This document shows positions 1 to 64,000 of a stretch of 64,000 nucleotides of DNA, one piece after another. Within the stretch, counting starts at the first letter, position 1. Each line of letters opens with the position of its first letter. The DNA lies in sequence record OQ555404.1; one strand, written 5' to 3'. The position numbers were made by a program, and so were the translations under genes. A model generated the notes under the pieces. It ran no database searches. It was not told the origin of the DNA and saw nothing but the letters and a program-made list of their open reading frames with translations. The DNA comes from Escherichia phage vB_EcoP_HC-25922.

Positions 1-59
1 AGCCTTTCATCCCTTCTCAACATGAGTAGAAGAAATACGGGTGGGAAATCACTGGATAG

Positions 60-130
60 ATATACATGGGTAAATAATCAATGTGTAATATCAATGGGTA
101 GGTTAAAAATAGGTAGGTATGCCACTGATA
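60..130. repeat. short direct repeats containing ATGGGTA / AGGTAGGT units
   Basis: Repeated ATGGGTA at about 66 and 94 and AGGTAGG at 101-125 in a non-coding leader. Confidence 0.35.
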
Positions 131-340
131 GCAGGTAGGGCAAGGCTTAGAGCTTAAAGGCTGATTGATTTCCTAAAGGCAATTGCATCGGTAATAACCC
201 TTTTTTAAATGAGGACTCCCCCTTTTTAGGAAACGCGCTCGGAGAGGCTAGGTCCATCCGGTCAAATCAGAATTTTAAACTCTTATATATAACTATATAC
301 CCCAACGTTAGTTGTGGATTTAAGATTAAGGAACAACTTT

Positions 341-505
341 ATGTGGAAATTGAAGATGATTATCAGGCAGATTAAATGTAATCACGAGTACTACCCAATC
401 CGGATATCGAGAGGTGATGAACGGTTACATGCTTATTACAAGAGTACATGGAGGTGTGCAGATTGTGGTAAGGTTAAGAATAGTAAATGGGTGGATAGAC
501 TATAG
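341..505 (+). CDS. small Cys-rich (zinc-ribbon-like) protein
   Basis: ORF with AAGGA RBS about 9 nt upstream of ATG 341; cysteine pairs CNHEY...CADCGK; the longer GTG 314 start lacks an RBS. Confidence 0.35.
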   Translation: MWKLKMIIRQIKCNHEYYPIRISRGDERLHAYYKSTWRCADCGKVKNSKWVDRL

Positions 506-716
506 AGAGTATGGGGTGGCCTTAACATGACTGAAGAAGATTACGGTAGCTTCACCGAAGAGGATTATGAAGTAGAGTGGAGACATGCTCATGGGTATGA
601 GGTGGCCTTTATGGGTATGCCTTTACATCAGCGTACATAGGTTAGTACACGGGTGGGCCTTTAGATGAGTACGCCTTTATGGGTTGATCACTCTCGTTTA
701 TCAGAGGAGAACAAAT
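505..716. repeat. degenerate direct repeat array (GGTGGCCTTTA / ATGGGTATG units)
   Basis: At least five related units at 511-530, 591-627 and 648-690 in a non-coding stretch upstream of the packaging genes. Confidence 0.5.
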
Positions 717-965
717 ATGTTTCTAGACTTTTTATCAGAGGTACTTCCCTACTTCCGCACTGAGAAATGTGCATTTGTATTTGATGAAGGGGAGGAGGTG
801 TTGAGTTGTTTGGGTAGATTAGTAGACCTAGATGACGATGAAGATTTTGATGCTACGATGGATATTAGTTCATTGGGCTGGTTGTACATGAGATGCTTTG
901 TAAGTTACAAGGCTGAAACGTTTAAAGATTATCGCTATAGCGCTGAAGGAGAGAATGATGAATAA
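717..965 (+). CDS. hypothetical acidic protein
   Basis: ORF in frame with track ORF 684..965; AGGAG RBS immediately upstream of ATG 717. Confidence 0.4.
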   Translation: MFLDFLSEVLPYFRTEKCAFVFDEGEEVLSCLGRLVDLDDDEDFDATMDISSLGWLYMRCFVSYKAETFKDYRYSAEGENDE

Positions 966-1614
966 CAATATGACAGGAACTACTACACTGAATGCAATCT
1001 ATGAGAACATGGGATGTAAAGGCGAGGTTGTTTACAATGGCAATCTCCGTCCTTTATCAGAGGACATTTTCTATCTGAATCGTGTTCATGAAACTACTGG
1101 AGGTAAATCCCGAGTTGAGATGGTAAAACAACTGGCTCATGGTTCTGTGTACGGTTATGCTCCTTCAACCCGTGAAATATGGGAAGGTTTGATTCCTCGT
1201 ACAGAAGCTAAAGATGTGAAAGACTATTTCACTGTAGCAAAAGAAGTTAAACGTAAGTGTCCATCCAATTTAGAAGTTGTTCCGTATGTAGCTGACAAAC
1301 ATGCACACCTACCGGACTATGCCCGTGAGATGATTGAGATGATTGAAGAAGCCGAGTATGAAGCTCTGAATAATTATTTAAATTCAAAAGATCAATGGTC
1401 ACGTAATGTAGTAATTGATGAAGAAGGTAATGAAGTAGTTACGTGGGTACATGCTAGTGAACAAGCTCTGGACCCCGAGCTTGAAGAATACAAAAAATTT
1501 TTGGCGTCCTCTTCTTTTGAGGTAGAGAATGACAAATCTATTCCAGTTGGCTGGGAAGGTGAAACTGTAGCTCTCCAGACTTTGTTCAACCTACACGTAG
1601 GTGATGTAGATTAA
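955..1614 (+). CDS. hypothetical protein
   Basis: 219-aa ORF with GGAGAG RBS, followed by a hairpin terminator. Confidence 0.5.
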   Translation: MMNNNMTGTTTLNAIYENMGCKGEVVYNGNLRPLSEDIFYLNRVHETTGGKSRVEMVKQLAHGSVYGYAPSTREIWEGLIPRTEAKDVKDYFTVAKEVKRKCPSNLEVVPYVADKHAHLPDYAREMIEMIEEAEYEALNNYLNSKDQWSRNVVIDEEGNEVVTWVHASEQALDPELEEYKKFLASSSFEVENDKSIPVGWEGETVALQTLFNLHVGDVD

Positions 1615-1625
1615 TAAAAGGCGTT

Positions 1626-1652
1626 GCCTCCTCTCGTGGGAGGCTTTTTGTT
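1626..1652 (+). terminator. intrinsic terminator (GCCTCC hairpin plus T5)
   Basis: Stem gcctcc/ggaggc with short loop followed by ttttt directly after the stop at 1614. Confidence 0.55.
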
Positions 1653-1679
1653 ATAACGATAATGTAGAAGGAGTATAAG

Positions 1680-2147
1680 ATGTTTGGAGAAAAAGGAGAA
1701 CTCACGCCTGCACAGGTAGCTGAGATTACAGGAAGACTGCCCGGAGTAACGGAAGAACTTGAATCCAAGGGCATGGAACCAAGCACAGGGAAGTTCACTA
1801 AAGGTAATAAATTTGGACGTCCCAAAGGTAGTAGAGGTAAATTGACACAGCTCATGCTCGATCGTGTTGCTGCTAGTCATCTGTCTCCCGATGAAGTGTT
1901 GATTCAGATTTATGAAGATCCAAGTATTCCACCCGATCTTAGATTCAAGGCTGCAAGTAAAGTCGCTGATCTGGTATATCCTAAGGCAGCTTCTGTTGAG
2001 GTTAAGATTGAGGAAGAGAATGTAATCAATGAAGAATCACTGAACGCACAGATTCGAGACTTCTTGACTGGTGCACTGAAAGTGGATGTGCTACCTCCAG
2101 AGGACTCTGAGGACGCTGAAAAGGAGGAGGAAGCGGACGAGAGTTAA
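1680..2147 (+). CDS. hypothetical protein, possible terminase small subunit
   Basis: 155-aa ORF with GAAGGAG RBS; basic GRPKGSRGK segment and acidic C-terminus; sits immediately upstream of the large terminase. Position-based inference only. Confidence 0.3.
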   Translation: MFGEKGELTPAQVAEITGRLPGVTEELESKGMEPSTGKFTKGNKFGRPKGSRGKLTQLMLDRVAASHLSPDEVLIQIYEDPSIPPDLRFKAASKVADLVYPKAASVEVKIEEENVINEESLNAQIRDFLTGALKVDVLPPEDSEDAEKEEEADES

Positions 2148-2201
2148 TAGGAATAGAGGGGAGGGTTCTTTTCGCGAGGGATCTCTCCCTTTTTTATTTT
2201 A

Positions 2202-3756
2202 TTGGAGGAATATATGTCATTAGATAAAGAGATTTACGAAGCTCTAACTGGAGATAAATTGAGTGTAGAGGAAAAGAAAGCTTTGCTCAATATGTTAAAA
2301 GAAAGGGACCAGTGGAGAAAATATAATAAGATGTTAGCTTTTAAAGCTTACGACTTTCAGAAGAAATTCTATGCAGCAGGGTTGAAGCATCGCTTCCGAT
2401 TCCTGTGTGCAGCTAACCGCGTTGGTAAATCTTACAGCGAGGCATACGAGTTTGCTTGTCATGTCACAGGTCGCTATCCAACTTGGTGGACAGGTTACAG
2501 ATTTAATCGACCCATATTGGCTTGGGCGGTAGGGATTACAGGGGACTCTACAAGAAAGGTATTGCAAAAGGAATTGTTTGGAACACCTATCGGAAAGGAT
2601 ATGAATCTAATAGGAACAGGTGTTATTCCTCGTGATGCTATCGTATTGGACACGATAGAACGAGATGGGAACAAATTACAGATTGTACAAATTAAGCATC
2701 AAAACGCGAGAGGCGAGTTTGACGGTTTAAGTACATTAGAGTTCCGTTCTACCCAACAGGGTGAACATACATTGATGGGTGCTACAGTTGATTATATTTG
2801 GCTGGACGAAGAAGATCCATATGAATCTATGGCAATCTTCTCTCAGTGCGTAACACGTACACTTACAACTAAAGGTTTAGTTACTATTACAGCTACACCA
2901 GAGAACGGTTTAACAGAGCTGGTGGATAAGTTTATGAAAGGTGAAGGAGATGAGAACACAGGTTCTCTGTATTTCCAGAATGCTTCTTGGTGGGATGCTC
3001 ATGTAGATTTAGGTGGACATATCACTGACCAAGATATTAAAGACATGACTGAAGGTATTCCAACATGGCAGTTAGAGATGCGTTCAAAAGGTATGCCGTT
3101 GCTTGGTTCTGGTTTGATTTATGATGTATCAGATGACATGATTAAGTGTGATCCCTTTGAGATACCTGATACGTGGAAACGTGTTTGTGCTATTGATATT
3201 GGTATTGATCACCCGACAGCCGCTGTTTGGACAGCATATGATGCTAACACTGATACGATTTATGTTTATGACTGCTATAAAGAAGGTGGGTTTACTCCGG
3301 TGTACCATGCACCAGCTATTAATGGTCGTGGTCAGTGGATTCCAGTTATTCTTCCTCACGATGCCGATAATATTGAGAAGGGAAGTGGTTCGTCTGTTGC
3401 TCAATTCTATAAGAATGCAGGGGTTAATGTACAGAGTGATAACCTTCTACAACAAGATTGGAATGGATGGTAAGAAGAACTTCTTTGTAGAGCCGGGAAT
3501 TACTGATATTCGTGAACGTATGATGTCAGGTCGTTTTAAAATCTTTAACATTGCTTCGTGTGCTAAACTCTTTGAAGAGAAAGCTCGCTATCACCGTAAG
3601 GTTGGCAAGATTGTTAAGGAACATGATGACTTGATGGATGCTATGCGATATTCAGCTTGTTCTGTAACACATCGTGGACGTAGTAAGCATGATGCTAGTT
3701 ATGGTAGTTCATCGCTTTATCAAGACAATATTAACAGATGGAATCAGACCTACTAA
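2202..3756 (+). CDS. terminase large subunit; reading frame switches to +1 near 3470
   Basis: Walker A-like AANRVGKS, nuclease-domain motifs CAIDIGIDHPTAAVW and PHDA in frame 0 (2202..3473), then the C-terminal KEHDDLMDAMRY motif only in the +1 frame (to 3756). Confidence 0.75.
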
Positions 3757-3761
3757 AAATA

Positions 3762-3785
3762 GGGGAGGCTTTGTCCTCCCTTTAG
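3762..3785 (+). terminator. hairpin, possible terminator
   Basis: gggagg-ctttgt-cctccc stem-loop followed by ttt. Confidence 0.4.
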
Positions 3786-3821
3786 TAGTTCCTTCCAAGC
3801 TATCACCGAGGGAGAGATTAG

Positions 3822-6065
3822 ATGGCTAAGAAGAAATTTAGTGAAGATGTTTTGGATGAATTACGCGTTGACCTTCAACGTCGATTCAATTATGCTCAAG
3901 GTTATGTAGACTTAGCTGTAAAAGGCTATGCTCGTGAGGCTTGGGAATACTTCTATGGGAACCTTCCTGCTCCAGTTACTGCTGGTAGCTCTAGTTGGGT
4001 AGACCGTACGGTATGGGAATCAGTGAATGGTACGCTCCAAGATATCATTAATGTGTTCTGTTCTGGTGACGAAGCGGTAACTTTCGTAGCCGATAACCAA
4101 GAAGATAGTGATGCTGCTGACGTAGCCACTAAACTTGTCAACCAAATTTTGTTACGTGATAATCCGGGATACAATATTATCTCTTCAGCGGCACAAGAGT
4201 GTCTGGTTACACGTAACTCTTTTATTAAATATTATTGGGATGAACAAACTTCTACCCAAACAGAAGAAGCAGAGGGTGTTCCTCCGGAAGCTTTGGCTGC
4301 ATATGTCCAAGGTTTAGAAGCTGGTGGGCTTCAAGATTTAGAAATCTTTACCACTGACAACGAAGATGGTACAGTGGATGTTAAAGTAACTTACAAACAA
4401 ACAGTAAAACGCGTTAAAGTAGAATATGTTCCTTCAGAACAGATTTTTGTTGACGAACATGCTACCTCTTTTGCAGATGCTCAGTATTTCTGTCATCGCA
4501 CACGTAAATCTAAAGAAGATCTGGTTGCTATGGGCTTCCCTAAAGATGAAATTGAAGCTTTTAATGACTGGACTGATACAATGGACACCACTCAATCTAC
4601 TGTTGCATGGTCACGTACTGACTGGCGTCAGGATATAGATTCAGATATCGGTGTAGACACTGATGATATCGCTTCTATGGTTTGGGTTTACGAGCATTAC
4701 ATCCGTACTGGTGTACTGGATAAGAATAAAGAAGCAAAACTCTATCAAGTTATTCAAGCAGGTGAGCATATTCTCAGTTGTGAAGAAGTAACTAGCATTC
4801 CTTTTGTAACATTCTGCCCTTATCCTATTCCGGGTTCATTCTATGGACAATCTGTTTATGATATCACCAAAGATATTCAGGATTTGCGTACCGCTTTGGT
4901 TCGTGGTTATATCGATAACGTAAACAATGCTAACTATGGTCGTTATAAGGCTCTTGTAGGTGCTTATGACCGTCGTTCTCTACTGGATAACCGTCCGGGT
5001 GGTGTAGTAGAAATGGAGCGTCAGGATGCGATTGATCTCTTCCCTTACCACAATCTACCTCAGGGTATTGATGGCTTACTAGGAATGTCAGATGAGTTGA
5101 AAGAGACTCGTACTGGTGTTACTAAGCTTGGTATGGGCATTAACCCTGATGTGTTTAAGAATGATAACGCATATGCAACTGTTGGATTGATGATGAATGC
5201 TGCTCAGAACCGTCTCCGTATGGTCTGTCGTAACATTGCTCACAACGGTATGGTTGAATTGATGCGTGGTATTTATAATTTAGTCCGAGAAAATGGTGAG
5301 GTTCCTTTACAAGTACAAACCCCTCGTGGTATGGTTCAGGTTCATCCTAAACAACTGCCTGCTCGTCACAATCTACAAGTTGTTGTAGCTATCTCTCCTA
5401 GCGAGAAATCAGAACGTGCCCAGAAACTAATCAGCCTGAAGCAATTGATTGCTGCTGATGCTCAGTTAGCACCTCTGTTTACTCTGGAGCAAGATCGTTA
5501 CATGACTGCACAGATCTTCGAGTTGATGGGAATTAAAGATACTCACAAATACTTAATGCCTCTGGAACAATATCAACCGCCAGAACCTTCTCCGATGGAA
5601 ATCCTCCAGCTTGAGATGACTAAAGCACAGGTTGAGAACGTACAGGCTTCTTCTCAGAAGATGATTGCTGATGCATTCGACCAGCGTGAACGTACTACGT
5701 TTGAACAGCAGAAAGCTGCGGACGAGTTCAGCTTACGTCAAGAAGAACTGCAATTTAAGCAAGAGAATGCTGCTGATCAGATGACTTTGGAGAATCGTAA
5801 AGAAGACAACAGTGCTACACTTGAACAGGCTAAGCACAAGTTGGCTCTGCTCCAGCAACAGGTCCGTCAGTATGAATCTGTACTTAAAGAATTGCAGATG
5901 ACTCTTAATCATCAGGTCGATGTTGAGAAAGTTGCAAATCAGGCTAAAATTCAAGATAAGACTTTGGAACTCCAAAAGAAAGAAGCAAATGAAACTAAGA
6001 AAGAACAGCAAAGTTCAATCAAAGATTCACGGATTCCTAACCGTCGTCTTGGTAGTAGAAAATAA
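3822..6065 (+). CDS. portal protein (putative)
   Basis: 747-aa ORF directly after the terminase with GAGGGAG RBS; size, position and charged coiled-coil C-terminus fit a portal. Confidence 0.55.
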   Translation: MAKKKFSEDVLDELRVDLQRRFNYAQGYVDLAVKGYAREAWEYFYGNLPAPVTAGSSSWVDRTVWESVNGTLQDIINVFCSGDEAVTFVADNQEDSDAADVATKLVNQILLRDNPGYNIISSAAQECLVTRNSFIKYYWDEQTSTQTEEAEGVPPEALAAYVQGLEAGGLQDLEIFTTDNEDGTVDVKVTYKQTVKRVKVEYVPSEQIFVDEHATSFADAQYFCHRTRKSKEDLVAMGFPKDEIEAFNDWTDTMDTTQSTVAWSRTDWRQDIDSDIGVDTDDIASMVWVYEHYIRTGVLDKNKEAKLYQVIQAGEHILSCEEVTSIPFVTFCPYPIPGSFYGQSVYDITKDIQDLRTALVRGYIDNVNNANYGRYKALVGAYDRRSLLDNRPGGVVEMERQDAIDLFPYHNLPQGIDGLLGMSDELKETRTGVTKLGMGINPDVFKNDNAYATVGLMMNAAQNRLRMVCRNIAHNGMVELMRGIYNLVRENGEVPLQVQTPRGMVQVHPKQLPARHNLQVVVAISPSEKSERAQKLISLKQLIAADAQLAPLFTLEQDRYMTAQIFELMGIKDTHKYLMPLEQYQPPEPSPMEILQLEMTKAQVENVQASSQKMIADAFDQRERTTFEQQKAADEFSLRQEELQFKQENAADQMTLENRKEDNSATLEQAKHKLALLQQQVRQYESVLKELQMTLNHQVDVEKVANQAKIQDKTLELQKKEANETKKEQQSSIKDSRIPNRRLGSRK

Positions 6066-6074
6066 GGATACTGA

Positions 6075-6311
6075 ATGAATACAAGACAGCAATTCAATAA
6101 AGAGCACGCCGCCGCTTTGGCGGCTCTCAATCACAACGGCATTCTTGACGCAGCATTAGAGGCATTAAAAGAAACCCTCATGAGAGATATTGTATTAACC
6201 GAGGCTCATGAGAATAAGAAACGCGAAGAGTGTTATCAAAAGTATAAAATGGTTGGTAGCTTAAAAGAGGTCATAAAAGCTGCTATCAATAATGCAGGAG
6301 ATATTTCCTAA
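6075..6311 (+). CDS. hypothetical protein
   Basis: 78-aa ORF between portal and scaffold-like gene. Confidence 0.4.
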   Translation: MNTRQQFNKEHAAALAALNHNGILDAALEALKETLMRDIVLTEAHENKKREECYQKYKMVGSLKEVIKAAINNAGDIS

Positions 6312-7393
6312 TGGCAAATGATTATATTGACCCGAACGATTTTAAATCTTTCCTCCAACTAGACGACTTAAAAGGCTCCTTCAAAGAAGAGCTTAGTCAA
6401 TTAGAATCAGAACGTGAACCAGAAGTGAACATTGATGATGAATTCCCAGAACAGTCTGAGACTTTTGATCTTGATGCTTCCGACCTTCTCGGTGATGACG
6501 ATACGTTAGCGTTCGAAGATGAAGATGGTTGGGAAGATCGTGAAGAGGAAGGCGAAGAAGAAGAGGAAGAGTCTGAGTTCTCTGATGAAGACGATGAAGA
6601 AGATGATTCCGGTGAAGCAGATCACGATGAAGCTGCTAACAGTGATGAAGATGGCGAAGAAGGTGAAGTCTTTGACGTAGATTATGAAACTGTTATCACC
6701 CTTCCTGATGGTCGTGAGATGACTATTGAAGAGTTGTCTAATGGCTATTTGACTGGTGCAGAAATGTCCGAACGTGAGACTACTTTGCAGCGTCATGTTG
6801 AAGCTTTTGAAGAACGTGTTTCTGGCTTGGGTGATGTATTAGAACTAGCTGCCCTAGAAGCAGACCGAGTAATTGAAGATTACAACGGTTTTGATTGGGA
6901 CAAACTCGCACAAGAAGATCCTCAAGCTTATGTAGAAAATAAACGTTTCTTAGAAAAATATACAGCTCGTCGCCAACAGCTTGAACAAGCTCAGCTTAAA
7001 ATCAAGCAAGAAGCACTAGCAAAAGAACAACAGCTCTTCCAAGCTAAATGTACTGAGTGTGTAAGCGTACTTAAACGTGAGATTCCTAATTGGGATGACA
7101 ACTTGTATCAGAACCTGATGCAGTATGCAATCGACTTAGGTGCTACAGAAGAAGAAGTGCTGAAAGAGAACCGTCCGTCAATCTTCCTAGCTCTACACAA
7201 AGCATACCAGTTTGATAAAGGTAAGCAGCAGGTGATGGCTAAGATTAAACGTCCCGGCTCTCCACGCAAGGTTGTGAAGTCCGATGCTTCTAAGTCTCGT
7301 TCTTCCAATACGCCAGACAACGCTAAGGTTGCCAAGGCATTCTCAGAGGGTCGTATTCGTCACGAAGACGCATTTAAGTATCTCGTAGATTAA
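6311..7393 (+). CDS. acidic coiled-coil protein, scaffolding-like
   Basis: 360 aa with extremely D/E-rich N-terminal half and helical C-terminal half; lies between portal and capsid genes. Confidence 0.4.
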   Translation: MANDYIDPNDFKSFLQLDDLKGSFKEELSQLESEREPEVNIDDEFPEQSETFDLDASDLLGDDDTLAFEDEDGWEDREEEGEEEEEESEFSDEDDEEDDSGEADHDEAANSDEDGEEGEVFDVDYETVITLPDGREMTIEELSNGYLTGAEMSERETTLQRHVEAFEERVSGLGDVLELAALEADRVIEDYNGFDWDKLAQEDPQAYVENKRFLEKYTARRQQLEQAQLKIKQEALAKEQQLFQAKCTECVSVLKREIPNWDDNLYQNLMQYAIDLGATEEEVLKENRPSIFLALHKAYQFDKGKQQVMAKIKRPGSPRKVVKSDASKSRSSNTPDNAKVAKAFSEGRIRHEDAFKYLVD

Positions 7394-7433
7394 TCGACAA
7401 ATTTATTTTTAATAGTATAGGAGCTAATATAAC

Positions 7434-8492
7434 ATGGCAAATCCAACTTTATTTGTATCTTACGACCAGAATGGTAAAAAACTTTCTTTTGCTAACTGGA
7501 TTTCTGTCCTGTCTCCGCAAGACACTCCGTTTGTGTCTATGACTGGTAAAGAGTCTATCAATCAGACTATTTTCAGCTGGCAGACCGATGCTCTGGCGAG
7601 CGTAGATGCTAACAACGCCCACGTCGAAGGCTCTCGTGCTGAAGACGGCGAAATGAAACCGACTGTAATTAAGTCCAACGTTACTCAGATCCTGCGTAAA
7701 GTTGTTCGTGTTTCTGATACTGCTAACACCACCGCTAACTACGGTCGTGGTCGTGAACTGATGTATCAGCTGGAGAAGAAAGGTAAAGAGATTAAACGTG
7801 ACCTCGAGAAAATCTTGCTGTCCGGTCAGGCTCGTACCGATATTCTGGCAGACCAGTATCTGACCAACTCTGCAACTGATCCTGCTGTTGTAGGTCAGAA
7901 TGATACCTCAGCTGCTCGTAAGACTGGTGCTTTCCAGTTCCTGTGTGCACACAATGGTGTTGCTGGTGGTGTTGTTAAGAAAGAAGATGGTCCTGCTGAC
8001 CCGGATACTGGTGCAGTAACTGTTAAAGTTGCACAGAATGCTTCTAACCCGACTACTAACATCGGTTTTGATGAAGCTGATATCTTTGATATGACTCTGC
8101 AATTGTATACCGCTGGTTCTGAAGCAGACATCATCATGATTAACCCTGCTCACGCTAGTATTTTTGCTAAGCTTCAGGAAAACTCTGTTGGTTCTCGTCA
8201 GCGTATCTTTGAGAACACCAAACAGTTCATCTATGAAGTTAACAGCATCACTGACCCGCTGGGCCAGAGCTATAAAATCATCGTTAACCGTTGGATGCCT
8301 GCTGATGCAGTTTACTTCTTCCGCAGCTCTGACTGGACTCAGATGGTTCTTCGTGCTCCGAAACGTACTGAACTGGCGAAAGATGGTTCTTACGAGAAAT
8401 GGATGATCGAAATGGAAGTTGGTCTGCGTCACCGCAACCCGTATGCTTCTGGTGTACTGTTCACTGCTGCGGGAAAGGTGGGAGCGGCGTAA
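7434..8492 (+). CDS. major capsid protein
   Basis: 352-aa ORF with AGGAG RBS, strongly biased codon use, position after portal and scaffold, and a slippery site at its 3' end leading into an Ig-like extension. Confidence 0.7.
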   Translation: MANPTLFVSYDQNGKKLSFANWISVLSPQDTPFVSMTGKESINQTIFSWQTDALASVDANNAHVEGSRAEDGEMKPTVIKSNVTQILRKVVRVSDTANTTANYGRGRELMYQLEKKGKEIKRDLEKILLSGQARTDILADQYLTNSATDPAVVGQNDTSAARKTGAFQFLCAHNGVAGGVVKKEDGPADPDTGAVTVKVAQNASNPTTNIGFDEADIFDMTLQLYTAGSEADIIMINPAHASIFAKLQENSVGSRQRIFENTKQFIYEVNSITDPLGQSYKIIVNRWMPADAVYFFRSSDWTQMVLRAPKRTELAKDGSYEKWMIEMEVGLRHRNPYASGVLFTAAGKVGAA

Positions 8493-9271
8493 CAGTAGAT
8501 TCCGTAACTGTTAGTCCTTCGTCGGTTGCAAGCCTTCCGACGGGGGCTACTCAGCAGTTTACAGCTACAGCAGAAATGAGCGACGGCTCCACAAGCACAA
8601 CCGGATTTAATTGGTCCGTTGAGGGCGGTGGGGCTGTTTCTGTTTCTGGGCTATATACTGCACCGAGTACGTCGCAAGAAACCCCAGCAACTATTACGGC
8701 TACTAAAGGTGGTAAGTCAGGTACTGCTACAGTTCTATCTGTTTTTGAACCTGCTACTATTGAAGCCAAAGCTAACATCTCGGGTAAAGTAGGTGGAAGC
8801 ACCACAGCTTTTACTACAATGTTTACAGCAACTAACTCTTCAGCAGAAGATTATTCTTTTGTTGTATCTCCAACGTCAGCAGGAACCGTTAGTGCCGCAG
8901 GAGTTTTAACTTTAAGTAATGATGCAACTGGCACAGTTACTGTTAAAGCAACTCATAAAACTCAGTCAGGTGTTGAAGCCACTATAACCTTTACAGGTGT
9001 TGTTGCTAAAGCAGCTATTACTGGAAAAACCGTCACTGGTAAGGTTGGTAGTGATACTGTTACGTTTGCTGAGTTATTTACAGCAACTAACTCTTCAGCA
9101 GAAGATTACAACTTCGTATCAAGTCCTCCTGAAATGACTTCATCTATCGATGAGAGCACTGGTCTTGTTACCTTGGCTGCTGGCGCTACAGGTGATATCA
9201 CAATTACTGCTACTCACAAAACACAAACGTCTGTGACAGCAACTGCTACGATTACGGTGGTATCAGAGTAA
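8471..9271 (+). CDS. Ig-like (Big_2-type) C-terminal extension of the capsid protein, reached by -1 frameshift
   Basis: -1 frame open from inside the capsid gene; no independent RBS or start; slippery heptamer G_GGA_AAG at 8471-8477; three Ig-like repeats (VTVSPSSVASLPTGATQQFTAT..., two FTATNSSAEDY units). Confidence 0.6.
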   Translation, partial: GKGGSGVTVDSVTVSPSSVASLPTGATQQFTATAEMSDGSTSTTGFNWSVEGGGAVSVSGLYTAPSTSQETPATITATKGGKSGTATVLSVFEPATIEAKANISGKVGGSTTAFTTMFTATNSSAEDYSFVVSPTSAGTVSAAGVLTLSNDATGTVTVKATHKTQSGVEATITFTGVVAKAAITGKTVTGKVGSDTVTFAELFTATNSSAEDYNFVSSPPEMTSSIDESTGLVTLAAGATGDITITATHKTQTSVTATATITVVSE

Positions 9272-9378
9272 CTGTTATTCTACTAGCACTTATTGTCAGT
9301 GCAGGTGTGAAAATTACATTTAGAAAGAGTTCTGGTGTTTTCTGTAATCACTATGTTAAATCTAGTACATAAGAATAA

Positions 9379-9407
9379 AGCTGCCTTCGGGCGGCTTTTC
9401 TTGTTTT
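9379..9407 (+). terminator. intrinsic terminator (UUCG-loop hairpin plus T-run)
   Basis: agctgcc-ttcg-ggcggct hairpin followed by ttttcttgtttt. Confidence 0.6.
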
Positions 9408-9471
9408 AAGACCTATACACGACCGAATGTAATGTATATTCTTTGTCTACATACAACTAGGAGGACAATCT

Positions 9472-10224
9472 ATGGCTATGCCAGACGTTCAGAACCCAAT
9501 TAATACCTACGGATGGCTTAAGAAGGCTGTGTCCCTCTGGGCCGACCGTGATGACCCTGAATTTGTTAATCAGATTCCGAACTTTATTAACTTTGCAGAA
9601 AAGGAAATCTATCGTAATTTACGTATTCCTCCTTTGGAAAAAGAAGTATACTTAGATATTAAAGATGGTGTGGCTTTTATTCCACCAGACTATTTAGAAG
9701 CTCAGTGGATGATGAGAGCCAAAGATGGCACAATCTTCCAAGTAACCTCTCCTGAAGAGATTAGCTATCGTAGACAGCATGGAACAATTAACCCATCTCA
9801 CTGGAATAACCAACCTGTCAACTTTGCTCGTTTCGGTAGTCGTTTCATTTTCTACCCTAGCATCGAAGCAGATACCCCGTACTACCCTGATGATGGAAGC
9901 CCTTTGATTCCAGCAGAAAACTCAGTGATTCTTAGCTATTATGCAGACCCACCGGAATTCCATGAAGATACAGATACTAGTACTATTCTTACTATAGCAC
10001 CGGAACTTCTTCTGTACTTCACCCTACGTCATGCTTGTCTCTTTGTTCAAGATGATAATGGTGTTCAGAAATGGTCAGCATTAGGAAAAGCTATCCTTGA
10101 TGAAATGGTAGAACAGAATAAGAAACAAGAGTACTCAGGTTCACCTATCGCAATTCCGAATAACATGACTCGACTTCAGAGCAGCTTGCCTGATATTTAT
10201 GGTATTCGTACTTCTCGTGTATAA
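9472..10224 (+). CDS. hypothetical virion protein
   Basis: 250-aa ORF with AGGAGG RBS in the structural block. Confidence 0.45.
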   Translation: MAMPDVQNPINTYGWLKKAVSLWADRDDPEFVNQIPNFINFAEKEIYRNLRIPPLEKEVYLDIKDGVAFIPPDYLEAQWMMRAKDGTIFQVTSPEEISYRRQHGTINPSHWNNQPVNFARFGSRFIFYPSIEADTPYYPDDGSPLIPAENSVILSYYADPPEFHEDTDTSTILTIAPELLLYFTLRHACLFVQDDNGVQKWSALGKAILDEMVEQNKKQEYSGSPIAIPNNMTRLQSSLPDIYGIRTSRV

Positions 10225-10233
10225 GGAGATAAT

Positions 10234-12594
10234 ATGATCGTTTATAATAACCAAGCACCTGATGCAGTGAATAACGTTGGGCAGTTTGGTGCTACTGAAG
10301 GCTCTATTGGAGCTTATAAGCAAGCCGCAGAATATGCAGCTGACTCCAAATATTGGGCACTGTTAGCAGAGTCTAAGTTTGGTACAATTGATGACCTGAT
10401 CGCTGAAGTAGAACGTTTGTATCAGCAAGGTGTTCTGATGAAGCAGGATATCGAAGATCTTAAGCAGGACTTTAAAGATCAAGATGCTCGTCTGATGAGT
10501 TTGATTGCTCAAACTAACGCAGCGGTATCAGATGCGAATAATGCTGTAGCTCTAATTAATCAGAAACTTATTGAAGTCCAGAACCAGCTTGACGTTCTGT
10601 TAGGAATGTCCGTTGATGTAACCACACTTCCTCCGGGAACTCCGGCTACTGGTTCTTTTAATCCTAACACTGGTGTAATTTCTTTAGGTATCCCAGAAGG
10701 CGAACCCGGAAAGGATGGTTCTGTTAAGGATTTAGACACAGCTCCTACTGGTGTTCCAGAGCTAGGTGACTTGGGTTTCTATGTTGATAAAGATGACAAT
10801 ACCGTCCATAAAACTACTCTAGAGAATATTGCTAACTTAATCCCATCTGTTCGTTCTGTTTCTGTTAATGGGGGACCAGCTCTTGATGGAGAGGTTGCTC
10901 TAACAATCAACAAAGAGACAGTAGGTTTAGGAAATGTTCTGAATGTTGCTCAGTACAGTCGTCAAGAGATTAATGACAAATTTGACAAAACTACCAAGAC
11001 ATACCAATCAAAAGCAGAAGCTGATGCTGACGCTCAGTATCGTCAAGTTGGTGAGAAAGTCTTAGTCTGGGAAGCTACTAAGTATGAGTTCTACACTGTT
11101 GCTGCTAACAAAACATTAACTCCAGTTAAAACTGAAGGTAGAATTCTTACCGTTAACTCCCGTTCTCCAGATTCCAGTGGTAACATTGACATTACCATTC
11201 CAACAGGAAACCCTTCTCTGTATCTTGGTGAGATGGTGATGTTCCCTTACGACCCATCTAAGAATATCTCCTACCCAGGAGTTCTTCCTGCTGATGGTCG
11301 TCTGGTATCAAAAGAATCTGCTTCAGATTTAGGCCCATCCCTTGTCAGCGGACAGCTCCCTGTTGTTTCAGAAACTGAATGGCAATCGGGGGCTAAACAG
11401 TACTTCTCTTGGGGCAAGTTAGCAGACGGTATTACCGATGCGGATTCTACTAATTTTATCAACATTCGACTCCCTGATTGGACTGGAGGGGAGGCAATAA
11501 GAGCACCAGATTCTGATAAAGACTCTCAGTACAATGGGTCTGTACAGGCTCAGAAACCTTATGTTGTTACTGTAAATAACCAAGCTCCTGATGAGATTAC
11601 TGGTAATGTGAACATCTCCAGATCAATTTTAGGTGCTGCTTCTTCTGGAGCAAACTCTGACATTACATCTTTATCTGGACTCACAACACCGCTATCCATC
11701 TCTCAAGGTGGTACTGGAGCTAAAAATGCTGCTAGTGCCCGATCTAACTTGGGGTTGGGGAGTGTTTCCACTCTAGATAACGTCCCTATCGCTAGTGGTG
11801 GGACAGGGGCTGGAGATGCTGCTGGTGCAAGGTTTAATCTTGGGTTAGGTAACTCAGCCACAATGAATACCGGAACTAACAGTGATAATGTTCTTAAGGT
11901 TGGTGATTTTGGAATTGGAAGACCTGACGGCGCTCTTGTTTTTGATACTACTTCACAAGACCAACTTCTTGCTGGACTTGACACTTATGGGTTGTGTGTG
12001 TTTAGGAATAACCAACAAATAGCAGCACCTTGGGACATATGGAACTACTCCTCAAACCTTTTCTTTAGGGCGGGTGACACATACAGTATGATAAGTATTC
12101 CGTTTGAGTCTGCTGGTAAGATAAAAGTTTTTGGTGGTGCATCGGGCAGTGGGTGGAAAACCTCAAGGACGATATACGATACTATAAATACAACTGTTGA
12201 CGTCAATGGCTTTATTAAAGCAGCGTCACCAATAGTTAAGGTATTTCATGACGGAAGTTTTGAAACAAATGAACAATCTGATGGAGTTAGTGTTAAGAAA
12301 ATCTCCACCGGGGTTTATTTAATTTCAGGGTGTCTTGGTCTTAATTCTGATGCAGGATGGGGTGGGGTAGATGGAGGTTTTGAAATCCCAATAGACCGAA
12401 ACAAACAACCTAGAGTCTGGCTGGATTATGAGATTAAAGAAGATGGTTCTATTTTAGTTAAAACTTATCACAGAATCCATCCAACCTCTCCGGTTTTTGC
12501 TAGAAATGAGATAGAAGGTTTCTCTGACGGCGATCCTATTGATATCCCGAGTGATGCTTTTATCTCAGTTCGTGTTGAAATGCCATCCAAATAA
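10234..12594 (+). CDS. tail fibre protein
   Basis: 786 aa; phage tail-fibre repeat motifs (GGTGAKNAASARSNLGLG, GGTGAGDAAGARFNLGLG); GGAG RBS. Confidence 0.6.
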   Translation: MIVYNNQAPDAVNNVGQFGATEGSIGAYKQAAEYAADSKYWALLAESKFGTIDDLIAEVERLYQQGVLMKQDIEDLKQDFKDQDARLMSLIAQTNAAVSDANNAVALINQKLIEVQNQLDVLLGMSVDVTTLPPGTPATGSFNPNTGVISLGIPEGEPGKDGSVKDLDTAPTGVPELGDLGFYVDKDDNTVHKTTLENIANLIPSVRSVSVNGGPALDGEVALTINKETVGLGNVLNVAQYSRQEINDKFDKTTKTYQSKAEADADAQYRQVGEKVLVWEATKYEFYTVAANKTLTPVKTEGRILTVNSRSPDSSGNIDITIPTGNPSLYLGEMVMFPYDPSKNISYPGVLPADGRLVSKESASDLGPSLVSGQLPVVSETEWQSGAKQYFSWGKLADGITDADSTNFINIRLPDWTGGEAIRAPDSDKDSQYNGSVQAQKPYVVTVNNQAPDEITGNVNISRSILGAASSGANSDITSLSGLTTPLSISQGGTGAKNAASARSNLGLGSVSTLDNVPIASGGTGAGDAAGARFNLGLGNSATMNTGTNSDNVLKVGDFGIGRPDGALVFDTTSQDQLLAGLDTYGLCVFRNNQQIAAPWDIWNYSSNLFFRAGDTYSMISIPFESAGKIKVFGGASGSGWKTSRTIYDTINTTVDVNGFIKAASPIVKVFHDGSFETNEQSDGVSVKKISTGVYLISGCLGLNSDAGWGGVDGGFEIPIDRNKQPRVWLDYEIKEDGSILVKTYHRIHPTSPVFARNEIEGFSDGDPIDIPSDAFISVRVEMPSK

Positions 12595-12604
12595 ATTTAA
12601 GGAT

Positions 12605-12624
12605 GCCCTCTTCGGAGGGCTTTA
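12605..12624 (+). terminator. hairpin (gccctc-ttcg-gagggc), possible terminator
   Basis: UUCG tetraloop hairpin after the stop; only a short T-run. Confidence 0.4.
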
Positions 12625-12637
12625 TGGAGGATTATAA

Positions 12638-14833
12638 ATGTCTAGAGAATTAATGCCCAAATCTGGGATAATGATGCCTCACGTGGTAGTTACTAGAGAT
12701 GCCGCAGTTGTGGGTGTGTCTACAGTTGATGGCGTGGCAGGTGCTGTTAATTTAACAGATAAATATCTACAAAAGTCTGATGCTGAAGCAACATATCAAA
12801 CGAAAGCAGAAGGGGCTACTAAGCAATATGTAACCGATGCTATTAACCCTATTATGACAAATGCTCTGTTTAAAGATGACCCTTTTGTCAATAATGATAC
12901 ACCTATCCGCTCTGGTGGTGGTAACGGTGTTGAATCGGTAGACATGATTAAAGTCACTCCTGAGAATAATATCAAACTGGGGAGCTATGCTTCTTCTGTT
13001 CAGGGGGTTGAGATTCATTCTGCTGGTCGTCTTCAGGTTGTTGATCAGAACGATTCTGGAGTCGAAACTAAATACCCGATATACTCCAAAAGGTATCGCC
13101 CGGAAGTTGAGGATTTACCTTTCGCTTCAATCGGTTCCTACGTCAAAGATTCCAAAGGACGCACTATTGGTGTAACTCGTACTGGTATCAACTCTGATAT
13201 CAAACAACTTACCCAGAAGGTAACTTTCACTCAACCCGTTACTGTTCCTGATGCAGTTGGTGATTATGATGCGGTTACTTTGAGACAGCTTCGAAACAGC
13301 GGTGGTGGTTCTGGTGGTCCTACAATGAGTGGAATTTCTAACTTTGGGATTGGGGATTTTCATTTACGTGACAGCCGTGCTTTCATCCCAGCTTTTGAGG
13401 TAGTGTCTGATGGGCAGCTTTTGAATCGTGCTGACTACCCAGATCTGTGGGCTTATGCACAATTATTGTCGCCTATAGAGGATTCAGAGTGGCTTTCTGA
13501 CAAGTTTAAGCGTGGTCGGTACAGTACGGGGGATGGTACTACAACCTTCCGTGTACCTGACAGAAACGGCATTCAGGCTGGTTCTGTACGCGCTCTATAC
13601 GGTCGTGGTGATGGTGGGTCCAGTTCTGCTAACGGAGACATATTCGAATCCGCCGCACCAAACATCTGGGCGCGGACGGCAAGCTACTCCGGTTCCAGCT
13701 ATGCACAGGTTTTTGGTGATATAGCGCAGGGTGCCTTCGTAGCGGATAACACGCTGTTCCCTGCTGCTGCTGGTGATGCTATCCCAGATACAGGCGCAAT
13801 CGCTATCTCTGGGCGCTATAACACACTGACCTTTGACGCATCTCGTTCAAGCCCTATTTATGGCGGGTCCGTTGATGAGATTATGGGTCGTAACTTTGTA
13901 GGTGTTTGGACTATCCGTGCTCATGGTGGTTTTACTGCTGCTAACACCTCTTGGTCTGTTATTAACAGTGATGCAAACCGTCCTGCTGGTGGAACTAGGG
14001 TAACTAGCGGTTCAGTTGTTTCTGAATATAAAATAGGTTCAGAAGTAGAAGCCTCTACTACGCTCCAAACTGATGCTTATATCGACGGAGCTTATTATGG
14101 GATTATCAATGTTTATAATAAAACCAAAGGAGTTACCAAGCAATTAGCTTTTGACGATTCTGGAACCCTGAACTCTGATAGATATGTTGCTCGGTCTAGA
14201 ACATTGATGTCTTGGAATGAAACAGGAAGTCGCAGAGGGACGTTTTCTATAGACAACCAAGGGGTTGGTGCTAACTACTCTTTTAACTCTATACTGAGTG
14301 CTTCCCAAGCATCCCAAGGTGGATACAAAACTACTACCCATGTAGGGATGATTCACAATGATGCTGGATCTTTTGCTGATTCCTGTTGGCATGTTTCGGG
14401 AGATGAAGACAACAAATATGGTTGTCGTTTAACTCTCCGACCAAACAGGAACGAGATTTACTACTACACTTGGCAGCCAAGTTCAACCGGAACTTATACT
14501 CTTGCTATGAATCCTGTATCTGATGAAAAGTTGAAACATAACATCCAAGATATCTCTCCTGATGAAGCAATTCGTGCGATAAAAGGTTTGGATTTCAAAT
14601 CGTTTGTGTACAACAATGATAATCAAGGAAGAACTCGTCGTGGTATCATTGCACAGCAGGCAGAGAAAGTTGAACCTCTTTATGTTAAAACTCGTAAATT
14701 CCATGACAACGATGGGGTAGAGCAGGAACAGAAAGAGTTGGATGCAACTCCAATGCTTTTAGATACCATACAGGTTGTTCAAGATCTGCTGAAGCGTATT
14801 GAAGTTCTAGAAGCGAAGTTAGCAGAGAAGTGA
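12638..14833 (+). CDS. tail fibre or spike with C-terminal intramolecular chaperone (peptidase S74-like) domain
   Basis: 731 aa; C-terminal SDEKLKHNIQDI...GIIAQQAEKVEPLYV resembles the auto-cleaving chaperone domain of L-shaped tail fibres and endosialidases. Confidence 0.6.
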   Translation: MSRELMPKSGIMMPHVVVTRDAAVVGVSTVDGVAGAVNLTDKYLQKSDAEATYQTKAEGATKQYVTDAINPIMTNALFKDDPFVNNDTPIRSGGGNGVESVDMIKVTPENNIKLGSYASSVQGVEIHSAGRLQVVDQNDSGVETKYPIYSKRYRPEVEDLPFASIGSYVKDSKGRTIGVTRTGINSDIKQLTQKVTFTQPVTVPDAVGDYDAVTLRQLRNSGGGSGGPTMSGISNFGIGDFHLRDSRAFIPAFEVVSDGQLLNRADYPDLWAYAQLLSPIEDSEWLSDKFKRGRYSTGDGTTTFRVPDRNGIQAGSVRALYGRGDGGSSSANGDIFESAAPNIWARTASYSGSSYAQVFGDIAQGAFVADNTLFPAAAGDAIPDTGAIAISGRYNTLTFDASRSSPIYGGSVDEIMGRNFVGVWTIRAHGGFTAANTSWSVINSDANRPAGGTRVTSGSVVSEYKIGSEVEASTTLQTDAYIDGAYYGIINVYNKTKGVTKQLAFDDSGTLNSDRYVARSRTLMSWNETGSRRGTFSIDNQGVGANYSFNSILSASQASQGGYKTTTHVGMIHNDAGSFADSCWHVSGDEDNKYGCRLTLRPNRNEIYYYTWQPSSTGTYTLAMNPVSDEKLKHNIQDISPDEAIRAIKGLDFKSFVYNNDNQGRTRRGIIAQQAEKVEPLYVKTRKFHDNDGVEQEQKELDATPMLLDTIQVVQDLLKRIEVLEAKLAEK

Positions 14834-14837
14834 GATA

Positions 14838-14857
14838 AGCCCCTTCGGGGGCTTTTA
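14838..14857 (+). terminator. intrinsic terminator (agcccc-ttcg-ggggct plus T4)
   Basis: GC hairpin with UUCG loop followed by tttt. Confidence 0.55.
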
Positions 14858-14922
14858 GGAGTGAAACTGGTGAATAAGTAATGAAACTACTATATCCAAA
14901 AGGAAAATGAAAGGAGAAGAAA

Positions 14923-15141
14923 ATGAAAATGATGAAACAGGTAACTTATGGTCTAGCTTGCTTAGGGACAGGTTTTGTGATTTCCACAGCAGTACCTGTA
15001 AATGCAGTAGGCTCTCATTCTATTATAGAAGCTCCTGTAGAGAAGCTTAGTTCTCAATGTAAACAAAGGACCATTCAAAATAATTTGGTTGTTATTTGCC
15101 CAGACGCTCAATCTTCAGCTCTGAGAAAAATTCTTCCTTAA
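14923..15141 (+). CDS. small protein with N-terminal signal peptide or TM segment
   Basis: 72 aa; MKMMKQ then a hydrophobic stretch; AAAGGAGAAG RBS; immediately upstream of the lysozyme. Confidence 0.4.
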   Translation: MKMMKQVTYGLACLGTGFVISTAVPVNAVGSHSIIEAPVEKLSSQCKQRTIQNNLVVICPDAQSSALRKILP

Positions 15142-15174
15142 TTGACCTAAAATAACAACAAAAGGAGGTCAAAG

Positions 15175-15666
15175 ATGGACGCTATCGCATTGCCGCCTGT
15201 ACAGATGAGCCTAAGTCCGGCTGGTATGGAGTTTATTATGAAACATGAAGGCATGAGAACTAAAGCCTATAAAGACTCCGCTGGAATCTGGACTATATGT
15301 GTAGGGGCTACGCGCGATATGAATGGGTATCCAGTAAGACAAGGATTAACGTATTCTATAGAGGATTGTCTAGCTCTGCTAGATAGAGACACACAAGACT
15401 CTGTTCGTGCTACTCAGAAAAACATAAGAGTTCCTATGCTAGCTCATGAATTTGATGCTGTCACTTCTTTCAACTTTAATGTTGGTGGTGGTGCTTTGTC
15501 AGCTTCAAAACTTAGGAAAGTGATCAACGGAGATGTGAAGGGTGATGTTTACTCAGAGTTCTTACGTTGGGATAAGATAACTGTTAAAGGTGTAAAGCAG
15601 CGGAGTCCGGGACTTCACAATCGCAGGGTTGCAGAAGCAAATCTATACACTACAGGAAAATATTAA
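15175..15666 (+). CDS. lysozyme (T4 lysozyme-like, GH24)
   Basis: Catalytic triad spacing HEG...YKDSAGIWTICVG (E-8-D-5-T); AAGGAGG RBS. Confidence 0.8.
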   Translation: MDAIALPPVQMSLSPAGMEFIMKHEGMRTKAYKDSAGIWTICVGATRDMNGYPVRQGLTYSIEDCLALLDRDTQDSVRATQKNIRVPMLAHEFDAVTSFNFNVGGGALSASKLRKVINGDVKGDVYSEFLRWDKITVKGVKQRSPGLHNRRVAEANLYTTGKY

Positions 15667-15678
15667 TGGAGGTGCCTT

Positions 15679-16482
15679 TTGGCTATCGAAACAACTGCGG
15701 TAGTTACTACCGATTTAAACCCCCTATACCCACGGGACAGGGATTATCTTTATGAAGGGGCTGCCCAGATACGACTGGTCAAACAAGTATTAATTAACAC
15801 CTTTCCTAACATCACAGAGCCAGTTCAACTTGACTCAGATTCTTTCAACATCTTAGCAAACAAGGTTTCCTTTACTGGAGATTCTATGGATGTTGGAGGT
15901 TTGATGATCAAAAACTTAACTCCGGGAACTGGTGATAAAGATGCTGTAACCAAAGGTCAGATGGAAGCTTTCATGTTAAACTGGATGCAGAATAAACTCT
16001 ATCGTATTGGGGCTTACTATATCACTGAAGAAGATATCAACCCCGGAGATTCTAGCTCTCTTGGTTTTGGTTCTTGGGCTAAAGTAACTGGTGTTGTTAT
16101 GGGTACTGGTGTTGTTAACCCTGATGGCTCTGTTCCTAATGCTCAGCGTGTAGAGTTCCAAGCAGGTGGTACTGGTGGTCGTGTATTTAACACAATTCGT
16201 GCTGACAACATGCCTCTGACTACAATCAATGGTTCTAGTTTTCAAGTTAGTTCTTATTCTCACTCACATAATATCACAATGGGTCGTGGAGATGCTAGTG
16301 GTCACAACAGCAGTCCTAATTGGTATAGTCCGGGTGGTGGTTATACTCAGGTAACTGACACTAACACCCACTCTCACTCAATTACAGGTTCTGTTAGTTT
16401 TGGACGTGATGATGTATCAAGACAACCTATTAACACTTTGCCGCCTTTCAGAGCAGCGCATATCTGGAGACGTATTAGCTAA
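15679..16482 (+). CDS. tail fibre-like protein (TTG start)
   Basis: 267 aa; GGAGGTG RBS 5 nt before TTG; LTPGTGDKDAVTKGQ motif typical of tail-fibre proteins. Confidence 0.45.
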   Translation: MAIETTAVVTTDLNPLYPRDRDYLYEGAAQIRLVKQVLINTFPNITEPVQLDSDSFNILANKVSFTGDSMDVGGLMIKNLTPGTGDKDAVTKGQMEAFMLNWMQNKLYRIGAYYITEEDINPGDSSSLGFGSWAKVTGVVMGTGVVNPDGSVPNAQRVEFQAGGTGGRVFNTIRADNMPLTTINGSSFQVSSYSHSHNITMGRGDASGHNSSPNWYSPGGGYTQVTDTNTHSHSITGSVSFGRDDVSRQPINTLPPFRAAHIWRRIS

Positions 16483-16491
16483 GGAGGAATT

Positions 16492-19400
16492 ATGGCGCTT
16501 TATCCAATAAAATCTTTAGGGGCTGTAGGGGTTATTGCTGACCAAGCTCCGACTGATTTAGCACCTAATGCTTTCACTAATGCTATCAATGCCCGCTTTG
16601 TAGAGCAAAGAGTTTTTAAGACGGGGGGCAATGCCCCTCTTTCTTATGTAGAAGAAGATAAAGAGATTACACCACTTTCTTTTATATCAATGCCTTTTGA
16701 CTACTACAGTGCAGGTAATAGCTTTCTGATTGTTGGTACAGACAAAAAGCTATACAAGCTAACAGATGAAAGTTTGACAGATATTAGCCGAAAGGTTGCT
16801 ACTGTCACAAAAAGAGCTTCCGCTTCTATTAAGATATATCCAGTTGTTTCTCAGATTGTTCCTAAAGAAACTTCTATTTCAATGAATTTCAATCAAACTA
16901 AAACCTTGGAAGTTTCTATTCTTCCTGAAGATGCTAACAACACAGCTTTAGTTTGGGAGGTTAGTAATTCTTCTTATGGTAAAGTAGAAGCTGACACCGA
17001 GAACCCTAAAACTGCAACCTTGACGTCTTATGAAAAAGAAGGGAATTTAGTAGTTACTGTATCAACAGCTGATAAATCTATTAGTGCTCAGATTGCAGTA
17101 AACATCATAGACGGTGATTCTGGTATCTTCTTAAGTCAGGATACAATAACTGTCCGTAAAGGTGGTAACACAACGCTAACTGCTGTTACTGGAAAAACTC
17201 CTGTAACTTGGGTCTCTAGTAATGCTTCTGTTGTGTCTGTAACACCTAATGCTAATACACTGACAGCTACTTTGTCTGCTAATGGTGAGGGTACTGTAAC
17301 AATAACTGCTGATAACGGAACTAAGAGTGCTTCTTGTCAAATTACTGTTATATCTCAGATAGACAGTATCACTCTGAGTCAGACAAGCGTTCAAATGAGC
17401 AGGGGTACTCAGTATGTTTTAACTGCTACGGTTAATCCTTCAGATGCTCCCAATAAAAACATAACTTGGACTTCCTCTAATCCTGCCATTGCCACAGTTT
17501 CTGGAAATAGTACAGAAGCGGTAATAACAGGGTTACTAGCTGGGTTTACTGAAATCACAGCTGTTACTCAAGAGGGTGATAGATCAGCAACCTGTACAGT
17601 GAGAGTTGATTTAGCTGGGAGAATGATGCGAACTTCTGCAATGGCTTTATCAGAACCTGTTGTAGATTCTATACAAGAAGAAGAAACCAATAATACTCCT
17701 ATCGAATCAGAAGAGGTTTTGTATTTTGTTAATGAGCCATCTGGAGTTGATACCTCAGGGATGTATGAAGGTAACAACTTCTATGATTACTCAAACGTCA
17801 ATGATATGGAAGGTTTTGCACGAGCTGCACTTATGTCCAGCGATACTCCGTTGCAATCTTTATCACTAGATATCATCGATGCCTCTCTTGATGTTGGGGA
17901 AGATATTGTAATTACAGCCAATGCTTTGCCTGAGGGAGAGTATTTATATCAGTGGACAGTGGACAAAGCAGGATATGTTTCAACCACATCTACTACCGGG
18001 AAATCTCTAAAACTGACAGCTATTCGTAAAGGTGAGATCAAAGTTACTTGTACTGCTAGTCAAATGACTCAGAAAGATTATGATGCTTTTGACGACTATC
18101 CTTGGTATCACACCATAATCTCTAACTGTGCAGTGGCTACCACTCACTATGAAACACCACAGGTCAAAGAATTTGAATCTGAGTATTTCGTAGATCTTCC
18201 GGGATGGGGTGAGCAAACAGTCGTTGATAATGATGGCAACCCTTCTGTTAAGAAATTTAACTGGAAGTGTGAGCGTATTCGTGCATTCAACAACAGACTT
18301 TTTGCTCTGAATATGAGGGAATCTAATGCATCTGGTGTAACTACTCACTACCCTCTAAGACTTCGGTGGTCGAATTTCGCTAACGAAAACAAAGCTCCAT
18401 CTCTTTGGGATGATTATGCTTATGATCGTTTAACAACTTCAGACCTATCAGCAAACATTGTTGGTCAAACTGAGGCTTTGGAAAATGGGTACGCTGGGTA
18501 TATAGATTTAGCAGATTCTAACGGAAGCTTGATTGATGTACTTCCTCTGAAAGATTACCTTTTTGTTTACACGGAGTTCGAAACCTACATTGGTTCTCCA
18601 ACCAATAACACATATCAGCCTCTTATGTTTAAGAAGCTGTTTAATGACTCTGGCATACTTGCTCCTGAGTGTGCAGTTGAAGTCGAAGGTGGACACTTCG
18701 TAGTAACTCAAAATGATGTGATCTTACACAATGGTGCATCTAAAAAATCTATAGCATCTAACCGAGTCAAGAATCTTCTCATTAATGAGATCTGTCTAGT
18801 AAACCCTCTAGCTACTAGAGTTCACCTACACCAAGACAAGAAAGAGGTTTGGGTTTTATATGTAGGTCCGGGAGAGCCTAAAGAGAGTTTTGCTTGTAAT
18901 AAAGCCGCTGTTTGGAATTATGAGTTTGACACTTGGTCTTTCCGTACAATACCATATGCTCAGTGTATTGGGTTAGTCGATCCACCAGTTCTTGAGAGAG
19001 GTCCAATCTGGGCAGATTTTCAAGAGATCACTTGGGATAATCCCTCTATTAACCAATTAGTCTGGAGAAAGGATGCTAATAACTTCCGTCAAAGGATTAC
19101 AATAGTTGGCTCTTTCCTGAAGGGATTCTATCAAGTGGATGTTGGTGCTCTGGACTACATCTATGACAGAACCAATGATAGGATTATAGAAAAACCTTTA
19201 GAAATGAGGCTAGAAAGAACTGGTATTGATTTTGATAGTGTCACTAACGAGTGGAATCAAAAACATATTAATAGATTTAGACCTCAAGTCACTGGTACGG
19301 GTACTTATACTTTTGAAGTCGGTGGAAGTCAATTCTCAAACGAGTATGGACACAATCACTCAACTAAAGAGTTTAGGGTAGGCTCAGATCGTCATGTATC

Positions 19401-19512
19401 CGTGAGACTGAACCATCCATACCTATTCTATAATGTTATAGATAATGATGTTAACAGTAATGCTTCTATGAATGGTTTAACCATAGAGTTTAGTGTTGGC
19501 GGTCGAAGATAA
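16492..19512 (+). CDS. large virion protein with Ig-like (Big_2-type) domains
   Basis: 1006 aa; AGGAGG RBS; repeated beta-rich T/S/V segments resembling Ig-like domains; in the tail gene block. Confidence 0.5.
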   Translation: MALYPIKSLGAVGVIADQAPTDLAPNAFTNAINARFVEQRVFKTGGNAPLSYVEEDKEITPLSFISMPFDYYSAGNSFLIVGTDKKLYKLTDESLTDISRKVATVTKRASASIKIYPVVSQIVPKETSISMNFNQTKTLEVSILPEDANNTALVWEVSNSSYGKVEADTENPKTATLTSYEKEGNLVVTVSTADKSISAQIAVNIIDGDSGIFLSQDTITVRKGGNTTLTAVTGKTPVTWVSSNASVVSVTPNANTLTATLSANGEGTVTITADNGTKSASCQITVISQIDSITLSQTSVQMSRGTQYVLTATVNPSDAPNKNITWTSSNPAIATVSGNSTEAVITGLLAGFTEITAVTQEGDRSATCTVRVDLAGRMMRTSAMALSEPVVDSIQEEETNNTPIESEEVLYFVNEPSGVDTSGMYEGNNFYDYSNVNDMEGFARAALMSSDTPLQSLSLDIIDASLDVGEDIVITANALPEGEYLYQWTVDKAGYVSTTSTTGKSLKLTAIRKGEIKVTCTASQMTQKDYDAFDDYPWYHTIISNCAVATTHYETPQVKEFESEYFVDLPGWGEQTVVDNDGNPSVKKFNWKCERIRAFNNRLFALNMRESNASGVTTHYPLRLRWSNFANENKAPSLWDDYAYDRLTTSDLSANIVGQTEALENGYAGYIDLADSNGSLIDVLPLKDYLFVYTEFETYIGSPTNNTYQPLMFKKLFNDSGILAPECAVEVEGGHFVVTQNDVILHNGASKKSIASNRVKNLLINEICLVNPLATRVHLHQDKKEVWVLYVGPGEPKESFACNKAAVWNYEFDTWSFRTIPYAQCIGLVDPPVLERGPIWADFQEITWDNPSINQLVWRKDANNFRQRITIVGSFLKGFYQVDVGALDYIYDRTNDRIIEKPLEMRLERTGIDFDSVTNEWNQKHINRFRPQVTGTGTYTFEVGGSQFSNEYGHNHSTKEFRVGSDRHVSVRLNHPYLFYNVIDNDVNSNASMNGLTIEFSVGGRR

Positions 19513-19518
19513 CAAATA

Positions 19519-19545
19519 GGGGCTTCGGCCCCTTTTATTGTTTTT
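19519..19545 (+). terminator. intrinsic terminator (ggggc-ttcg-gcccc plus T-run)
   Basis: Perfect GC hairpin with UUCG loop followed by ttttattgttttt. Confidence 0.65.
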
Positions 19546-19559
19546 AATTGGAGGTACTT

Positions 19560-20528
19560 ATGGGTGCTGGAGGTTTTCGAAAGAATACTGGTAGAAACAA
19601 CACCACACTTCCGTACAATGTTGGTTTTCTAAACAATGTGCAGGATACAGAAACTTACAACGTTGCCGTCTATGATGAACTACAAAAAGTTAGTACAGCA
19701 ACTAATCAGATGTTTCAAGCTATTGATGAAATACATGAAGAAATTGATGTTAGGATTAAAGCTCTTAATGCAATGAATCTTCAATTTGATGAACTTGAAA
19801 ACAGAATTACTACAGAGATCGAAACAGCTATTGCTGATATTCAAACACAGATGGGCAATCTGTCCACTGAAGATATTTGGGATAATTCAGTACAACCGCC
19901 AGTTAAGCTAGAAAGTTCTATGGCAGGGTTTAAAACTTCTATAGAAGGTAATGAGGTTAAGATACAATCTGTTGAGGGAATCGTAAACCAGCAGGGAGAG
20001 GAAATTGGCTTAGTTCAAACAGAGATCTCCAACATTAACAGCAGTCTATCTTCTTATATGAAGCTATCTGACTACGAGGCTACGTGGGGGGTTAACTCAA
20101 ATGTCAACGGTAGGTATGCTGGTGTCAAGTTAACTAACAACGGAACAAACAGTCAATTCCAAGTAACAGCTAACAAATTTATTGTTGGTGATGGCAGCTC
20201 TGGTAACACACCTTTTGTGTTTGAGGGTGGTAGGGCTAGAATGGAGTTCGCTGACATAAAGAACGTCAACATCACAACTGCTCAGATTGCCAACGCTAGG
20301 ATCCAATGGGCACAGATTGATAACGTATCTATCTCCAATGCTCAGATTCAGAATTTATCAGCGGATAAAATCACTGCTGGTTCTATGTGGGGTTCTAACT
20401 GGAGACTTACTGTTGGTGGTGATTTTGTTATGGGTGGTACAGGTGGTTCTCAGTTGTGGATGAATGGTAATAGAATAGATTTTTATGATGGGAGTGGAAC
20501 TCTTCGCATAAGAATAGGGAGTTGGTAA
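19560..20528 (+). CDS. hypothetical tail-associated protein
   Basis: ATG 19560 with GGAGG RBS (the track start 19548 is TTG); coiled-coil N-terminus, beta-rich C-terminus. Confidence 0.45.
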   Translation: MGAGGFRKNTGRNNTTLPYNVGFLNNVQDTETYNVAVYDELQKVSTATNQMFQAIDEIHEEIDVRIKALNAMNLQFDELENRITTEIETAIADIQTQMGNLSTEDIWDNSVQPPVKLESSMAGFKTSIEGNEVKIQSVEGIVNQQGEEIGLVQTEISNINSSLSSYMKLSDYEATWGVNSNVNGRYAGVKLTNNGTNSQFQVTANKFIVGDGSSGNTPFVFEGGRARMEFADIKNVNITTAQIANARIQWAQIDNVSISNAQIQNLSADKITAGSMWGSNWRLTVGGDFVMGGTGGSQLWMNGNRIDFYDGSGTLRIRIGSW

Positions 20529-20529
20529 C

Positions 20530-21564
20530 ATGGCATATGGAATATGGACACGCCCGGTTGGTCCGGGTCCAGCGGCCCCTGCTGATATTTATATTGATAG
20601 TGGTAGCACATTCCCTCAACTCAGAAATAGGGTCAGTGGGAATTTCTCTTTTAGTGGAAATACCTGTGACTTGCCTATAAGTGGTTGGGATGGTAGTGGT
20701 CAGATAGTTATAGTTCCAACAGGGTCTGTTGTTTGGGAGAGATACATACCTCCCAATTTAACATCTGATGTATATTGGATAACTGACATATCTGTTATTA
20801 ATAACTCAACCTTCAGAGTTACTATGGACTATAATGTAAACGGTTGGATATTTGATATGGCTTTTAATGTGTATCAAATATGGCCTAGAGCTAATAGGAA
20901 CTATGGAATCACATTCTCCAACTCTGCTGACTATTTCTCAATCTCTGATTCTGGAGTTGTTGGTCAATGTATTTGGGCTTGGGAAGGTGACATAAATGGT
21001 TCTCTTCAAATACCAGATATTGGTGGTTTTGATATGAGCCGAGCAACTGTCTACGCAAATTGGAGTAACGGAGGAGCAGGGCTTCTATACAATCCATCCA
21101 ATAGGGTTGTTTATGTGTACCAGAACAGGTCTCATGATAATGGTAACACAAACCAAACAGGATCCATTGGCGGTGTTAGAATTGCCGTCTTCTGTGATGG
21201 TTCTGGAGTACCGACTCATAATGGAGGTTTAAATATCTTTTCTCCAAATGGGTCTCAGTGTGTATTTTCTACATATAGAACCCCTTTTAGTGTTGAGGGA
21301 TTTATGCCTATGAGTGGTGGTAACACATCTCTGGCCTATCCAATGATACCACTATCTTACGGAGCCGGAGCAATAAGAGGCAGGACTAGTGGTTGGTATT
21401 TTCAACACACAAGATCTCACATGATGAATGGCTCTTCTTTCAGCACAGGTTTCGGTAGGATGATTTACTCTTGGAGTGACCAATACGATTTAGGAGGAGG
21501 TGGTGCTCTCGGATTAAGCATTCCGATATTAGATGCTAGGAAAATATTCAGGAGTATACAATAA
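20530..21564 (+). CDS. hypothetical tail fibre or receptor-binding-like protein
   Basis: 344 aa, G/S/N-rich and beta-rich; tightly packed after the previous gene. Confidence 0.45.
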   Translation: MAYGIWTRPVGPGPAAPADIYIDSGSTFPQLRNRVSGNFSFSGNTCDLPISGWDGSGQIVIVPTGSVVWERYIPPNLTSDVYWITDISVINNSTFRVTMDYNVNGWIFDMAFNVYQIWPRANRNYGITFSNSADYFSISDSGVVGQCIWAWEGDINGSLQIPDIGGFDMSRATVYANWSNGGAGLLYNPSNRVVYVYQNRSHDNGNTNQTGSIGGVRIAVFCDGSGVPTHNGGLNIFSPNGSQCVFSTYRTPFSVEGFMPMSGGNTSLAYPMIPLSYGAGAIRGRTSGWYFQHTRSHMMNGSSFSTGFGRMIYSWSDQYDLGGGGALGLSIPILDARKIFRSIQ

Positions 21565-21573
21565 GGAGTTATT

Positions 21574-22371
21574 ATGTCAATTAGAATGGGTATTGAAGAA
21601 CTAGACCCAATGGTTCAACAGGCTTCAAAGAAGTATGGGATTCCTGCTGCTTTGATTCATGCTGTAATCCAAAGAGAGTCTAGTGGTCGTCCTACAGTGG
21701 CTTCTGGAACTGGTCCTGTAGGTTTAATGCAGATTAGTAAAGGGTTGGCTAAAGATTACGGTTACAAACTTGAAGATAGGTTAGACCCTGCAAAGAATAT
21801 TGACATGGGTGCTAGATATTTAAGAGATAACCTGAAAGCTTTTGACGGTGATGTGAGGAAGGCTTTGGTGGGGTATTCAGAAGGGACTGGTGGTGCTAAG
21901 CAAATGTTTGCTGGTAAGAAAGGGTTTACACCTCAAGCTTTAGATTCAATGAATAATAAGCTGTTCCTACCATTCTTTGATAAGAATACAGCAGCGGCAC
22001 AAGTGGCTAATCCTGTAGGTGCTTTGAAAGCAGTACAGCCTGTGGACCAGTTTGATTCTAATACGCTGACTAGAGAAGGTGCTGCAAACGCTCCTACTCA
22101 AGCAGAGATAGCTGCAAGCAAGGCTGGAGCTTTAGGTGGTCGTCCTGTAGAGTTTTACTCTGATGAACAATCTACTGGGGAAAATCAAAAACCTCAACAG
22201 AACTTTGGAAATGCTGTATTGGCAGCTGCTTCTATGCTTGCAGGAAAACAGCCTAACTCTCAAACCGTACAGAGAGCACATGCCCCTACTCAAGCAGGTT
22301 CTCGATATAGTCCACAAACACAAGCCGTGCTGAGACGTTTGTCTAGCATAGGTACTGATATTTACAGATAA
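21574..22371 (+). CDS. lytic transglycosylase (SLT domain), probably virion-associated
   Basis: QRESSG...GPVGLMQI matches the SLT catalytic Glu and GLMQ motifs; located in the structural block. Confidence 0.65.
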   Translation: MSIRMGIEELDPMVQQASKKYGIPAALIHAVIQRESSGRPTVASGTGPVGLMQISKGLAKDYGYKLEDRLDPAKNIDMGARYLRDNLKAFDGDVRKALVGYSEGTGGAKQMFAGKKGFTPQALDSMNNKLFLPFFDKNTAAAQVANPVGALKAVQPVDQFDSNTLTREGAANAPTQAEIAASKAGALGGRPVEFYSDEQSTGENQKPQQNFGNAVLAAASMLAGKQPNSQTVQRAHAPTQAGSRYSPQTQAVLRRLSSIGTDIYR

Positions 22372-22380
22372 GGAGGACGT

Positions 22381-23433
22381 ATGTCTCTTTTCGGTTCTGC
22401 TCCTAAATCTAAGACTACGGTAGCTCCGTCTTCTCAGGTTGATGCTCTTCTGAAACAGATTGTAGCAAATGCTCAGGCTATGAATCAAAACGATCAAGGT
22501 TTTATTAATCGTAACATAGCAGGTTTTAATGAAAATCAAACAGCAGCTCTTTCTAATTTAGCAAATTCTAACACACTCAACCAACTCAGTCAGATGTACA
22601 CCCCTAGAACTCAACAAGGGTTGGACCAGATGAATGAGTTGGCTCAGAAATATCAAAACCTAGTTAATAAGGGTGGTATCTCCGCTCAAGATGTTAATAA
22701 TTTTAGCTCTGGACTGAATAACTCTGCATTAGCTAAATCCACAGGTAAAGCTGCTGCTAATGTGTCTCTTGGTAATGGCTCTGATTCAGGTTCTCTGAGA
22801 CGTGCTGCTGCTCAAGGTGCTGCTCTTTCTTCAGCGAATACAAATCTTTCTCGTTCTATTCAAGGTAAGAATATGGGTGTTAACACTCTTCTGAATAACA
22901 ACTCCTATCAGCAAGGTTTGCTCAATGCTCAGTCTGGTTTAGCAAATCAGAACCTGAATCTAGGAGCTGCTGGGGTACAAGCTGGTCAACAGGCAATACA
23001 TAATCAGCTCACTGCTGGAAACCTTCAACAGCAGCAAGATCAACTCCAAGCTAACAACAATTGGGAGAATGCTATTGGCAGTCAGCAGTATGGTTGGAAT
23101 CAGCTTAACAATCAGCTTAATGTATTAAACTCAGTAAGTCCAATGGCTGGGTACACTATTACTAATAGAGGTGCTGCCCCTAATGCTTCACAACAAATCC
23201 TTGGTGCTGGGGTTACTGGTCTTGGTATTGCTGGTCGTCTAGGTGCTTTTACCCCTAATCAGCAAACTACTAATGCTTGGAACTCATACAATGCTTCTGG
23301 AGGTCAAGCTGGGATGGCTGGTCCTATGATTGGCGGCTCAAACCTGTCTCAACAGAATGGTCAGAGCAACTGGTTATCTACCGCAGGAAGTAATATCTTA
23401 GGTGGTGTTCTAGGAGCCTTTGGAGCAAATTAA
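22381..23433 (+). CDS. Q/N-rich low-complexity virion protein (paralog 1)
   Basis: 350 aa; N-terminus MSLFGSAPKSKTT; Q/N/G-rich; paralogous to the next gene. Confidence 0.45.
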   Translation: MSLFGSAPKSKTTVAPSSQVDALLKQIVANAQAMNQNDQGFINRNIAGFNENQTAALSNLANSNTLNQLSQMYTPRTQQGLDQMNELAQKYQNLVNKGGISAQDVNNFSSGLNNSALAKSTGKAAANVSLGNGSDSGSLRRAAAQGAALSSANTNLSRSIQGKNMGVNTLLNNNSYQQGLLNAQSGLANQNLNLGAAGVQAGQQAIHNQLTAGNLQQQQDQLQANNNWENAIGSQQYGWNQLNNQLNVLNSVSPMAGYTITNRGAAPNASQQILGAGVTGLGIAGRLGAFTPNQQTTNAWNSYNASGGQAGMAGPMIGGSNLSQQNGQSNWLSTAGSNILGGVLGAFGAN

Positions 23434-23442
23434 GGAGGAGCT

Positions 23443-24411
23443 ATGGCTTTATTCGGTGGTGGGAGTAGCAAGACTACTTCTAAAATGACAAGACCTGACT
23501 ACATTCAGTCCTATATTGATCAGTTGGTCAATCAGGTTAATAACACTAGTTCAGGCGATTATGTGTATCGAGAAAATGTTGGACTTAATCAAAACCAGCA
23601 AGAAGCTCTGAATAATCTATCACAATCTGGTGCATTAGGTGCACTTTCTTCTCAGTATATGGATGCTGCTCAATCTGGCTTAGGTTATCTAGATAATGCA
23701 TACTCTGGATATAACAACCTGTCTAACTCTGGTCAAATCACTGGGGAACAGATTGGTGCTCTTGCAGGCCAGCTCTATGACGATGAGGCTGTGCAAGCAG
23801 CTATTGCAGCGAATAATGAACAAACCCAACAGAGTTTGGCTAGGAATGCACTTCCTCAAATCTCTCAGCAGTTTGCTGGTCAGCAAGGTTCTGGTGCACG
23901 TATGGCTAAATCTTTTGCTCAGGGTGATGCTCTGAACCAGATGCAGAACACAGCAACCAATATTACTAATAGTGCTTATGACTCCGCTCTAACTCAAGCA
24001 CAGAACATTCTTTCTGGTAATAGACAAACACAAGCATCTGCTTTAGGTGGTTTATCTAACATTGGCTCCAATCTTGCTAATCTAGGAAACCAAGCTGGTC
24101 AGTTATCACAACAGCAAATGATGAATCAGTGGAATGCAGGACTGCAACAGCAGCAACAACAGCAGTCTGATTTGAACAATGCTTATGAGAATGCTCAGAA
24201 TGCCGCTAATTGGGGTTGGCAGGATATTAACAATCAACTAGGTGCTGCCGGGGTTCTTAATGGAGCTTTAGGGACAACCACAACTACTAAAACATCTGGT
24301 GGTAGTGGAGGCTTCCTAGGTGGTGCTGCTAGCGGTGCTGCTGCTGGTTCAGCTTTTGGCCCTTGGGGTGCTTTAGCTGGCGGTGTTATCGGTGGATTAG
24401 CTAGCTCTTAA
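23443..24411 (+). CDS. Q/N-rich low-complexity virion protein (paralog 2) with Gly-rich C-terminus
   Basis: 322 aa; N-terminus MALFGGGSSKTT; poly-Q; C-terminal GGFLGGAASGAAAGSAFGPWGALAGG. Confidence 0.45.
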   Translation: MALFGGGSSKTTSKMTRPDYIQSYIDQLVNQVNNTSSGDYVYRENVGLNQNQQEALNNLSQSGALGALSSQYMDAAQSGLGYLDNAYSGYNNLSNSGQITGEQIGALAGQLYDDEAVQAAIAANNEQTQQSLARNALPQISQQFAGQQGSGARMAKSFAQGDALNQMQNTATNITNSAYDSALTQAQNILSGNRQTQASALGGLSNIGSNLANLGNQAGQLSQQQMMNQWNAGLQQQQQQQSDLNNAYENAQNAANWGWQDINNQLGAAGVLNGALGTTTTTKTSGGSGGFLGGAASGAAAGSAFGPWGALAGGVIGGLASS

Positions 24412-24425
24412 TTAGGAGAATAATT

Positions 24426-26093
24426 ATGCAACAAACTTCTTATGCGTATCTTCGCAGTCAAGACCCAAGAAATCAGATTTATGGTGTTAAACAAGGGGCC
24501 GCTTCGGCCTCTCCATACATGGCAAGACCTGCTTATCCAGCTGCTGATGTTTCTATGTATAACCGGAGACCTCCTGCTTCTCCTGTAGGTTTGTCTTCTC
24601 TTGTTGCCAATGCTCAAGAAGACCAAGAAGCTATGTTAAATCCGGGATTTAGACAGCGCCTTATGGAAGCAGAGAATCAAGGAACTCCTACAAGCCTTCA
24701 GGGTATTGATATTGGTGAACCAGCTCCTGCTATGAATAACCCAGATCTATCCTCTGATGAGGGTCTACAAGCTGCTGGGTTGATGCCTAGTGACCCACTT
24801 CCTGTTACTCCTCCTCGTAAACCTCTGGAAGAAACAGATAAAGAGTTCTCTCCAGTTCAGGTGGAACAGGCTCAGAATGTTATTAACACTTTAGCTAATA
24901 GTAATCCAGCTCCTGAAGGTATGGCTGGTGCAACTCGTGCTAAAGACCAAGAACGTATTAATAATGATATTATGGAAGTAGCTAAAGCTAAAGACCCAGC
25001 ACAAGCTTGGAATGAGCTTCAGAAGCAACCGTTCTATCAGAAGTCTAGTTTCTACACTGGCTTAATGGGTGTTGGTCTTTCTATCATGTCAGGTAAATCC
25101 CCTATTGAAGCTTTCCAGATTGGTTCTGGCTTAGCTGCTCAGGATGAAACTAAACAACAACTAGAAGCCAATCGCGATGCTCTGTTAGAACAAGGCTATT
25201 CTCAAGATTCAGTTGCTGCTGCAATTGCTTCGGGAGATCCTTCCCTTCTCAAAATGCGTCAGATTAGTCCTCAGGAGAAGATGGCTCTTGCTGCTCAGGA
25301 TGAAGAACGTGCTAATCGTGAGTGGGATAGACGTCAACAGATTCAGGATCAATCAGTTCGTGAACGTGCTGCTGAGACTCGTCGTGCTGCTGAAGAACGT
25401 GCTGATGCACAATTTGCTAAACAGAAAGAGCTTATTGAATATCGTGATAAGGTTAAAGCAGACCGCGCTGAACAAGCTGCTCAGAGCTTCAACTTCAGTA
25501 CGAAAGAGCTTCGTAACGTTCAGAATACTGCTGAAGGTTCTGTTGCTAAGCAGTGGGCAGAAAAAGCTGCTCTGTTTAAACAGTCTCATAAGGACTTGGA
25601 TTTGGCAGATCAGGCTATTAAAGATAAAGACTACCAATCCGCTCGTACCGCTTACATGCAGGCTATTATGAACTCCGCAAGGGCAGAAATTGGTGCTAAC
25701 CGCTCTCTCCAAGCTGATGACTTGGCCCACTTTGCAGAAGATCCATCAATCTTTGTTAAGGTTGGTAATACTTGGTCACTTAAAGCAGGCTATCGTCCTT
25801 CTGATGCTGCTCTGTCATACGCTCGTAAGCAGGCAACTGTTGGTGCTTCTTCGGCTGACAAAGGTGTTCTGGAGTCTAAGAAATCAACTATTGATGCTTA
25901 TGTGGGTTCTGGCATGAACAAGAAACGTGCAACAGCTTTGGTTAACCGTGGTATACCTTCTGGCGGTTTCTATGACCCATACAAGACTTTTGATGCAGAA
26001 GCTGAAGAATCTGTTGGTGGAGATGCTACAAATCCTCGATTAGCAGGTGCTCTTTCTTCTTCAGCGGCAGATACGAGTTGGATGTTCCAGTAA
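24426..26093 (+). CDS. hypothetical virion protein
   Basis: 555 aa, helical and charged; precedes the 1481-aa protein. Confidence 0.45.
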   Translation: MQQTSYAYLRSQDPRNQIYGVKQGAASASPYMARPAYPAADVSMYNRRPPASPVGLSSLVANAQEDQEAMLNPGFRQRLMEAENQGTPTSLQGIDIGEPAPAMNNPDLSSDEGLQAAGLMPSDPLPVTPPRKPLEETDKEFSPVQVEQAQNVINTLANSNPAPEGMAGATRAKDQERINNDIMEVAKAKDPAQAWNELQKQPFYQKSSFYTGLMGVGLSIMSGKSPIEAFQIGSGLAAQDETKQQLEANRDALLEQGYSQDSVAAAIASGDPSLLKMRQISPQEKMALAAQDEERANREWDRRQQIQDQSVRERAAETRRAAEERADAQFAKQKELIEYRDKVKADRAEQAAQSFNFSTKELRNVQNTAEGSVAKQWAEKAALFKQSHKDLDLADQAIKDKDYQSARTAYMQAIMNSARAEIGANRSLQADDLAHFAEDPSIFVKVGNTWSLKAGYRPSDAALSYARKQATVGASSADKGVLESKKSTIDAYVGSGMNKKRATALVNRGIPSGGFYDPYKTFDAEAEESVGGDATNPRLAGALSSSAADTSWMFQ

Positions 26094-26163
26094 TCTAAGA
26101 CCTAAGTCCTATCTCTTATAATGTATATAGGAGGTAGGACATTTTTATTTATAAGGAGACGTT

Positions 26164-29100
26164 ATGGCTAATTTAAAATCGTGGGAAGAAGCTTCCAAAG
26201 CTCCTGCGTATCTGAACGCCTCTCCAGAGCAACAGGCTCAAATGAGAGAACAATACAAGGCAGCAGGGGGCACTATTCCTGAGACTCAACCACAAGAGCA
26301 ACCACAACAAGAAGAACGAGGTGCTATTGGGGAGTTTGCTCAAGGTGTGTCTAACGCTCTTCAATCAGGTGGTGCTAACATTGCAGCTAGTGCTGCTAAA
26401 GGTTTAGGTGGGCTGGTAGAGATTGGTGAAAACCTAACTGGTTCGGAAACAAGCTATGGTAAGCGCATTCAAGAGAACTCTAAGCAATTGCTGGAAGAAC
26501 GCTTATCCAAGATAGAAGATGGTTTTGGTAAAACAGCTGGTCAGTATGCTGGTGTTGCTGCTGATATCGGTTTGACAGTTGCAAACCCTGCTGTTGCTGC
26601 TGCTGTGATTGCAGCTCGTGAAACAGGTCGTGCTTATGCTGATCAAACTCCTAAAGAAGATGAAGATAAATCAGTTTTAGATGCCGCTCTTGTTGGTGGC
26701 GCTAACTACGCTGCTCAGAAGATCCTTCCGGGCATGACTGGTACAGCTTCTACTACTCTTGGTCGTGTAGGACAAAGCGTAGCCTCTAACGCAGTTGCTG
26801 GTGCTAAGGGTGGTGCTATTGTAGGTGCTGCTGAAGCTCAGAACAAATATGGGGATGATACTACTCTCGCTAACGTCTTAGAAGGGGCTATTGAAGAGGG
26901 TGCACTTGGTGCTGCTTATGGTGGGGCGATTGGTGGAGTTCATGGGTTAATAAGCCGTCCTAGCCCTCAAGTGTTTGATCGTACTCCTGAGCATGTTAAG
27001 ACTGACATTGCTGCTGAAGATGAGGCTATTCGTAAAGCTACTAACGCTGATGAACTTCGTGAAGCCTATGCTAAAGCTGAGAATGCTAATGCTGCCTCTG
27101 CTTTAAACCTTCTGGATGAAAATGGTTTCCGAATCACAGATGCAGTTGCTATGGACTCTCCTGCTGTTCAGCGTATTTTAAATACAGACCAAAGCCGCGC
27201 TGAGAAGGCTGCTACGGTTCAGAAAGATAGCTCTAATGTTCCCGGTCTCAATCCTCTCGCTTCTCCTAAGAAGACTCAAGGTAAAGCTTTTGCTGACAAT
27301 GAGTACAACCAGAAACAAGCTGTGGCAATGAAAGATGCAATGGCTGACTACACTAAAGATAACACCAAAGCCCTTACTGATGTTCTAGACAACCTAGACC
27401 GAGAGTTAGTAGCTCTGAGAGCAAGTGGTGATTTTACTGGTAGTGCTATTGACATTAAAAACCGTACTCAAGCTGATCGTGATTTTATTGATGCTTATAA
27501 AACTTTTTACAGTGAAGCTAATCGTTTCAAAGCTCGTGATGGTGAAGACCTAAACAACTTCATTGATAAAGCTACTCAGTTGCAGAAGCTCTCTGAAAAT
27601 GTTTCTCCAGAAATGAAGAAGGCCATTGGTGGATTAAAGAAACTAAAAGGTATGCCTGAAGGTTTTAACCCTATCCAAGATGCTTTCACTCTGAATAATA
27701 CAGCTAAGTTCATGAGTAACCAAGACCGTGGTTGGACCTCTCTGACTGATGACGGTTTTCGTGAAGCTCCGGCTCCTGTGTTAGTTAAGAATCCTCTCGG
27801 TGCAGCCAAGTATGTACTTAACCGCTTTACTTCCGATCGTGCTCGTGCTCAACGTGAGAAGCAACAGTCAGCTAATAGTGAAGCTATCCGCTCTTTGGCT
27901 AGGGCTGATTTAGAAGTACAACGAGCTAGGACTCAGGCTGAAGAAGCAAGAGCAAAAATGGAAGAAGAACCAACCACAGAAGACATCAAATTCCGTACTC
28001 AAAATGATGCACCTTCCGAACCGGTTCGTGAGGAGCCTTCTGCTACTACTGTGACGGAAGAAATTCCTTCCTCTCCAGCTCCAACTGAAACACCTCTTAC
28101 TGCGAGGGATTTGGTTGCTCAAAGACGTGCTCTCCAACAAGCAGAGCTTAGACGTCAAGAAGCTGAAGCTGCTCAGGCTCAAGAAAGTGCTACACCAGAA
28201 CCTGAACCACAGCAAGAAGCTCTTACAGCTAGAGAATTAGTAGCTCAGCGTAGGGCTGTAGCAGAGGCTAAGAAACGTCAAGAGGCAGAAGAAGCAGAAC
28301 GTGCTAAAGAAGCTCCTAAGGAAGCCGTAGAAGAACCTAAAGAGAAACCTGAGCCATTACCTGCTCGTGCTCCTAAAGCTCCTGAGAAGGCTCCTGAGCC
28401 TGTTAAACCGTCACTTGGTGTAGAGCGTCTAGCTTCTATGTCAACTGCTGCTCGTCAAGCAACGAAAGACCGTGCTGATCGATTTGCTCGTTCTTTGTAT
28501 TCGGCTGCTGCTAAAGCTAAAGCCACTGCGGAAAATTTCCTTTCTTACAAGGGAGATCCTAAAGAGCTTATGCGTCGTATCCGTCAGGAAGACCAAGCAA
28601 ACAACACACAGCGTCATGAAGAGATGGCTAGAAACCAACTAGCTTCACAGCAAGGCATTGCTTCTGCTAAATCTCAACATGTTCGTGCTTCTTTTGCTGA
28701 TTGGGTGAAAGAACGTGGGTTGCCTTCTGATATTGCTACTAAGGCTTTACGGGCTGAAGAGAAAGGTTTAGGTGGGAACGTCACAAGTCTAGATTCACTG
28801 AAGCGAAGAGCTGAGCGTTTATATCAGAAACAAAGAGATGATGAGTTTGACCGTCTCTATCGAGAGGCTCTGGAAGAGAATAAAGCTTTTGATAAGAGAG
28901 ATGCTCCTAAACTGGTAGACCAGAAGAAAGAGCTTCAGGATGAAATTGGTGCGTTGCTTGATGCTGAACCATTACGTCCTGCTCAGAAAGATGCTATGCG
29001 TAGGATTATGGAAGACTTCGTGGAGAGTAAGTTTAAATCTTCAGAGAGAGCTGGAAGGGTTGAGGCTTTGGAAGTTGGTCAGATGAAGGATGTGTGGGAT

Positions 29101-30609
29101 GGGTTTATTAATACCTATAACCGAGAAGTTAACATGTTCAACAAGGCTAACAAGAATTCTCAATACGAAGCAGCAGCTAAACACTTGCAAGCACGTCAAG
29201 AACGTCTTGAGACGCTCCGTAACAGAGCTAAGGCTCGCAGTGATGCTAAGGCAGCCATGGAGGCTGAGAAGCAGTCCTTGGAGGCTATAGCGGCTCAGAA
29301 ATCAGAGATAGAGAAGATGTTCAAAGAATTGCCTGAAAGTGTCAGAGAGGCTCAGGAAGGGCGTACTTTGAAACAGCTTGCTGCTCACCATGATAAGAAC
29401 TCTCCAGTACCACCAGAGCGTTTCCGTAGTATCATTGAACGTATTCACAACGCTGAGAGTGATTACCTCGATCGCAAACGTCGTTTGACCGAAGCAGAGG
29501 AAGATGCTCGTGAAGCTAAGTGGAATAGGATGTATGAACAGGCTGAGGAAATGAACCGTAAGTTTGATATCGATGCTAGAGTGAAGAGAGATAAGGCTCT
29601 GAAGGAAGCTCAAGAACGAGAGAATGACTTAATGGCAGTTCAACGTCAGCGTGACGACATTCATAAGCGTTTGGTCAATACTCTGGAAGAGAAGGGAGTT
29701 TCTAGAGAAGATGCTGAAGCATATGCTGGGTCTTACATGGATAATCGGTATGCTTTGTTAGAGAAACCAATGACTCCAGTGGAACATCAGAATGCTCGTG
29801 CTCGTATCGAATCTGACGTAGAGAAGTTTGTTAAGAAATACGAAACAGCTACTCCAATCGAAAGAGAGATTGCTAAAGCAACTGGTGATGCAGATGGGAA
29901 ACCTTCTGACTTAGATGCAGAAACATTAAAAGCTATCGAAGATGCTCGTAAAGTTGATTCCGATTTTAAGAAACTCTTAGATGAAGAGAAGGAAATGGAG
30001 AAGATTCGTTCAGCTCTACCTGAAGATGAAAGATCTCAGGCGAACTCTGATATTCTGGAAAGTATTAAGAAACAGGAAGATGATTTTGCTAGCAAAGCAG
30101 AGAAAGCTTTTATTGAAGGGAAGGACTTGCAGGAGTTAGCGAGTGTTGCAGAAGTTCTAGATAGGGTTCATGGTGCAGACAAGGCTGGTAACAACCGTCG
30201 ATTTGTACGTGCTCTACAGACTGCTGCCGAGAACAAGAAACGTTATGGGGATAATCCAGTGGCTTGGTTTAGTGCTGATGATTATTCTGCTATTGCGAAA
30301 CTTGGTGCTGCTTCGGCAGGTGGTAACAAATCTCGAGCACTTGAGAAGATCTTTGGTTCTACAGCAGAACAAGCTAAAGGGAAACTTTTAGGGCGGGATG
30401 ATGTAGCTAAGATTAGACGTGTGATTGAAGCGAATCCCAATGTTAAGATTCCTTCTTACAAGACAACTACTCGACAAGAGTACATGCAGTTCTTGGAGAA
30501 GTATAATGACGAGGGAGAGTTGAAAGTCAAACGTGGTTCTCTGTCTGACAAGTTGGAGAGAGGTAAGCGTCAAGCTAAACTCCGTGTTAGAGTTCGAGCT
30601 AAGGAGTAA
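26164..30609 (+). CDS. large alpha-helical virion protein (tape-measure-like or internal core protein)
   Basis: 1481 aa, Ala-rich N-terminus, long coiled-coil regions, internal repeat LTAR(D/E)LVAQRRA; AAGGAGA RBS. Confidence 0.5.
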   Translation: MANLKSWEEASKAPAYLNASPEQQAQMREQYKAAGGTIPETQPQEQPQQEERGAIGEFAQGVSNALQSGGANIAASAAKGLGGLVEIGENLTGSETSYGKRIQENSKQLLEERLSKIEDGFGKTAGQYAGVAADIGLTVANPAVAAAVIAARETGRAYADQTPKEDEDKSVLDAALVGGANYAAQKILPGMTGTASTTLGRVGQSVASNAVAGAKGGAIVGAAEAQNKYGDDTTLANVLEGAIEEGALGAAYGGAIGGVHGLISRPSPQVFDRTPEHVKTDIAAEDEAIRKATNADELREAYAKAENANAASALNLLDENGFRITDAVAMDSPAVQRILNTDQSRAEKAATVQKDSSNVPGLNPLASPKKTQGKAFADNEYNQKQAVAMKDAMADYTKDNTKALTDVLDNLDRELVALRASGDFTGSAIDIKNRTQADRDFIDAYKTFYSEANRFKARDGEDLNNFIDKATQLQKLSENVSPEMKKAIGGLKKLKGMPEGFNPIQDAFTLNNTAKFMSNQDRGWTSLTDDGFREAPAPVLVKNPLGAAKYVLNRFTSDRARAQREKQQSANSEAIRSLARADLEVQRARTQAEEARAKMEEEPTTEDIKFRTQNDAPSEPVREEPSATTVTEEIPSSPAPTETPLTARDLVAQRRALQQAELRRQEAEAAQAQESATPEPEPQQEALTARELVAQRRAVAEAKKRQEAEEAERAKEAPKEAVEEPKEKPEPLPARAPKAPEKAPEPVKPSLGVERLASMSTAARQATKDRADRFARSLYSAAAKAKATAENFLSYKGDPKELMRRIRQEDQANNTQRHEEMARNQLASQQGIASAKSQHVRASFADWVKERGLPSDIATKALRAEEKGLGGNVTSLDSLKRRAERLYQKQRDDEFDRLYREALEENKAFDKRDAPKLVDQKKELQDEIGALLDAEPLRPAQKDAMRRIMEDFVESKFKSSERAGRVEALEVGQMKDVWDGFINTYNREVNMFNKANKNSQYEAAAKHLQARQERLETLRNRAKARSDAKAAMEAEKQSLEAIAAQKSEIEKMFKELPESVREAQEGRTLKQLAAHHDKNSPVPPERFRSIIERIHNAESDYLDRKRRLTEAEEDAREAKWNRMYEQAEEMNRKFDIDARVKRDKALKEAQERENDLMAVQRQRDDIHKRLVNTLEEKGVSREDAEAYAGSYMDNRYALLEKPMTPVEHQNARARIESDVEKFVKKYETATPIEREIAKATGDADGKPSDLDAETLKAIEDARKVDSDFKKLLDEEKEMEKIRSALPEDERSQANSDILESIKKQEDDFASKAEKAFIEGKDLQELASVAEVLDRVHGADKAGNNRRFVRALQTAAENKKRYGDNPVAWFSADDYSAIAKLGAASAGGNKSRALEKIFGSTAEQAKGKLLGRDDVAKIRRVIEANPNVKIPSYKTTTRQEYMQFLEKYNDEGELKVKRGSLSDKLERGKRQAKLRVRVRAKE

Positions 30610-30616
30610 ACAAGAA

Positions 30617-30656
30617 AAGCCCCCAACCTGTAAAAAGGAAGGGGGCTTCTTTATTT
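30617..30656. terminator. bidirectional hairpin terminator at the convergent module junction
   Basis: 8-bp stem aagccccc/gggggctt with T-rich tracts on both sides, between the last + gene and the first - gene. Confidence 0.5.
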
Positions 30657-30726
30657 CTAGATGTTAGAATCCATCAAATTCATCATACATCCCAATTTTC
30701 TTCTTCAAAGTCAATCATAAAACCTC

Positions 30727-31026
30727 CTAGATTAAATCGTAATACTTAATAATATCAGAGAGCTTAAACTCTCTAATGTCATTCTTGTCATTATCCCAAG
30801 CAGTCATTATCCAACAAGGTTTGCCCCCATTATGATAAGGGGAAGAAGCAACTGAGGTTCGTATAGGAATAACGGAGCGGTCTGCAATCTCGCCTCTCCA
30901 ATTACGATAGCTAAAGCGAAGAATTTGTTTCGTAGATACTTGATCATTTGTGCTTTCCTTGTTCATTGATTCAAAGACTTCTTTTTCTTCAGGAGTCTCT
31001 AGATTTTTTAAATTCACGTCTTGCAT
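30727..31026 (-). CDS. hypothetical protein
   Basis: Internal ATG 31026 with AAGAGGAAAA RBS; the longer track ORF overlaps the upstream gene. Confidence 0.4.
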   Translation of the reverse strand: MQDVNLKNLETPEEKEVFESMNKESTNDQVSTKQILRFSYRNWRGEIADRSVIPIRTSVASSPYHNGGKPCWIMTAWDNDKNDIREFKLSDIIKYYDLI

Positions 31027-31393
31027 CGTTTTCCTCTTTAGTTTTAATCTTATGGCACGGTTCTTTACATAAGACCTGAAAGCCATCTTTCTCAACCAAA
31101 GCTCTCTCAATAATCTCATCCCAAGTAGCTTCACGGTCCACTGGAACAATAGGCTCGATGTGGTCGACAGCCACCTCTTTCAGAGGAGAGTCATTACCGC
31201 ACATGGCACACTTGTAGTGCATTGCCAGCTTGCCAGTCTTAGGATTGATTTTACGTTCTGTCTGAGCTTCTTTGAGAGCATCAAACATAGGCTTCCACTT
31301 TCTAGTCAGAGAACGAATCCCTGACTTAATGAAGGAGTTGTAACGTGCTTCAGTCCACTGATTTGAACATCTTGTCTTCTCAGCCTTCGCCAT
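30989..31393 (-). CDS. HNH-fold nuclease-like protein
   Basis: CAMCGN...VDHIEP...LCKEPCHKIK fits CxxC...DH...CxxCH spacing of HNH endonucleases. Confidence 0.4.
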   Translation of the reverse strand: MAKAEKTRCSNQWTEARYNSFIKSGIRSLTRKWKPMFDALKEAQTERKINPKTGKLAMHYKCAMCGNDSPLKEVAVDHIEPIVPVDREATWDEIIERALVEKDGFQVLCKEPCHKIKTKEENDARREFKKSRDS

Positions 31394-31571
31394 AACCTAC
31401 ATCCATATCAGCGTCTTCCCAAATGCGTTTATTGACTCGGTGTGATTCTTTATCAGCACGAGGGATACGACCTGTGCGACGATCAAATGCTTGGTGCTTA
31501 ATCTTTTGATCTTTACGAGATTCACGAGTAGAGAAGTTTTCATCATACGAACGATAGTCAAATTTACCCAT
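31380..31571 (-). CDS. hypothetical small basic protein
   Basis: 63-aa ORF with AAGGA RBS. Confidence 0.35.
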   Translation of the reverse strand: MGKFDYRSYDENFSTRESRKDQKIKHQAFDRRTGRIPRADKESHRVNKRIWEDADMDVGYGEG

Positions 31572-31581
31572 TATAATATCC

Positions 31582-32403
31582 TTATTCCCAAGTTTTATCT
31601 AACCATGACCAATCAAAGAGGTCACCTTCAGCTTGTCCAACGAAGAGCAATCGAGCGTTTTCTAACATCTTATCTTCTGCTTCTTCCTCGAACCTCTTAT
31701 AGTATTCCATTCGTATAATATGATAAAGAGTCCACTTATCGAATACCTTCTCAATAAGTTTGATTGCAGCCTTGCTACCAATGCCTTTACGGCGCATAAC
31801 CAAGTTGCCACCCCACATCATTTCAACCTTCTCACCACAACCGGGAATATTATCTGTATTATCCCCAATCAACATTTGGTAGAAGAAATTCTGCCATGCT
31901 ACTTCTTCTGATACATAATGAGGAGGTACTTCTTTCTGTCTTTCTCCACAAGCCCAACGATAATGCCATCCGGGAGTGATTAACAAATCTTTATCACGAG
32001 TACAGATAATCGTATTCTTATCTCGTCTCTGTCTTTCAGCTAGGGCATCATCTGCCTCTCTCCCAAAGACTTCTACATACTCGTAATTTTCTTTAATATA
32101 ATCACTAACGTTCTGCCAGTGGTGGGGTCTTTCTCCCGGTGGGCGATTAGCTTTGTAGCCTTGCTGTTTAGCAATGTTAAATCGAAAATTACCACCTTCG
32201 CTGAAGTAAAAGATTGTTTTCTCGCAACCAGACCTTGCAATGATTACATCTATTTTATGCTGAAGTCGTTCAATCAAGAATCCATAATCAACTGGAACAC
32301 GACCTGTGTCTAGAAAAGGATGCTCTTGTGTAAGAGCACCGACTTCATATCGCAGAACATCTGCATCCACAATTGCTACTTCAGGATAGATTACATCAGA
32401 CAT
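31582..32403 (-). CDS. 5'-3' exonuclease / flap endonuclease (FEN, PIN-like)
   Basis: Motifs IVDADVL, GYKANR, EADDALA, TRDKDLL, IGDNTDNIPG, GIGSKAA; start set at ATG 32403 with GGAGAG RBS. Confidence 0.8.
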   Translation of the reverse strand: MSDVIYPEVAIVDADVLRYEVGALTQEHPFLDTGRVPVDYGFLIERLQHKIDVIIARSGCEKTIFYFSEGGNFRFNIAKQQGYKANRPPGERPHHWQNVSDYIKENYEYVEVFGREADDALAERQRRDKNTIICTRDKDLLITPGWHYRWACGERQKEVPPHYVSEEVAWQNFFYQMLIGDNTDNIPGCGEKVEMMWGGNLVMRRKGIGSKAAIKLIEKVFDKWTLYHIIRMEYYKRFEEEAEDKMLENARLLFVGQAEGDLFDWSWLDKTWE

Positions 32404-32992
32404 AGAGTTCTCTCCGTGTCCGTACAACAATCCAGTTTAAATAATCTACTGCATCTTCTACAGTAGAATTATTCGCTAGGTAGTATGTATTTCTCTGACT
32501 GCCTTCAATGTAGGAACGAGAATCTCCTTTAAAATCACAACCTTCACGAATCACCTGAATTACCTGAACATGGAAATGTTTCTCTAGTTCTTCAACTTCG
32601 GCTTTGAACCCACCATCAGAGAAGACGATAACATCATTCTGTGATGGGATACGTTGTTGAATACTGCTAACAGCAAGTTTACCCATGCAGGTCTCACCAA
32701 ACATAGGTTTCAGGTAATCCTCACTAGTTGCAATCATCAAGTCTCGAACTGACTTACCGTCCCATTCAGGACGGCTATGTTCTTTCCACTCACGGTCGTT
32801 GTACAGCTCCATGAACTCATAAAGAGGTAGACCTAATGCAGCAGCAGCCACTCGATATATAGGCTCCTTAAAAGCCTTTACATGCGGCCTAAACTCGGTG
32901 TTACCAAGTGTTTTCTCTAACCAAGAATTAGCGATTGTATCTTTACCACAACCCGGTGGTCCATTCAGAATTACTACTAATGGTTTACTCAT
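32396..32992 (-). CDS. P-loop nucleotide kinase (dNMP kinase-like)
   Basis: Walker A GPPGCGKDT at the N-terminus; 198 aa. Confidence 0.5.
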   Translation of the reverse strand: MSKPLVVILNGPPGCGKDTIANSWLEKTLGNTEFRPHVKAFKEPIYRVAAAALGLPLYEFMELYNDREWKEHSRPEWDGKSVRDLMIATSEDYLKPMFGETCMGKLAVSSIQQRIPSQNDVIVFSDGGFKAEVEELEKHFHVQVIQVIREGCDFKGDSRSYIEGSQRNTYYLANNSTVEDAVDYLNWIVVRTRRELYV

Positions 32993-33642
32993 TATTGAAT
33001 CATCCCTTGAAGATCTTCTTTATCAAAGTGCTTCTCTACTACCGCTTCATACAGATCACGATTCTCTGAATAACGACGATAGAAGGTTCCGTGTGAAATT
33101 CCCAACTCTTGCTGGATGTGATCATGTGGGATGCCGAGAAAGAGCATTGAGAACATGCTTGCCATCTTACGGTTTTCCATAATGTCACTCAGGTCTTGGA
33201 AGAAGAAAAAGATTCTAGATTCCAAGAACGGGTCTCCAGTAGAATCATGCTTATCCATCGCAATCTCTAAAGGACTTTCCCATGAATTCATCTCAGGAGG
33301 TCTAAACATATCAGCCTCTGGAATAGAGTAGATACGTCGGTCTCCAACTGTCTGGCGATTAGAACGAATCGACCAGATGATATTCTTGACACGATAAGTC
33401 ATGTGCTCAATATCTTTTTCATCAGTGAGCAGAAGTTCTTCTTGCTTTGCAAACACAAAACGCCAAGCGTTCAGTAATACTTCCTGAGCAACATCCTCTG
33501 CCTCGTGATAGTCTTTAATGTCATACATAAAATACTTATGCACAACTTTCCAGTTCTCTCGATAAAATTCATCGAAGGTTGGATAATATTTAATAGGAAT
33601 GCCATGAATACGATAGCGTGTGGGTGTTGTCTTCTTCTTCAT
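32992..33642 (-). CDS. sigma-70 family (ECF-like) sigma factor-like protein
   Basis: Region 2-like [14 protein letters not shown] and region 4-like [11 protein letters not shown] helix-turn-helix. Confidence 0.5.
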
Positions 33643-33666
33643 AAGTCGTCCTTAACTTACTTTATG

Positions 33667-33891
33667 TTAGGCTACACAGAATAGATACATTGCTGTGTCA
33701 GGACAAGGAATGGCTGTCTGAATACCACTTACCTTAATCCACATATCTTCTTCAGAGTCATAATAGGCCCAATAGGATTGGTCTCCATCTACAAAGAACT
33801 TAAAAGTTCGTCCCCAAACTTGATTGTTGTATTCCCATACTGCATGAAGTTGAGTAACGCCTTCTGGTATTGTAAGTTCTGCTCTTATCAT
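33667..33891 (-). CDS. hypothetical protein
   Basis: 74-aa ORF. Confidence 0.35.
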   Translation of the reverse strand: MIRAELTIPEGVTQLHAVWEYNNQVWGRTFKFFVDGDQSYWAYYDSEEDMWIKVSGIQTAIPCPDTAMYLFCVA

Positions 33892-34148
33892 TGTATCCCT
33901 CTCTCTTTGAGAGCTTTAAGTAAACCATTGTGATTAGCAGCACAGGTTGTATAATTATCCTGATACCACTCAAGTGTTGTTGCAAGTGCTACTCCCTGTC
34001 CACTCTGAAGTAAAGGGAGGTCTATATCACACTCAGTTTTTAGGTTTGTTGGTAAGGGCACTAACTGCCTGCTGTTGTCTCTCGTTGAACAAGCTGACAT
34101 ACTCATCGCTAGCACACACATTGTAAAAAACTGGCTTAGTCTTTTCAT
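33888..34148 (-). CDS. o-spanin (outer-membrane lipoprotein), embedded in the i-spanin 3' end
   Basis: Signal sequence ending MSAC (lipobox-like Cys), Pro-rich mature part; out-of-frame overlap with the upstream ORF is typical of embedded spanins. Confidence 0.5.
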   Translation of the reverse strand: MKRLSQFFTMCVLAMSMSACSTRDNSRQLVPLPTNLKTECDIDLPLLQSGQGVALATTLEWYQDNYTTCAANHNGLLKALKERGIQ

Positions 34149-34380
34149 AATGCATCTCTTTGTAAATAGTTTCTGTGTTCTTCTTCCAGTTTGATAAACT
34201 AGTTAGAACTTTCTGAGCCACTTCATCAGCAGCCTTAGCTCTCTCAATCTCGATCTCTTGTTGTTTCTTCTCTTGGTCAAGAGTGTTACTATCATTTCTA
34301 TATTGCTCAAACTTCATGCCACCAAAGAAAATAATAGCTGTGAAAATAAGAAAGCCTATATTGTTTTGAAGCTTTTCCAT
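34033..34380 (-). CDS. i-spanin (Rz-like)
   Basis: ATG 34380 with GGAG RBS; N-terminal TM segment then coiled coil; the track 34404 start would read through the terminator T-run. Confidence 0.5.
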   Translation of the reverse strand: MEKLQNNIGFLIFTAIIFFGGMKFEQYRNDSNTLDQEKKQQEIEIERAKAADEVAQKVLTSLSNWKKNTETIYKEMHYEKTKPVFYNVCASDEYVSLFNERQQQAVSALTNKPKN

Positions 34381-34390
34381 TTTAACTCCA

Positions 34391-34415
34391 ACGAAAAAAG
34401 CCACCCGAAGGTGGC
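34391..34415 (-). terminator. hairpin terminator (agccacc-uucg-gguggcu plus U6)
   Basis: On the - strand: U-run after a GC hairpin with UUCG loop; one of three near-identical copies. Confidence 0.5.
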
Positions 34416-34439
34416 TAAGCTATTACAAGGAGAGATTCA

Positions 34440-35180
34440 TTAGAAAGGGCTGTCATCTTCTTCAAAGGTAGACTGCGGCTCTTCGTTAATAGTAGGGATA
34501 CTTGGAGTAGCATCTTTCTGTTCAGTATCAGAAGCTTTAGTAACTTCACGACCAGCCAGAGGGATGTTCTTAGCATCATTAGCTTGGGTCAGAAGATTAC
34601 GTTGGAATGGGAAGATTGCTTGATAAGCAGCCAAGTTAGCATCAGTCTCAGCATACGGTTCGAAGAAGATCAACTCACTACGAGGGGCACCTACAGCATC
34701 ACGATATTTGGTAGGGATTGGAGTGATACTCTTAATGGAGTTTTTCTTCTCACCAGCTTTGTTTACATAGGAATTAACCAGAATGTTAACAGGCTGACCT
34801 AGCAGCATATCTTTAAACCAACCCAAATCACCTTTCAGTGCTTGAACACTTGGGTCGATCATTTTGATCAGATTCAGAATACCAGAGTTCTTAGCTCGTG
34901 GGTTTACGTCGAAAGTTTTAAACTGGCAAGCAGGACGAGGGTCCAGAGGTTTGCCTTCATTATCAGTCCCTGTTGCATCCACGCCAATCAGTTCAAAAGC
35001 CAAGTCCATACGGAAAGCTGGGTTCTTAGGAGTAACTGCTTTAGTCTTAGGGTCAATCCAAGGGTCACGATTGTGAACACCTAAACCTACAACACGAACA
35101 ATACGTGCTTCGTACTCACCATCAGGGATTACATCGTAGTTGGATTTACGGGATACAGACAGTTCAGGGATCATAGACAT
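34440..35180 (-). CDS. single-stranded DNA-binding protein (putative)
   Basis: 246 aa with acidic C-terminal tail FEEDDSPF resembling the SSB tip DDDIPF; AAGGAAA RBS. Confidence 0.5.
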   Translation of the reverse strand: MSMIPELSVSRKSNYDVIPDGEYEARIVRVVGLGVHNRDPWIDPKTKAVTPKNPAFRMDLAFELIGVDATGTDNEGKPLDPRPACQFKTFDVNPRAKNSGILNLIKMIDPSVQALKGDLGWFKDMLLGQPVNILVNSYVNKAGEKKNSIKSITPIPTKYRDAVGAPRSELIFFEPYAETDANLAAYQAIFPFQRNLLTQANDAKNIPLAGREVTKASDTEQKDATPSIPTINEEPQSTFEEDDSPF

Positions 35181-35598
35181 ATTAATATTTCCTTATATAA
35201 ATTTAAGATTGTTGCTCTCTTTGAGCGGTTTGTATACTATATACATTACACTTATACAGATAAGGTTCTATTATACTATAACCTTTTTGGTAGTAGATAA
35301 TAACAAATAGTAATGTATATATATGGTATAGCTAGTAAAGCTATTGCAGGCTTGTATATTGGGCAATTCATAGAATCCCTTGCAAGTACCGAAGGGCAGG
35401 AGCCACCTGCGAGATAAAAATAGAGAATTAAGGAAATCCTTGATTTAGGTTGTAGGGACTCCTAGGGACTTTGATTCTCTATTTAAAAGAATATTAATTA
35501 CTTACTACCTAAATAATTAACTAACTTACTTAAACCAAACTCAAGAATAATAGATAAAAAGATTATTCCTAAGAAAGCTAAAAAGTAAAGGATATAAG
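35181..35598 (-). promoter_or_regulatory. 418-bp AT-rich non-coding region with repeats and palindromes (candidate promoter cluster or origin)
   Basis: No ORF on either strand; TATACTATA twice (35233, 35273), TAGGGACT twice (35451-35470), palindrome CTTGCAAG, hairpin GCAGG-agcca-CCTGC. Confidence 0.35.
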
Positions 35599-35763
35599 TT
35601 ACCATTCAAGTAAACCTTTAAAGTTAGTTTGTTCTACTATCCTCTGATAATGAAGATTAGAATCAGCTTGTTTCTTTAACATCTCATTATATTTATCTCT
35701 GATAGAGTCTTTATAAACTACAGGTTCTTTAAATAATGAGATCTTGTTCTTTTCTTCTTTCAT
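35599..35763 (-). CDS. hypothetical small protein
   Basis: ATG 35763 with AGGAAGG RBS; 54 aa. Confidence 0.3.
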   Translation of the reverse strand: MKEEKNKISLFKEPVVYKDSIRDKYNEMLKKQADSNLHYQRIVEQTNFKGLLEW

Positions 35764-36232
35764 CGAAAACCTTCCTAATCTCTTGCAGAGAAACAGCTTT
35801 ATAATTAATTTGCTCCATTGATGTACAGAAATATCTCCAATCATCAATTACATGATTATGGGTATGAGCATAAATATTAAACTTCCCTCTCATTTCATCA
35901 GTGTGAATAGGAATATGAGTTACCCAAAACTCTTTATATTTATAATCACCAGAGATTCTACGGAAGACTTTCATCATATCAGGGAGAAGTTCTAACCTGT
36001 CATGGTTTCCTAAGACTAGATGCTTCTCTCCTTTTACTTCAGCGATGATATCAAGGGCATACTTTTCAAACACCCAATCACCGGTAAAGAAAGTTTTATC
36101 ACGTTTAGTAACATGGTCAAACGCTGCTAAGATAGCGTTGTCGTGTTCTTCAATACTACTAAACCTCTTCCTAAAGCTACAGATGTTACGATGGCCTAGG
36201 TGACCATCACCTGCAAAATAAACTTCAGCCAT
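35729..36232 (-). CDS. metallophosphoesterase (calcineurin-like)
   Basis: GDGHLGH and GNHD metal-binding motifs; start set at ATG 36232. Confidence 0.6.
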   Translation of the reverse strand: MAEVYFAGDGHLGHRNICSFRKRFSSIEEHDNAILAAFDHVTKRDKTFFTGDWVFEKYALDIIAEVKGEKHLVLGNHDRLELLPDMMKVFRRISGDYKYKEFWVTHIPIHTDEMRGKFNIYAHTHNHVIDDWRYFCTSMEQINYKAVSLQEIRKVFDERRKEQDLII

Positions 36233-36375
36233 TCTCGTATGTGTCCTCATAATATGAGTAGTTGAAGGATTCAGCTTTCGTTTCAGCCTCCTCCATATCG
36301 TCTGTTTCCAGAATCACTCTCCAGCCAGAACCGTTAGGATATTCAGCTCCCTCATCTAGCCAGACTTTGTATCGT

Positions 36376-36579
36376 TTAGATTGTGCAACCATCGCAGATG
36401 TAATCTCCGCTTAGAGACTCTTGCAAGAGCCGGGATTGTTCATCTGATACCAACTTGTCAACCTCTTCTTTCAGAGCCATAAGATCAACAAAGGTTAGTA
36501 GCTCGTGTCGGTCAGCAATCACTTGGTATTTGTAGTCATTAATATGTGGTGCGCTTTGTACGACGTAAATATTAGACAT
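36376..36579 (-). CDS. hypothetical small protein
   Basis: 67 aa; AGGGAG RBS. Confidence 0.45.
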   Translation of the reverse strand: MSNIYVVQSAPHINDYKYQVIADRHELLTFVDLMALKEEVDKLVSDEQSRLLQESLSGDYICDGCTI

Positions 36580-36803
36580 TATAAGATCTCCCTTTGTTTA
36601 GCGTTAATGACTGACATTGCTGTGATTGGGTTGTTTGTTCCAAGATATTCCAGAACAGGGACACCCTTAGTCGGTTTATCAGCCTCTGTGTAATTCTTAA
36701 CCTTGCCACCAAGAACCTCTAGAGAAGCCTGAGCTTCCGCTTCATCATAGTGAATTCGGTCAACTGTTTTCTTTCCAATCCTATAAGTGTGAACGTAAAT
36801 CAT
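36579..36803 (-). CDS. hypothetical small protein
   Basis: 74 aa; GAGGAAG RBS; start overlaps the previous stop. Confidence 0.45.
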   Translation of the reverse strand: MIYVHTYRIGKKTVDRIHYDEAEAQASLEVLGGKVKNYTEADKPTKGVPVLEYLGTNNPITAMSVINAKQREIL

Positions 36804-36985
36804 TTAACTTCCTCAATATCAACTAATTCAAAACTTCCTATTTCTTCAAGCTTAATAATCTCTTTAACCTTCTCAACAGCTTTAATAGGGTTTTCTTCTT
36901 CTACAACTTTACACCCTGATACTTCAAGACTGCCTGTTCCACGAAGGTATAAATTCAACTTATAAACTACTTTGTAGTATTTCAT
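36800..36985 (-). CDS. hypothetical small protein
   Basis: Start ATG 36985 with GGGAG RBS. Confidence 0.4.
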   Translation of the reverse strand: MKYYKVVYKLNLYLRGTGSLEVSGCKVVEEENPIKAVEKVKEIIKLEEIGSFELVDIEEVK

Positions 36986-37139
36986 CGTGCTCCCAATTTC
37001 TTTCATAATATCCAGAGTTGTAGTTTAGGGCGCATTTCTCGGCCTCTTCTATGTCGTCTGTGTTTAGGATATTAACCCAACCACCAACTTCATCAAAACC
37101 CTCTTCTACCTCATTGAACCACACGCTGTATTTCTTCAT
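36960..37139 (-). CDS. hypothetical small protein
   Basis: Start MKKYS at 37139, overlapping the upstream stop in an ATGA arrangement. Confidence 0.4.
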   Translation of the reverse strand: MKKYSVWFNEVEEGFDEVGGWVNILNTDDIEEAEKCALNYNSGYYERNWEHDEILQSSL

Positions 37140-37315
37140 CTTGATAAGACCCTTCCCCAATCCTTGGTGTAACATCGACCATCAACCCACTTGGTCTCTG
37201 ATTTAAACTCTTGAGAGATTCTTGTTTCACAGTCTTCTTTACTGTAATCACCAAGAGCATCCATCACCCAAAGAAACAGAGCAATTACAATAGACCAGAT
37301 TAGAAACTTCTTCAT
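37136..37315 (-). CDS. small secreted or membrane protein (below the track cutoff)
   Basis: 59-aa ORF MKKFLIWSIVIALFLWVMDA...; ATGA overlap with both neighbours. Confidence 0.35.
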   Translation of the reverse strand: MKKFLIWSIVIALFLWVMDALGDYSKEDCETRISQEFKSETKWVDGRCYTKDWGRVLSR

Positions 37316-37704
37316 CGTATCACCAGAGGCTCTTCAGAGTACACAGGAGAGGTTATTTCTACCGGAGGTGCTGCTCTAAGGTCATTAAGTCTTACGCCCT
37401 TCAGCATACCATCTAGGTGGTCCATTTTAGGGATACCTACAGGGAAGTCATCAATCCAAACATCCACAAAGAAACCCAAGCTCTGAGTGACGGAATCCTT
37501 CTGAACACCATTGCAAAAGATAACAGGAATATCTAGACTTGCTGCATCTGCTAGAAGCTCCTCATTTGAATACCCATTAGGTTGAGCAAAACGATAGGTG
37601 ACAATACGTACATCATGTCCACGAGATTTCATAAGACCTACAATGTGGGTCCACATCTCTTTGTCCACTGTAAAAGTATCATCATAATCTAAACCAATAT
37701 TCAT
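37312..37704 (-). CDS. hypothetical protein
   Basis: 130 aa; AAGAGG RBS. Confidence 0.4.
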   Translation of the reverse strand: MNIGLDYDDTFTVDKEMWTHIVGLMKSRGHDVRIVTYRFAQPNGYSNEELLADAASLDIPVIFCNGVQKDSVTQSLGFFVDVWIDDFPVGIPKMDHLDGMLKGVRLNDLRAAPPVEITSPVYSEEPLVIR

Positions 37705-37717
37705 ATTAGCCTCTTAG

Positions 37718-37744
37718 ACAAGAAAAGCCACCCGAAGGTAGCTT
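37718..37744 (-). terminator. hairpin terminator (gcuacc-uucg-gguggc plus U-run)
   Basis: Second copy of the AAAAGCCACCCGAAGGT motif. Confidence 0.45.
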
Positions 37745-37988
37745 ATTTATTCTGTGTTTCCAGTTCGCTGATACGAACTTTCAAACCGTTAATCTCAGCC
37801 TGAGCAGCTTCTAGTTTAATTAGGGCTTCTTCAGCGTCAGCTTCTGTTTGAAGAACCGCAGTGGTTAGTTCGTATAAAGCTTGGCGGAGAGAGTCTTTGC
37901 CCATAGCATGAATCTGTGCAACAAAGAATTGCTTACCTTCCGTGGTTTCCAAAGTCTCTTTTAATTCTTTAGATGTTAAAGTCATCAT
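37743..37988 (-). CDS. coiled-coil protein
   Basis: 81 aa, helical heptad-like sequence. Confidence 0.4.
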   Translation of the reverse strand: MMTLTSKELKETLETTEGKQFFVAQIHAMGKDSLRQALYELTTAVLQTEADAEEALIKLEAAQAEINGLKVRISELETQNK

Positions 37989-38155
37989 TACTCCCTTTCA
38001 TAAATTTTAAGAACTGTACCGCCATCTGCTTCAATCTGAGCAACTACTTCATCGCGCTCTTTATCAGAATAAACCAGTTGGTTGTGAAATTTGCCTGTAC
38101 TGTCTTGGAAATATACATTCCATTTTGGAGCAGGTTTACGAATCAAATCCATCAT
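37988..38155 (-). CDS. hypothetical small protein (below the track cutoff)
   Basis: 55-aa ORF MMDLIRKPAPKWNVYFQ...; stop overlaps the next start. Confidence 0.3.
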   Translation of the reverse strand: MMDLIRKPAPKWNVYFQDSTGKFHNQLVYSDKERDEVVAQIEADGGTVLKIYERE

Positions 38156-38286
38156 TGATCTTTCTCCTCTCGTTCAACCCATGTACGGAAAAGCTCCCCA
38201 TACACTTTGGCATCATCAAAACGTCCTTCTTCCTGTGCGAGTTTTTGTTGCTTCAAGCACCATTCAGAACTTTTTACTTCTTCCAC
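38153..38286 (-). CDS. hypothetical small protein (GTG start, below the track cutoff)
   Basis: 44-aa ORF with AAGGAGACAAGGAA RBS before GTG; stop overlaps the next start. Confidence 0.25.
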
Positions 38287-38367
38287 TTCCTTGTCTCCTT
38301 AAAAAGAACTAATCAATAAGACTAGTTCATTTCGTAATACGATTCAGCTCTTCCACTGAACTAATCA

Positions 38368-38679
38368 CTACTTCTCCACCACAAAGAGGTTAACTTCAAT
38401 GAAAGTTTCGTATTGTGTTGACTCCTGCTTACGGGTGTAGTAGAAATGACGACCTTCTAATGCACCTCCGTACTGAGTGGCACATCTTTTAACCATCTCT
38501 TTTATCACATCTACAACTGATTCGCCTTTCCACGGACGTAACCCCTGAGTTGGGACTTTTGCTGTACAGGTTACTTGTGTGTAACCTACATCTTGTAGAG
38601 ATATCTCAAGAATCAGCTTTGCCCAAGCATCAAAATTAAGCTTGGGGTTATATTTAACTTCAGTTTTGATATCAATCAT
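38368..38679 (-). CDS. hypothetical protein
   Basis: 103-aa ORF immediately downstream of the polymerase gene. Confidence 0.45.
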   Translation of the reverse strand: MIDIKTEVKYNPKLNFDAWAKLILEISLQDVGYTQVTCTAKVPTQGLRPWKGESVVDVIKEMVKRCATQYGGALEGRHFYYTRKQESTQYETFIEVNLFVVEK

Positions 38680-40526
38680 TAGTGAGTATGATTCCAGTTT
38701 AATCCAATCTTACAATCTGATGCAAGAGGACATTCCATCTTGAGGTATTCCCCTGCTTTACGAACACATTCTTCAGTGAGGGTACGAAGTTTGTTAACAT
38801 CATCACGATGTACAGTGAACTGTCCTTCATCATGCATGTCAATAACCTTCGCACAACGAACACCATCCCGCTCAATCCATTTATTGAGGAATAGCATTGC
38901 ATACTTCATAACAATCGCCCCAGCGCTCTGTAAGAGTGTATTTAAGGCTTTATGGACCATAACCTTTCCAGTTGCATCTCTTCTCATTGTAATACGACGT
39001 CCATCCACACCGTAGATATATCCACTTTGCGCTTTCTCTGTCATACGTTCAATAAGGATTGCAATACAAGGGTTCTCTGCTAAGAATCTTGCTCTCATGA
39101 TAGCCCCTTCGTCAGAGCCACCACCTACAATACTTCCTAACTTAGCGTCACCTGCCCCATAGTTAAAGGCATAGATAAACGTTTTAGCATTATCACGAGT
39201 AGGAAGGCCAGCAAGTTTTTGGTTATGTGAGTGAATATCTCCTTCTAAAAGAATATCTCTATACATAACAGCAGAAGCTAGACCACGTTCAGCTTCTCGT
39301 TTCTTAGCCGGGTTGTTTTCTCGCTCTGCTTCAGCGAGCATCTCACGACATTCTTTAATAAGGTAGTGAGCTAGCATCCTCAGCTCAAGACCAGAGCCAT
39401 CGTAACCTAAGAAGATTTCACGACCAGCAGGAACATAGAACTTATAGGCACCTACGGGTTTGTCTTTCTTGCCCGGTTTTCCCACTTCGTAGATAATGTT
39501 AGTACCCTTTCGTACGTAACACCCATCAGGGATATGGTTGGTAATGATGAAAGGATGGTTATGACTATCGTCTGAGGAATAGTCAGATTGAAAAAGACTG
39601 CGGCACTCGTGACCAAACAAACCGCGAGAAGGAATATTAACAACAATGCGATGTTTAAAACGAAATGTCGGAGTAGCGCAGCTATTAGCTTCGGCGGACA
39701 ACTTACCATCTTTACGTTCCTTGTCGATAAGCCCGCTAATCAAACCTAGCCTGTGAGCCGCTACAACGCGTCTCTTAAGCAAACTTCCTACACCCCCTAG
39801 CTCACCCCCAAGCCCCTCTTCAAGAGTCTCCTCAAGGTTTGTAGGGGCTGTGGGCCACTTGTTTGATGTAGCCAAAGCTTTTTTGATTTCATCAAAGGTT
39901 ACAGGTTTCTTCCTATTCGGATTAAGACCTAAACCACTGACGTAGGCTTTCATGTAGTTGACAGTGTGATAACGGAAATGTTTATCCAAAAATCTTCGGA
40001 TATCAGCATCTATCATCTCCGCTGTCTGTTTCTCTTTAGCATTACCTCGAATCCAAGCAGAATACCATGCAGAGTATGTACCATACTTCTTCATAGCTCT
40101 ACGGATTTCAAATGTATTCCAAGGTTTCTTAGAATAATTCCACTCTGGAGGTATGAAGCCCTCATCCATCAAGGCTTCTTTAATACGTGCATCTTTCGAT
40201 GGGTCGAAGTCTACATACTCAACGCAAGTAAACGCCCCACCGATATCTTCTCTTTTAAGACCAACCCTATCGCAATAGAGCTGAGGCCACTTCTGTAAAG
40301 CACCTGATTTCTTAAAAGGCTTAGCATAAGTTGAACCATCCACCCGCATTTTAGGGAGGAGAGGAATCAGTTCTTTATCAATATTGACAATAATCTCTTT
40401 GAGAAGGTGAACAAACCACCGAGCGTTTCTTCTGTTGAAGTTGACTCCATGCTTCGCTTGTTTTGAGATTATATCAGCGACTGTCATCTCCGTTATGAAA
40501 GGTAACTTATCAGGGTTATCCATCAC
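38679..40526 (-). CDS. DNA polymerase, family A (Pol I-like) polymerase domain only
   Basis: Motif A DGSGLELRMLAHY, motif B RDNAKTFIYAFNYGAG, motif C HDEGQF; no exonuclease motifs in the N-terminal region. Confidence 0.85.
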   Translation of the reverse strand: MMDNPDKLPFITEMTVADIISKQAKHGVNFNRRNARWFVHLLKEIIVNIDKELIPLLPKMRVDGSTYAKPFKKSGALQKWPQLYCDRVGLKREDIGGAFTCVEYVDFDPSKDARIKEALMDEGFIPPEWNYSKKPWNTFEIRRAMKKYGTYSAWYSAWIRGNAKEKQTAEMIDADIRRFLDKHFRYHTVNYMKAYVSGLGLNPNRKKPVTFDEIKKALATSNKWPTAPTNLEETLEEGLGGELGGVGSLLKRRVVAAHRLGLISGLIDKERKDGKLSAEANSCATPTFRFKHRIVVNIPSRGLFGHECRSLFQSDYSSDDSHNHPFIITNHIPDGCYVRKGTNIIYEVGKPGKKDKPVGAYKFYVPAGREIFLGYDGSGLELRMLAHYLIKECREMLAEAERENNPAKKREAERGLASAVMYRDILLEGDIHSHNQKLAGLPTRDNAKTFIYAFNYGAGDAKLGSIVGGGSDEGAIMRARFLAENPCIAILIERMTEKAQSGYIYGVDGRRITMRRDATGKVMVHKALNTLLQSAGAIVMKYAMLFLNKWIERDGVRCAKVIDMHDEGQFTVHRDDVNKLRTLTEECVRKAGEYLKMECPLASDCKIGLNWNHTH

Positions 40527-40539
40527 CCACTCCTTATAG

Positions 40540-40893
40540 TTATTGGTATATTAAGTCTGTGAATGCTTGGTTGTCTTCAACAATATCTAAAGCTTCATAT
40601 GAATCAGCCAATTCATCCACATAAAAGACTGCTGGAATATCTTCTGCTCGCTGTCTACGAGATTCCCTTTGTTCATTGATATTTCTTTGAACCTGTGCAA
40701 GTTTCATACCCCACACCTGCTCATACAACTCTGGATATTTGTCACTAACCACTACATAATTTCGAGCTGGTTGGTTTCTATTAATCTTCGCTGTCAACTC
40801 AATAAACTGGCGAAACTCTTGAATAGAGAGGTTGTCATGAATATTATCCCATTTGAGAACGCAGTGACGTTCTAGGCGTTGAGGTACTGGCAT
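40540..40893 (-). CDS. hypothetical protein
   Basis: 117-aa ORF. Confidence 0.45.
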   Translation of the reverse strand: MPVPQRLERHCVLKWDNIHDNLSIQEFRQFIELTAKINRNQPARNYVVVSDKYPELYEQVWGMKLAQVQRNINEQRESRRQRAEDIPAVFYVDELADSYEALDIVEDNQAFTDLIYQ

Positions 40894-40896
40894 AAC

Positions 40897-41154
40897 TTAC
40901 TCCACTGTCGGGAATGGTTTTAGGTTGTTCATGGCTGTACGAACATCAGCACAGATTTCAGGATCACGATAAGAGAGGAATTTACCATCCTTACCACGAA
41001 TCATTACATTAGTCCGTGCTGTTTTATTAGGCAATAAAGAAATCCCTCCAATAAGATGGTTGGTAGGGTGTTGTCCTTGATTAACCTTGTAGTCATGAGT
41101 CTGAGCGTCACCGTTAAAGAGATGATCACGAATTTGGATTAAGCTAATCTTCAT
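40897..41154 (-). CDS. small protein, tandem paralog 2 (NKTARTNV...DGKF...NLKPFP family)
   Basis: Start at MKISL; shares core NKTARTNVMIRGKDGKFLSYRD...NLKPFP with the upstream gene. Confidence 0.45.
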   Translation of the reverse strand: MKISLIQIRDHLFNGDAQTHDYKVNQGQHPTNHLIGGISLLPNKTARTNVMIRGKDGKFLSYRDPEICADVRTAMNNLKPFPTVE

Positions 41155-41155
41155 A

Positions 41156-41407
41156 TTATGCACCAAAGTTAGGGAAAGGTTTCAGATTTTCAATAGACTT
41201 AGCAATACGCTTAGGAACAGCCTTATCACGGAAGGAGATGAACTTTCCATCAGGACCACGAAGGGCTACATTAGTACGAGCTGTTGTTTTGTTAAACTGA
41301 ATCATCTCAACAGAGCTTGTAACATTTTCTACAGGAAAAGTATAGCTCTCAGTTGTGTTCAGAGAAGGGAGGAAATCAGTTACAGTGATGTAAGTTACTT
41401 TAGACAT
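41156..41407 (-). CDS. small protein, tandem paralog 1 (NKTTARTNV...DGKF...NLKPFP family)
   Basis: Start ATG 41407 with AAGGTAA RBS. Confidence 0.45.
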   Translation of the reverse strand: MSKVTYITVTDFLPSLNTTESYTFPVENVTSSVEMIQFNKTTARTNVALRGPDGKFISFRDKAVPKRIAKSIENLKPFPNFGA

Positions 41408-41427
41408 ATTTATTACCTTAGGTTCTA

Positions 41428-41458
41428 TAAAAGAAAAGGCCACCCGAAATGGGTAGCC
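41428..41458 (-). terminator. hairpin terminator (ggcuaccc-auuuc-ggguggcc plus U-run)
   Basis: Third copy of the GCCACCCGAA hairpin family. Confidence 0.45.
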
Positions 41459-41463
41459 TTATA

Positions 41464-41781
41464 TCAACTTGAGCTTAAAGCTCCTTTGCGACCGCCTGCT
41501 GATTTTCCAGCACGATCTCCACTTTTGCCGCCGTTCGAGCGATTTCGAGAGACTGATTCAACACGTAAGTTACTTGACGCATTAGAACCTCCCGACTTGA
41601 TTGATCGTTTGTGTCCAACATCTTTACCTCGGACAGCAGCTTTTCCATCGCGCTTTTCAACGATGCGACGTGCACGGTGGCGCTGAGCATCTCCGCTCTT
41701 GCTACCAACGCCGGTCTCACCCCTTGCGATTGCAGTTCTTCGTTCTTGTGCATAATCACGTTTCGCCTTATCGTTCATCAT
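41464..41781 (-). CDS. small highly basic G/S/K/R-rich protein (possible nucleic-acid-binding)
   Basis: ATGATG start with AAGGAG RBS 5 nt upstream; 105 aa; a second almost fully overlapping ORF exists in another frame. Confidence 0.4.
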   Translation of the reverse strand: MMNDKAKRDYAQERRTAIARGETGVGSKSGDAQRHRARRIVEKRDGKAAVRGKDVGHKRSIKSGGSNASSNLRVESVSRNRSNGGKSGDRAGKSAGGRKGALSSS

Positions 41782-41825
41782 AACTCCTTAATATATCAGT
41801 GTACACTAAGGAGTATACATTATGT

Positions 41826-42563
41826 TTATGATTTTTCAGATTCCATTGCTTTAACAATAGCTTTACAGAAACCTGAACGAACAATATCATCTGATTCGCC
41901 ATCTACTAGAGCGGCAAATTCAAATAACTGGTGACGGTAGATGAAATCAGTAGCCCAATCAAGACCGCTCTCACCACGCATGTCGTGCTGGTTAGTGTCC
42001 CCCATGCAGAACATCTGAGAGGTTTCACCAAGACGTGTCATGATTGAATATGCTTCATCAGGAGTAGTGTTCTGGAACTCATCAACAATCACGATAGCAT
42101 CGTTGAACGAGCGACCGCGTAGATATTCCAGAGGTACGAACTCAATATTACCATTACCTACTTGACATTCGTAGAAACCTTTACCGTAGCGCTGAGTAAT
42201 AACATCAACGATTGGCATTAGGTATGGTTCAAACTTCTCACGAAGCCCACCGGGAAGTAATCCAAGACTATTACCCATACCAACAGCAGGTCGGCTTAGG
42301 ATAATCTTCTCAATCTTCCCACTCTTCAGAGCATCAATCACTGTAGAAGTGATTACGAAGGTCTTACCACAACCAGCAGGAGCATCTGTGAATACAACCT
42401 GTTTGGTTTTAATTGCATCAAGCAGCTCACTCTGGAATTGGTTCTGAGGTACTACCGGCTTAGCAAGAACTACTTCTTCAAATTCCCGCTTTCCTTTCTT
42501 GGTGACGAGAGCTTCACGACGTAATTCTCTCCGTGATGCTTTCCGAGATTCTCTACGACTCAT
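41826..42563 (-). CDS. phoH: PhoH-like ATPase
   Basis: Walker A GCGKTF in a PhoH-like context; GGAGGTAGGAA RBS. Confidence 0.8.
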   Translation of the reverse strand: MSRRESRKASRRELRREALVTKKGKREFEEVVLAKPVVPQNQFQSELLDAIKTKQVVFTDAPAGCGKTFVITSTVIDALKSGKIEKIILSRPAVGMGNSLGLLPGGLREKFEPYLMPIVDVITQRYGKGFYECQVGNGNIEFVPLEYLRGRSFNDAIVIVDEFQNTTPDEAYSIMTRLGETSQMFCMGDTNQHDMRGESGLDWATDFIYRHQLFEFAALVDGESDDIVRSGFCKAIVKAMESEKS

Positions 42564-42741
42564 TTCCTACCTCCGTGTTCTTCATATAAGAAGCTACAGG
42601 ATTTACACTCTGAGCAATGGATACCTATAACCTTAATTTCGACAAACTTCTTATTCTTCCCTTTAGTCGGGGAGCCTTTGGCAAGCTCCCGTATTACTTT
42701 CGAGTCCAAATGGAGAAGAGTTGATTCACATTTAAAACATT

Positions 42742-43062
42742 TCAGATTGATTTGTCCTTATGTAAACGGTATACTTCAGTAGCCATACAAGCTATACGCT
42801 CGTCATGTGGGAGATGCATACCAGTAGAGCCGTTCCATCCTTCGAACTCTGAATCAAAGAATCCAATAGGCTCGGGATACATCTCTTGCAAGGTGGTTAA
42901 GTCATCAGCCACTTGTTGCCACTTATCGTCAGACCAGATTGGGTCATCCAACCAATAATACAAATAGGAGTGGATAAGCATCTGTGTTCTATGTCGTTTA
43001 ATCACTTCAGCAGGACTGATTTCATTTCCGTTACCAGTCCTAAATGTATTATTGTTGATCAT
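42742..43062 (-). CDS. hypothetical protein
   Basis: 106-aa ORF. Confidence 0.4.
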   Translation of the reverse strand: MINNNTFRTGNGNEISPAEVIKRHRTQMLIHSYLYYWLDDPIWSDDKWQQVADDLTTLQEMYPEPIGFFDSEFEGWNGSTGMHLPHDERIACMATEVYRLHKDKSI

Positions 43063-43538
43063 TCCAAAACCCTTTCTTCTAAATCATAAAAGATTTGATT
43101 TGTCCCATTATTCTCAACAAGCACTGTTCCATTATCTAGCAGGGTAGCAACTTGGGAATAAGGAATGTTCTTTAACATCAGAGCATTAATGGTCGGCTTG
43201 TTTTTGAAGTAAGCGACAGGCTCAACATAGAAGGAAATCCCACGACTTCCTTTAATTGGGGTGCTTGAAGATAGAACCCAAATTGTTTCTGGCTTGTCTA
43301 TTTCCTTTTCAACACCAACCTCAACAAGAGAGTCAGCAGCGAAACCTACAGGACGCCTAGAAGAACCAAGCAACCGAACATATCCCGGTAATTTTGACAT
43401 ATTAGACCAACTACCAGTGTTTTCATTAAACACAGGTCTTACATCACCATATGCCCAAACCAGATTATCATAGTCACGGGCTATGTATTTAACCCAATCA
43501 GGAACATCATACTCCCTTCCTTCAAAAATAGCTTTCAT
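43059..43538 (-). CDS. hypothetical protein
   Basis: 159-aa ORF. Confidence 0.45.
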   Translation of the reverse strand: MKAIFEGREYDVPDWVKYIARDYDNLVWAYGDVRPVFNENTGSWSNMSKLPGYVRLLGSSRRPVGFAADSLVEVGVEKEIDKPETIWVLSSSTPIKGSRGISFYVEPVAYFKNKPTINALMLKNIPYSQVATLLDNGTVLVENNGTNQIFYDLEERVLE

Positions 43539-43766
43539 TTAGATAACCTTGTGCTTATAGATGTTAGGGTTGTAGTAATGCAACCAGTTTATGTATTGCT
43601 TCTGTTCGAGGTAGTGCCTGCAATCATGACAAAAAGCATGACCCAAACCTGTTTCCTCGTTCAGCTTGAAATTGATAAGAAGCTTCTGCTTTCGACAGAA
43701 GCTACATGCTTTAGTGGGCTTCACGTAATGCATCCCAAGAGATTGGATATATTTTACGAAGCTCTT
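43539..43766 (-). CDS. Cys-rich small protein (zinc-finger-like)
   Basis: CSFCRK...CHDCRH cysteine pairs; start moved to an internal Met to limit overlap with thyX. Confidence 0.35.
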   Translation of the reverse strand, partial: KSFVKYIQSLGMHYVKPTKACSFCRKQKLLINFKLNEETGLGHAFCHDCRHYLEQKQYINWLHYYNPNIYKHKVI

Positions 43767-44361
43767 CATCAATGGTTGATGCGAACACTCGTACTTCGTA
43801 CTGAGCATGGTCTGACAGTCGCTGACGACACAACTCTGACCAACCATATAGAGAACCGGTCCATACCCACTCAGTGATCATACCCTGAGGTAATACGAAT
43901 CGAGCTTGTTCTGGAGCAATGAACTTAATCAATTCATCATACGACTCAAGAGCTGTTTCATATGCTCGGTTAATCAGAACTAGTGCAGAGTTTTGTGCTC
44001 CTGTGGTGAGGAGATTCCCTGCACCTGCATGGAGGTCCGAAGGTCTTTCAAAAATCTCTTTAGGGATGAAGAGTTCAACTGCTCCATCTTTATACCGCCG
44101 GGACATTTCGTTCCACGAGAATCCAACTTGATGCTTGCCCAGCTGTCTCGCAATTGCGATTGGCGCTTTGCATCGGAAGCTAATTGTCGGATGGCGGAAT
44201 GGTGTGACATGCTTTTCTCTGGCAAGGAACTTGATAAGGCGTTCATCTCGTTCATTTAACTCTCCTTCACGAGTAACCCCAAAGGAAACTCGAGCTGCAT
44301 TAACAACAGATTTATCAGAACCCATTGCTTCAATTAGTGTTGCTTGTAATTGTTCGTTCAT
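43711..44361 (-). CDS. thyX: FAD-dependent thymidylate synthase ThyX
   Basis: ThyX signature RHPT...SWNEMSRRY (RHR...S motif). Confidence 0.8.
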   Translation of the reverse strand: MNEQLQATLIEAMGSDKSVVNAARVSFGVTREGELNERDERLIKFLAREKHVTPFRHPTISFRCKAPIAIARQLGKHQVGFSWNEMSRRYKDGAVELFIPKEIFERPSDLHAGAGNLLTTGAQNSALVLINRAYETALESYDELIKFIAPEQARFVLPQGMITEWVWTGSLYGWSELCRQRLSDHAQYEVRVFASTIDEELRKIYPISWDALREAH

Positions 44362-44375
44362 CCTTGAATTCTTCC

Positions 44376-44591
44376 TTAGTAATGAATCTTTTTATAAATC
44401 AGGTTGCTTCCACTTTCTGTTTCAATCCCTTTCTGGATTGTAATCTTAGAAGCACCGGTATTAGCAATTTTTAAAGCTCGTTTAAAGCGGCGAGCCTCTC
44501 TCCGTGTTGTGTATGAGGAGAAGCTAGGGATTGTACTATCAAAATTAAACCACTTAACTACCCAAAAAGTAATCCAAGGTTTCTTTTCCAT
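44376..44591 (-). CDS. small protein, family A member 1 (W..W...TRxEAR...KxxY family)
   Basis: 71 aa; shares W-rich N-terminus, TRREAR and C-terminal KKIHY with two other ORFs. Confidence 0.45.
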   Translation of the reverse strand: MEKKPWITFWVVKWFNFDSTIPSFSSYTTRREARRFKRALKIANTGASKITIQKGIETESGSNLIYKKIHY

Positions 44592-44592
44592 A

Positions 44593-44868
44593 TTAAATAC
44601 CTTTCAGAGCTGTATCTAAAAACGCACGGAGGTTTGATTCAGTTTGCATACCGGACAAGCTGTAGTGAGCACCACTGTTCATGTTAGGAACCACAAAGGC
44701 TGGGATACTGCGAACACCATATTCAATGGCTCGCTCTCGACCATCACCTTCAGAGATATTTACTTCTTCAACTTCTACGTTGTAATCAGCTACAACTTTC
44801 TTAAACACAGGAGCCATAGCTGCACATGGAGCACAGGAATTACTATAAAACTTAATTACTTTACTCAT
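44593..44868 (-). CDS. thioredoxin/glutaredoxin-like protein
   Basis: CxxC active site (SNSCAPCAAM); start set at MSKVIKFY with AAGGA RBS. Confidence 0.65.
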   Translation of the reverse strand: MSKVIKFYSNSCAPCAAMAPVFKKVVADYNVEVEEVNISEGDGRERAIEYGVRSIPAFVVPNMNSGAHYSLSGMQTESNLRAFLDTALKGI

Positions 44869-45058
44869 TTTATTCCTTGTTAATAAACAGATTGATATGA
44901 CGCTGGGTAGCAGGAACAACAATAAAAGACTTATACTGCCCTTTTGCTAAATCATGAGCAATCTTCTTTGTCTGACCAAGACCCATCACACAGCCACTAA
45001 CGATAATGGCATGTGCTTGTAATTCTTCAGGTAGGTTTAGTTTCACTCTTTGGGTTCC

Positions 45059-45244
45059 TTATAGCATACAAAGAATAATAACAAGAGGTAGTGTTATAGC
45101 AAAATGTACCAGAACAACACTACCCAGCTTGATAGCTTTAACATCCTCTTCTGCTGGGTTTTCTTTAATTGCTAAATTTCGAGCTTTATATATAACAGTA
45201 CCAACTATTAACGACCACACGGCCCACACAATCAGTGAAATCAT
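45059..45244 (-). CDS. small membrane protein (family B, intact copy)
   Basis: 61 aa, two hydrophobic segments flanking KENPAEED. Confidence 0.45.
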   Translation of the reverse strand: MISLIVWAVWSLIVGTVIYKARNLAIKENPAEEDVKAIKLGSVVLVHFAITLPLVIILCML

Positions 45245-45253
45245 ATCAAACCC

Positions 45254-45440
45254 TCATGCAGTCAACAGGTGGAGAAGGAAAGGAATGACAACAGAGAAGA
45301 CTACCAGAGCAATGCTGCCATGTTTAATGGGTTTAGCGTCATTCGGGTTCTCTTTAAGCATCTGTTTCTGAGCTACATAAACGATACCGCCAACAAAAAA
45401 TTGCCCATACAGACCATACGATTGCTGAAAACATACTCAT
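45254..45440 (-). pseudogene. family B paralog disrupted by a frameshift in a T6/A6 homopolymer
   Basis: ATG 45440 with AAGGA RBS; reads MSMFSAIVWSVWAIF then stops; one frame over continues VGGIVYVAQKQMLKENPNDAKPIKHGSIALVVF, paralogous to 45059..45244. Confidence 0.4.
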
Positions 45441-45497
45441 ATCCTTATAAAGAAGTTCGCCCCACCTCTTGAACAAAGAGACAGGGCGGAGGTTTGA

Positions 45498-46073
45498 TTA
45501 GTAAGACACATCACCACTGGAGTGGGACATGTTGCTCTTGACGAAGTAACAGAACTTGCCAAGACCTTCATTAATTTCTTGAAGCATACTCTGGTCCACT
45601 GGATAGGTGCACAAGTCTGAATCAAACTCATCCATCTTCTCAATGATACACATAAGAGTCATGCACATGTCGGAAAGCATACCGTCCATGTCAAGATCAG
45701 CGTTACCTTCTCGGAACCAAGCATGACCTAAATAATTACTAGCAGTAGCATCCACTTTAACACAATGAAAGCGCATACGCTCTGCTATTCGGTCGCCTGC
45801 CTCACGAGCATAATCTTCTAGTTCATCGAACATACCATGAACACCTTGGAAACCAGCTCCAGAGACGTTCCAGTGGTAGTTCTTTGCTTTGATGTGTAGA
45901 AGTTCAAGGTTAGCTTGCACACCACACAAGATGTGTTCTAAACTGTTACCGCTAATCAGTTTATTCATTCCCTCAAGACGAGAGATAGAAGAGTCAGTAG
46001 TAGAGAATGGGTTGCTAGAACCCACTCGTGTTAGTTCTGGTAAGTCGAAGACATTATTATGCATTAGGTGCAT
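45498..46073 (-). CDS. Dps-like ferritin-superfamily protein
   Basis: Dps signature KNYHWNVSGAGFQGVHGMFDELEDYAREAGDRIAERM (HWNV.G..F...H..FEE...D.IAER). Confidence 0.7.
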   Translation of the reverse strand: MHLMHNNVFDLPELTRVGSSNPFSTTDSSISRLEGMNKLISGNSLEHILCGVQANLELLHIKAKNYHWNVSGAGFQGVHGMFDELEDYAREAGDRIAERMRFHCVKVDATASNYLGHAWFREGNADLDMDGMLSDMCMTLMCIIEKMDEFDSDLCTYPVDQSMLQEINEGLGKFCYFVKSNMSHSSGDVSY

Positions 46074-46404
46074 CCCCTTCTAAGTTAGTTGAATTAGCTA
46101 CATTACGAGCAATGTTATCCATGACCTGCTGTGTAATAACAATACAATTCTGAGGGTCTACTGATTTAGAACGCCCCATCTCAGGGTCATAGACTTTGAC
46201 TCGCTTGGCTGTTGAGCCAGTAACTTGCAACACTTTGAGAAGATAGCCTTGGTTTCCAATAGACCATGCAACAACATCACGATTCTTGATATAACGACCA
46301 AGCATGTCACGATGATAGAACTGCTGCATAACTTTAGCTTTGCTAATCTCTTCAGATGGCGGGGCCACTTTACTCAAATCTAACATAACTCTCTCCTGTT
46401 TCAT
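46057..46404 (-). CDS. hypothetical protein
   Basis: 115-aa ORF. Confidence 0.45.
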   Translation of the reverse strand: MKQERVMLDLSKVAPPSEEISKAKVMQQFYHRDMLGRYIKNRDVVAWSIGNQGYLLKVLQVTGSTAKRVKVYDPEMGRSKSVDPQNCIVITQQVMDNIARNVANSTNLEGDAPNA

Positions 46405-46456
46405 ACAATATTCTTATACTGTATATACATTTGAGAGTTATCATATCTACTACCAA

Positions 46457-46672
46457 CTAGTAATAAACCTTGCTGGATATGAATCCAGCACTGTTATGGA
46501 TATTTTCAATCCAACGATGAATCTCCACCTTTTCAGCGATTCCTAAAGCTTTTGTAGCTTTTATAGTTTTCTTAGCAAGACGAGCCTCTTGTCTTGTGTT
46601 GAATAATTGAATACAATCACCACCAAGAGCTTTGTTAGCCCATTTAGTACGAACTGCCCATAATTTATCCAT
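46457..46672 (-). CDS. small protein, family A member 2
   Basis: 71 aa; TRQEAR and C-terminal SKVYY conserved with members 1 and 3. Confidence 0.45.
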   Translation of the reverse strand: MDKLWAVRTKWANKALGGDCIQLFNTRQEARLAKKTIKATKALGIAEKVEIHRWIENIHNSAGFISSKVYY

Positions 46673-46884
46673 TAGTAATGTACCTTTCCGCTGATATAGA
46701 AACGACCTGATTTAAAGTCTTGAGCTTTGTGGATAGTGATCTTATTAATTGTGCTTTCACAACTTAATAAGAACTTCTTATGAGCGCGAGCTTCTTGACG
46801 GGTATTCCTAATACCCATTGACTCTGTACCACTGCTCCAGTGAATACGAACTACCCAACGTCTTTTCATTGTTCCAAACTCCAT
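46672..46884 (-). CDS. small protein, family A member 3
   Basis: 70 aa; TRQEAR and C-terminal GKVHY; tandem with member 2. Confidence 0.45.
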   Translation of the reverse strand: MEFGTMKRRWVVRIHWSSGTESMGIRNTRQEARAHKKFLLSCESTINKITIHKAQDFKSGRFYISGKVHY

Positions 46885-47075
46885 TATCTGTCAACCGATT
46901 TAGGGACAAACTGCATTACACAGACCTGACTACGAGGGAGATTTATTTCACAAGCGGCTCTTCTCGTCTCAATCTTAACGCTAGAATCTGGACCAACGTT
47001 AGATATAAATACTCCCATAGCAAATGCCCCAACTACAAAACCTATAGCTAAGTAAGTAGCTTTTTCTTCTTTCAT
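46884..47075 (-). CDS. small membrane protein
   Basis: 63 aa with hydrophobic segment YLAIGFVVGAFAMGVFI. Confidence 0.35.
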   Translation of the reverse strand: MKEEKATYLAIGFVVGAFAMGVFISNVGPDSSVKIETRRAACEINLPRSQVCVMQFVPKSVDR

Positions 47076-47080
47076 CTTGG

Positions 47081-47614
47081 TTATACACCCTTAGATGCAA
47101 CTACACCATTACTGCCGTTGTATCGACCCTTCACTGCATAAGAGTCATCACCAGCGTGAGAGTGTTCGAACATAACCATTTGACCAACACGCATCCCAGC
47201 ACGAACTCGTAAGCTATGATTATGGGTAACGTTATGAAATTCAAAGGTTAGTTTACTGCTGTTAAACCCTGCATCAGCCCAACCAGCATGGAGGTGGTTT
47301 AAACCACAACGAGCCATTGAGGAGCGAAGTACAAACAGGCTTGAGATGTTATCTGGAAGGTTAAACTCTTCCATTGAGTGCGCTAAGAAGAATTGCCCCG
47401 GAGTGATAACAATACCATCTTCAGGGATTTTTACTTCTTTCCACTTGAGGTTTTCTTTAGCATCAATGTCAACAATTCCGTCAGCCTGTTCTTCAACAAG
47501 GATAGTATCACCAATACGGATATCCACGCTAGCAGCGTTAACATATTTATGCTCCGCATCTAAAAAGCCATTATCAATAACGCTGTGTAATTCTTGAGAA
47601 CCTAAAAGACTCAT
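47081..47614 (-). CDS. dCTP deaminase (dUTPase superfamily)
   Basis: VDIRIGDT and GWADAGF...LTFEFHN...GQMVMFE match dCTP deaminase/dUTPase signatures. Confidence 0.75.
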   Translation of the reverse strand: MSLLGSQELHSVIDNGFLDAEHKYVNAASVDIRIGDTILVEEQADGIVDIDAKENLKWKEVKIPEDGIVITPGQFFLAHSMEEFNLPDNISSLFVLRSSMARCGLNHLHAGWADAGFNSSKLTFEFHNVTHNHSLRVRAGMRVGQMVMFEHSHAGDDSYAVKGRYNGSNGVVASKGV

Positions 47615-49074
47615 GAGTTTCTGTTTCCTTGTACAGATGATGCCAAATTATTAATCATGTTACGAGCTGTTTCACGAGATAGTGTAACACCTGCTAAGTT
47701 GTTATGAAGCTCACCAGATAGCTCACGAGCAGCAGCTCGAAGTTCTGTACCAAGTGTAGTATCGGAGTGAGCCAAACCATTACGACGACTATAAGGTCGA
47801 GGAGCTTCGTTAGCGTCATTAGCCAATGATGCAAAACCAATATGAGCAGCTTCACGAGCCGCTATAGTTGACACTCGATCTTCCGTAGGGGTTGGCAAAT
47901 CACCAACTTCTACACGTTCTATATCACCAGCACGTAGACCCTGAACGACTGAGCTTACTGTTTCCCATGAACGACGAGAACGCTGTAAATCACCCATTGA
48001 CGGAGAAGAAGCAGGTCGAACAGTTACTCCACCTGTATCATGAGTGACATGCCATGTACGAGTATCCATTCCAGAAGAGCGTGCACTACCAAAACTGCCA
48101 GTGAAAGTGTCACGAGGTGCCATTGTAGGAGGAACTGCGAATCTTTCCTGTTGCCAAGAATCGCGTCTGTTAGTTCCCGGAGTCCAAGGCTGCGTGATTG
48201 CTTCAGCACCTATAGTGGTTAATCCGCTAGACCATTCTGTCTGTAGGTTAACTTCCTCGTCCAGATAACTACGACCCCTTTCCTGAGGAATGTTTAATAT
48301 AGTTTCCATCATCTTCAGGGTATAATGACGACGCTGATTCTGATATAAATTTACACCAGCCATAGGTCCAACTAAATCACTAATCAGGTGAACTTCTGGC
48401 TCACCGAAAGCTCCCATTGCAAGGTGCATATATTCGATAGAACTGCTATAAACTGCAACAGTTGCTTCAGGCCACTTTTTGTGAACATACTTCATTTCAC
48501 GACTAGATACCACAGGAATGTCACGAGTGTATGACATTGCAAACAAACCTTCGTTTGACACATACATGTCATCAAGAGACATGAACCCCTGACAGATCAT
48601 AGGAAAGCGACGGCTTAAAGTATCCATATCCAAAGGTAGATTAATCATCATCTGGATTTTAACTTGATCAATCTCAATTTCCAGAATCTCTTGGAAAGTG
48701 AAAAGTGATTCAGTATAGGTTGTTCCACTGATAGGCTGAACTAGTCGAGATGTAACTTGAAGCCCCTTACTCTCTGTCCAAGACAAGAAGTTGTCAAGGA
48801 ATAGTGCAGCATTACTTACGTTAGCAGGGCTGTTTTCCTGACGAGTGTTCCAACGGAACCCTCCTTGAACTAGGAAGATATCAACATCATTCGGAGTTCG
48901 ATTTTGGAAGAACGTATCACGGATAGCACCACCTGCAATGACAGGATAGATACCATCAGGGACTACGTTATCTCTGATCAGATTGCGAATCAGATCAAGC
49001 CCTACGCTGAGGGCTTCTCCTTCTTGAAGGTTTAATTCAGACAATGGAATCTTAATCATTTCTACATTTTCCAA
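47611..49074 (-). CDS. Pol-beta-superfamily nucleotidyltransferase (CCA-adding enzyme or poly(A) polymerase-like head) with low-complexity C-terminal region
   Basis: AGGAIRD plus 9 aa plus DVD matches the GGxVRD...DxD head motif of tRNA nucleotidyltransferases; C-terminal 200 aa S/T/R/A-rich. Confidence 0.5.
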
Positions 49075-49610
49075 TTTAGAGATGGGGGATTCTTATAATC
49101 AAATCCAGCCATTTGACAAAGACACATGTAAACTTTAACTGTCAAGTTAACGTCTTGCTCACAATAGGTGAACATGTCTTCAGTGAATGCGTCCCATGCC
49201 TCCTCCTGTTCTCCATAATCTCCTTTCAGCTCCCCAAGAAACTCGCCCCATTGTTTGAGGCCGTGACCACGAGGGCCATGTCTAGGGTCGCCTTTGGGGT
49301 ATTCTGGACTATCACCAATACGGTCAGGCTTGAGATATCTACTCAGGCACAAAGTATCGAAGACGTTAAAGCGAAAAGGTATCACATGAGAATAAAACTT
49401 AAACAAAGCAGGAAGGTCAAAATCAATAATATTGTGACCTATTACTACATCAGCTTCTTTCAGTTTGTGTAGTGCTTCTTCAATTTGGTGAGGGCGATAC
49501 CCCCACCGCTCTCCAGATAATACATCAAATATCCAGATACACCAGACATTCTGAATACCATCATAGAGATTATCCCCCTCGATATCAAACGCATACAGTT
49601 TCTTTACCAC
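49062..49610 (-). CDS. 3'-5' exonuclease (DnaQ-like proofreading domain), separate gene
   Basis: Exo I FDIEGD, Exo [10 protein letters not shown], Exo III YCEQDV. Confidence 0.65.
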
Positions 49611-51394
49611 GGACGTGCCTCCCCTTCTTGTGCAAGTAAGGAAGCTGCATCCTCTCCATTGGTAACGGTAAAAGGATGCTCTTCATCAACTTCATGATCT
49701 TCTCGTTCTACAAGACGACCTGTTTCATTGATGTATTTGGTATAGCAAACCCCTGTCTGTCCATAGTTACGCTCTTTGAGCAGTCGTATGATTGACAAGT
49801 TTTTACCTAACCCATCCGCTTGTTTATTACGTTCAAAACCAATAATACACTGACACCAGCGCATCAATGAACGTGAACCAGTAAACTGTACTTCTTTAAC
49901 CTGACCACCTTCTTCGTGGGGTGCACCACCTGCCGGAGCGTTCAAGTGAGATAATACAAAAGCAGTGAAGTCTAATTCCTTACACATACCAGCAAGCTCT
50001 GAAGCAATCTTGCTGATTTCTGTGTTTACCTCAGATGGGGTTAAGTGAGATACCAATGCAGTGATGTTATCAAGAATGATAAATTTACACTGATTCTCAA
50101 CTACCCAAAAGCGAATACACTGCTTAATGTCTTCCCACTCGTTCTGCCCAAAGTTGTCATACAAGAAAAACTTATCAGCGTATCGAAGTGCTTCATCTCG
50201 TAGCTGGCTTTCTTCGTACTCAACATCTGGTCGGTGGAATGGAATAGATGCAGATTTACCTGCAATGTTCTTAACAGACATGCCTACCTTCTCTTCCAAG
50301 AAGAAGCCACCACCATTAAAACCATGCTCAAGGCAAAGCCATGCTACTAGTTCGTGTGCGATTAAGGTTTTACCTGAACCAACACCACCGCCGATTGCAA
50401 CCATCTCTCCCCAACGAATACCAAAGGTCATGTCGTTAAGAGTTTTCCACGGATAAGGAATACCCCATTCCGCTTTCTTCAGAGCATCTTCGAGGCAATC
50501 AAAAACTGTAACAGCTCCAGCAGGGGATTCCCGCTTAGCTGAATATTTCAGATTGTTGAAAAGCTCTTGACCTCTCCCTGCAAGTAACATGTCGTTTGCA
50601 TCTTTGATTTCCTTTTCTTGTCCGTTATAAGTGAACGTACCTTTTGGAATCCTTGCAAACTTAACATGCGGGTACAGAGAACGACCCTTAGTTAAAGCAA
50701 TCTCACCTGCATCATCATTGTCCATGCAGAGTACAATCTCCTCGAAACCATTAATAAAATCACGGTTTCTTGATAATACAGAAGAGATTGAACCTGCACC
50801 GAACGGAAGAGAGACGCAAGCAGGTTTGATGTTAGTTGCGTTTGTAAACGCGGTAAGTACGTGGAACCCAGACATACAAGAGAGAGGATCTTCAAAGATG
50901 AAGAGTTTCTTGTTGTATACGTCACCACGTTGTGCTTGAGCCATACCAAACAAGTCGGCTTCTTTCACATTACCTACATAATAGAACTTCTTGCTGTCTA
51001 GAAGTTTTACTTCATATCCAACAATGTTCCCATCACGTTCACGAGGGAAGAAGTAGCTGTCAGGAGTTTGACCATCTGTTTGGCTTAAACCGATACGGCA
51101 TCCATAACGTTCAGATACAGCTTTAGGGATTAAGCGACGAGTCAACTCTCCCTGAGGAAGCTCTAAGCAATCGTCTAAGACTTCTCGGAGTTCTTCAGGG
51201 GACAGCTCTTTCTTTTCATTAGGAGTGGGCGTCGTTCCTTTCTCGAAGATTTCATACGCACCACATCTGTTACATGAACCCCACTCCTCACCGGACTCTT
51301 CATTTCGGAAGAGAATCATGTGATTGCGGGTCTTATCACGACCATGAGAGATACACTCTTTACAGCCCGTGTCTCCCAAAATGATCTTTGACAT
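49604..51394 (-). CDS. primase-helicase (zinc-binding and TOPRIM-like N-terminus, DnaB-like helicase C-terminus)
   Basis: N-terminal Cys cluster CKEC...CNRCG; [16 protein letters not shown]-like acidic motif; Walker [10 protein letters not shown]. Confidence 0.75.
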
Positions 51395-51429
51395 GCTCTA
51401 TCCTCCTTGGAATTCCTTGAGCAATCTTC

Positions 51430-51636
51430 TTAGTAAAACGATCGTATTTCTTCCCACACATCATCTTGCAAGTTTCTAAAACCCTGCAAGGTTTGCTTTG
51501 TTCTGTGAATAAATTCTTCAGAGTGCTTATCAGGTGTGAGCATACTGACAAACTTTTCATAGCGATTAATCTTCCACCGCATCTTCAAGTAGTCAGATTC
51601 CAGCTTTCTTAACTTCTGCCTGTCAGTTACTGTCAT
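51430..51636 (-). CDS. hypothetical small protein
   Basis: Internal start ATG 51636. Confidence 0.35.
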   Translation of the reverse strand: MTVTDRQKLRKLESDYLKMRWKINRYEKFVSMLTPDKHSEEFIHRTKQTLQGFRNLQDDVWEEIRSFY

Positions 51637-52054
51637 CCTTCTCACCTGCCAGATATGCTGTCCAGTCACCAGATTCAACCAGAACATCTTGTTCTTCGTC
51701 GATGTGATAAATCCACGCTTCCACAGTTTCACCGCTGTCCAATAATACTGGAATCAGTGTACGCTTGTAAAAGGTGTATGGGTTATCATTACCACGATGA
51801 CCTTCCAGACCGTCATACGGACCTTCCAGACCAGCTTGGGTTGTTTCAAAGACTTCTACACGAACAGGCTTACCGTTGCTGTCATGCTCCAAAGATACAC
51901 TTGGGAAGTATGCTGTGCAATACTGATACAGGTTACAGTTGTTTACTGTCCACCCTTCACCAATAGACACACCACCTGCACGAGCATTGATAGCGTGGTT
52001 GTGTTGACCTTTACGAAGAGAACCATACGTTGCAACTAATACTTTATCAGACAT
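51623..52054 (-). CDS. gamma-glutamyl cyclotransferase-like (AIG2/GGCT family) protein
   Basis: N-terminal VLVATYGSLRKGQHNH matches the YGSL(R/K).G motif of GGCT/AIG2/YtfP enzymes; AAAGGTAA RBS. Confidence 0.65.
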   Translation of the reverse strand: MSDKVLVATYGSLRKGQHNHAINARAGGVSIGEGWTVNNCNLYQYCTAYFPSVSLEHDSNGKPVRVEVFETTQAGLEGPYDGLEGHRGNDNPYTFYKRTLIPVLLDSGETVEAWIYHIDEEQDVLVESGDWTAYLAGEKDDSN

Positions 52055-52058
52055 TACA

Positions 52059-52256
52059 TTACCTTTTGTTTAAAATTTCTTTTGTACAAGAAGTCCCGTT
52101 ACACACGAGAACTGTTTGAGTTATAGAATCGACAACTGTTACATGGCTGCCGCATTGAGTTATGATTTGACCTCTCCCTGAATCTTTAGAGATGCATTCA
52201 TCAGCGGCGATCGCTGACACACTGAATAAGGAGAGGAAAAATAGAATCTTTTTCAT
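52059..52256 (-). CDS. small secreted Cys-rich protein
   Basis: Signal peptide MKKILFFLSLFSVSAIA followed by a Cys-containing 45-aa mature part. Confidence 0.4.
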   Translation of the reverse strand: MKKILFFLSLFSVSAIAADECISKDSGRGQIITQCGSHVTVVDSITQTVLVCNGTSCTKEILNKR

Positions 52257-52262
52257 GGCTGC

Positions 52263-52679
52263 TTACCAATCATGTTGGAAACCAGAATATCCAGAGAAGA
52301 TGATTGATCGGATTGGCTTTTCAGGGAATTCTTCAAAACATCCCTTAATGGCTTTCTTGGTTTCATCAGAAATTGACTCTTTTTCACCAAACCAATATTC
52401 TTCAAAAATATCAGAGAAGATATAAGTTCGGTATCTTTCCAAGTCATAAAAACCTTCCACTGCACTTGTAACAGCTCTACTAATTACACTTGAAGCTACA
52501 GGAAATAAGTCACCGTGTTCCAGAAACAAGCACCAACGATCAAAGAGAGGAATCTCTTCATCTTTCAGAAGACTTTCTAACTCTTCCTTTGCCTCTTTCT
52601 TGTGCTTCTCAAAGAGGTTTTTGGAATACTCTACATCTAAGATACGACTTTTAAACATATCCAGTTTATTATTAACCAT
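52263..52679 (-). CDS. hypothetical protein
   Basis: 138-aa ORF. Confidence 0.45.
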   Translation of the reverse strand: MVNNKLDMFKSRILDVEYSKNLFEKHKKEAKEELESLLKDEEIPLFDRWCLFLEHGDLFPVASSVISRAVTSAVEGFYDLERYRTYIFSDIFEEYWFGEKESISDETKKAIKGCFEEFPEKPIRSIIFSGYSGFQHDW

Positions 52680-52736
52680 TTTACAACCTCTAGTTAAATT
52701 CGAACTAGCCTCCTCTTTCGAAGAGGCTAAAGCAAA

Positions 52737-52922
52737 TTATTCTACTTCGAAGTGTTTGATCACACCAGTCAGTACATCAGATTGGAATGTACCCACTAGC
52801 TCTGTACCTCGGAAGAAGTTAACACTTGTTCCAAGTGCTTCAAAGCGATCTGCTTGAATGTCCAGAGATTGAATATTTCCTTCTGCTGACATTGTACGAA
52901 ACATGATTGTGTATTTATTCAC
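52737..52922 (-). CDS. hypothetical protein
   Basis: 61-aa ORF. Confidence 0.35.
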   Translation of the reverse strand: MNKYTIMFRTMSAEGNIQSLDIQADRFEALGTSVNFFRGTELVGTFQSDVLTGVIKHFEVE

Positions 52923-53161
52923 AGACTTGTTACTCCCTTATCTGCTTGTGCAATTGCGATGATACGCTCAGCACATTCCATTGAATATTTATCACCTCGT
53001 TTGAGGAAGGTGATGATTGCAGAGAACTGATTACCAATCATTCTCTTATTTGTGATACCGAACTCTTCACAGAGTTGGTTGATAGCTTTACGAGAGCCTA
53101 CAATCAGAGGCTCTTTTTCTTCGGTCATTCCACGGCTGATCAAATCTTCGATAGACAACAT
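52919..53161 (-). CDS. hypothetical protein
   Basis: 80-aa ORF. Confidence 0.4.
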   Translation of the reverse strand: MLSIEDLISRGMTEEKEPLIVGSRKAINQLCEEFGITNKRMIGNQFSAIITFLKRGDKYSMECAERIIAIAQADKGVTSL

Positions 53162-53187
53162 TACAAATTCCTTTTTGTTTAATTTAA

Positions 53188-54423
53188 TTACAGAGTTACT
53201 GCTACTTCGCTACCTTCAACATTTACAGACTCTAACTTGCGAGGGTTATGAATCTGGACTGGATTGACCGGAACGTTCCAACCACTGCGGTAGAAGTTAC
53301 GACCATCACAGAACAGGATGACATTGGCAGACATTGCATTCGGTTGCAGGTTGTTGTGGACATGACGGATATTTGCAATCCAGTAGCCACGAGACAAAGT
53401 GTAGCCAGTAGGTGCATTACGAATAGTTTGAGTATTCATCTGACCTTCCAGTTGCATTTCTTCAGGAACCACATCAACTGAATCAATCGGCTGTGCTACT
53501 TGTCCTTCCAGTGCAAAGTTTTCATCATCAGCACTTTCAATATCATCCACTAACTCACCGTCTCCATCTTCAATCGGAGTCTGGTAAACCACTTTATACT
53601 GAGGAGTATAGAGAGGGTTCTGAGCTTTAACAAACTCAAGAATGTTATGACGGTAGGTATCCAGAGTTGTACCAGTCAGGCCCGGTGCTGTATTAACTTC
53701 CAGTACCCACGCTTCTTGACCTTTGGTGATAATATCAACTGCACCGAAATCCAGACCCATTGATTCAACAGCTTTCACTGCATTGATCAGAGAGGCGTCA
53801 TTCGGAGCATCTGTGAAGGAGCTTGAGTAAACCCAGCCAGTGTGGTGATTACGAATATCTTCACGATAGTTAGGGTCTTCGCGATAACCATTGCGACGAA
53901 TCTTCTTCTGAACATAGGTGATTACACCTTTGAACACATGGACACGCCACTCACGACGTGGGCCTTGAATGCCTTTAGTGTACAGTTCAGCTCGACCAAG
54001 ACCATCACCCGGTTCTACAACAACAATGCCCGAACCAGAGTGACCAGTCAGCTCATGGCGCTCATACACAATATTACCAGTGTTTGACCACTCTTGAGCA
54101 GTCTCTTGAACATCTGTGTATTCCACAGTTTTAACACCTGCTTGGTCCATCACGCTGAAAGCACGACGTTTGTTCGCTGCCATATGTAAGGCTGCGGTAC
54201 GGTTAAGGACGGTTGCAGAACCAAAGAATGATTCAGGATAGCGACGGTTCCCGTAGTTAACAACCACATCACCTTCACGAGAACGCCAGCGGCTATTCTC
54301 TGAAAGAAGACCCATCACGTTAGCATTGATGCGTTCATCACGGATAGTATCACTGATAGCAGATACTAGAGCGTTAACAGAATCAGACGGGCCATACGGA
54401 AGAACACGGATACGAGTAGTCAT
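53188..54423 (-). CDS. ATP-grasp family ligase
   Basis: AWVLEVNTAPGL matches the ATP-grasp Mg-binding E-x-N motif (as in RimK, D-Ala-D-Ala ligase); Gly-rich HSGSGIVVV segment; 411 aa with an extra C-terminal region. Confidence 0.6.
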   Translation of the reverse strand: MTTRIRVLPYGPSDSVNALVSAISDTIRDERINANVMGLLSENSRWRSREGDVVVNYGNRRYPESFFGSATVLNRTAALHMAANKRRAFSVMDQAGVKTVEYTDVQETAQEWSNTGNIVYERHELTGHSGSGIVVVEPGDGLGRAELYTKGIQGPRREWRVHVFKGVITYVQKKIRRNGYREDPNYREDIRNHHTGWVYSSSFTDAPNDASLINAVKAVESMGLDFGAVDIITKGQEAWVLEVNTAPGLTGTTLDTYRHNILEFVKAQNPLYTPQYKVVYQTPIEDGDGELVDDIESADDENFALEGQVAQPIDSVDVVPEEMQLEGQMNTQTIRNAPTGYTLSRGYWIANIRHVHNNLQPNAMSANVILFCDGRNFYRSGWNVPVNPVQIHNPRKLESVNVEGSEVAVTL

Positions 54424-54425
54424 TT

Positions 54426-54647
54426 TTAGATACCTTTTAGTTTAAGAATTTCGTTACGACAGGATTGAATTTTAGCTTCGATTGCCCAATACTCAGCGAA
54501 CATTTCGTCTTCTTGGGCATCACTTGGAGAGTCGATTAAGTTAAAAGCAAACGGATACAGCTTTCGCTGCTCCGTTACCAGTTGTTGAAGTCGGAGTTGT
54601 TGATACTCCAGCATTGTCAGGTGAGGCTTAGCTCCCTTGCTTGACAT
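54426..54647 (-). CDS. hypothetical small protein
   Basis: ORF between the ATP-grasp and amidotransferase genes; start uncertain (TTG 54656, ATG 54647 or 54614). Confidence 0.3.
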   Translation of the reverse strand: MSSKGAKPHLTMLEYQQLRLQQLVTEQRKLYPFAFNLIDSPSDAQEDEMFAEYWAIEAKIQSCRNEILKLKGI

Positions 54648-54861
54648 GAGGCTCAACTTTAATCCCCTTCATTTTAACATAGTCAGCCAACACGTTATTG
54701 ATAACGGTTGGAAAAGGGATTTCTACTGGAGAGTCAACCAGCTTCCCAATACCTTCTTGCATCCACTTCTGGATTGCTCGGAGGTTATCACATCCTGTGC
54801 TTGTCATCGGAATACGGCGGGTAGTTACCACGTTATCCAACATCAGTTTACGAACTTCCAT
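54628..54861 (-). CDS. hypothetical small protein
   Basis: 77 aa; AAGAGG RBS. Confidence 0.4.
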   Translation of the reverse strand: MEVRKLMLDNVVTTRRIPMTSTGCDNLRAIQKWMQEGIGKLVDSPVEIPFPTVINNVLADYVKMKGIKVEPHVKQGS

Positions 54862-54872
54862 AACTATACCTC

Positions 54873-56906
54873 TTAGTGTTTACCTTTACAGTAATCTGAA
54901 TTACAGATCACCCTGTTTTCTTTGTTCAGTGAGCAAGTTTCTGCATCACGCCACGGAATTTGTTTATAACAGACTGCACAAAACCCAATTGAAGTCCAGA
55001 GGGCTTTTGTAAACTCAGCTGTTCGTTGTCCATCGTAACTGACAACTGTTTTTCGGAGAGAGGTTGACTTTTCTGGAAATGTCTCCGCTTTCTCAGCGGG
55101 TACCTCCTTTGGGGCATTCTTTGGACCATAAACAGAGATGGCATAAGTATCACCACCACGTTTTTCCAAATACGAATTAGGAACATCTGCAAGTGTGATG
55201 TCCCCTGAACGTTTTGCTGAGCTGACCATTACAATCATACGGCTAAGCATACGTTCATCAACACGAACAGCTACTTCAGGACGACGTGGGTTGGTTGTGT
55301 CTACTGCTTTAGTCCAAATATAACCTTCAGATAGAGTAACATTCTTTACTTTATCTTTGATTTCTTTGGAGCAGATATAACAAACGTCTTCACCACGAAG
55401 TTTACTCATTTCGTTGTCAAACTCGAAATCAGTCTTGACTTCACCACAGATAGCACATACACCCAAAGGCACATCTTCTTCCTCTTCAGAGGTTTTAGAT
55501 AACGCTTCGAAGCATTCTGGATGCCAGTATGCCTGATAAGCAAACACAGCCTTACGAGCATCTTTCCAGTCAATGTGCTTATCACAACCACCACAGTCAC
55601 CATGAGAGTGAGATTCCCAGAACTTACGAGTGACTTCTACACCATTCTTAGTGATGAAGGAGTCCTCTGCATCAAAAGGGATATCATCATCAAAATCAGC
55701 AGTAGTGCTTTGAGGCTCCTTATCTGTAGCATCAACAAACAGCCCTGAAGTTAGTACGAGGCGAATCATACTGTCCACTTCGGAGATACAAGCAATCGTC
55801 CCGCGATATACTACCTTTGGGTTTTCAAGAGCCTTAAGATATTCATCTTTGGCTACGTTGTGAACATCCCCTTCGACATACTCTTGAGCTTTATCATCGT
55901 AGATGTAACCAACCATCTTACCACGATCTGTGTTGTTATAAGCATGGAACTCGTGAGGAATAATATCCACACGACCATCACGACGATAAGGAAGACCACG
56001 ATCGGCAGCCAGTTTGTTCTGGTCTTCAATCGCTTTACGACGACGAATGTCTCCGCTTGTCACGCCGGGCTTGTCGTCTTTGTTTCCGTAAATGTCGCTT
56101 GTGCTGCTGCTTGATTTGTTTGTCTGTTGGTTCTGATAAAGAGAGGAGTTCGAGTAATAGCCGCCCCAGCGACTCGTTACCGTAAAAACCGGAAGCGTGT
56201 GCTCCACCTCTTGAACCAGAGTCATACGACTGTTAGACACATCAAAGATATACTCAGTTCCCACTTTACATTCGAAGTGGTCATTGATACGGTTCTTATG
56301 GGACTTAGAACGCTCTAAAATCCACATAAGCATAGCTTCTTCAGAAGCTCCAAACCAATCCAAACCACAGCGGGCTAGGTGGAAAGGACGCTCATCATTA
56401 CGGATAATGTGAAGTGTGTTGTCTTTAGCATCATGCCAAATCAAAGTGAATGCACCATCCAGTTTTTGGATAGTCTCTGCTGCTCCAATGGTGTTAATTG
56501 AGTGGCAGATGTTTTCACTATCAACTTCGAAACGCTTACTGTCAGGAAGGAGATCTTGATCTAACAGGGTTCCATTATGAACCAGAGTAATATCCCCGTG
56601 AGTAAATGGGTGAGCATTTCGAGCATTGACAGCCCCACGAGTGGCATGTCGGCTGTGACCAACAATCCACGAAGGAGGAACTACGTAGTTCGTAAGCCCT
56701 TTGGTAATATTTGTATATTCTGTCTGGAGCATAAAAGCATAAGAAGGAAGAGCTTCTTTATAAGAGAAGACTTGCTTTTCACCTTTACGCTGACCAAACA
56801 CACCAGTTGAGTGCTGTCCACGGAAAACACCAGCATACAGAAGTTGGTTGAAAATGTCCAAATCTGCTGAGGTCATGTTGCCGCCAGCTAATACGATACC
56901 ACAAAT
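54873..56906 (-). CDS. PurF-type class II (Ntn) glutamine amidotransferase domain fused to a Cys-rich C-terminal domain; probable ATT start
   Basis: In-frame upstream of the track ATG lies K-I-CGIVLAGGNM, matching the PurF N-terminus MCGIVGIAGVM; also FRGQHSTGVF, VGHSRHATRG...HPF, LVHNGTL; AGGTGG RBS 8 nt before ATT 56904-56906; C-terminal CxxC clusters. Confidence 0.7.
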   Translation of the reverse strand: MCGIVLAGGNMTSADLDIFNQLLYAGVFRGQHSTGVFGQRKGEKQVFSYKEALPSYAFMLQTEYTNITKGLTNYVVPPSWIVGHSRHATRGAVNARNAHPFTHGDITLVHNGTLLDQDLLPDSKRFEVDSENICHSINTIGAAETIQKLDGAFTLIWHDAKDNTLHIIRNDERPFHLARCGLDWFGASEEAMLMWILERSKSHKNRINDHFECKVGTEYIFDVSNSRMTLVQEVEHTLPVFTVTSRWGGYYSNSSLYQNQQTNKSSSSTSDIYGNKDDKPGVTSGDIRRRKAIEDQNKLAADRGLPYRRDGRVDIIPHEFHAYNNTDRGKMVGYIYDDKAQEYVEGDVHNVAKDEYLKALENPKVVYRGTIACISEVDSMIRLVLTSGLFVDATDKEPQSTTADFDDDIPFDAEDSFITKNGVEVTRKFWESHSHGDCGGCDKHIDWKDARKAVFAYQAYWHPECFEALSKTSEEEEDVPLGVCAICGEVKTDFEFDNEMSKLRGEDVCYICSKEIKDKVKNVTLSEGYIWTKAVDTTNPRRPEVAVRVDERMLSRMIVMVSSAKRSGDITLADVPNSYLEKRGGDTYAISVYGPKNAPKEVPAEKAETFPEKSTSLRKTVVSYDGQRTAEFTKALWTSIGFCAVCYKQIPWRDAETCSLNKENRVICNSDYCKGKH

Positions 56907-56983
56907 TTTCTAATCCACCTGAAGGGTAAACCCTTTCATCTAATTAACCTTTAAATGCGCCCTGTATAAGAGCGCCCGTTGTG

Positions 56984-58084
56984 TTACAGCAGTCGTTCTA
57001 ATTGCATTTCCAGATGGTCTGGAATATAACCAGTGACGTTATCATCACTGCTACCTGATTCACGCATCAATGCAAACATGTGACGAATTTCACGAACCGT
57101 TGCGATTCGAGTGCTTTCAATCTGAGGGGTGTAGTAGGTCATGATCTCTTCGTAGACACTGTTGGCATTACCGCGCACATATCCCAAGAAACCATAGAAG
57201 TCATTCATATCACGTAAGTTGATAAGGACTTCACCATCAGGGCCAGTCTGTTGCACACGAACACGACCAACCAAAGTTACAGATTGCTCACGACAGAAGA
57301 GAATATCACGAGCAAGACGATACCCTTCAGTGAGATCACTGTCTCTTGGAGTATAGTCTAGGGGTAGATGTTGAATCATAGGAGCGAAGCGCAGCTCATT
57401 CAACTTCTCAACATAAGCTTCATTGTCTAAATCTGCATATTCAACAGCCAGTTTCTTGAGAACCAAGAAGCGGTTGACCAGATTCAGAAGTTGGCTCTTT
57501 TTCCACTTCGGCTCTGAGATACGGAACTCAACAGAACCAAATTGAGATAGAGGCAAAAGATTAAGGGAGGTATATTTATCCCAGCTATTAACAAGAGAGT
57601 GGAAGAAAGCTTCCCCGTCTCGGTTGAACGCTGACGAAGCATTCATAACTTGTGCTTGAACGACAGCAAAAGCTGGACAGAAGTTGCTACGATAGCGATG
57701 GTATCCAGAACATTTGAACATCATCTTTTCATAGAACGTCCATCCAAGAATAACTTTCTTAAGGATATTACTATCAGCGTCACGCATATCCATATGAACG
57801 TGAGTGGAGCAGCGCCAAGTTCCCTCGGCTCCAGAATCCTGTACTGCTTCACTCAGATTGTTAATAGCACGAAGTAATTCTTCACCGTTGTAAGGTCGTG
57901 CACATACTAATTCACAACCATCACGAAGAGAGCCATCTTCAGTACAAACCCACATATCAGCGTCAATGTCAGTTGTACCTTCGACTTCTAACTCAATACC
58001 AACACCACACTGAAAAGCAATACTTGGATGCGGTTCAGATAAGCGAGGGTTACGGTATCCAAAAACTTGTGCTACGGTTGTCAT
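56984..58084 (-). CDS. glutamine-synthetase-like carboxylate-amine ligase (amidoligase, YbdK/GCS2-like)
   Basis: GIELEVEG (E.E motif), DGSLRDGCELV and STHVHMDM (H.H motif) in the order seen in GS-like COOH-NH2 ligases. Confidence 0.55.
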   Translation of the reverse strand: MTTVAQVFGYRNPRLSEPHPSIAFQCGVGIELEVEGTTDIDADMWVCTEDGSLRDGCELVCARPYNGEELLRAINNLSEAVQDSGAEGTWRCSTHVHMDMRDADSNILKKVILGWTFYEKMMFKCSGYHRYRSNFCPAFAVVQAQVMNASSAFNRDGEAFFHSLVNSWDKYTSLNLLPLSQFGSVEFRISEPKWKKSQLLNLVNRFLVLKKLAVEYADLDNEAYVEKLNELRFAPMIQHLPLDYTPRDSDLTEGYRLARDILFCREQSVTLVGRVRVQQTGPDGEVLINLRDMNDFYGFLGYVRGNANSVYEEIMTYYTPQIESTRIATVREIRHMFALMRESGSSDDNVTGYIPDHLEMQLERLL

Positions 58085-58707
58085 AATGATTCCACCAACT
58101 CTACATTATATGATGACAGGTCTGAAGAAATATGCTTGAACTTCTCCAGAAGGTTTAAAGATTGACGACCATTGTCGCCATAACCAGCTTCAAGAAGCAC
58201 GTTTCCAACGTAAGCCCCTTTGTAATAAACTTTTCCATCGACAGGATTGATATAGATGAAACGAGTAACCAACCCTTCAAACTCTGGATTAAACAGGTTG
58301 TACACCAAATCACCCGGAATCGAACGTCCGAGAGAAGGTGGAGTACCACGAAGTTTATTCCCCATCAAGCCTTTAGCTCGCTGACGAACAGGGTTGATAT
58401 GGGTCCAGCTCACCATGTTATTGCCATGCTGAAGGTATCCTACATCTGGAGACTCCAGAATGAGGCTGTGATCAAACACTGGGATATTACTAACAATCTG
58501 ACGTTCAAACTGACCTTCGGAGTTTTTAGTCCAGCGCTCCGCCTCAAACACTAAAGACATTTCAGCGTCGTGTGAGTAGTCGTCGATATCAAAGTTACCT
58601 TGCTGACGAACATCAAGCACATATAGAGGGAGGTTTTTACCATCAGGTGATCGCTGAGCAATCCATGTTCCACAATAATAGTGTTGAAAATCTCTTAACA
58701 AGCTCAC
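58081..58707 (-). CDS. hypothetical protein
   Basis: 208-aa ORF within the ligase locus. Confidence 0.45.
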   Translation of the reverse strand: MSLLRDFQHYYCGTWIAQRSPDGKNLPLYVLDVRQQGNFDIDDYSHDAEMSLVFEAERWTKNSEGQFERQIVSNIPVFDHSLILESPDVGYLQHGNNMVSWTHINPVRQRAKGLMGNKLRGTPPSLGRSIPGDLVYNLFNPEFEGLVTRFIYINPVDGKVYYKGAYVGNVLLEAGYGDNGRQSLNLLEKFKHISSDLSSYNVELVESL

Positions 58708-58716
58708 AATATCACC

Positions 58717-59523
58717 TTATACAATCTGGAGTTTAGAGGAGAATTTATCCGCTTCTTTAACATCGTTACTGTTGATGATGTTGTGAAGCTTTTCAATTGG
58801 AAGGCGAGAGTGAAGTGACATCAATACTTCCATATCACAGCCTTGAACAACCTTATCAACTTGCTCATAAACAAACTTGCGGGTTGACTTCTCGCCAATC
58901 CAGAAGTTAGAAAGAGAACGATATTCAATACCGTAATCTTTGTAGCGAATGGCAGAAGCCTTTCCGTATAACTCTTTACGACGAGTATCTTTATCCATGA
59001 TCACAGCTGGCAAGGACAGGAAGTAATCACACAACACACCCAACATCATTTGAGTCTGACGACTAATTTCCAGCGTACCAGTGACGCCAAGGTGAACATG
59101 ACCACCAGCAGTACGCAGACCTTTGTCTGTCGCTACTGGAGATGGGTTTTTCTGACCAGTGAAGGCGTTGAAATCAGGAGTACAACCAAATACAAAGGCT
59201 GACGGATGGAAAGATTCCATCTCTTCTGAAGTGAACACATGAGAGCTAATCCCAAGTGCTGCCTCCATGCCACGTTCATTGAGAACTTTGTTAGTCAGAT
59301 CAATACCACGCTGAATGTTATCATTAAACGCTTCAAACCCTTTCTGTGGGTTAATATCGAACTCGGCCAGAACGTTGTCTTCTTGAAGACGAACATCAGG
59401 GGCCAGATCAATTTTGTTGTCTTTAGAGCAGCCCAGCTTACCAGCCACAGAGGTGATAATACCAGAAGCAGTACGAACAAACATTTCAGGGTCAGAACCA
59501 ATAAGGAAAGCACGCTTAGTCAT
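58717..59523 (-). CDS. second, divergent GS-like ligase-like protein
   Basis: Start ATG 59523 with GGAG RBS; AFLIGSDPEMFV and GGHVHLGV resemble the G.E.E and H.H ligase motifs, but divergent. Confidence 0.4.
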   Translation of the reverse strand: MTKRAFLIGSDPEMFVRTASGIITSVAGKLGCSKDNKIDLAPDVRLQEDNVLAEFDINPQKGFEAFNDNIQRGIDLTNKVLNERGMEAALGISSHVFTSEEMESFHPSAFVFGCTPDFNAFTGQKNPSPVATDKGLRTAGGHVHLGVTGTLEISRQTQMMLGVLCDYFLSLPAVIMDKDTRRKELYGKASAIRYKDYGIEYRSLSNFWIGEKSTRKFVYEQVDKVVQGCDMEVLMSLHSRLPIEKLHNIINSNDVKEADKFSSKLQIV

Positions 59524-60466
59524 TGTAATACTCCACGAGTTCATCAAAAAGGGAAACAACACGAGCACCAGCTTCTTCTGGTGTCATTGAGGAAGGTACT
59601 GCTTGCATCAGACGTTCGATAAAACTTCGAACAGTAATTCTGTCCATACGCTGATCTAATACTTCTCGCTTGTGACCTGCACAAGTTGACCAGAGACGTA
59701 ACCACTCACTCATACTCTCATAATGGTCAGGGTCTTGGTCACGACGACGTGCCATACGACGGAGAACTCCATCATTATGGTTTCGTACATAACCATCTCG
59801 GTTGTCATCAACACCGAATACATTCTGAACCCATACGTTTTCAGAAAATTCATCAGTGGTGCAAATTAATGGCAGAAATGCAATTGCACTCATGTCGCCA
59901 TCAAAATAAGTCGCTGCTGACTCATCGGTTGAGCCTACGTCATTACTATAACACCAGCGACCAAAGAAGTTACGACTTAAACCAGCTAAGCGTAGAGCTA
60001 AACCGATTCGTTGTCGCTTAAGCAACTCTTCCTTGTCTTGTACGCCTTCCTGAAGGAACTCCATTCCATTAAAATCACCATCCAAATAGCTACGGATGGT
60101 CATTAGTCCAGTAAACACCTTGTCTGCTGGATGGTTTCGAAGGTTCACGGCAATGGAGTTCACCGAAGTGACAGAGAACATATCTTTATAGCAAGACATT
60201 GAGTTAAAAATATCTGTTGCTTCAACTAAAGCTCTTTCGATATCTTTAGCTGGCACGCCATAAAAATTGTGAGGCCAGAAGTTAATAACTTCAATTTCTG
60301 AAGTTCTATCACGAAGGCTTGTTCGGTTACGACTTTCACCGTTAATGTCTGTAACAGAATACATGTGCATACAGTTAAAAGTACCAAAGCAAGCTCTTCC
60401 TTTGAACACTGACTCACCGAAATCCTCTGCCGATGTTACCGGAGCAATCGATGCGGAGATTGACAT
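59516..60466 (-). CDS. hypothetical protein
   Basis: 316-aa ORF. Confidence 0.45.
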   Translation of the reverse strand: MSISASIAPVTSAEDFGESVFKGRACFGTFNCMHMYSVTDINGESRNRTSLRDRTSEIEVINFWPHNFYGVPAKDIERALVEATDIFNSMSCYKDMFSVTSVNSIAVNLRNHPADKVFTGLMTIRSYLDGDFNGMEFLQEGVQDKEELLKRQRIGLALRLAGLSRNFFGRWCYSNDVGSTDESAATYFDGDMSAIAFLPLICTTDEFSENVWVQNVFGVDDNRDGYVRNHNDGVLRRMARRRDQDPDHYESMSEWLRLWSTCAGHKREVLDQRMDRITVRSFIERLMQAVPSSMTPEEAGARVVSLFDELVEYYND

Positions 60467-60474
60467 ATTCGCCT

Positions 60475-61692
60475 CTATTTATTAAAGAATAGTTTTTCCA
60501 TAATGGTTTCCCACTCTTCTGAGGGGAGGGTTGAGAACCCGTTTCCGTGAAGCCTGTTTGTCATGCAACTAATAATATTGTACATGTTGTAGCTTCGGGT
60601 GGATTCTGTTCCATTGTTCCAGTTATAACCGAAAACAATTTTATCGAAGGAGGTTTTATCCGTAGTTACTTCTCGGATAAACTCAACCAAGAGCGATTTC
60701 TCTGTGATGACCGCACGTTCACCATCTGGCAGATTGCAATACTGAGGAAGAAGGATTGGTAAGAACATCGAATTGTTCACTCGACAATCACGAACACCTT
60801 CACTGCGATAGATTAGGCTTGAGAAGTCTTCATCACGCAGGTGTCCTTCACCTTCAGTGTATTCACACTGTCGCCACTTGGTCTGGCGAGGCTCAATCAT
60901 TGTACTACCAACGCCTACTGTATACAGAGACGCTTGGAAAATACATGAATCGTAATCATTCCCTGTTAAAGCAACTTGCTCGTTGCCGAACACATCCACT
61001 GAAGAGTTAATCAGTCGGCTGAATGCAAGAGAGGCTAAAGGGGACCAGCCTTTCTTATACATCTTGTTCAGCATTTCATACACAGCAGATTTTTCATCAT
61101 CTGTATAGAATGTACGATTCAGCATCAGATAGAACAGAGCGCGATCAGCAGGACAACCATCAGTACAAACACCCATGAATCCTACTTCATGCCATACCAG
61201 ACATGAGTCAGAATCTTTATCCATGAATGCTTCAAAGGCTTCCATTACAGCCCTGTCAGTAACATCAGGACGGTTGTTTTCTTCTGCCCATGTTTCTACA
61301 TGAGAAGGAGGACGAGGGTCTCCATTCTCCACCCCTTCGCGGAAATATTGAGTGGTAATAGGCTTTTTATCACCATAACGTTTTACACCATAAGCGGGAA
61401 GGTGTGTACCAGAGTTCCAGATGTACTTAATTTCGGACATAGGCATCATGTTTTCGAGAACGTTCTCTTCAGCAGTGCCTTGACGAACCATCATATTTTC
61501 ACTCCACACCTTAATGCGGATATTCCAGCCGTAGTTGCTGTCATACGTGTTATAATAATCAGGATCACCATCTTCATCTTCATCATAATCACCACCCTGA
61601 TAGTAACCTGCTTTCAGGAAACCATAACAAGGAGGCCAAACAGTTACAACGTCTTCTGATTCTTTCCAGCTTTGAAGTGTTACAGGGAACAT
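60475..61692 (-). CDS. hypothetical protein
   Basis: Start ATG 61692 with AAGAGGT RBS (the track 61791 start overlaps the upstream gene); 406 aa with acidic DYDEDEDGDPDYY segment. Confidence 0.45.
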   Translation of the reverse strand: MFPVTLQSWKESEDVVTVWPPCYGFLKAGYYQGGDYDEDEDGDPDYYNTYDSNYGWNIRIKVWSENMMVRQGTAEENVLENMMPMSEIKYIWNSGTHLPAYGVKRYGDKKPITTQYFREGVENGDPRPPSHVETWAEENNRPDVTDRAVMEAFEAFMDKDSDSCLVWHEVGFMGVCTDGCPADRALFYLMLNRTFYTDDEKSAVYEMLNKMYKKGWSPLASLAFSRLINSSVDVFGNEQVALTGNDYDSCIFQASLYTVGVGSTMIEPRQTKWRQCEYTEGEGHLRDEDFSSLIYRSEGVRDCRVNNSMFLPILLPQYCNLPDGERAVITEKSLLVEFIREVTTDKTSFDKIVFGYNWNNGTESTRSYNMYNIISCMTNRLHGNGFSTLPSEEWETIMEKLFFNK

Positions 61693-61702
61693 TTTTACCT
61701 CT

Positions 61703-62065
61703 TTACTCTGATACCAGAAGGCCCAGAGATTTGCGAATGTAGTCAATACTACGGAAGTTTCGATAGTTCTCTTGGAAGCGCATCTTTTCAAATTCAGCTT
61801 CCTGAAGTTCTAACTCTGCCGCTTTATATCCCGATAAAGCTAAACTCACCACATCCTGAGGCAAGACATTACGACGGCGAATAAGATATTTATTCGCTTT
61901 TAGTTTACCTTGTGCACGAGCCATTTTGGCCTTTGCCGCCTTGATACCATGAGAAATCCAAAGCAGTTGCTGTTTCAGATCTTCCTCATCCATACCACCT
62001 AAGTCATTTGCTACTTTATGAAGCGTAGACAGGTTCACATGGCCTTTAATGGGGCGTAGGTTCAT
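61703..62065 (-). CDS. hypothetical protein
   Basis: 120 aa; AGGAGAAG RBS. Confidence 0.4.
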   Translation of the reverse strand: MNLRPIKGHVNLSTLHKVANDLGGMDEEDLKQQLLWISHGIKAAKAKMARAQGKLKANKYLIRRRNVLPQDVVSLALSGYKAAELELQEAEFEKMRFQENYRNFRSIDYIRKSLGLLVSE

Positions 62066-62229
62066 AACTTCTCCTGTTTGTCACATTGATTGGTTAGCCA
62101 GTTGTAAGACCCTCTGTTATTCTTGCTTAACTCGCAAGATGCAAAAGAGTACATCCTGACAAACCCCACAGTGGCTAAGCAAATAAAGATTGCTGCCAAT
62201 AAGAACTTAACTTTCAACTTATTATCCAT
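62062..62229 (-). CDS. small membrane protein (below the track cutoff)
   Basis: 55-aa ORF MDNKLKVKFLLAAIFICLATVGFV... with AAGAAGAGG RBS; stop overlaps the next start. Confidence 0.3.
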   Translation of the reverse strand: MDNKLKVKFLLAAIFICLATVGFVRMYSFASCELSKNNRGSYNWLTNQCDKQEKL

Positions 62230-62470
62230 ACAACCTCTTCTTTGAACTTAAAAAAGGACTCTCCTAAGAGAGCCAAGCTTTAAGGCCAATTAAATAGATA
62301 TCACCCAATATCTGTGGATAACCTGCTCTTAAAATATTCTATCCGACGGATGTTCGAGGATTATTCCTCTCCCTAGCATCGGCCCCATACGGGAAAGATT
62401 AAATTAAGTTTAGGTTAGTTGAGCCAGAATAGCTCACATAGCCCTCTGATACTCACAAGGGCTATAGATG

Positions 62471-62719
62471 TTACTCTGCGGCTCCGTCGAATCGGAGGAT
62501 TGCTGCTGGAACAGGGTATACTTCCAGATCTTCATCCAGTCGGTACAGGTGCCCTGTGCTTAAATTTACAGCTGTTACTGGCTTAGAATGACCTCCAGCC
62601 TGTATGGAAGGGACTCTGATAAAGAACTCTTCCGGATATTCAACAGAGTGGAACACACTCCCTGAATAGAGATTCTTTATTTTGGAAGTTTGTTTAGGAG
62701 TTTTATCGGCAATTTGCAT
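62471..62719 (-). CDS. hypothetical protein
   Basis: 82-aa ORF. Confidence 0.4.
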   Translation of the reverse strand: MQIADKTPKQTSKIKNLYSGSVFHSVEYPEEFFIRVPSIQAGGHSKPVTAVNLSTGHLYRLDEDLEVYPVPAAILRFDGAAE

Positions 62720-62952
62720 TACAGACCTTTCTTAGCACGATCTTTGGCAGTTTTGCCAGTGCGGATACGATGGGAAACATTAACCAGCTCGCCACCTTCG
62801 ACGATGGTCACGCTTTTGTTTTTCGCAATATCAAACACAGTTTTCTCTGTACCGCCCAGACGAATCTGTTTAGGCTCGCTGTGGGTCTGAGTTGATTTAG
62901 ACTGGAACTGGAACGGCTGACGGATGGCATCAATTGCACTAGCTTTAGACAT
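62719..62952 (-). CDS. hypothetical protein
   Basis: 77-aa ORF; stop overlaps the next start. Confidence 0.4.
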   Translation of the reverse strand: MSKASAIDAIRQPFQFQSKSTQTHSEPKQIRLGGTEKTVFDIAKNKSVTIVEGGELVNVSHRIRTGKTAKDRAKKGL

Positions 62953-62979
62953 ATTTTATTACCTTAAATTAAAGAGATA

Positions 62980-63393
62980 TTAAACAACGAATTGGAACGC
63001 TTCGTATCCAAACTTGTATAAGAAATCGTGTTTGAACTTTACTACACGACCACGATCGCGGAAAGCTTTCAGGCGACTGCTGAACCCAACCATTGGCTCA
63101 GGGTCAATAGGGCTACGAATCTTCATAGCTATAGAGTGCAGCTTGAAGCGTTTACCAGTGCTACAGGCCATCATCACATACTCCATACGAGTAGTCCAGA
63201 TGTTGAGCACCATGCTTGTTTTCTCCGCTGACCAACCAGTCTTGCGGGCGATTTCTTTATGGACATTAAGCTCCAAAGGAAGAGGGAATTGCTTGTTGAA
63301 TGAAGCCGGATATAGCTTGACCAGAAGGTCAATGTTTTCTTTATACGTTAAGTAAGCCAATTTCTTGCTTACGTTAGGGAATTTCCCAGACAT
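62980..63393 (-). CDS. ProQ/FinO-domain-like RNA-binding protein (putative)
   Basis: LVKLYPASFNKQFPLPLELNVHKEIARKTGWSAEKTSMVLNIWTTRMEY resembles the ProQ N-terminal FinO domain pattern. Confidence 0.45.
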   Translation of the reverse strand: MSGKFPNVSKKLAYLTYKENIDLLVKLYPASFNKQFPLPLELNVHKEIARKTGWSAEKTSMVLNIWTTRMEYVMMACSTGKRFKLHSIAMKIRSPIDPEPMVGFSSRLKAFRDRGRVVKFKHDFLYKFGYEAFQFVV

Positions 63394-63591
63394 TTTTGAA
63401 GCTCCAAAACAGCGCCGAAAAGAGAGGCGTCATAGTAGCTAAAAGGAGGAGAGAAGAGGGCTTATTTACTTGCTTTTTTCTGTCCGTTAATGTACCAGAT
63501 AACTGAACCGTCAGGCTGTCGTTGACCGAAGCCTTTCAAGTTAACCATTTCTTCTTCAGAGTAGGCACGTTTTCTCACTGATTTTCTCCTG

Positions 63592-63849
63592 TCAGTAGAA
63601 GGTGTGTGTAGAGTCGTCGTTCATAGATAACCAAACGAAGAAGACAATCACACAGAAAGCAATAATACCGAGAGTTGCAAGGATTATAGTGTTAGCTAAT
63701 GTGATATCTAACACGCTTTGCAGATACATAAAGAACTGTACGACACCACATACCATCAGCACAACCCCAACGACAATGAGGAGCCAATATGTGCAGAGAA
63801 GGACTGCATCTAATAGTGATACATACTTTGGATGATCTTTATGTCTCAC
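63592..63849 (-). CDS. small integral membrane protein (GTG start)
   Basis: 85 aa with two long hydrophobic segments. Confidence 0.4.
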   Translation of the reverse strand: MRHKDHPKYVSLLDAVLLCTYWLLIVVGVVLMVCGVVQFFMYLQSVLDITLANTIILATLGIIAFCVIVFFVWLSMNDDSTHTFY

Positions 63850-63991
63850 TGATCTTTTCCACTAAATCCAGAGTTGCTGATTCAAATACAACACCAACTA
63901 CCATATTAGGTGCCATATTACGAACGTATCCGCTCTGCATAGACACGGCCCGAGAGTATTCAGAACCGTTAGAACTTTTGTTTACCTTCAT
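63839..63991 (-). CDS. hypothetical small protein near the window edge
   Basis: ORF from ATG 63991 (MKVNKSSNGSEYS...); about 50 aa; below the track cutoff. Confidence 0.25.
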   Translation of the reverse strand: MKVNKSSNGSEYSRAVSMQSGYVRNMAPNMVVGVVFESATLDLVEKISET

Positions 63992-64000
63992 GTAAAGGGT

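Follow-up and report, generated by a model that had tools for sequence, protein, structure and literature searches.

A candidate antisense gp36 promoter and a conserved, predicted non-coding RNA in the gap upstream of gene 40 of a phiEco32-like phage

Genomic context of the gap

The analysed window, a stretch of 64,000 nucleotides, belongs by sequence similarity to a phiEco32-like podophage. Over the 1.9 kb around the gap considered here, identity is 99% to Escherichia phage vB_EcoP_SU7, and about 100 phiEco32-like podophages of the subfamily Gordonclarkvirinae match at 88-98%. Up to 30.6 kb the genes (late, structural) are read on the plus strand, and from there to the window end they are read on the minus strand. 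The gap is intergenic between the homologues of phi32_41 and phi32_40, and 98 phage records each carry a single copy of the region, with identities of 80-99%. The flanking genes and the known promoter motif are the following:

34440-35180, minus strand: homologue of gene 40, 246 aa, SSB-like, served by the promoter P40
35248-35240, minus strand: -10-like 9-mer of P40, an exact TAATGTATA, invariant in 19 aligned relatives
35498-35605, minus strand: homologue of phi32_41, a hydrophobic 35-aa ORF (phrog_24970 match, E 4e-23) that bounds the element described below

A preliminary description of this DNA regarded positions 35181-35598 as its largest non-coding gap, AT-rich and free of open reading frames on both strands. 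On the coding strand, the 418 bp are indeed the longest ORF-free interval at a threshold of 50 aa, and the GC content of the gap is 29% compared with 42% for the window. The absence of ORFs holds at the same threshold but not below it, where the 35-aa ORF is found. This ORF is conserved and is annotated in several relatives; consequently, the true non-coding gap is 317 bp (35181-35497). The product of the ORF is probably a small membrane protein. In TH34, Bas87, XT32, Paul and ECBP2 the ORF is absent or replaced, and the conserved 3' domain described below remains there. In the annotation of SU7 (L001, 8278-9898), a homing endonuclease gene interrupts that of the DNA polymerase (SU7_49 to SU7_51), and at the matching place the window carries one ORF of 615 aa (38679-40526, minus strand).

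The gap had also drawn attention through direct repeats, palindromes and a hairpin. All of these motifs are located where they were reported: TATACTATA at 35233 and 35272, TAGGGACT at 35453 and 35463, CTTGCAAG at 35379, and the hairpin GCAGG(35396)-agcca-CCTGC(35406). Short repeats and palindromes are, however, not above chance for the composition of the gap. In 500 dinucleotide shuffles, repeated 8-mers are at least as frequent as in the gap in a fraction of 0.56 and repeated 9-mers in 0.40; for palindromes of 8 bp the fraction is 0.35, and for hairpins of 5 bp it is 0.38. The 10-bp inverted repeats alone are more frequent than chance predicts (0.008), an example being AATAGAGAAT at 35419 with ATTCTCTATT at 35474. 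The notable property of the region is its conservation across relatives and not the listed motifs. Among the latter, relatives do not keep the second TATACTATA or CTTGCAAG; the two TAGGGACT copies and the GCAGG hairpin are located inside the conserved 3' domain. The first TATACTATA overlaps the sequence immediately downstream of the P40 9-mer.

The published promoter P40 and gene 40

In phiEco32, the middle promoters and the late ones are read by the host RNA polymerase with the phage sigma factor gp36, and share the element tAATGTAtA located 6-8 nt upstream of the start (PMC4331800; PMC8948821; PMC4281155). Six such promoters have been published, before genes 6, 13, 26, 40, 58 and 68 (PMC4331800; PMC8948821 Table S3; PMC4281155). 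The one before gene 40, P40, is a gp36-dependent middle promoter in the phi32_41/phi32_40 intergenic region (PMC4331800; PMC8948821 Table S3). The window carries a counterpart of every one of the six, at 1660+, 9430+, 26119+, 35240-, 41814- and 46424-. P40, which is already published, thus corresponds to the TAATGTATA at 35248-35240 on the minus strand. Based on the numbering of P68, its start is predicted near 35233, so that the 5' UTR up to the ATG at 35180 would measure about 52 nt. The suggestion that the gap is a main early or middle promoter and operator region thus stands as far as a middle promoter is concerned; it is not an early promoter, and an operator lacks support. A scan of the gap for sigma-70 promoters and terminators gives nothing meaningful.

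The product of gene 40 has no sequence-family match and no sequence match in the PDB. An AlphaFold model (34 homologues, pLDDT 83) predicts an OB fold followed by a disordered acidic tail ending in EEDDSPF, and on this model the designation SSB-like is reasonable. Just downstream of gene 40, a canonical intrinsic terminator is located at 34399-34416 on the minus strand (AGCCACC-TTCG-GGTGGCT followed by TTTTTT), the sole consensus terminator within 2 kb.

A seventh gp36 promoter motif on the opposite strand

In addition to the six published sites, the window contains a seventh exact TAATGTATA, on the plus strand and pointing away from gene 40. The corresponding putative promoter, referred to here as Panti, is antisense to every gene in that half of the genome and has no ORF downstream. 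Its two elements are:

35289-35299, plus strand: -35 element of Panti, GGTAGTAGATA, at -37 to -27, the exact 11-mer found in P68
35311-35319, plus strand: -10-like 9-mer of Panti, TAATGTATA, at -15 to -7, an exact match

The 64-kb window holds two exact copies of GGTAGTAGATA, one in Panti and the other in P68 (46454-46444, minus strand), where the number of matches expected is 0.92 even with one mismatch allowed. In both promoters it is placed 11 nt upstream of the 9-mer (seven sites in register). The -35 element of P68 is identical in phiEco32 and ES17.

P68 is a middle promoter activated by gp79. The contacts that gp36 makes with P68 are known from a cryo-EM structure of the open complex of RNA polymerase, gp36 and gp79. 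The N-terminal domain of gp36 reads -14A, -13A, -12T and -11G, and its C-terminal domain contacts the -35 region through -37G and -34A, both of which are essential (PMC12276001). Mutations in the -10 region of P68 compromise transcription, while those in the -35 region abolish it (PMC12276001). In Panti, GGTAGTAGATA places G at -37 and A at -34, as in the published contacts.

The comparison with relatives is based on 26 distinct homologous sequences taken from GenBank phages, IMG/VR, metagenomes and Logan assemblies. The six contacted bases of Panti (-37G, -34A and AATG at -14 to -11) are kept together in 25 of the 26; GGTAGT is invariant in all 26, and the AATG of the 9-mer is present in 25. 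The 16 bases that separate GGTAGT from the 9-mer, in contrast, drift freely. Such a pattern, in which both contacted elements are kept while the intervening bases change, is the one expected of a promoter under selection. In the Logan clade, the 9-mer reads TAATGAATA with the contacted AATG retained, and the -35 element is 1 nt nearer to it. In the metagenome contig L031, the 9-mer is TAATATATA, with -11G changed to A. Taken together, the sequence features make it very probable that Panti functions as a gp36 promoter.

Between P68 and Panti, the -35 element GGTAGTAGATA, the 11-nt spacer and all six contacted bases are the same, and the 9-mers match (tAATGTATA against aAATGTATA). Unlike P68, Panti is antisense to the gene cluster, has a conserved non-coding structure downstream and does not appear in the published list. 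With the P40 of phiEco32 it shares the intergenic region and an identical 9-mer. In contrast to Panti, the P40 of the present phage has tAGAAC in place of GGTAGT in its -35 region, and serves a protein gene.

The six promoters of the published list (PMC8948821 Table S3) do not include the motif. Published promoter searches were confined to the strand of the downstream gene (PMC4331800), which may be the reason why Panti is missing. Panti is apparently unreported, and the known part of the gap is P40.

Two kinds of -35 region seem to exist among gp36 promoters. P68 (46424-46454, minus strand) and Panti have GGTAGTAGATA, and the late promoters P13 (9405-9438, plus strand) and P26 (26094-26127, plus strand) have AAGACCTA at -37 to -30. 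P40 (35248-35273, minus strand) has tAGAACCT at -37 to -30, and A at -34 is common to all of these promoters.

The predicted transcript: 5' hairpin and middle segment

Transcription from Panti would start at G35326, the 7th nt after the 9-mer, and give an RNA of about 160 nt (approximately 35326-35487, plus strand). Three parts can be distinguished in it:

35328-35344, plus strand: 5'-terminal hairpin, ATAGCT, loop AGTAA, AGCTAT, with compensatory changes among relatives
35345-35388, plus strand: variable middle segment, variant A, with CTTGCAAG
35389-35487, plus strand: conserved 3' domain, 99 nt, with two predicted hairpins

The 5' hairpin covaries. It has 5-6 bp and exists among relatives in eight distinct versions, including ATAGCT/AGCTAT, ATAGCT/AGTTAT, ATAGTT/AACTAT, ATAGA/TCTAT, AGAGTT/AACTCT and ACATC/GATGT. 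Changes on both sides occur in four of the six pairs. The proportion of paired cells is 95.8%, compared with 73% in shuffles, and the covariation score is 0.655 versus 0.184, a value reached by none of 500 shuffles. When the partner column is slid as a control, the score does not exceed 0.10. In most relatives, across both clades and with unrelated stems, the hairpin begins exactly at the predicted +1, that is, the 7th nt after the 9-mer. The window has an extra TA, and its hairpin begins at the 9th nt, 2 nt downstream of the +1.

The middle segment is variable. Four unrelated versions of 45-75 nt are found among relatives, none of which folds significantly better than shuffled sequences (z from -1.5 to +0.1). 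A long-range helix that would close this segment, UUGCAGG/CCUGCGA, was considered and dropped because it is kept in variant A only. There is no conserved ORF in the region of the predicted RNA, as short plus-strand ORFs are broken by indels and variant swaps in relatives.

The conserved 3' domain

In phages with 75-84% identity to the window in their gene 40 DNA, the 3' domain is 92-99% identical, and on this comparison it appears to be under strong purifying selection. It persists where the 35-aa ORF is lost, as well as where a 47-aa ORF has entered the stretch separating the two promoters. R1, a covariance model built on the domain, finds one copy in the window, with 123 bits. Its predicted structure consists of two elements. 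In the short hairpin GCAGG(35396)/CCTGC(35406), the sole variable base is located in the loop. The long stem pairs 35422-35433 with 35469-35480, can be extended to 35419/35483, and closes an irregular hairpin that encloses AAGGAAATCCTT and both TAGGGACT repeats (35453, 35463).

The covariation across relatives raised in the preliminary description is found in one part of the RNA only. It is present in the 5' hairpin, whereas in the 3' domain none of the 23 predicted pairs shows changes on both sides, because the sequence hardly varies. Since no pair is backed by compensation, the fold of the domain is a prediction only.

The two TAGGGACT copies (35453-35470, plus strand) are jointly changed to AGGACT in six of the 26 distinct sequences, and one copy is never changed alone. 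The joint change is scattered over different clades and middle-segment variants, and none of the tested explanations accounts for it. The possibility of a CsrB-like RNA acting as a CsrA sponge was also considered. The domain has five A(N)GGA motifs against 3.05 in dinucleotide shuffles, 19% of which reach five; the count is thus not enriched, and this candidate was rejected.

Strand of the transcript and the minus-strand alternative

Four independent signals favour the plus strand. The first is a G.U pair in the common phiEco32-type 5' hairpin; read from the minus strand, this pair would become an A.C mismatch. The second is the presence in the 3' stem of two invariant G.U pairs and of one A-U pair that becomes G.U in XT32. 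The third is folding energy: the 3' domain reaches -23.1 kcal/mol (z -3.4) on the plus strand and -14.6 kcal/mol (z -2.1) on the minus strand, a difference of 8.5 kcal/mol. The fourth is GC skew. The skew of the 3' domain is +0.21, in comparison with -0.10 +/- 0.13 in the surrounding minus-strand genes (top 0.6% of windows in the region of minus-strand genes), and G-richness marks the sense strand in this phage.

These signals bear directly on an alternative in which the 3' domain acts mainly on the minus strand. It would then be an unusual terminator, an attenuator or an RNase III-type processing hairpin that parts the P58-driven operon from gene 40, and Panti would provide antisense transcription or interference only, with no discrete small RNA. 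In T7, long irregular intergenic hairpins are processing sites, which counts in its favour. The position of the element coincides exactly with the 3' end of the gene set upstream, a consensus scan finds no other terminator from P58 to gene 40, and on the minus strand the hairpin is followed by an invariant UUUUUAUCU. The tract there, UUUUUAU, is a better U-tract than the mere 3-4 U that follow the long stem on the plus strand, but the minus-strand stem is weak and AU-rich. In its layout, with an A-tract upstream and a U-tract downstream of the hairpin and a similar appearance on both strands, the element resembles intrinsic bidirectional terminators. It differs from them in having an AU-rich stem and an interior of about 45 nt, and the consensus scan (GC-rich stem, loop of 3-8 nt, U-tract) finds no canonical intrinsic terminator in the gap on either strand. 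Moreover, on the minus strand the fold is much weaker and two A.C mismatches replace the G.U pairs, the 5' hairpin pair and the skew point to the opposite strand, and about 65 invariant internal bases are not needed by a terminator. In ES17-type phages, a minus-strand ORF follows downstream of the element and precedes P40, which speaks against efficient minus-strand termination there. As the main role of the domain, a minus-strand function is consequently considered unlikely, although a role in attenuation or processing on that strand may coexist with the RNA.

Distribution among relatives and recombination

The element appears to be a single-copy feature limited to the Gordonclarkvirinae and a few close unclassified relatives, because R1 finds no match in more distant phages. 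There is none near the gene 40 homologues of the Grimontviridae (7-11, GAP52, J3S, BUCT695, PKM.Lu.22.1, 009), where just 75-100 bp are present upstream of the gene. The same holds for relatives whose gp40 identity is 61-65%, with up to 150 bp upstream of gene 40. Pattern scans of IMG/VR and metagenomes return close relatives only. In the Logan contigs L039-L041 (about 2356-2500; gp40 identity 61-65%), a different region of 145 bp is found upstream of gene 40, rich in AGCTAAGCTAAGCTA repeats and hairpins; the 3' domain model does not match it, and TAATGTATA is absent from it.

Searches for known RNA classes are likewise negative. Rfam gives no match with E up to 10 in positions 35181-35598 of the window and none with E up to 1 in four other variants, and ARAGORN detects neither tRNA nor tmRNA genes. 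In 5,426 E. coli genomes, BLAST finds nothing similar to the element. As for targets in trans, no complementarity of at least 13 nt is found in the rest of the window, and 11-12-mers occur at chance level.

Within the group, the sub-modules of the locus (hairpin type, middle variant and repeat type) are found in mixed combinations among phages, which indicates that recombination is frequent there. Such exchange may inflate the apparent conservation and add to the uniformity of the domain. In ES17-type phages (L017, 701-1256; metagenome loci L031-L035), the two promoters are separated by an additional insert of about 145 bp, which carries the 47-aa minus-strand ORF ES17_37; P40 of these phages also has GGTAGT at -37.

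Proposed explanation and remaining alternatives

The explanation proposed here is that the gap holds a back-to-back pair of gp36 promoters about 60 bp apart, P40 on the minus strand and Panti on the plus strand. P40 would drive the SSB-like gene 40 in the middle phase. Panti, a promoter of the P68 type composed of GGTAGTAGATA, an 11-nt spacer and TAATGTATA, would fire in the opposite direction in vivo and produce a discrete RNA, structured and non-coding, of about 160 nt (~35326-35487, plus strand). This RNA would begin with the 5' hairpin, at +1 in most relatives and at +3 here, continue through the exchangeable middle segment, and end at the long hairpin of the 99-nt 3' domain, which comprises the short GC hairpin and the long irregular one. 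The product may be a middle-phase regulatory or protein-binding small RNA whose 5' and 3' hairpins protect its ends. On the minus strand, the same long hairpin with UUUUUAU may also weaken transcription that runs on into gene 40 from the operon upstream. Of the roles that had been suggested for the gap, a small structured RNA is thus the one favoured, in view of the divergent gp36 promoter, the covarying 5' hairpin and the almost invariant 99-nt domain. Judged from sequence, the whole picture, with P40 and Panti back to back and Panti making a discrete functional small RNA, is probable.

A replication origin was another role that had been suggested for the gap. In its most plausible form, the Panti transcript would serve as a primer or R-loop beside AT-rich flanks, in the vicinity of replication genes. 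The primary origin of T7 consists of the phi1.1A/B promoters and an AT-rich region, and oriF and oriG of T4 consist of a middle promoter and an unwinding element. The present locus resembles these in that a phage-specific promoter adjoins AT-rich DNA (23% GC on both sides) in a neighbourhood of T7-like replication genes, including primase/helicase and Pol A. In addition, the transcript is G-rich, which favours RNA-DNA hybrids, and its expression would be middle-phase. Unlike the T7 and T4 origins, however, the DNA directly downstream of the start is structured and, with 40% GC, the most GC-rich part of the gap, not an unwinding element. The cumulative GC skew has no inflection at 35.3 kb and only follows gene orientation, the iteron-like repeats amount to two 8-bp direct repeats, no initiator gene is evident, and covariation that keeps an RNA hairpin at +1 is not expected of an R-loop primer. 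The suggestion of an origin is therefore not supported, and a transcription-primed one is very unlikely.

Finally, it is highly improbable that the element acts at the DNA level with Panti silent, either as a group of sites bound by proteins (the palindromes and the TAGGGACT pair at 10-bp spacing, whose copies switch to AGGACT together and never singly) or as a recombination linker kept uniform by frequent exchange, as the mixed sub-modules and the varying flanking gene content might suggest: in a silent motif, the six gp36-contacted bases would not be the very ones retained while the spacer drifts, the six compensating hairpin versions, of which one has a strand-specific G.U pair, are more in keeping with RNA than with an operator, and recombination reshuffles variation but does not remove it.

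Implications and comparison with known phage RNAs

phiEco32 is a model for the takeover of host RNA polymerase by a phage through its own sigma factor. Its reported promoter set comprises three middle and three late promoters, all of which are located before genes, and Panti would be the seventh. If the proposed promoter pair and small RNA are confirmed, a non-coding layer would be added to the gp36/gp79 transcription programme, which would also make a dedicated RNA from a promoter facing away from genes. The system would further offer a simple handle on phage small RNAs, with one promoter, one RNA and about 100 sequenced relatives. For the engineering of therapeutic Kuravirus phages, the gap looks like a convenient insertion site, but is probably not neutral.

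A broader claim can be put forward only tentatively and is rather doubtful. According to it, all Gordonclarkvirinae and some unclassified relatives encode an unseen, phage-sigma-dependent small RNA of about 160 nt, the 99-nt core of which is constrained beyond essential replication genes by a sequence-specific job central to infection. Such a job might be the capture of a host or phage protein or RNA, or the priming or licensing of DNA replication.

Small RNAs of virulent phages include the band C and D RNAs of T4 and those mapped in Pseudomonas phages. The RNA predicted here would be similar to them in being short, structured and non-coding, transcribed from a phage promoter, equipped with protective hairpins and conserved within a lineage. 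It would differ in its dependence on a phage sigma factor, in having no kinship in Rfam or in sequence, and in not being tRNA-like. The extreme conservation of the 99-nt block is also unusual in comparison with known small RNAs of virulent phages.

A short hairpin close to the start may not be confined to the Panti transcript. By eye, the P68 transcript (46384-46423, minus strand) also seems to start with one, a few nt past +1. In phiEco32 (L051), this apparent hairpin reads GTACAA..TTGTAT, which resembles the Panti arrangement.

Follow-up and report, generated by a model that had tools for sequence, protein, structure and literature searches.

The window, as we call the whole stretch of 64,000 nucleotides analysed here, comes from Escherichia phage vB_EcoP_HC-25922 (OQ555404.1), a Gordonclarkvirinae phage of E. 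coli (phiEco32-like, Suseptimavirus). It is 99.1% identical to Escherichia phages vB_EcoP-101114UKE3 and IME267 over 13.5 kb, and its DNA identity to phiEco32/Kuravirus-like members is 80–99%. At 38679..40523, on the minus strand, lies a gene for a T7 gp5-like DNA polymerase of family A, with thumb, palm and fingers but no exonuclease. The open reading frame given in the first-pass annotation (38679..40526) is present and starts at a GTG one codon outside the ATG at 40523. The ATG is more likely to be the start judging by its context; an AAGGAG Shine-Dalgarno sequence lies 6 nt upstream of it, and the polymerase of RefSeq relatives is annotated at the resulting length of 614 amino acids, which is the numbering used below. 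Pfam DNA_pol_A (PF00476) matched residues 363–612 (4.5e-24; 85.5 bits against a cut-off of 34.3 bits), T7 gp5 matched at 5e-33, and positions 837–1233 of phrog_17 were also matched. Motifs A, B and C are present in the right order for a family A polymerase of the T7 gp5 type: D375/E380 of motif A (DxxGxE), R443/K447/Y451 of motif B (Rx3Kx3Y/F-G) and H564-D565-E566 of motif C (HDE) align with D475/E480, R518/K522/Y526 and H653-D654-E655 of T7 gp5, respectively. An AF2 model (pLDDT 89.1) has the right-hand fold of family A polymerases; its best 27 Foldseek matches were T7 polymerase chains (E from 1e-25, TM 0.47–0.60), and Bst, Taq and M. smegmatis Pol I ranked next.

An exonuclease domain within the same polypeptide is not required of family A polymerases generally, and the window polymerase lacks the 3'-5' exonuclease domain that T7 gp5 has. 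Pfam gave no match to an exonuclease family, PF01612 included, at E<=0.01. Since aligning the profiles of the exonuclease and polymerase families with hhalign also found nothing (probability 0.14%), no exonuclease is hidden in the N-terminus; collinearity with fused homologues, in which the N-terminus aligns just past the exonuclease domain, speaks against it as well. Among the best 120 homologues of the polymerase (369–618 amino acids), none had an exonuclease-domain match. The first-pass description of a polymerase with motifs A, B and C and without exonuclease motifs is thus borne out by Pfam, by the T7 gp5 alignment and by hhalign.

A second gene, at 49062..49610, is also on the minus strand, the strand of neither gene having been given in the first-pass annotation. 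It encodes a stand-alone 3'-5' exonuclease of 182 amino acids, and the DnaQ-like motifs ascribed to it earlier are indeed complete and of the DEDDy type. The motifs FDIEGD, GHNIIDFD and YCEQDV start at residues 8, 58 and 149; within them Exo I (DxE) is D9-I-E11, Exo II (Nx2-3[F/Y]D) is N60-I-I-D-F-D65 and Exo III (Yx3D) is Y149-C-E-Q-D153. Residues D9/E11/D65 align with D5/E7/D65 of T7 gp5, so that the catalytic residues of T7 gp5 have their equivalents in the two window proteins one for one. The match to Pfam DNA_pol_A_exo1 (PF01612) is marginal (3.2e-5; 24.2 bits against a cut-off of 23.6 bits). The PHROG families give stronger matches: phrog_38876, named "DNA polymerase exonuclease subunit", at 2.6e-67 and phrog_403 at 3.1e-37, which places the protein in the exonuclease subunit group of the phiEco32/LUZ24 type. 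The protein also matches phrog_17 (positions 670–826) and is 100% identical to an EK010 protein annotated "DNA polymerase".

The sole matches to the exonuclease in a sequence search of the PDB (E<=1) were to residues 4–142 of T7 gp5. Its AF2 model is confident (pLDDT 92.6) and has an RNase H-like fold, and the top 27 Foldseek matches were all to the exonuclease domain of T7 polymerase (TM up to 0.73); most of the matches ranked below them were to the proofreading domains of polymerases from family B or from elsewhere in family A. RNase T, oligoribonuclease and Pol III epsilon, which are DEDDh enzymes with an Hx4D motif, were absent from the 50 Foldseek matches listed; with a Yx3D Exo III and with both the PDB and the fold searches against them, they can be discarded, and the earlier concern that the small protein might cluster with RNase T or oligoribonuclease falls away. 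It groups with polymerase exonuclease domains and, on alignment and model, corresponds to the proofreading domain at the N-terminus of T7-type polymerases. Residues D9, E11, H59, N60, D65, Y149 and D153, the five catalytic residues among them, do not vary across 18 stand-alone homologues with identities as low as 35%, and 31 columns in total are likewise invariant. The 36 homologues collected are all 105–208 amino acids long (163–208 in 35 of them), and the gene is kept from E. coli phages to phages of Pseudomonas, Vibrio, Aeromonas and Proteus.

The exonuclease gene directly follows a gene for a T7 gp4-like primase-helicase of 596 amino acids (49604..51394, minus strand), which matched phrog_239 at 5.9e-175 and, in Pfam, DnaB_C at 2.7e-10 as well as Toprim_2. 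The overlap noted earlier between the two genes measures 7 nt (CC GTG GTA A), the GTG start of the exonuclease lying over the final codons of the primase-helicase gene, and a GGGGAGG Shine-Dalgarno sequence is found 7 nt upstream of this GTG. The stop/start overlap suggests that the translation of the two genes is coupled. The distance from the exonuclease gene to the polymerase gene, put at about 8.5 kb in the first-pass annotation, is 8,535 nt. The interval (40540..49074) holds about 22 genes on the minus strand as judged from Pfam and from the RefSeq annotation of a 99%-identical genome, in which 22 are annotated; they include those for a nucleotidyltransferase, a dCTP deaminase, a Dps/ferritin-like protein, a thioredoxin, ThyX and PhoH. 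The block is neither an intron nor an intein, and no Rfam family was found in 38000..52000. Because the minus strand has two terminator-like hairpins between the genes (45488..45458 and 41460..41436), the exonuclease and the polymerase may not be co-transcribed. A promoter scan was uninformative, with 19 sites where 29.2 would be expected by chance.

Two other genes of the region may bear on replication. The thioredoxin gene of the block (44593..44922 as a maximal open reading frame, 44593..44868 in the annotated homologue; minus strand; PF00085 at 2.2e-12) encodes a protein that is a candidate for the processivity factor of the T7-like polymerase. The processivity factor of T7 polymerase is the thioredoxin of the host, whereas the thioredoxin of the window is encoded by the phage, and a processivity role for thioredoxin has been proposed for the related phage Privateer (PMC7881722). 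A separate 5'-3' exonuclease, FEN-like and equivalent to T7 gene 6, is encoded at 31582..32430 (maximal open reading frame, minus strand). Its Pfam matches are below the curated cut-offs (5_3_exonuc_N at 2.7e-6, 5_3_exonuc at 3.6e-4), its RefSeq homologue is labelled "exonuclease", and a separate 5'-3' exonuclease subunit has been described in PMC9965538. It constitutes a third nuclease/polymerase piece of the replication module.

Comparison with relatives, as the first-pass annotation had proposed, did reveal fused homologues, with which both proteins are collinear. Residues 4–173 of the exonuclease align with residues 2–158 of the fused proteins, and residues 6/12–614 of the polymerase align with them from residue 162/171 to the end; the N-terminus of the polymerase therefore starts directly after their exonuclease domain. 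Both proteins match the same fused family, phrog_17, in the two segments given above, and 93 of the 150 best profile matches of the exonuclease have, in addition, a polymerase domain at the C-terminus that is homologous to the window polymerase. Because of this collinearity, the break can be placed at the boundary between the exonuclease and polymerase domains. Among solved structures, T7 gp5 is the best relative of either half; it is a single polypeptide in which the two domains are fused, whereas the window has two genes. The gene order is that of T7, with primase-helicase, polymerase and 5'-3' exonuclease in succession.

The order primase-helicase, exonuclease, other genes and polymerase, all on the same strand, is kept as far as the LUZ24-like phages of Pseudomonas, while the gap varies from 2.3 kb in LUZ24, 5.6 kb in Privateer and 3.2 and 2.3 kb in two metagenomic contigs to the 8.5 kb observed here. 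The exonuclease gene comes directly after the helicase gene in all five of these lineages; the two overlap here and in two other lineages, and the exonuclease starts 8–9 nt past the helicase in the other two. In every lineage examined, the exonuclease co-occurs with an exonuclease-less polymerase. These polymerases form one clade, sister to a fused polymerase, in a neighbour-joining tree that is midpoint-rooted, carries no bootstrap support values and is indicative only.

The split is an already published and annotated trait across this phage group, and it is accordingly ordinary for the group. It was reported for phiEco32 in 2008 (Savalia et al., as cited in PMC3517423); for the LUZ24 group it has been described as "DNA polymerase part I/II", with the parallel to phiEco32 drawn (PMC3517423); and in 2023 it was described in all Kuravirus-like phages (PMC9965538). 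With these reports and the PHROGs family name preceding it, the novelty implied in the first-pass annotation does not hold. The arrangement is seen in about 100 independent phage genomes. The phiEco32/Kuravirus-like phages (Swiss-Prot DPOL_BPE32 and EXO74_BPE32; YF01 gp49 and gp70) have the same genes, order and split, and the window differs from them in nothing of substance except that its polymerase is free of the group I intron or HNH insertion seen in some relatives. In LUZ24-like Pseudomonas phages (Bruynoghevirus), "DNA polymerase part I" is the exonuclease and "part II/III" the polymerase. As in the window, the stand-alone exonuclease stands right after the primase-helicase, with the polymerase downstream. 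The LUZ24-like polymerase is 40–42% identical to that of the window over its full length, but it is shorter (about 545 amino acids), with shorter versions of the insertions treated below, and in LUZ24 itself it is additionally broken by an endonuclease-containing element.

The earlier structural reading, a polymerase-only gene with a separate DnaQ-like exonuclease of the proofreading type, stands. The best reading of these comparisons is that one ancient fission gave rise to a proofreading subunit that is active and encoded separately. As a whole, the explanation that the window belongs to a phiEco32-like phage in which an ancient fission at the exo/pol boundary gave rise to a two-subunit proofreading polymerase is considered probable. 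The fission would have cut a replicative T7-type family A polymerase exactly between its 3'-5' exonuclease and polymerase domains. The exonuclease half would have stayed at the old 5' end of the ancestral gene, after the primase-helicase and translationally coupled to it, and the polymerase half would have come to lie 8.5 kb downstream on the same strand, beyond nucleotide-metabolism and other accessory genes. The 182-residue protein would fold alone, bind the polymerase non-covalently where the exonuclease domain of T7 gp5 sits, and remove misincorporated 3' nucleotides passed on by the polymerase. Such a two-subunit proofreading polymerase would follow a logic analogous to that of Pol III alpha plus epsilon. 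In the E. coli Pol III core, the polymerase (alpha) and the DnaQ proofreading exonuclease (epsilon) are separate polypeptides that act as a complex, and by analogy a complex may be expected of the window pair, likewise a polymerase and a DEDD-type 3'-5' exonuclease on separate polypeptides. However, alpha belongs to the unrelated family C and the window polymerase to family A, epsilon is DEDDh and the window exonuclease DEDDy, and the alpha-epsilon complex has been demonstrated, whereas the window pair is known from sequences and separate models.

We infer that the exonuclease is likely a trans-acting proofreading subunit. The other possibility raised in the first-pass annotation, a polymerase without proofreading, is disfavoured by the invariance of the five catalytic residues and by the co-occurrence in every lineage examined. 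One version of it, in which the exonuclease is active but independent of the polymerase (in recombination, end processing or host DNA degradation, for example) and the polymerase has no dedicated proofreading, appears unlikely. The 8.5 kb and the terminator-like hairpins between the genes would suit it, as would the literature searched, in which no interaction data and no experiments on association of the pair or proofreading in trans were found; yet the protein corresponds exactly, with nothing added, to the fused T7-type proofreading domain, the co-occurrence is seen both in same-length contig pairs and on direct inspection, and the phage already has a separate 5'-3' exonuclease for processing. 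Because the exonuclease gene is coupled to the helicase gene and not to the polymerase gene, a different partner is conceivable. The primase-helicase could carry the exonuclease into the replisome, there to proofread or trim primers, as its adjacency in five of five lineages and a coupling that favours equimolar synthesis would allow. This is quite unlikely, however, as the adjacency is more simply a remnant of a T7-like order in which gene 4 is followed by gene 5, exonuclease domain first, and as fused exonuclease domains align with the protein from one end to the other, with no visible helicase-binding element.

That the exonuclease is a decaying remnant, leaving the polymerase effectively without proofreading, would agree with a Pfam score barely over the cut-off, but it is very improbable in view of the catalytic residues and other columns invariant down to 35% identity, the confident model, the good Shine-Dalgarno sequence before the gene and the retention of the gene across phages of the hosts named above. 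It is hardly credible that trans-splicing by a split intein, or splicing of an intron, rejoins the halves, or that the split is an artefact of sequencing or annotation. Relatives do have a group I intron and homing endonucleases inside the polymerase gene. In the window, the 182-residue exonuclease and the N-terminus of the polymerase are wholly covered by homology to fused proteins, and since the broken ends are fully explained in this way there is no room for intein halves. The lack of an Rfam match in 38000..52000 and the 22 functional genes of the interval also argue against a rejoined gene, which was rejected, and the recurrence of the split in so many independent genomes argues against an artefact.

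The polymerase also differs from T7 gp5 in having about 87 additional residues in the stretch that corresponds to T7 residues 360–411 and about 44 just before motif A. The first insertion (about residues 131–220) forms a helical module about 90 amino acids long and the second (about residues 315–365) a beta-rich one of about 45. Both are present in every exonuclease-less polymerase sampled and absent from T7 and from all 40 fused relatives; no description of two insertions confined to this clade was found. A tentative and rather doubtful proposal is that they evolved as a non-covalent docking platform for the detached exonuclease, or for the phage thioredoxin or the helicase.

As a genome feature, the split changes little, being documented in phiEco32-like and LUZ24-like phages and in annotation resources. 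Its remaining value is biochemical, and nothing relevant on the biochemistry of the split pair was found in the literature searched: the proofreading domain of a T7-type polymerase has been detached naturally and in an evolutionarily stable way. With this pair one could study how a family A polymerase passes a mismatched primer to a non-covalently attached exonuclease, and it could give an engineerable exo-plus/exo-minus polymerase pair. The clade-specific insertions offer a concrete entry point to the question of primer hand-over and, if they do serve for docking, proofreading in the exonuclease-less clade would be dissociable and so potentially regulated.

Both ORFs named in the first-pass annotation, which had proposed a family A DNA polymerase and its proofreading exonuclease split over two genes, are present on the minus strand. 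The 615-codon ORF at 38679..40526 matches Pfam DNA_pol_A (4.5e-24) only over aa 363–612, and a Pfam search at E ≤ 0.01 detected no exonuclease family in it. The more probable start is the ATG at 40523, giving 614 aa, because the upstream sequence reads AAGGAG-TGGGTG-ATG; the polymerase of RefSeq relatives is annotated at 614 aa. The best matches in a PDB sequence search were T7 gene 5 polymerase (5e-33), and alignment to T7 places D375 of motif A on D475, R443/K447/Y451 of motif B on R518/K522/Y526 and H564-D565-E566 of motif C on H653-D654-E655. The polymerase active site is intact. All 27 best Foldseek matches of the AlphaFold model (pLDDT 89.1) were T7 polymerase, with E from 1e-25. Profile-profile comparison of the exonuclease and polymerase families revealed no similarity (probability 0.14%), which together with the Pfam result rules out an exonuclease hidden in the polymerase.

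The separate 182-codon ORF (49062..49610, minus strand) matches DNA_pol_A_exo1 (3.2e-5; 24.2 bits, the cut-off being 23.6). Its product belongs to two PHROG families with the name 'DNA polymerase exonuclease subunit', phrog_38876 (2.6e-67) and phrog_403. Its 5' end overlaps the primase-helicase gene (49604..51394) by 7 nt, so that the final Trp and stop codons of the helicase overlap its GTG start, and a Shine-Dalgarno sequence, GGGGAGG, is found 7 nt upstream within the helicase coding sequence; translational coupling to the helicase gene is suggested. The primase-helicase C-terminus (49604..49700, minus strand) has an acidic tail and a terminal aromatic residue (...EDHEVDEEH...EGEARPW, then stop), resembling the tail of T7 gp4, which is acidic, ends in Phe and binds the polymerase. 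In a PDB sequence search with the exonuclease, the sole matches at E ≤ 1 were residues 4–142 of T7 polymerase, with D9/E11 on D5/E7 and D65 on D65. The top 27 Foldseek matches of its AlphaFold model (pLDDT 92.6) were T7 polymerase (E ~1e-10, TM ≤ 0.73). Those next in rank were mostly proofreading domains, from polymerases of family B or from others of family A, and the 50 matches listed contained no RNase T, oligoribonuclease or epsilon. An RNase T or oligoribonuclease identity is rejected on the PDB sequence matches at E ≤ 1 and on these 50 Foldseek matches. The reported split stands, because neither exonuclease motifs in the polymerase N-terminus nor a grouping of the small protein with these nucleases was found.

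Together the two proteins sum to one fused T7-type polymerase without gap or overlap, since both are collinear with fused homologues. In four of these, exonuclease aa 4–173 correspond to residues 2–158, and the polymerase aligns from aa 6–12 at residues 162–171 and on to the C-terminus, so that the break sits at the boundary of the two domains. On phrog_17, a large fused-polymerase family, the exonuclease covers positions 670–826 and the polymerase 837–1233, adjacent and without overlap. Searching 1.84 billion representative proteins with a profile built from 18 stand-alone exonucleases gave 4,488 matches; the best 150 comprised 49 proteins below 300 aa, 23 of 300–499 aa and 78 of at least 500 aa, the last with an N-terminal exonuclease match, and 93 of the 150 also showed homology to the window polymerase in a C-terminal domain. 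Full coverage of both proteins by fused homologues leaves no space for split-intein halves. An Rfam search of 38000..52000 detected neither an intron nor any other RNA family, and the window polymerase gene is uninterrupted. Among relatives, a group I intron (RF00028, 102 bits) lies in the polymerase gene of a metagenomic relative (L008 4354..4617), after residue ~454 at motif B; in phage SU7 (L002 2453..2929) an HNH endonuclease gene is located close to the 3' end of the polymerase gene, and in LUZ24 (L004 13078..13494) 'part II' and 'part III' are separated by an endonuclease. Such interruptions are a phenomenon distinct from the exonuclease-polymerase split.

Along its whole length, the segment 38000..51500 shares 99.1% identity with Escherichia phages vB_EcoP-101114UKE3 and IME267, and ~98 phage records match it, nearly all of E. 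coli or Shigella phages in the phiEco32-like subfamily Gordonclarkvirinae. A RefSeq relative has 22 CDS between the two genes and already labels each of them as 'DNA polymerase' or 'DNA-directed DNA polymerase'. The sign of the GC skew flips at ~30 kb in the window, where plus-strand structural genes give way to replication and early genes on the minus strand. A distance of 8,535 nt separates the exonuclease gene from the polymerase gene, and two strong terminator-like hairpins in between (45488..45458 and 41460..41436, minus strand; stems of 13 and 10 bp, each with a T-rich tail) suggest that the two genes belong to separate transcription units. The intervening minus-strand genes include a thioredoxin (44593..44922; PF00085, 2.2e-12), which may be a processivity factor since the polymerase is T7-like, a role already hypothesised for phage Privateer. 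A ferritin/Dps-like ORF (45498..46073, minus strand; PF00210, 7.3e-8) has homologues labelled 'integrase' in NC_070982, which looks like a mis-annotation, and 'DNA-binding protein' in SU7. Directly downstream of the exonuclease is a 487-aa 'nucleotidyltransferase' (47611..49074, minus strand; phrog_12715, 1.2e-165) with no match in a Pfam search and a long, Ser/Arg/Gly-rich C-terminal half of low-complexity appearance.

The gene order GGACT, primase-helicase, exonuclease, variable block, polymerase, 5'-3' exonuclease is kept among relatives, the block measuring 2.3 kb in LUZ24, 5.6 kb in Proteus phage Privateer, 3.2 and 2.3 kb in two metagenomic contigs and 8.5 kb in the window. In T7 the order is gene 4, gene 5, gene 6. 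The conserved arrangement is that of T7 with material inserted within gene 5, the exonuclease apparently retaining its ancestral position beside the helicase gene. Exo-less homologues of the polymerase occur in Aeromonas, Vibrio (Vp_R1) and Pseudomonas LUZ24-like and tf phages (36–50% identity, full length). A neighbour-joining tree without support values (284 conserved palm and fingers columns; 25 exo-less and 40 fused polymerases) grouped all 25 exo-less polymerases in one clade, nested among the fused ones as sister to fused P0206, whose nearest isolates are marine T7-like podoviruses; this tree fits a single fission. A 2012 paper (PMC3517423) has reported polymerase and proofreading exonuclease as separate genes in all LUZ24-group phages; according to that paper, which cites Savalia et al. 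(2008), the organisation in phiEco32 is similar. GenBank labels LUZ24 gp25 'DNA polymerase part I', and the label of the exonuclease homologue in Privateer, 'DNA polymerase exonuclease subunit', refers to Swiss-Prot EXO74_BPE32. Since the split is already published and annotated, it is a correct re-discovery, with nothing new as a genomic feature.

The first-pass annotation had offered either a trans-acting subunit or a polymerase without proofreading; the former is favoured and the latter disfavoured. The DEDDy active site is intact, and alignment of 18 of 36 homologues shows no variation at D9, E11, H59, N60, D65, Y149 or D153, which argues for a functional enzyme under purifying selection; a decaying remnant is less likely. 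All 36, found by word-indexed search down to 32% BLASTP identity, stand alone (35 of 163–208 aa, one of 105 aa), and none of the best 120 polymerase homologues (369–618 aa) has an exonuclease-domain match. Matches to the two proteins pair by contigs of equal size (81,643, 88,363, 100,903, 112,127 and 20,510 nt), and co-occurrence of the two genes is strict. A free-standing nuclease working independently of the polymerase is less likely, as is one tethered to the helicase. A literature search found no experimental test of exonuclease-polymerase binding or of proofreading in trans.

The exonuclease would bind the polymerase non-covalently, at the place of the fused domain, and proofread for it in trans, in the same manner as epsilon with alpha of Pol III. 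Exo-less polymerases carry a helical insertion of ~90 aa (aa 131–220 of the window polymerase) and a beta-rich one of ~45 aa (aa 315–365) directly before motif A; a third of ~25 aa (aa 391–415) occurs in about half of the exo-less sequences sampled, presumably those of the phiEco32-like branch. None occurs in T7 gp5 or in the 40 aligned fused relatives, and all are predicted with high confidence as well folded in the AF2 model. Being restricted to the split clade, these insertions, which may be novel, are candidates for a surface on which the detached exonuclease or the phage thioredoxin would dock.

Follow-up and report, generated by a model that had tools for sequence, protein, structure and literature searches.

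The internal-protein 'ip' locus of T4, the class II host-factor inhibitors of T7 and the anti-CRISPR clusters are hyperplastic loci of small accessory proteins. The family described here resembles them in that small single-domain proteins are present in variable copies at a fixed slot and diverge faster than the core genes on either side. However, it has no sequence or specific structural relationship with these loci, all of its members are basic and carry a conserved Arg/Lys motif, and its genes do not come first in the early transcript. The family is already known as PHROG 4939, without functional annotation, and its genes are annotated as "hypothetical protein" in Kuravirus, Suseptimavirus and Nieuwekanaalvirus genomes. 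A literature search by gene name for the PHROG 4939 genes of phiEco32 (gp69-71) found no mention of them. The phages in question are the Gordonclarkvirinae, phiEco32-like podophages of C3 morphotype that are common, have a broad host range on E. coli and are used in therapy studies.

The window, which is the whole 64,000-nt stretch of DNA that was analysed, is from a phage of the genus Suseptimavirus (phiEco32-like podophages), whose close relatives Bas87 and Bas88 infect E. coli K-12 with restored O-antigen and encode family proteins 99-100% identical to its own. The three family members (A, B and C) and the genes around them are as follows.

43711..44361, minus strand: ThyX thymidylate synthase (Pfam Thy1 in related loci), the downstream border of a second recurrent insertion slot.
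44376..44591, minus strand: member A, 71 aa, the thyX-adjacent copy (PHROG 4939 E 5.9e-22; independent HMM 46.0 bits).
44593..44868, minus strand: thioredoxin, bordering the second slot on its upstream side.
46057..46404, minus strand: gene-68 homologue, 115 aa, the conserved downstream border of the array slot (92% identical to phiEco32).
46424..46431, minus strand: AATGTATA, core of the gp36-sigma promoter consensus, found by motif search in the 52 nt that separate B from the gene-68 homologue.
46457..46672, minus strand: member B, 71 aa, the final gene in the tandem array (PHROG 4939 E 2.6e-22; independent HMM 51.2 bits).
46672..46869, minus strand: member C, 65 aa from the second ATG (PHROG 4939 E 3.5e-26).
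46884..47075, minus strand: predicted membrane protein, 63 aa, with a hydrophobic segment in its translation; not a family member.
47081..47614, minus strand: dCTP deaminase, named from homologue annotation, the conserved upstream border of the array slot (93% identical to phiEco32).

Pairwise BLASTP with composition-adjusted matrices relates A to B at E 2e-5 (31% identity), A to C at E 2e-9 (37%) and B to C at E 6e-10 (32%), and all three proteins match the PHROG 4939 HMM over its full length (profile positions 1-67 of 67). The original prediction of a three-member family with a W-rich N-terminus, a TR(R/Q)EAR motif, a basic middle and a characteristic C-terminus is borne out by the alignment, which contains W.V..W at the N-terminus, TR(R/Q)EAR, the basic middle and K(V/I)(H/Y)Y at the C-terminus. 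An independent HMM, trained exclusively on other phages and metagenomic contigs (14 members), scores A, B and C at 46-52 bits (E 1e-13 to 1e-15), with the next best of the 976 window ORFs at 8.5 bits and a maximum of 11.7 bits among 3000 composition-preserving shuffles, which indicates that the similarity is not compositional. Judged from these alignments and profiles, A, B and C are true paralogues within one family. The HMM search reveals no fourth copy in the window, so that the count is exactly three, and no copy in the final 36 kb of the closest complete genome, including the part that lies outside the window.

Members B and C are arranged in tandem, with the ATG of B overlapping the stop codon of C (TAATG). 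Member A lies 1.9 kb from this pair, between thioredoxin and thyX as originally described, starting 1 nt past the thioredoxin stop and ending 14 nt short of the thyX start. The coordinates first given for A and B are correct, on the minus strand, and only the start of C requires revision. An ATG at 46884 would give a protein of 70 aa, whereas the second ATG at 46869 gives one of 65 aa that begins MKRRW. The latter is most likely the true start, because a GGAG is present 9 nt upstream of it, the homologues of C begin with MKRRW, and both the BASEL annotation of Bas87 and RefSeq give a gene of 198 nt.

The same slot between dCTP deaminase and gene 68 holds gp69, gp70 and gp71 in phiEco32, which are of the same size and the same PHROG 4939 family; phi32_69, phi32_70 and phi32_71 are all positive with the family HMM. 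Member B occupies the gp69 position. The predicted membrane protein sits where the phiEco32 array has its third family copy, phi32_71; it does not match the family HMM and has a 62% identical homologue in KBNP1711. Pfam DCD is also found at the metagenomic array loci.

Expression classes were assigned by homology to phiEco32 and SU10 and are taken second-hand from two reports (PMC8948821, PMC4281155), the latter of which provides the SU10 class boundaries. The former gives tAATGTAtA as the consensus of the gp36-sigma middle/late promoters and maps one such promoter upstream of gene 68 (PMC8948821). A motif search of the window yields seven sites against 2.3 expected, and the site at 46424..46431 is taken from its motif and position to mark the early/middle boundary. 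By homology, B and C would thus be the last two genes of the early block, directly upstream of the gene-68 middle promoter (gp36-sigma), and A would lie within the middle block of replication and nucleotide-metabolism genes. The premise that the family belongs to an early region therefore applies to B and C and not to A.

The number of tandem copies between dcd and gene 68 varies among phages (1, 2, 3, 3, 4, at least 4 and 5), with three in the phiEco32 array. The second recurrent slot, upstream of thyX, carries a copy in 40 of approximately 98 records, with homologues of A at this site in KBNP1711, Bas87 and the Grimontviridae phage PKM.Lu.22.1; the copy is missing from phiEco32, from Bas93 and from more than half of the records. 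The Fun/Z sensitivity of Kuravirus might be linked to absence of the thyX-adjacent copy; several Kuravirus-like phages (NJ01, 172-1 and Paul) carry that copy. At least one family copy is present in each of the 98 Escherichia/Shigella phage records recovered by tblastn. Between the window and phiEco32, which represent different genera, the flanking genes are 84-93% identical (84% for thyX), whereas the best family match is 42-48% identical, and the array changes in copy number and content at a far higher rate than its flanks. PHROG 4939 is a lineage-restricted family of the phiEco32-like phages that is little known and changes rapidly.

W5, R24, A27 and R28 are invariant in 50 of 50 distinct members, T23 and K31 are present in 49 of 50, and the C-terminal tyrosine Y65 is present in 47 of 49. 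Position 48 is basic in 100% of the 50 distinct members, position 8 in 92% and position 32 in 91%, and basic residues are also the commonest class at positions 2, 3, 35, 43, 47 and 62. No conserved Cys/His/Asp, catalytic-type or metal-binding set is found among the 50 members. Each of the 28 members analysed for charge contains 11-17 Lys+Arg against 3-9 Asp+Glu, with a net charge of about +5 to +10; the small ORFs of the window are generally basic, which weakens the high pI as an argument.

The AlphaFold2 model of C (pLDDT 92.8, pTM 0.76) contains strands at residues 2-11, 16-21, 41-51 and 57-59 and a helix at 24-37. The fold is confidently predicted to be a four-stranded antiparallel sheet with one helix, in the order beta-beta-alpha-beta-beta, with the invariant motif T-R-x-(E/D)-A-R-x-x-K-(K/R) at the start of the helix. 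All relatives are single-domain proteins of 65-82 aa, and no fusions occur among them. Most of the variation falls in the beta1-beta2 loop and the beta3-beta4 hairpin; in the gp69-type orthologues, entropy is 1.39 bits in loop 12-18 and 0.82 bits at 51-70, against 0.26 and 0.56 bits elsewhere. The variation is also mosaic in these orthologues, with one loop variant paired with different tail variants.

Comparison with described families gives likenesses of fold and pattern. Protomers of the AbrB/MazE/SpoVT swapped-hairpin DNA binders, which pair as obligate interleaved dimers in a swapped-hairpin barrel, have the beta-beta-alpha-beta-beta order predicted for the family, but the Pfam MazE_antitoxin/AbrB model matches neither A, B and C nor 29 members at E up to 10. 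The three-stranded-sheet DNA-binding domains (AP2/ERF, integrase arm-type) and DUF2188 share the strand-helix pattern "W.V...F.T..EA" with the family. They are likewise basic, with a beta-hairpin followed by a helix that starts with a Thr capping box and Glu-Ala. Their Pfam models give no match with the same proteins at the same threshold, and the AP2/ERF and integrase arm-type order (a three-stranded sheet and then a C-terminal helix, beta-beta-beta-alpha) is not that of the family. Among small phage inhibitors, the T4 Dmd antitoxin (5hy3_B), which neutralises the RnlA/LsoA toxins, and AcrIIC3 (6je4_I) have a beta-sheet-plus-helix fold. No Pfam family is found for A, B and C or for the 29 members at E up to 10. 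No match is found among the PADLOC defence-system HMMs and no relative in a sequence search of the PDB, and NCBIfam returns only two sub-threshold chance matches, both to B (scores of 14 and 12 bits, where the cut-offs are 400 and 718). Structure comparison yields generic fold neighbours only, and the BFVD viral library yields family members and uncharacterised proteins, nothing else. The acidic surface of the DNA-mimic anti-restriction proteins Ocr, ArdA and Arn is not a feature of this family, in which the pI is 9.7-10.75 in all 28 members.

Two candidate relatives were rejected. Gifsy-1 STM2610 (PDB 4dy5) shares "LKVLQTRNEARKNK" with the family motif at E 0.5; the match spans only about 20 residues, the full protein is a signal-peptide-bearing, pre-peptidase-C-like protein, and the match was judged to be due to chance. 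P0022, a protein of 1068 aa, gave 10 "matches" in the exhaustive search; it is built of low-complexity tandem repeats and was therefore discarded.

The function that we tentatively prefer, at less than even probability, is that of a binder, not an enzyme, in which the cationic anchor is constant and the loops that give specificity vary, nucleic acid being the likeliest partner and the role being accessory to host interaction. The conservation of about ten basic positions suggests that the partner is polyanionic, for example nucleic acid, a reading absent from the original prediction. In such a protein, T23 and E26 would form a helix capping box, W5, W11 and A27 would build the core, and R24, R28, K31 and K32 would join the basic positions on strands 1 and 3 in a constant cationic surface. 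This surface may anchor the protein on its polyanionic partner, for which a DNA or RNA phosphate backbone is the best candidate, and the two variable loops that flank it may give each paralogue its own specificity. The proteins would be produced at the early-to-middle switch, alongside the replication and nucleotide-metabolism genes, and may act as accessory, partly redundant modulators of the host-phage interaction and not as housekeeping proteins.

A reading that we rate only slightly lower is that the proteins are inhibitors of host factors or of anti-phage defence proteins, in which the scaffold would present the two hypervariable loops to a variable target and the basic face would contact not nucleic acid but a surface of the target that is acidic or itself binds nucleic acid. 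A host-takeover or anti-defence role, as originally suggested, agrees with an evolution like that of host-interaction proteins (1-5 copies, at most 48% identity, mosaic loops); however, none of the Pfam, NCBIfam, PADLOC and PDB searches ties the family to such a role.

An improbable explanation is an accessory-subunit or regulator role for the phage enzymes of dTTP synthesis and replication (for example dCTP deaminase, ThyX or thioredoxin-polymerase), or translational regulation of their mRNAs. Both recurrent sites adjoin pyrimidine-deoxynucleotide enzymes, with the array right after dcd and the dispersed copy right before thyX, the thyX-side position is kept in a phage of another family (Grimontviridae), and start and stop codons are tightly coupled with those of neighbouring genes. 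However, synteny from a common ancestor accounts for these positions equally well, and an obligatory partner of the conserved dcd and thyX should be similarly conserved and single-copy, which is at odds with the divergence and copy number of the family and with the frequent lack of the thyX-adjacent copy.

Very improbable is the explanation that these are selfish or hitch-hiking ORFs of no use to the phage, tied to homing endonucleases or to hot spots of recombination. It draws on the unstable copy number and on Bas87, in which an extra divergent copy adjoins an HNH endonuclease inserted at the thyX site. However, none of the three window copies adjoins an endonuclease, every one of the 98 records retains a copy, and the presence of seven invariant or nearly invariant residues across members 25-48% identical indicates purifying selection on protein function. 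Finally, the short length and lysine/arginine richness of the ORFs might suggest that they are not genes or resemble one another in composition alone. This is refuted by the BLASTP and shuffle results, by conservation in some 100 genomes and metagenomic contigs whose DNA identity is low, and by the confident predicted fold.

If the proteins are ordinary nucleic-acid binders or are dispensable, their interest is local only. The family is nevertheless a well-defined and cheap target for function assignment, because all 98 records have a copy, the copy number varies, the sequences are hypervariable, the fold is confidently predicted and the invariant residues to mutate are few. Gordonclarkvirinae reportedly show unusual resistance to restriction and other defences, without a known mechanism (PMC11990801). 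As a long shot, the array may represent an unrecognised class of basic, nucleic-acid-associating counter-defence proteins, in which a common Arg/Lys helix would sit on phage DNA or on host immune RNA or DNA and the two variable loops of each paralogue would block a different nuclease or sensor. If this were true, the family could contribute to the broad resistance of the Gordonclarkvirinae to restriction-modification and other defences.

Sequence comparison indicates that three small proteins encoded in the window are real paralogues:

44376-44591, minus strand: A, 71 aa, adjacent to thyX
46457-46672, minus strand: B, 71 aa
46672-46869, minus strand: C, 65 aa, in tandem with B

The ORFs of the original prediction are present as described, and in the alignment they share W.V..W at the N-terminus, TR(R/Q)EAR and K(V/I)(H/Y)Y at the C-terminus. 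In composition-adjusted BLASTP, the pairs share 31-37% identity (A-B, E 2e-5; A-C, 2e-9; B-C, 6e-10), and all three match PHROG 4939 ("unknown function") across the whole profile with E values of 1e-22 to 1e-26. An independent HMM, its 14 training members all taken from metagenomic contigs and phages other than this one, gives 46-52 bits for A, B and C, 8.5 bits for the next of the 976 window ORFs and 11.7 bits for the best of 3000 shuffled versions. The alternative named with the original prediction, a similarity of composition only, fails against these results, and the paralogy is thus real. The window holds exactly three copies, and no further copy is found in the last 36 kb of the nearest complete genome, including the part beyond the window.

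Region 44000-47100 shares 99.3% identity with Escherichia phage vB_EcoP-101114UKE3 (Gordonclarkvirinae, genus Suseptimavirus), 96% with BASEL phage Bas87 and 78-94% with other phiEco32-like podophages. Every gene surrounding A, B and C lies on the minus strand. C and B overlap in a stop/start TAATG and are translationally coupled; A begins 1 base past the stop codon of thioredoxin, and 14 nt separate its end from thyX. The second ATG (46869; 65 aa) is more probably the start of C, because it is preceded at 9 nt by GGAG, matches the MKRRW with which homologues begin and is the start used in the RefSeq/BASEL annotation.

Searches of Pfam, NCBIfam, PADLOC and PDB sequences with single proteins, with 29 members individually at E up to 10 and with profiles reveal no relatives. 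When 1.84 billion representative proteins were scanned exhaustively with HMMER, only 18 genuine family clusters emerged; a broader profile, run against 5.8 billion proteins in a word-indexed search, yields 61, all unnamed single-domain proteins of 65-82 aa whose contigs, where length allowed judging, are all phage-sized (45-87 kb). By tblastn, 98 phage records contain the family, and almost all of them are named as Escherichia or Shigella phages; further relatives, in phiEco32-like phages of Salmonella and Cronobacter and in one Grimontviridae phage, come from HMM and structure searches. The phiEco32 members are gp69, gp70 and gp71, of which the papers searched make no mention.

Over 50 distinct members, W5, R24, A27 and R28 are invariant, and T23 and K31 (49/50 each) and the C-terminal Tyr (47/49) nearly so. 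Every member has Lys or Arg at position 48, more than 90% have a basic residue at positions 8 and 32, and the majority have one at positions 2, 3, 35, 43, 47 and 62. Since no conserved Cys/His/Asp/Ser constellation is present among these members, an enzymatic or metal-binding role is unlikely. Judged from periodicity rather than coordinates, T23-x-x-E26 may form a helix capping box, with W5, V7, W11, A27 and L34 building the core, in which case the Arg/Lys set would be a conserved cationic surface. The pI is 9.7-10.75 in 28 of 28 members analysed, but small ORFs of the window are generally basic, so the argument for this surface rests on positional conservation, not on pI.

The number of tandem copies between dcd (dCTP deaminase) and gene 68 differs between phages.

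Tandem family copies in the dcd/gene-68 slot
Bas93: 1
Window: 2 (plus an unrelated 63-aa membrane protein)
phiEco32: 3
KBNP1711: 3
Metagenomic relative L010: 3
Metagenomic relative L007: 4
Metagenomic relative L012: at least 4
Metagenomic relative L008: 5

The 63-aa protein (46884-47075, minus strand; predicted single-pass) occupies the position of the third phiEco32 copy and has a KBNP1711 homologue (62% identity). A second recurrent site, directly upstream of thyX, is filled in the window (A), KBNP1711, Bas87 and Grimontviridae phage PKM.Lu.22.1, empty in phiEco32 and Bas93, and occupied in 40 of about 98 records. In Bas87 it holds two family copies and an inserted HNH endonuclease: the homing endonuclease and a fourth, divergent copy (Bas87_0057, HMM E 1e-12) lie between thyX and the A homologue (L001 4355-5042), matching the window junction near 44361-44376. 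This junction is an insertion hot spot.

Flanking proteins are well conserved between the window and phiEco32 (Dcd 93%, gp68 92%, primase-helicase 93%, ThyX 84% identity), whereas the best family matches reach just 42-48%. Among 36 cluster representatives of the gp69-type orthologue group, the beta1-beta2 loop (residues 12-18) has an entropy of 1.39 bits and the beta3-beta4 hairpin with the tail one of 0.82, versus 0.26 and 0.56 in the remaining regions. One loop variant is found with differing tail variants, which indicates recombination.

Other genes of the window were also noted. A "nucleotidyltransferase" resembling class II CCA-adding enzymes (47611-49074, minus strand), between dCTP deaminase and exonuclease, shares 30-41% identity over 44-62% of its length with its phiEco32/KBNP1711 counterparts; its neighbours share 80-93%, making it another fast-evolving gene of the block. 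The BASEL authors speculate about a role for it in an unknown DNA modification. Just downstream of the DNA polymerase gene lies an unrelated tandem paralogue pair (40897-41166 and 41156-41443, minus strand; 89 and 95 aa; 38% identity, BLASTP E 2e-15), called hypothetical in relatives, with the common motif "...ARTNV.(I/L)RG.DGKF(L/I)S(Y/F)RD...NLKPFP".

AATGTATA, the core of the published middle/late promoter consensus for phiEco32 gp36-sigma, lies between B and the gene-68 homologue (46424-46431, minus strand). The window contains seven exact copies versus 2.3 expected, most agreeing in strand with local transcription.

Exact matches to AATGTATA
9431-9438, plus strand
26120-26127, plus strand
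35312-35319, plus strand
35240-35247, minus strand
38112-38119, minus strand
41814-41821, minus strand
46424-46431, minus strand

In phiEco32, mapping has placed six gp36-sigma promoters, which precede genes 6, 13, 26, 40, 58 and 68 (PMC8948821), and SU10 CDS 69-125 and 25-68 are assigned by homology to the early and middle classes, respectively (PMC4281155). The gene-68 promoter core and these classes together suggest, by homology, that B and C close the early block and that A is a middle gene. The non-structural proteins identified by SU10 proteomics include none of these proteins (PMC4281155). An 8-bp-stem hairpin, TGCTGGAT-TCAT-ATCCAGCA (46471-46490, minus strand), falls in the final 35 nt of B, a little upstream of the promoter motif, and precedes a T-rich stretch; it could be a weak signal for the end of the early transcript, or chance. 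A terminator-like hairpin with a 13-bp stem (45458-45488, minus strand), directly 3' of the Dps-like gene (45498-46073), may be a partial terminator internal to the middle operon, ahead of genes for small membrane proteins, of thioredoxin and of A. Two or three tiny hydrophobic ORFs (45059-45476, minus strand), predicted to encode membrane proteins of about 40-61 aa, separate the Dps-like gene from thioredoxin and are kept in relatives as "hypothetical".

The results support a hyperplastic locus whose products are non-enzymatic binders, each combining a constant cationic anchor with two variable specificity loops. Tentatively, we favour a reading in which the anchor would bind nucleic acid or another polyanion, the paralogues would have diverged in specificity and the family would serve an accessory host-interaction role. 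Almost as plausible is that the proteins inhibit host or defence proteins, which agrees with the turnover pattern and with the resistance to RM systems that is reported, so far unexplained, for Gordonclarkvirinae (PMC11990801), but sits poorly with the basic charge, the absence of any homology and a place late in the early operon. That the proteins are accessory subunits of Dcd or ThyX is less likely, given the disparity in conservation and the many phages that lack the thyX copy. Selfish ORFs are highly unlikely, and an artefact is next to impossible.

PHROG 4939 is an existing catalogue entry, and some 100 genomes carry its genes as hypothetical. The features that seem not to have been recognised before are the paralogy, the array of 1-5 copies with its second slot, the invariant TRxEARxxK helix, the mosaic variation centred on loops and the confidently predicted orphan fold. 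Fast-evolving small accessory phage proteins are a familiar phenomenon, of which this family is a variant. There is a slim chance that its proteins underlie the defence resistance of phiEco32-like phages; if so, the family would be of higher interest.

Follow-up and report, generated by a model that had tools for sequence, protein, structure and literature searches.

Among the genes for nucleotide metabolism in Escherichia phage vB_EcoP_HC-25922 lies an open reading frame whose product had been noticed, in a preliminary description of the sequence, to resemble the Dps-like ferritins. The locus raises the questions of whether the gene indeed encodes a member of this family, where its coding sequence starts and which task such a protein might perform in an infected cell. 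The window analysed here is a stretch of 64,000 nucleotides (sequence record OQ555404.1), to which all coordinates refer.

Judged by sequence comparison and predicted fold, the gene encodes a divergent, phage-lineage-specific mini-ferritin of the Dps family. Its identity as a Dps protein is already public and not new. The record for phiEco32 gp67 has carried the note “member of the Dps family” since 2008, the SU10 paper lists CDS67 (with a Dps domain) and CDS68 among the genes common to all five C3 phages, the Privateer paper points out Dps homologues in Kuravirus, and Lactobacillus and gut phages have also been reported to harbour Dps genes. As a discovery the locus adds little, since the family, the Dps identity and the conservation were already laid down in databases and two genome papers. 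Our literature search found no experimental or functional study of any phage Dps or ferritin. Here, we add a corrected start site, a case against DNA binding by the Dps protein alone, a description of its N-terminal extension, the lineage-wide and charge-complementary pairing of Dps with the gp68 protein, and the recognition of a misleading “integrase” label.

Start site, fold and ferroxidase site

The longer version of the reading frame (45498..46073, minus strand) comprises 191 codons, is opened by an in-frame ATG at 46073 and contains, as an exact match within its translation, the peptide KNYHWNVSGAGFQGVHGMFDELEDYAREAGDRIAERM quoted earlier as the ferroxidase-site signature. The coding sequence most likely begins at a second ATG and then spans 45498..46064 on the minus strand (188 amino acids plus stop, 21.1 kDa). 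A Shine-Dalgarno-like sequence, GAAGGGG (46074..46080, minus strand), is located within the 3' end of the upstream gp68-like gene, at a distance of 0 nt from ATG 46073 and 9 nt from ATG 46064. The N-terminus MHN..., which corresponds to the second ATG, is the start in 26 of 26 Dps homologues, and the records of SU7 and UKE3 annotate the Dps start at the equivalent of ATG 46064. Based on the spacing, the homologue starts and these annotations, we prefer ATG 46064 and reject ATG 46073. The SU7 record also annotates a ribosome-binding site at the place equivalent to GAAGGGG. Hence, the frame 45498-46073, for which the preliminary description had not stated a strand, is real and lies on the minus strand, but its start is probably at 46064.

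The gene is under purifying selection. Nei-Gojobori dN/dS is 0.057 in comparison with ECBP2 (dS 0.39, unsaturated) and approximately 0.05 in comparison with phiEco32, these figures of 0.05–0.06 being taken from relatives with unsaturated dS. The dN/dS of about 0.05, together with the invariant ligands described below, rules out a chance reading frame or a decaying gene.

Profile searches place the protein in the ferritin/Dps family, as had been claimed. For Pfam Ferritin (PF00210) the score is 32.9 bits (gathering cutoff 24.5; E 7e-8), with a match limited to residues 59-102, and PHROG 3636, which is labelled “DNA binding protein”, matches from end to end (E 1e-52). The sole matches in NCBIfam are Dps and DpsA models, all far under their cutoffs (34.7 bits against 114 for NF006975, Dps; 31.1 against 170 and 17.4 against 300 for NF041388 and NF052461, DpsA, respectively). 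Because these scores fall far below the equivalog cutoffs, the phage protein is considered a relative rather than an orthologue of bacterial Dps. A phmmer search against PDB sequences yielded Dps proteins as all of the best 55 matches, the first being Mycobacterium smegmatis Dps2 (E 7e-10).

The predicted structure, which had been suggested as a check for a four-helix bundle, points in the same direction. An AlphaFold2 (AF2) model built on a 27-sequence alignment reaches a mean pLDDT of 81.9, with values above 90 over residues 43-180, and comprises helices at residues 42-66 (A), 72-99 (B), 108-113 (short BC helix), 126-151 (C) and 155-177 (D). The model represents a four-helix bundle with a short BC helix and without a C-terminal fifth (E) helix, which is the Dps topology. 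Among the matches listed by Foldseek against the PDB, 50 of 50 are Dps or Dps-like (target-normalised TM-scores 0.8–0.9), and the best of them superimpose with an rmsd of 1.2–2.4 Å, the lowest values being 1.2–1.4 Å. A classical ferritin, bacterioferritin or rubrerythrin is ruled out by the Dps neighbours, i.e., the best 55 in sequence and the 50 listed in structure, and by the BC helix.

Many GenBank records, e.g., MZ234017 and IME267, label the gene “integrase”. This identity is rejected, as the protein has no recombinase domain: neither Pfam, NCBIfam nor PHROGs returned an integrase or recombinase family, and those matches in these collections that exceed curated thresholds or have strong E-values are all to ferritin/Dps.

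The ferroxidase-centre segment, which reaches from the end of helix A across helix B, is encoded at 45780..45875 on the minus strand. In the numbering of the 188-residue protein, the codons concerned specify H64 (45875-45873), W65, H76 (45839-45837), D80 (45827-45825), D91 (45794-45792) and E95 (45782-45780), which share columns and spacing with H51, W52, H63, D67, D78 and E82 of E. coli Dps. This alignment included the phage protein, 15 diverse homologues and an E. coli Dps sequence identical to PDB 1F30, with 1DPS also compared. Across 27 aligned phage homologues H64, W65, H76, D91 and E95 are invariant, and D80 is kept in at least 90%. The signature on which the preliminary description relied is intact, with all five ligands and the tryptophan aligned to E. 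coli Dps and retained across the 27 homologues; a loss of ferroxidase ligands, which would have spoken against a ferritin, is not seen in the alignment.

The four-helix bundle with its BC helix, the H/H/D and D/E ligands and the tryptophan are features that the phage protein has in common with E. coli Dps (1DPS, 1F30) and M. smegmatis Dps2 (2Z90, 4M35). Unlike these similarities in architecture, sequence identity to bacterial Dps proteins is low (about 20–26%), and the phage protein is more acidic, with a pI of 4.79 and a net charge of -14 per subunit compared to a pI of 5.72 and a net charge of -4 in E. coli Dps. It contains six cysteines, whereas E. coli Dps has none, and a 42-residue, non-basic extension takes the place of the Lys-rich DNA-binding tail. 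While the Lys-rich tail of E. coli Dps has a net charge of +3, the N-terminal tail of the phage protein has a net charge of -1 (three K+R, four D+E) and is devoid of a lysine cluster; the final 12 residues also amount to a net charge of -1. Given an acidic protein with such a tail, DNA binding in the manner of E. coli Dps is not expected, and direct coating of DNA by the phage Dps alone is unlikely in view of its strong acidity and the lack of a basic tail. The earlier statement that Dps proteins coat DNA is therefore not supported for this protein, and the label “DNA binding protein” appears to be a transfer by homology.

The N-terminal extension of approximately 41–42 residues (45942..46064, minus strand) is, according to the alignments and the AF2 model, specific to the long form of the phage Dps. 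Two motifs within it are conserved, namely NxFDLP at residues 3-9 and SxxRLExM at roughly residues 25-33; residues 26-38 are predicted, with low confidence, to form a helix. The extension is kept in homologues down to about 50% identity and is absent from the forms of 144–156 amino acids found in SE131, Privateer and LAh_8. Comparisons within the genus revealed 7–8 synonymous and 0 nonsynonymous changes in the extension, whereas between genera its dN is 0.34 as opposed to 0.06 for the core, i.e., it diverges about five times faster.

Distribution, neighbourhood and expression

The phage origin of the gene, which the preliminary description had put forward, is borne out by the surrounding DNA. 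The region shows 99.5% identity to Escherichia phage vB_EcoP-101114UKE3 and 94–98% identity to Bas87, IME267, ECBP2 and SU7, all of which belong to the genus Suseptimavirus of the Gordonclarkvirinae, and portal and major capsid genes of the SU10 type are present within the window. The Dps protein itself is 100% identical to SU7 gp067 and to the Bas86 protein, and 82–84% identical to phiEco32 gp67 and the SU10 homologue. The gene in phiEco32 (gp67), SU10 (CDS67) and SU7 (gp067), assigned to PHROG 3636, is the same gene in the same place, between gp68 and the thioredoxin/ThyX block, and nothing substantive differs; the locus described here has an extra in-frame upstream ATG, which is probably unused.

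The Dps clade was matched in 133 of 50,697 phage records. Records with Dps and records with an SU10-type capsid protein number 92 and 94, respectively, for Escherichia, 11 and 11 for Aeromonas, 8 and 8 for Proteus, 7 and 7 for Salmonella and 6 and 7 for Cronobacter, and Dps is thus a core gene that almost all members of the phiEco32-like or prolate (C3) podophage lineage possess. The remark that Dps is not a common phage gene holds across phages overall but is misleading within the lineage. A word-indexed search retrieved 38 relatives, all 38 of which contain PF00210, and the long contigs bearing them span 55–96 kb, i.e., are phage-sized. An exhaustive phmmer search against 1.84 billion cluster representatives returned 554 proteins at E<=1e-3 and only 12 at E<=1e-10, which confirms a small and divergent clade.

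Short forms of the protein in Grimontviridae and Lahexavirus (Privateer QIN94861, SE131 gp090, LAh_8 gp125) fall into the same PHROG 3636 clade at 33–43% identity. They share the nucleotide-metabolism context and a gp68-family partner with the long form, but comprise 144–156 residues without the NxFDLP/SxxRLExM extension and reside beside ATP-cone or anaerobic ribonucleotide reductase (RNR) genes. More distant are the Dps-like proteins of Gratiaviridae and other gut phages, of Lactobacillus phages LP65 and Semele and of Bacillus phage G (gp346), which have a Dps fold and a proposed anti-oxidative role, and which show 13–22% identity in structural alignment. In a viral structure library the SU10 homologue is the first match of our model, followed by the proteins of phage G, LP65, Semele and uncultured phages, several of the latter being fused to proteins named “prohead protease”.

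The setting among nucleotide-metabolism genes noted earlier is evident from ThyX (43711..44361; Pfam Thy1, E 5e-43), thioredoxin (44593..44868) and dCTP deaminase (47081..47614; Pfam DCD, E 2e-34), which are all encoded on the minus strand like Dps. The same strand also carries genes for a nucleotidyltransferase, a primase/helicase and DNA polymerase, including an exonuclease subunit. In Privateer, SE131 and LAh_8 the clade is likewise surrounded by thioredoxin, ThyX, dCTP deaminase and either an ATP-cone/NrdD-N-terminal-like ORF or NrdD/NrdG.

A scan for terminator-like elements identified a 13-bp stem-loop followed by AACUUCUUUAUAA, located 10 nt past the Dps stop codon (45458..45488, minus strand), with an RNA folding energy of -18 kcal/mol (z -2.1). 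In phiEco32 the stems are unchanged but the loop differs; the SU7 record does not annotate the hairpin. The hairpin is possibly a weak intrinsic terminator or an RNA-stabilising element. The phage-sigma promoter motif TAATGTAT does not occur near gp68-Dps; the window contains six matches to it in other places, a number that hardly exceeds chance. A scan for sigma70-like sites gave a number not above that in shuffled sequence and nothing convincing beside gp68-Dps. The SU7 record annotates a promoter upstream of gp068.

Expression of the SU10 homologue has been documented by mass spectrometry (35.8% coverage, 6 peptides), and SU10 CDS67 has been placed among the middle genes by homology to phiEco32. 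The proteomics sample of 2014 was a PEG-concentrated lysate, not CsCl-purified, in which DNA polymerase and thioredoxin were found as well. Because the material was PEG-only, the detection indicates expression and not virion association. Association with the SU10 virion is rejected on account of this sample and of the virion study of 2022, which does not list the protein.

The overlapping gene gp68

Immediately upstream of Dps lies a gene for a gp68-like protein of 109 amino acids (46057..46386, minus strand; PHROG 10984, E 1e-62; pI 9.1). Its stop codon TAA (46059-46057) reaches past the Dps start at ATG 46064, resulting in an 8-nt overlap. The two genes are translationally coupled, and gp68 is the candidate partner of Dps. 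Neither Pfam, NCBIfam nor PADLOC returned a match for gp68, and a sequence-profile search of the PDB gave nothing credible, the best match being Tako8, which we take to be a designed repeat protein and for which no single stretch was significant by itself. With PADLOC likewise finding no match for Dps, membership of the pair in a known defence system is rejected.

An AF2 model of gp68 (pLDDT 64) shows an N-terminal helix and a small barrel of five strands. Its resemblance to Tudor, PWWP and SH3-like domains is weak and non-significant (E about 6e-3), and the top fold match is a PWWP-ssDNA complex. Homologues of gp68 with 36–38% identity are encoded immediately upstream of Dps in Proteus phage Privateer (Grimontviridae) and Aeromonas phage LAh_8 (Lahexavirus). 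An HMM of gp68 applied to 22 loci detected the protein at 15 of 15 loci of the prolate-podophage lineage and at none of seven distant viral Dps loci; within the lineage the gene abuts or overlaps Dps in 12 cases and lies about 1.3 kb upstream in three loci of the SE131/7-11 type. Among the 50,697 phage records gp68 occurs in 128, compared to 133 for Dps, the counts per host genus are nearly identical, and the numbers of both genes nearly equal those of SU10-type capsid proteins in the same genera.

The gp68 family is consistently basic, with pI values of 8.8–9.7 and a charge of +5 on the predicted barrel, and the Dps partners are consistently acidic (pI 4.6–5.4). This dedicated small basic partner also sets the phage gene apart from bacterial Dps. 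The two proteins may be partners in a physical or functional sense, or their pairing may be no more than inherited synteny. If the phage Dps acts on DNA, it probably does so via the conserved, basic and translationally coupled gp68.

Possible roles in the infected cell

We favour, with a probability of roughly 0.6, a role of the protein as a ferroxidase mini-ferritin that detoxifies Fe(II) and H2O2 while the phage DNA is being replicated. The suggestion in the preliminary description that a phage Dps could guard replicating DNA against oxidative damage or change the iron handling of the host is likewise the most reasonable one. According to this reading, Dps would be made as a middle, i.e., replication-phase, protein alongside the genes for nucleotide metabolism and DNA replication. 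By analogy with solved Dps proteins it would assemble into a hollow dodecamer, where a ferroxidase centre at each two-fold interface would be formed by H64, H76 and D80 of one subunit and D91 and E95 of the other. Fe(II) would be oxidised at this centre, preferentially by H2O2, and Fe(III) kept as a mineral core, such that both Fenton reagents would be cleared from the cytoplasm while phage DNA replicates. The dodecamer, the ferroxidase activity and the physiological role are all inferred. The detoxifying role is plausible, since gp79 allows phiEco32-type phages to shut down the sigma70 transcription of the host, and expression of host stress genes might accordingly be off in the replication phase. 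The same anti-oxidative role was proposed by Benler et al. for the Dps proteins of gut phages. Some observations count against it: iron storage can hardly take effect within a lytic cycle of tens of minutes, simple detoxification does not account for the conserved N-terminal extension and the conserved gp68 partner, and the NCBIfam Dps scores far below cutoff and the short Pfam match also weigh against it.

The partner gene lends itself to an alternative that we regard as unlikely, namely a module in which gp68, as a basic protein with a small barrel, links acidic Dps cages to DNA. Such a module would condense or coat replicating phage DNA, keep out nucleases including restriction enzymes, and admit RNA polymerase (RNAP). 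The name “DNA-binding protein” in the records, the ever co-encoded and usually coupled gp68 with its opposite charge, and the top fold match of its barrel agree with this idea. E. coli Dps has been reported to exclude restriction endonucleases from DNA while RNAP keeps access, and the BASEL study found Gordonclarkvirinae to be remarkably resistant to restriction-modification (RM) without a known mechanism. The charge of the Dps protein and its want of a Lys-rich tail argue against the idea, however, as do the low pLDDT and non-significant fold matches of the gp68 model. Moreover, the product of a middle gene would be made after the incoming DNA had already met restriction, inherited synteny alone could explain the adjacency, and the BASEL authors favour DNA modification involving the dCTP deaminase and the nucleotidyltransferase. 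The genomic context could also be read in terms of enzymes rather than DNA: Dps might buffer or donate iron for iron-dependent nucleotide enzymes of phage or host, or shield O2- or peroxide-sensitive ones, such as NrdD/NrdG in relatives or the class I RNR of the host. Dps always lies among genes for dNTP synthesis and thioredoxin, and in LAh_8, Privateer and SE131 it adjoins NrdD/NrdG or the ATP-cone/NrdD-N-terminal-like ORF. Yet, the genes examined around Dps in the window do not include an iron enzyme, ThyX being a flavoenzyme and dCTP deaminase having no iron requirement, and Dps proteins are not known to serve as iron donors; we consider this reading improbable.

Least of all do we expect the protein to reside in the particle, either packaged or bound to the head as an encapsulin-like cargo or internal protein, possibly via its N-terminal extension. 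This notion draws on the Privateer homologue, which is one of ten proteins detected by mass spectrometry in virions purified by CsCl step and equilibrium gradients, as well as on the Dps-like domains fused to prohead proteases in uncultured phages and on the near-universal presence of Dps in a lineage with prolate heads. Against this stand the location of the gene in the replication module instead of the structural module, and the lack of the extension in the Privateer protein. A dense, iron-loaded Dps cage could, furthermore, co-band with phage in CsCl. For SU10, the PEG-only origin of the proteomic detection likewise speaks against the notion, and the gel/mass-spectrometry and cryo-EM study of the virion lists gp20–24 as internal proteins and leaves Dps unmentioned. 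Compared to these placements, the detoxifying mini-ferritin remains the reading that we prefer.

A broader proposal, to which we assign a low probability, is that gp68 and Dps form a two-protein module for coating or organising the phage DNA inside the cell, possibly also in or on the prolate head, which would add to the unexplained RM resistance of the Gordonclarkvirinae. A head placement of the module is hinted at by the detection of Dps in Privateer virions, and a parallel can be drawn to the nuclease-excluding, RNAP-permissive condensates of E. coli Dps.

The phage group is abundant, relevant for therapy and now comprises members infecting E. coli K-12 (BASEL phages Bas86-94), which renders genetics feasible. 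Because of the “integrase” label, therapeutic candidates that are strictly lytic could be mistaken for temperate phages, and the commoner label “DNA binding protein” is likewise unsupported by the sequence. For the biology of these phages, the conserved pairing of gp68 with Dps, the complementary charges of the two and the lineage-specific N-terminal extension suggest that the phage protein has a role more specific than generic iron detoxification.

Genes in the vicinity of the Dps gene

The Dps gene is translationally coupled to a gene on the same strand (46057..46386, minus strand), which encodes a basic protein of PHROG 10984 resembling gp68 of phiEco32-type phages and predicted to adopt a small beta-barrel fold. 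The two genes are jointly present in essentially all genomes of prolate (C3) podophages, and their co-occurrence spans Gordonclarkvirinae, Grimontviridae and Lahexavirus. Upstream of the gp68-like gene lie two tandem ORFs of PHROG 4939 (46457..46672 and 46672..46884, both minus strand), and a third paralogue is located between the thioredoxin and ThyX genes (44376..44591, minus strand). These three ORFs of the window comprise 70-71 amino acids each, and all share a similar C-terminal tail, ...(K/S)GKV(H/Y)Y or KKIHY.

The segment 47081..49074 (minus strand) encodes a dCTP deaminase followed by a 487-amino acid nucleotidyltransferase of PHROG 12715, which yielded no Pfam match and harbours a long, low-complexity C-terminal half. 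The authors of the BASEL E. coli phage collection suggested that these two enzymes could underlie a DNA modification, which would explain the resistance of this phage group to restriction-modification.

The region downstream of the Dps gene

Ten nucleotides past the Dps stop codon, a conserved 13-bp hairpin (45458..45488, minus strand) is found, the stems of which are invariant, while the loop deviates in phiEco32. The hairpin may constitute a weak terminator or an RNA-stabilizing element, and its equivalent is not annotated in the SU7 record.

Just 3' of the Dps gene, relatives carry a conserved hydrophobic ORF of 59 amino acids, the product of which is likely a membrane protein. In the window this ORF (45255..45440, minus strand) is disrupted: a run of six T residues (45395..45400, minus strand) replaces the five found in the 99.5% identical phage UKE3, and the one extra T breaks the reading frame, leaving a stub of 28 amino acids. 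The insertion is absent from SU7, ECBP2 and Bas87; it reflects either a sequencing error in the homopolymer or genuine pseudogenization. Moreover, the stop codon of the ORF is TGA in the window versus TAA in relatives.

Dps-like proteins in other phages

In Privateer, SE131 and LAh_8, which encode a short-form Dps, the gene is directly followed by a stand-alone ATP-cone, NrdD-N-terminal-like or NrdR-like gene (L003, 3898-4194; L004, 3908-4207; L005, 3929-4201), coding for proteins of approximately 90-99 amino acids (PHROG 36488/487). No such counterpart was seen adjoining Dps in the window. Outside the window, BFVD entries from uncultured Caudovirales (A0A6J7XDU5, A0A6J7WPK9 and A0A6J7WIS1) show Dps-like domains in fusion with proteins that bear the name “prohead protease”. 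These fusions suggest that some phages carry a ferritin-like domain into the procapsid, an arrangement that recalls encapsulin cargo.

The “integrase” annotation

In many GenBank genomes of relatives, the equivalent of the Dps gene (45498..46064, minus strand) is annotated as “integrase”, e.g., in MZ234017 (101114UKE3_069), IME267, ES17 and KM01. Despite this label, the gene product contains no recombinase domain, and the misannotation could cause these lytic phages to be wrongly flagged as temperate during therapy screening.
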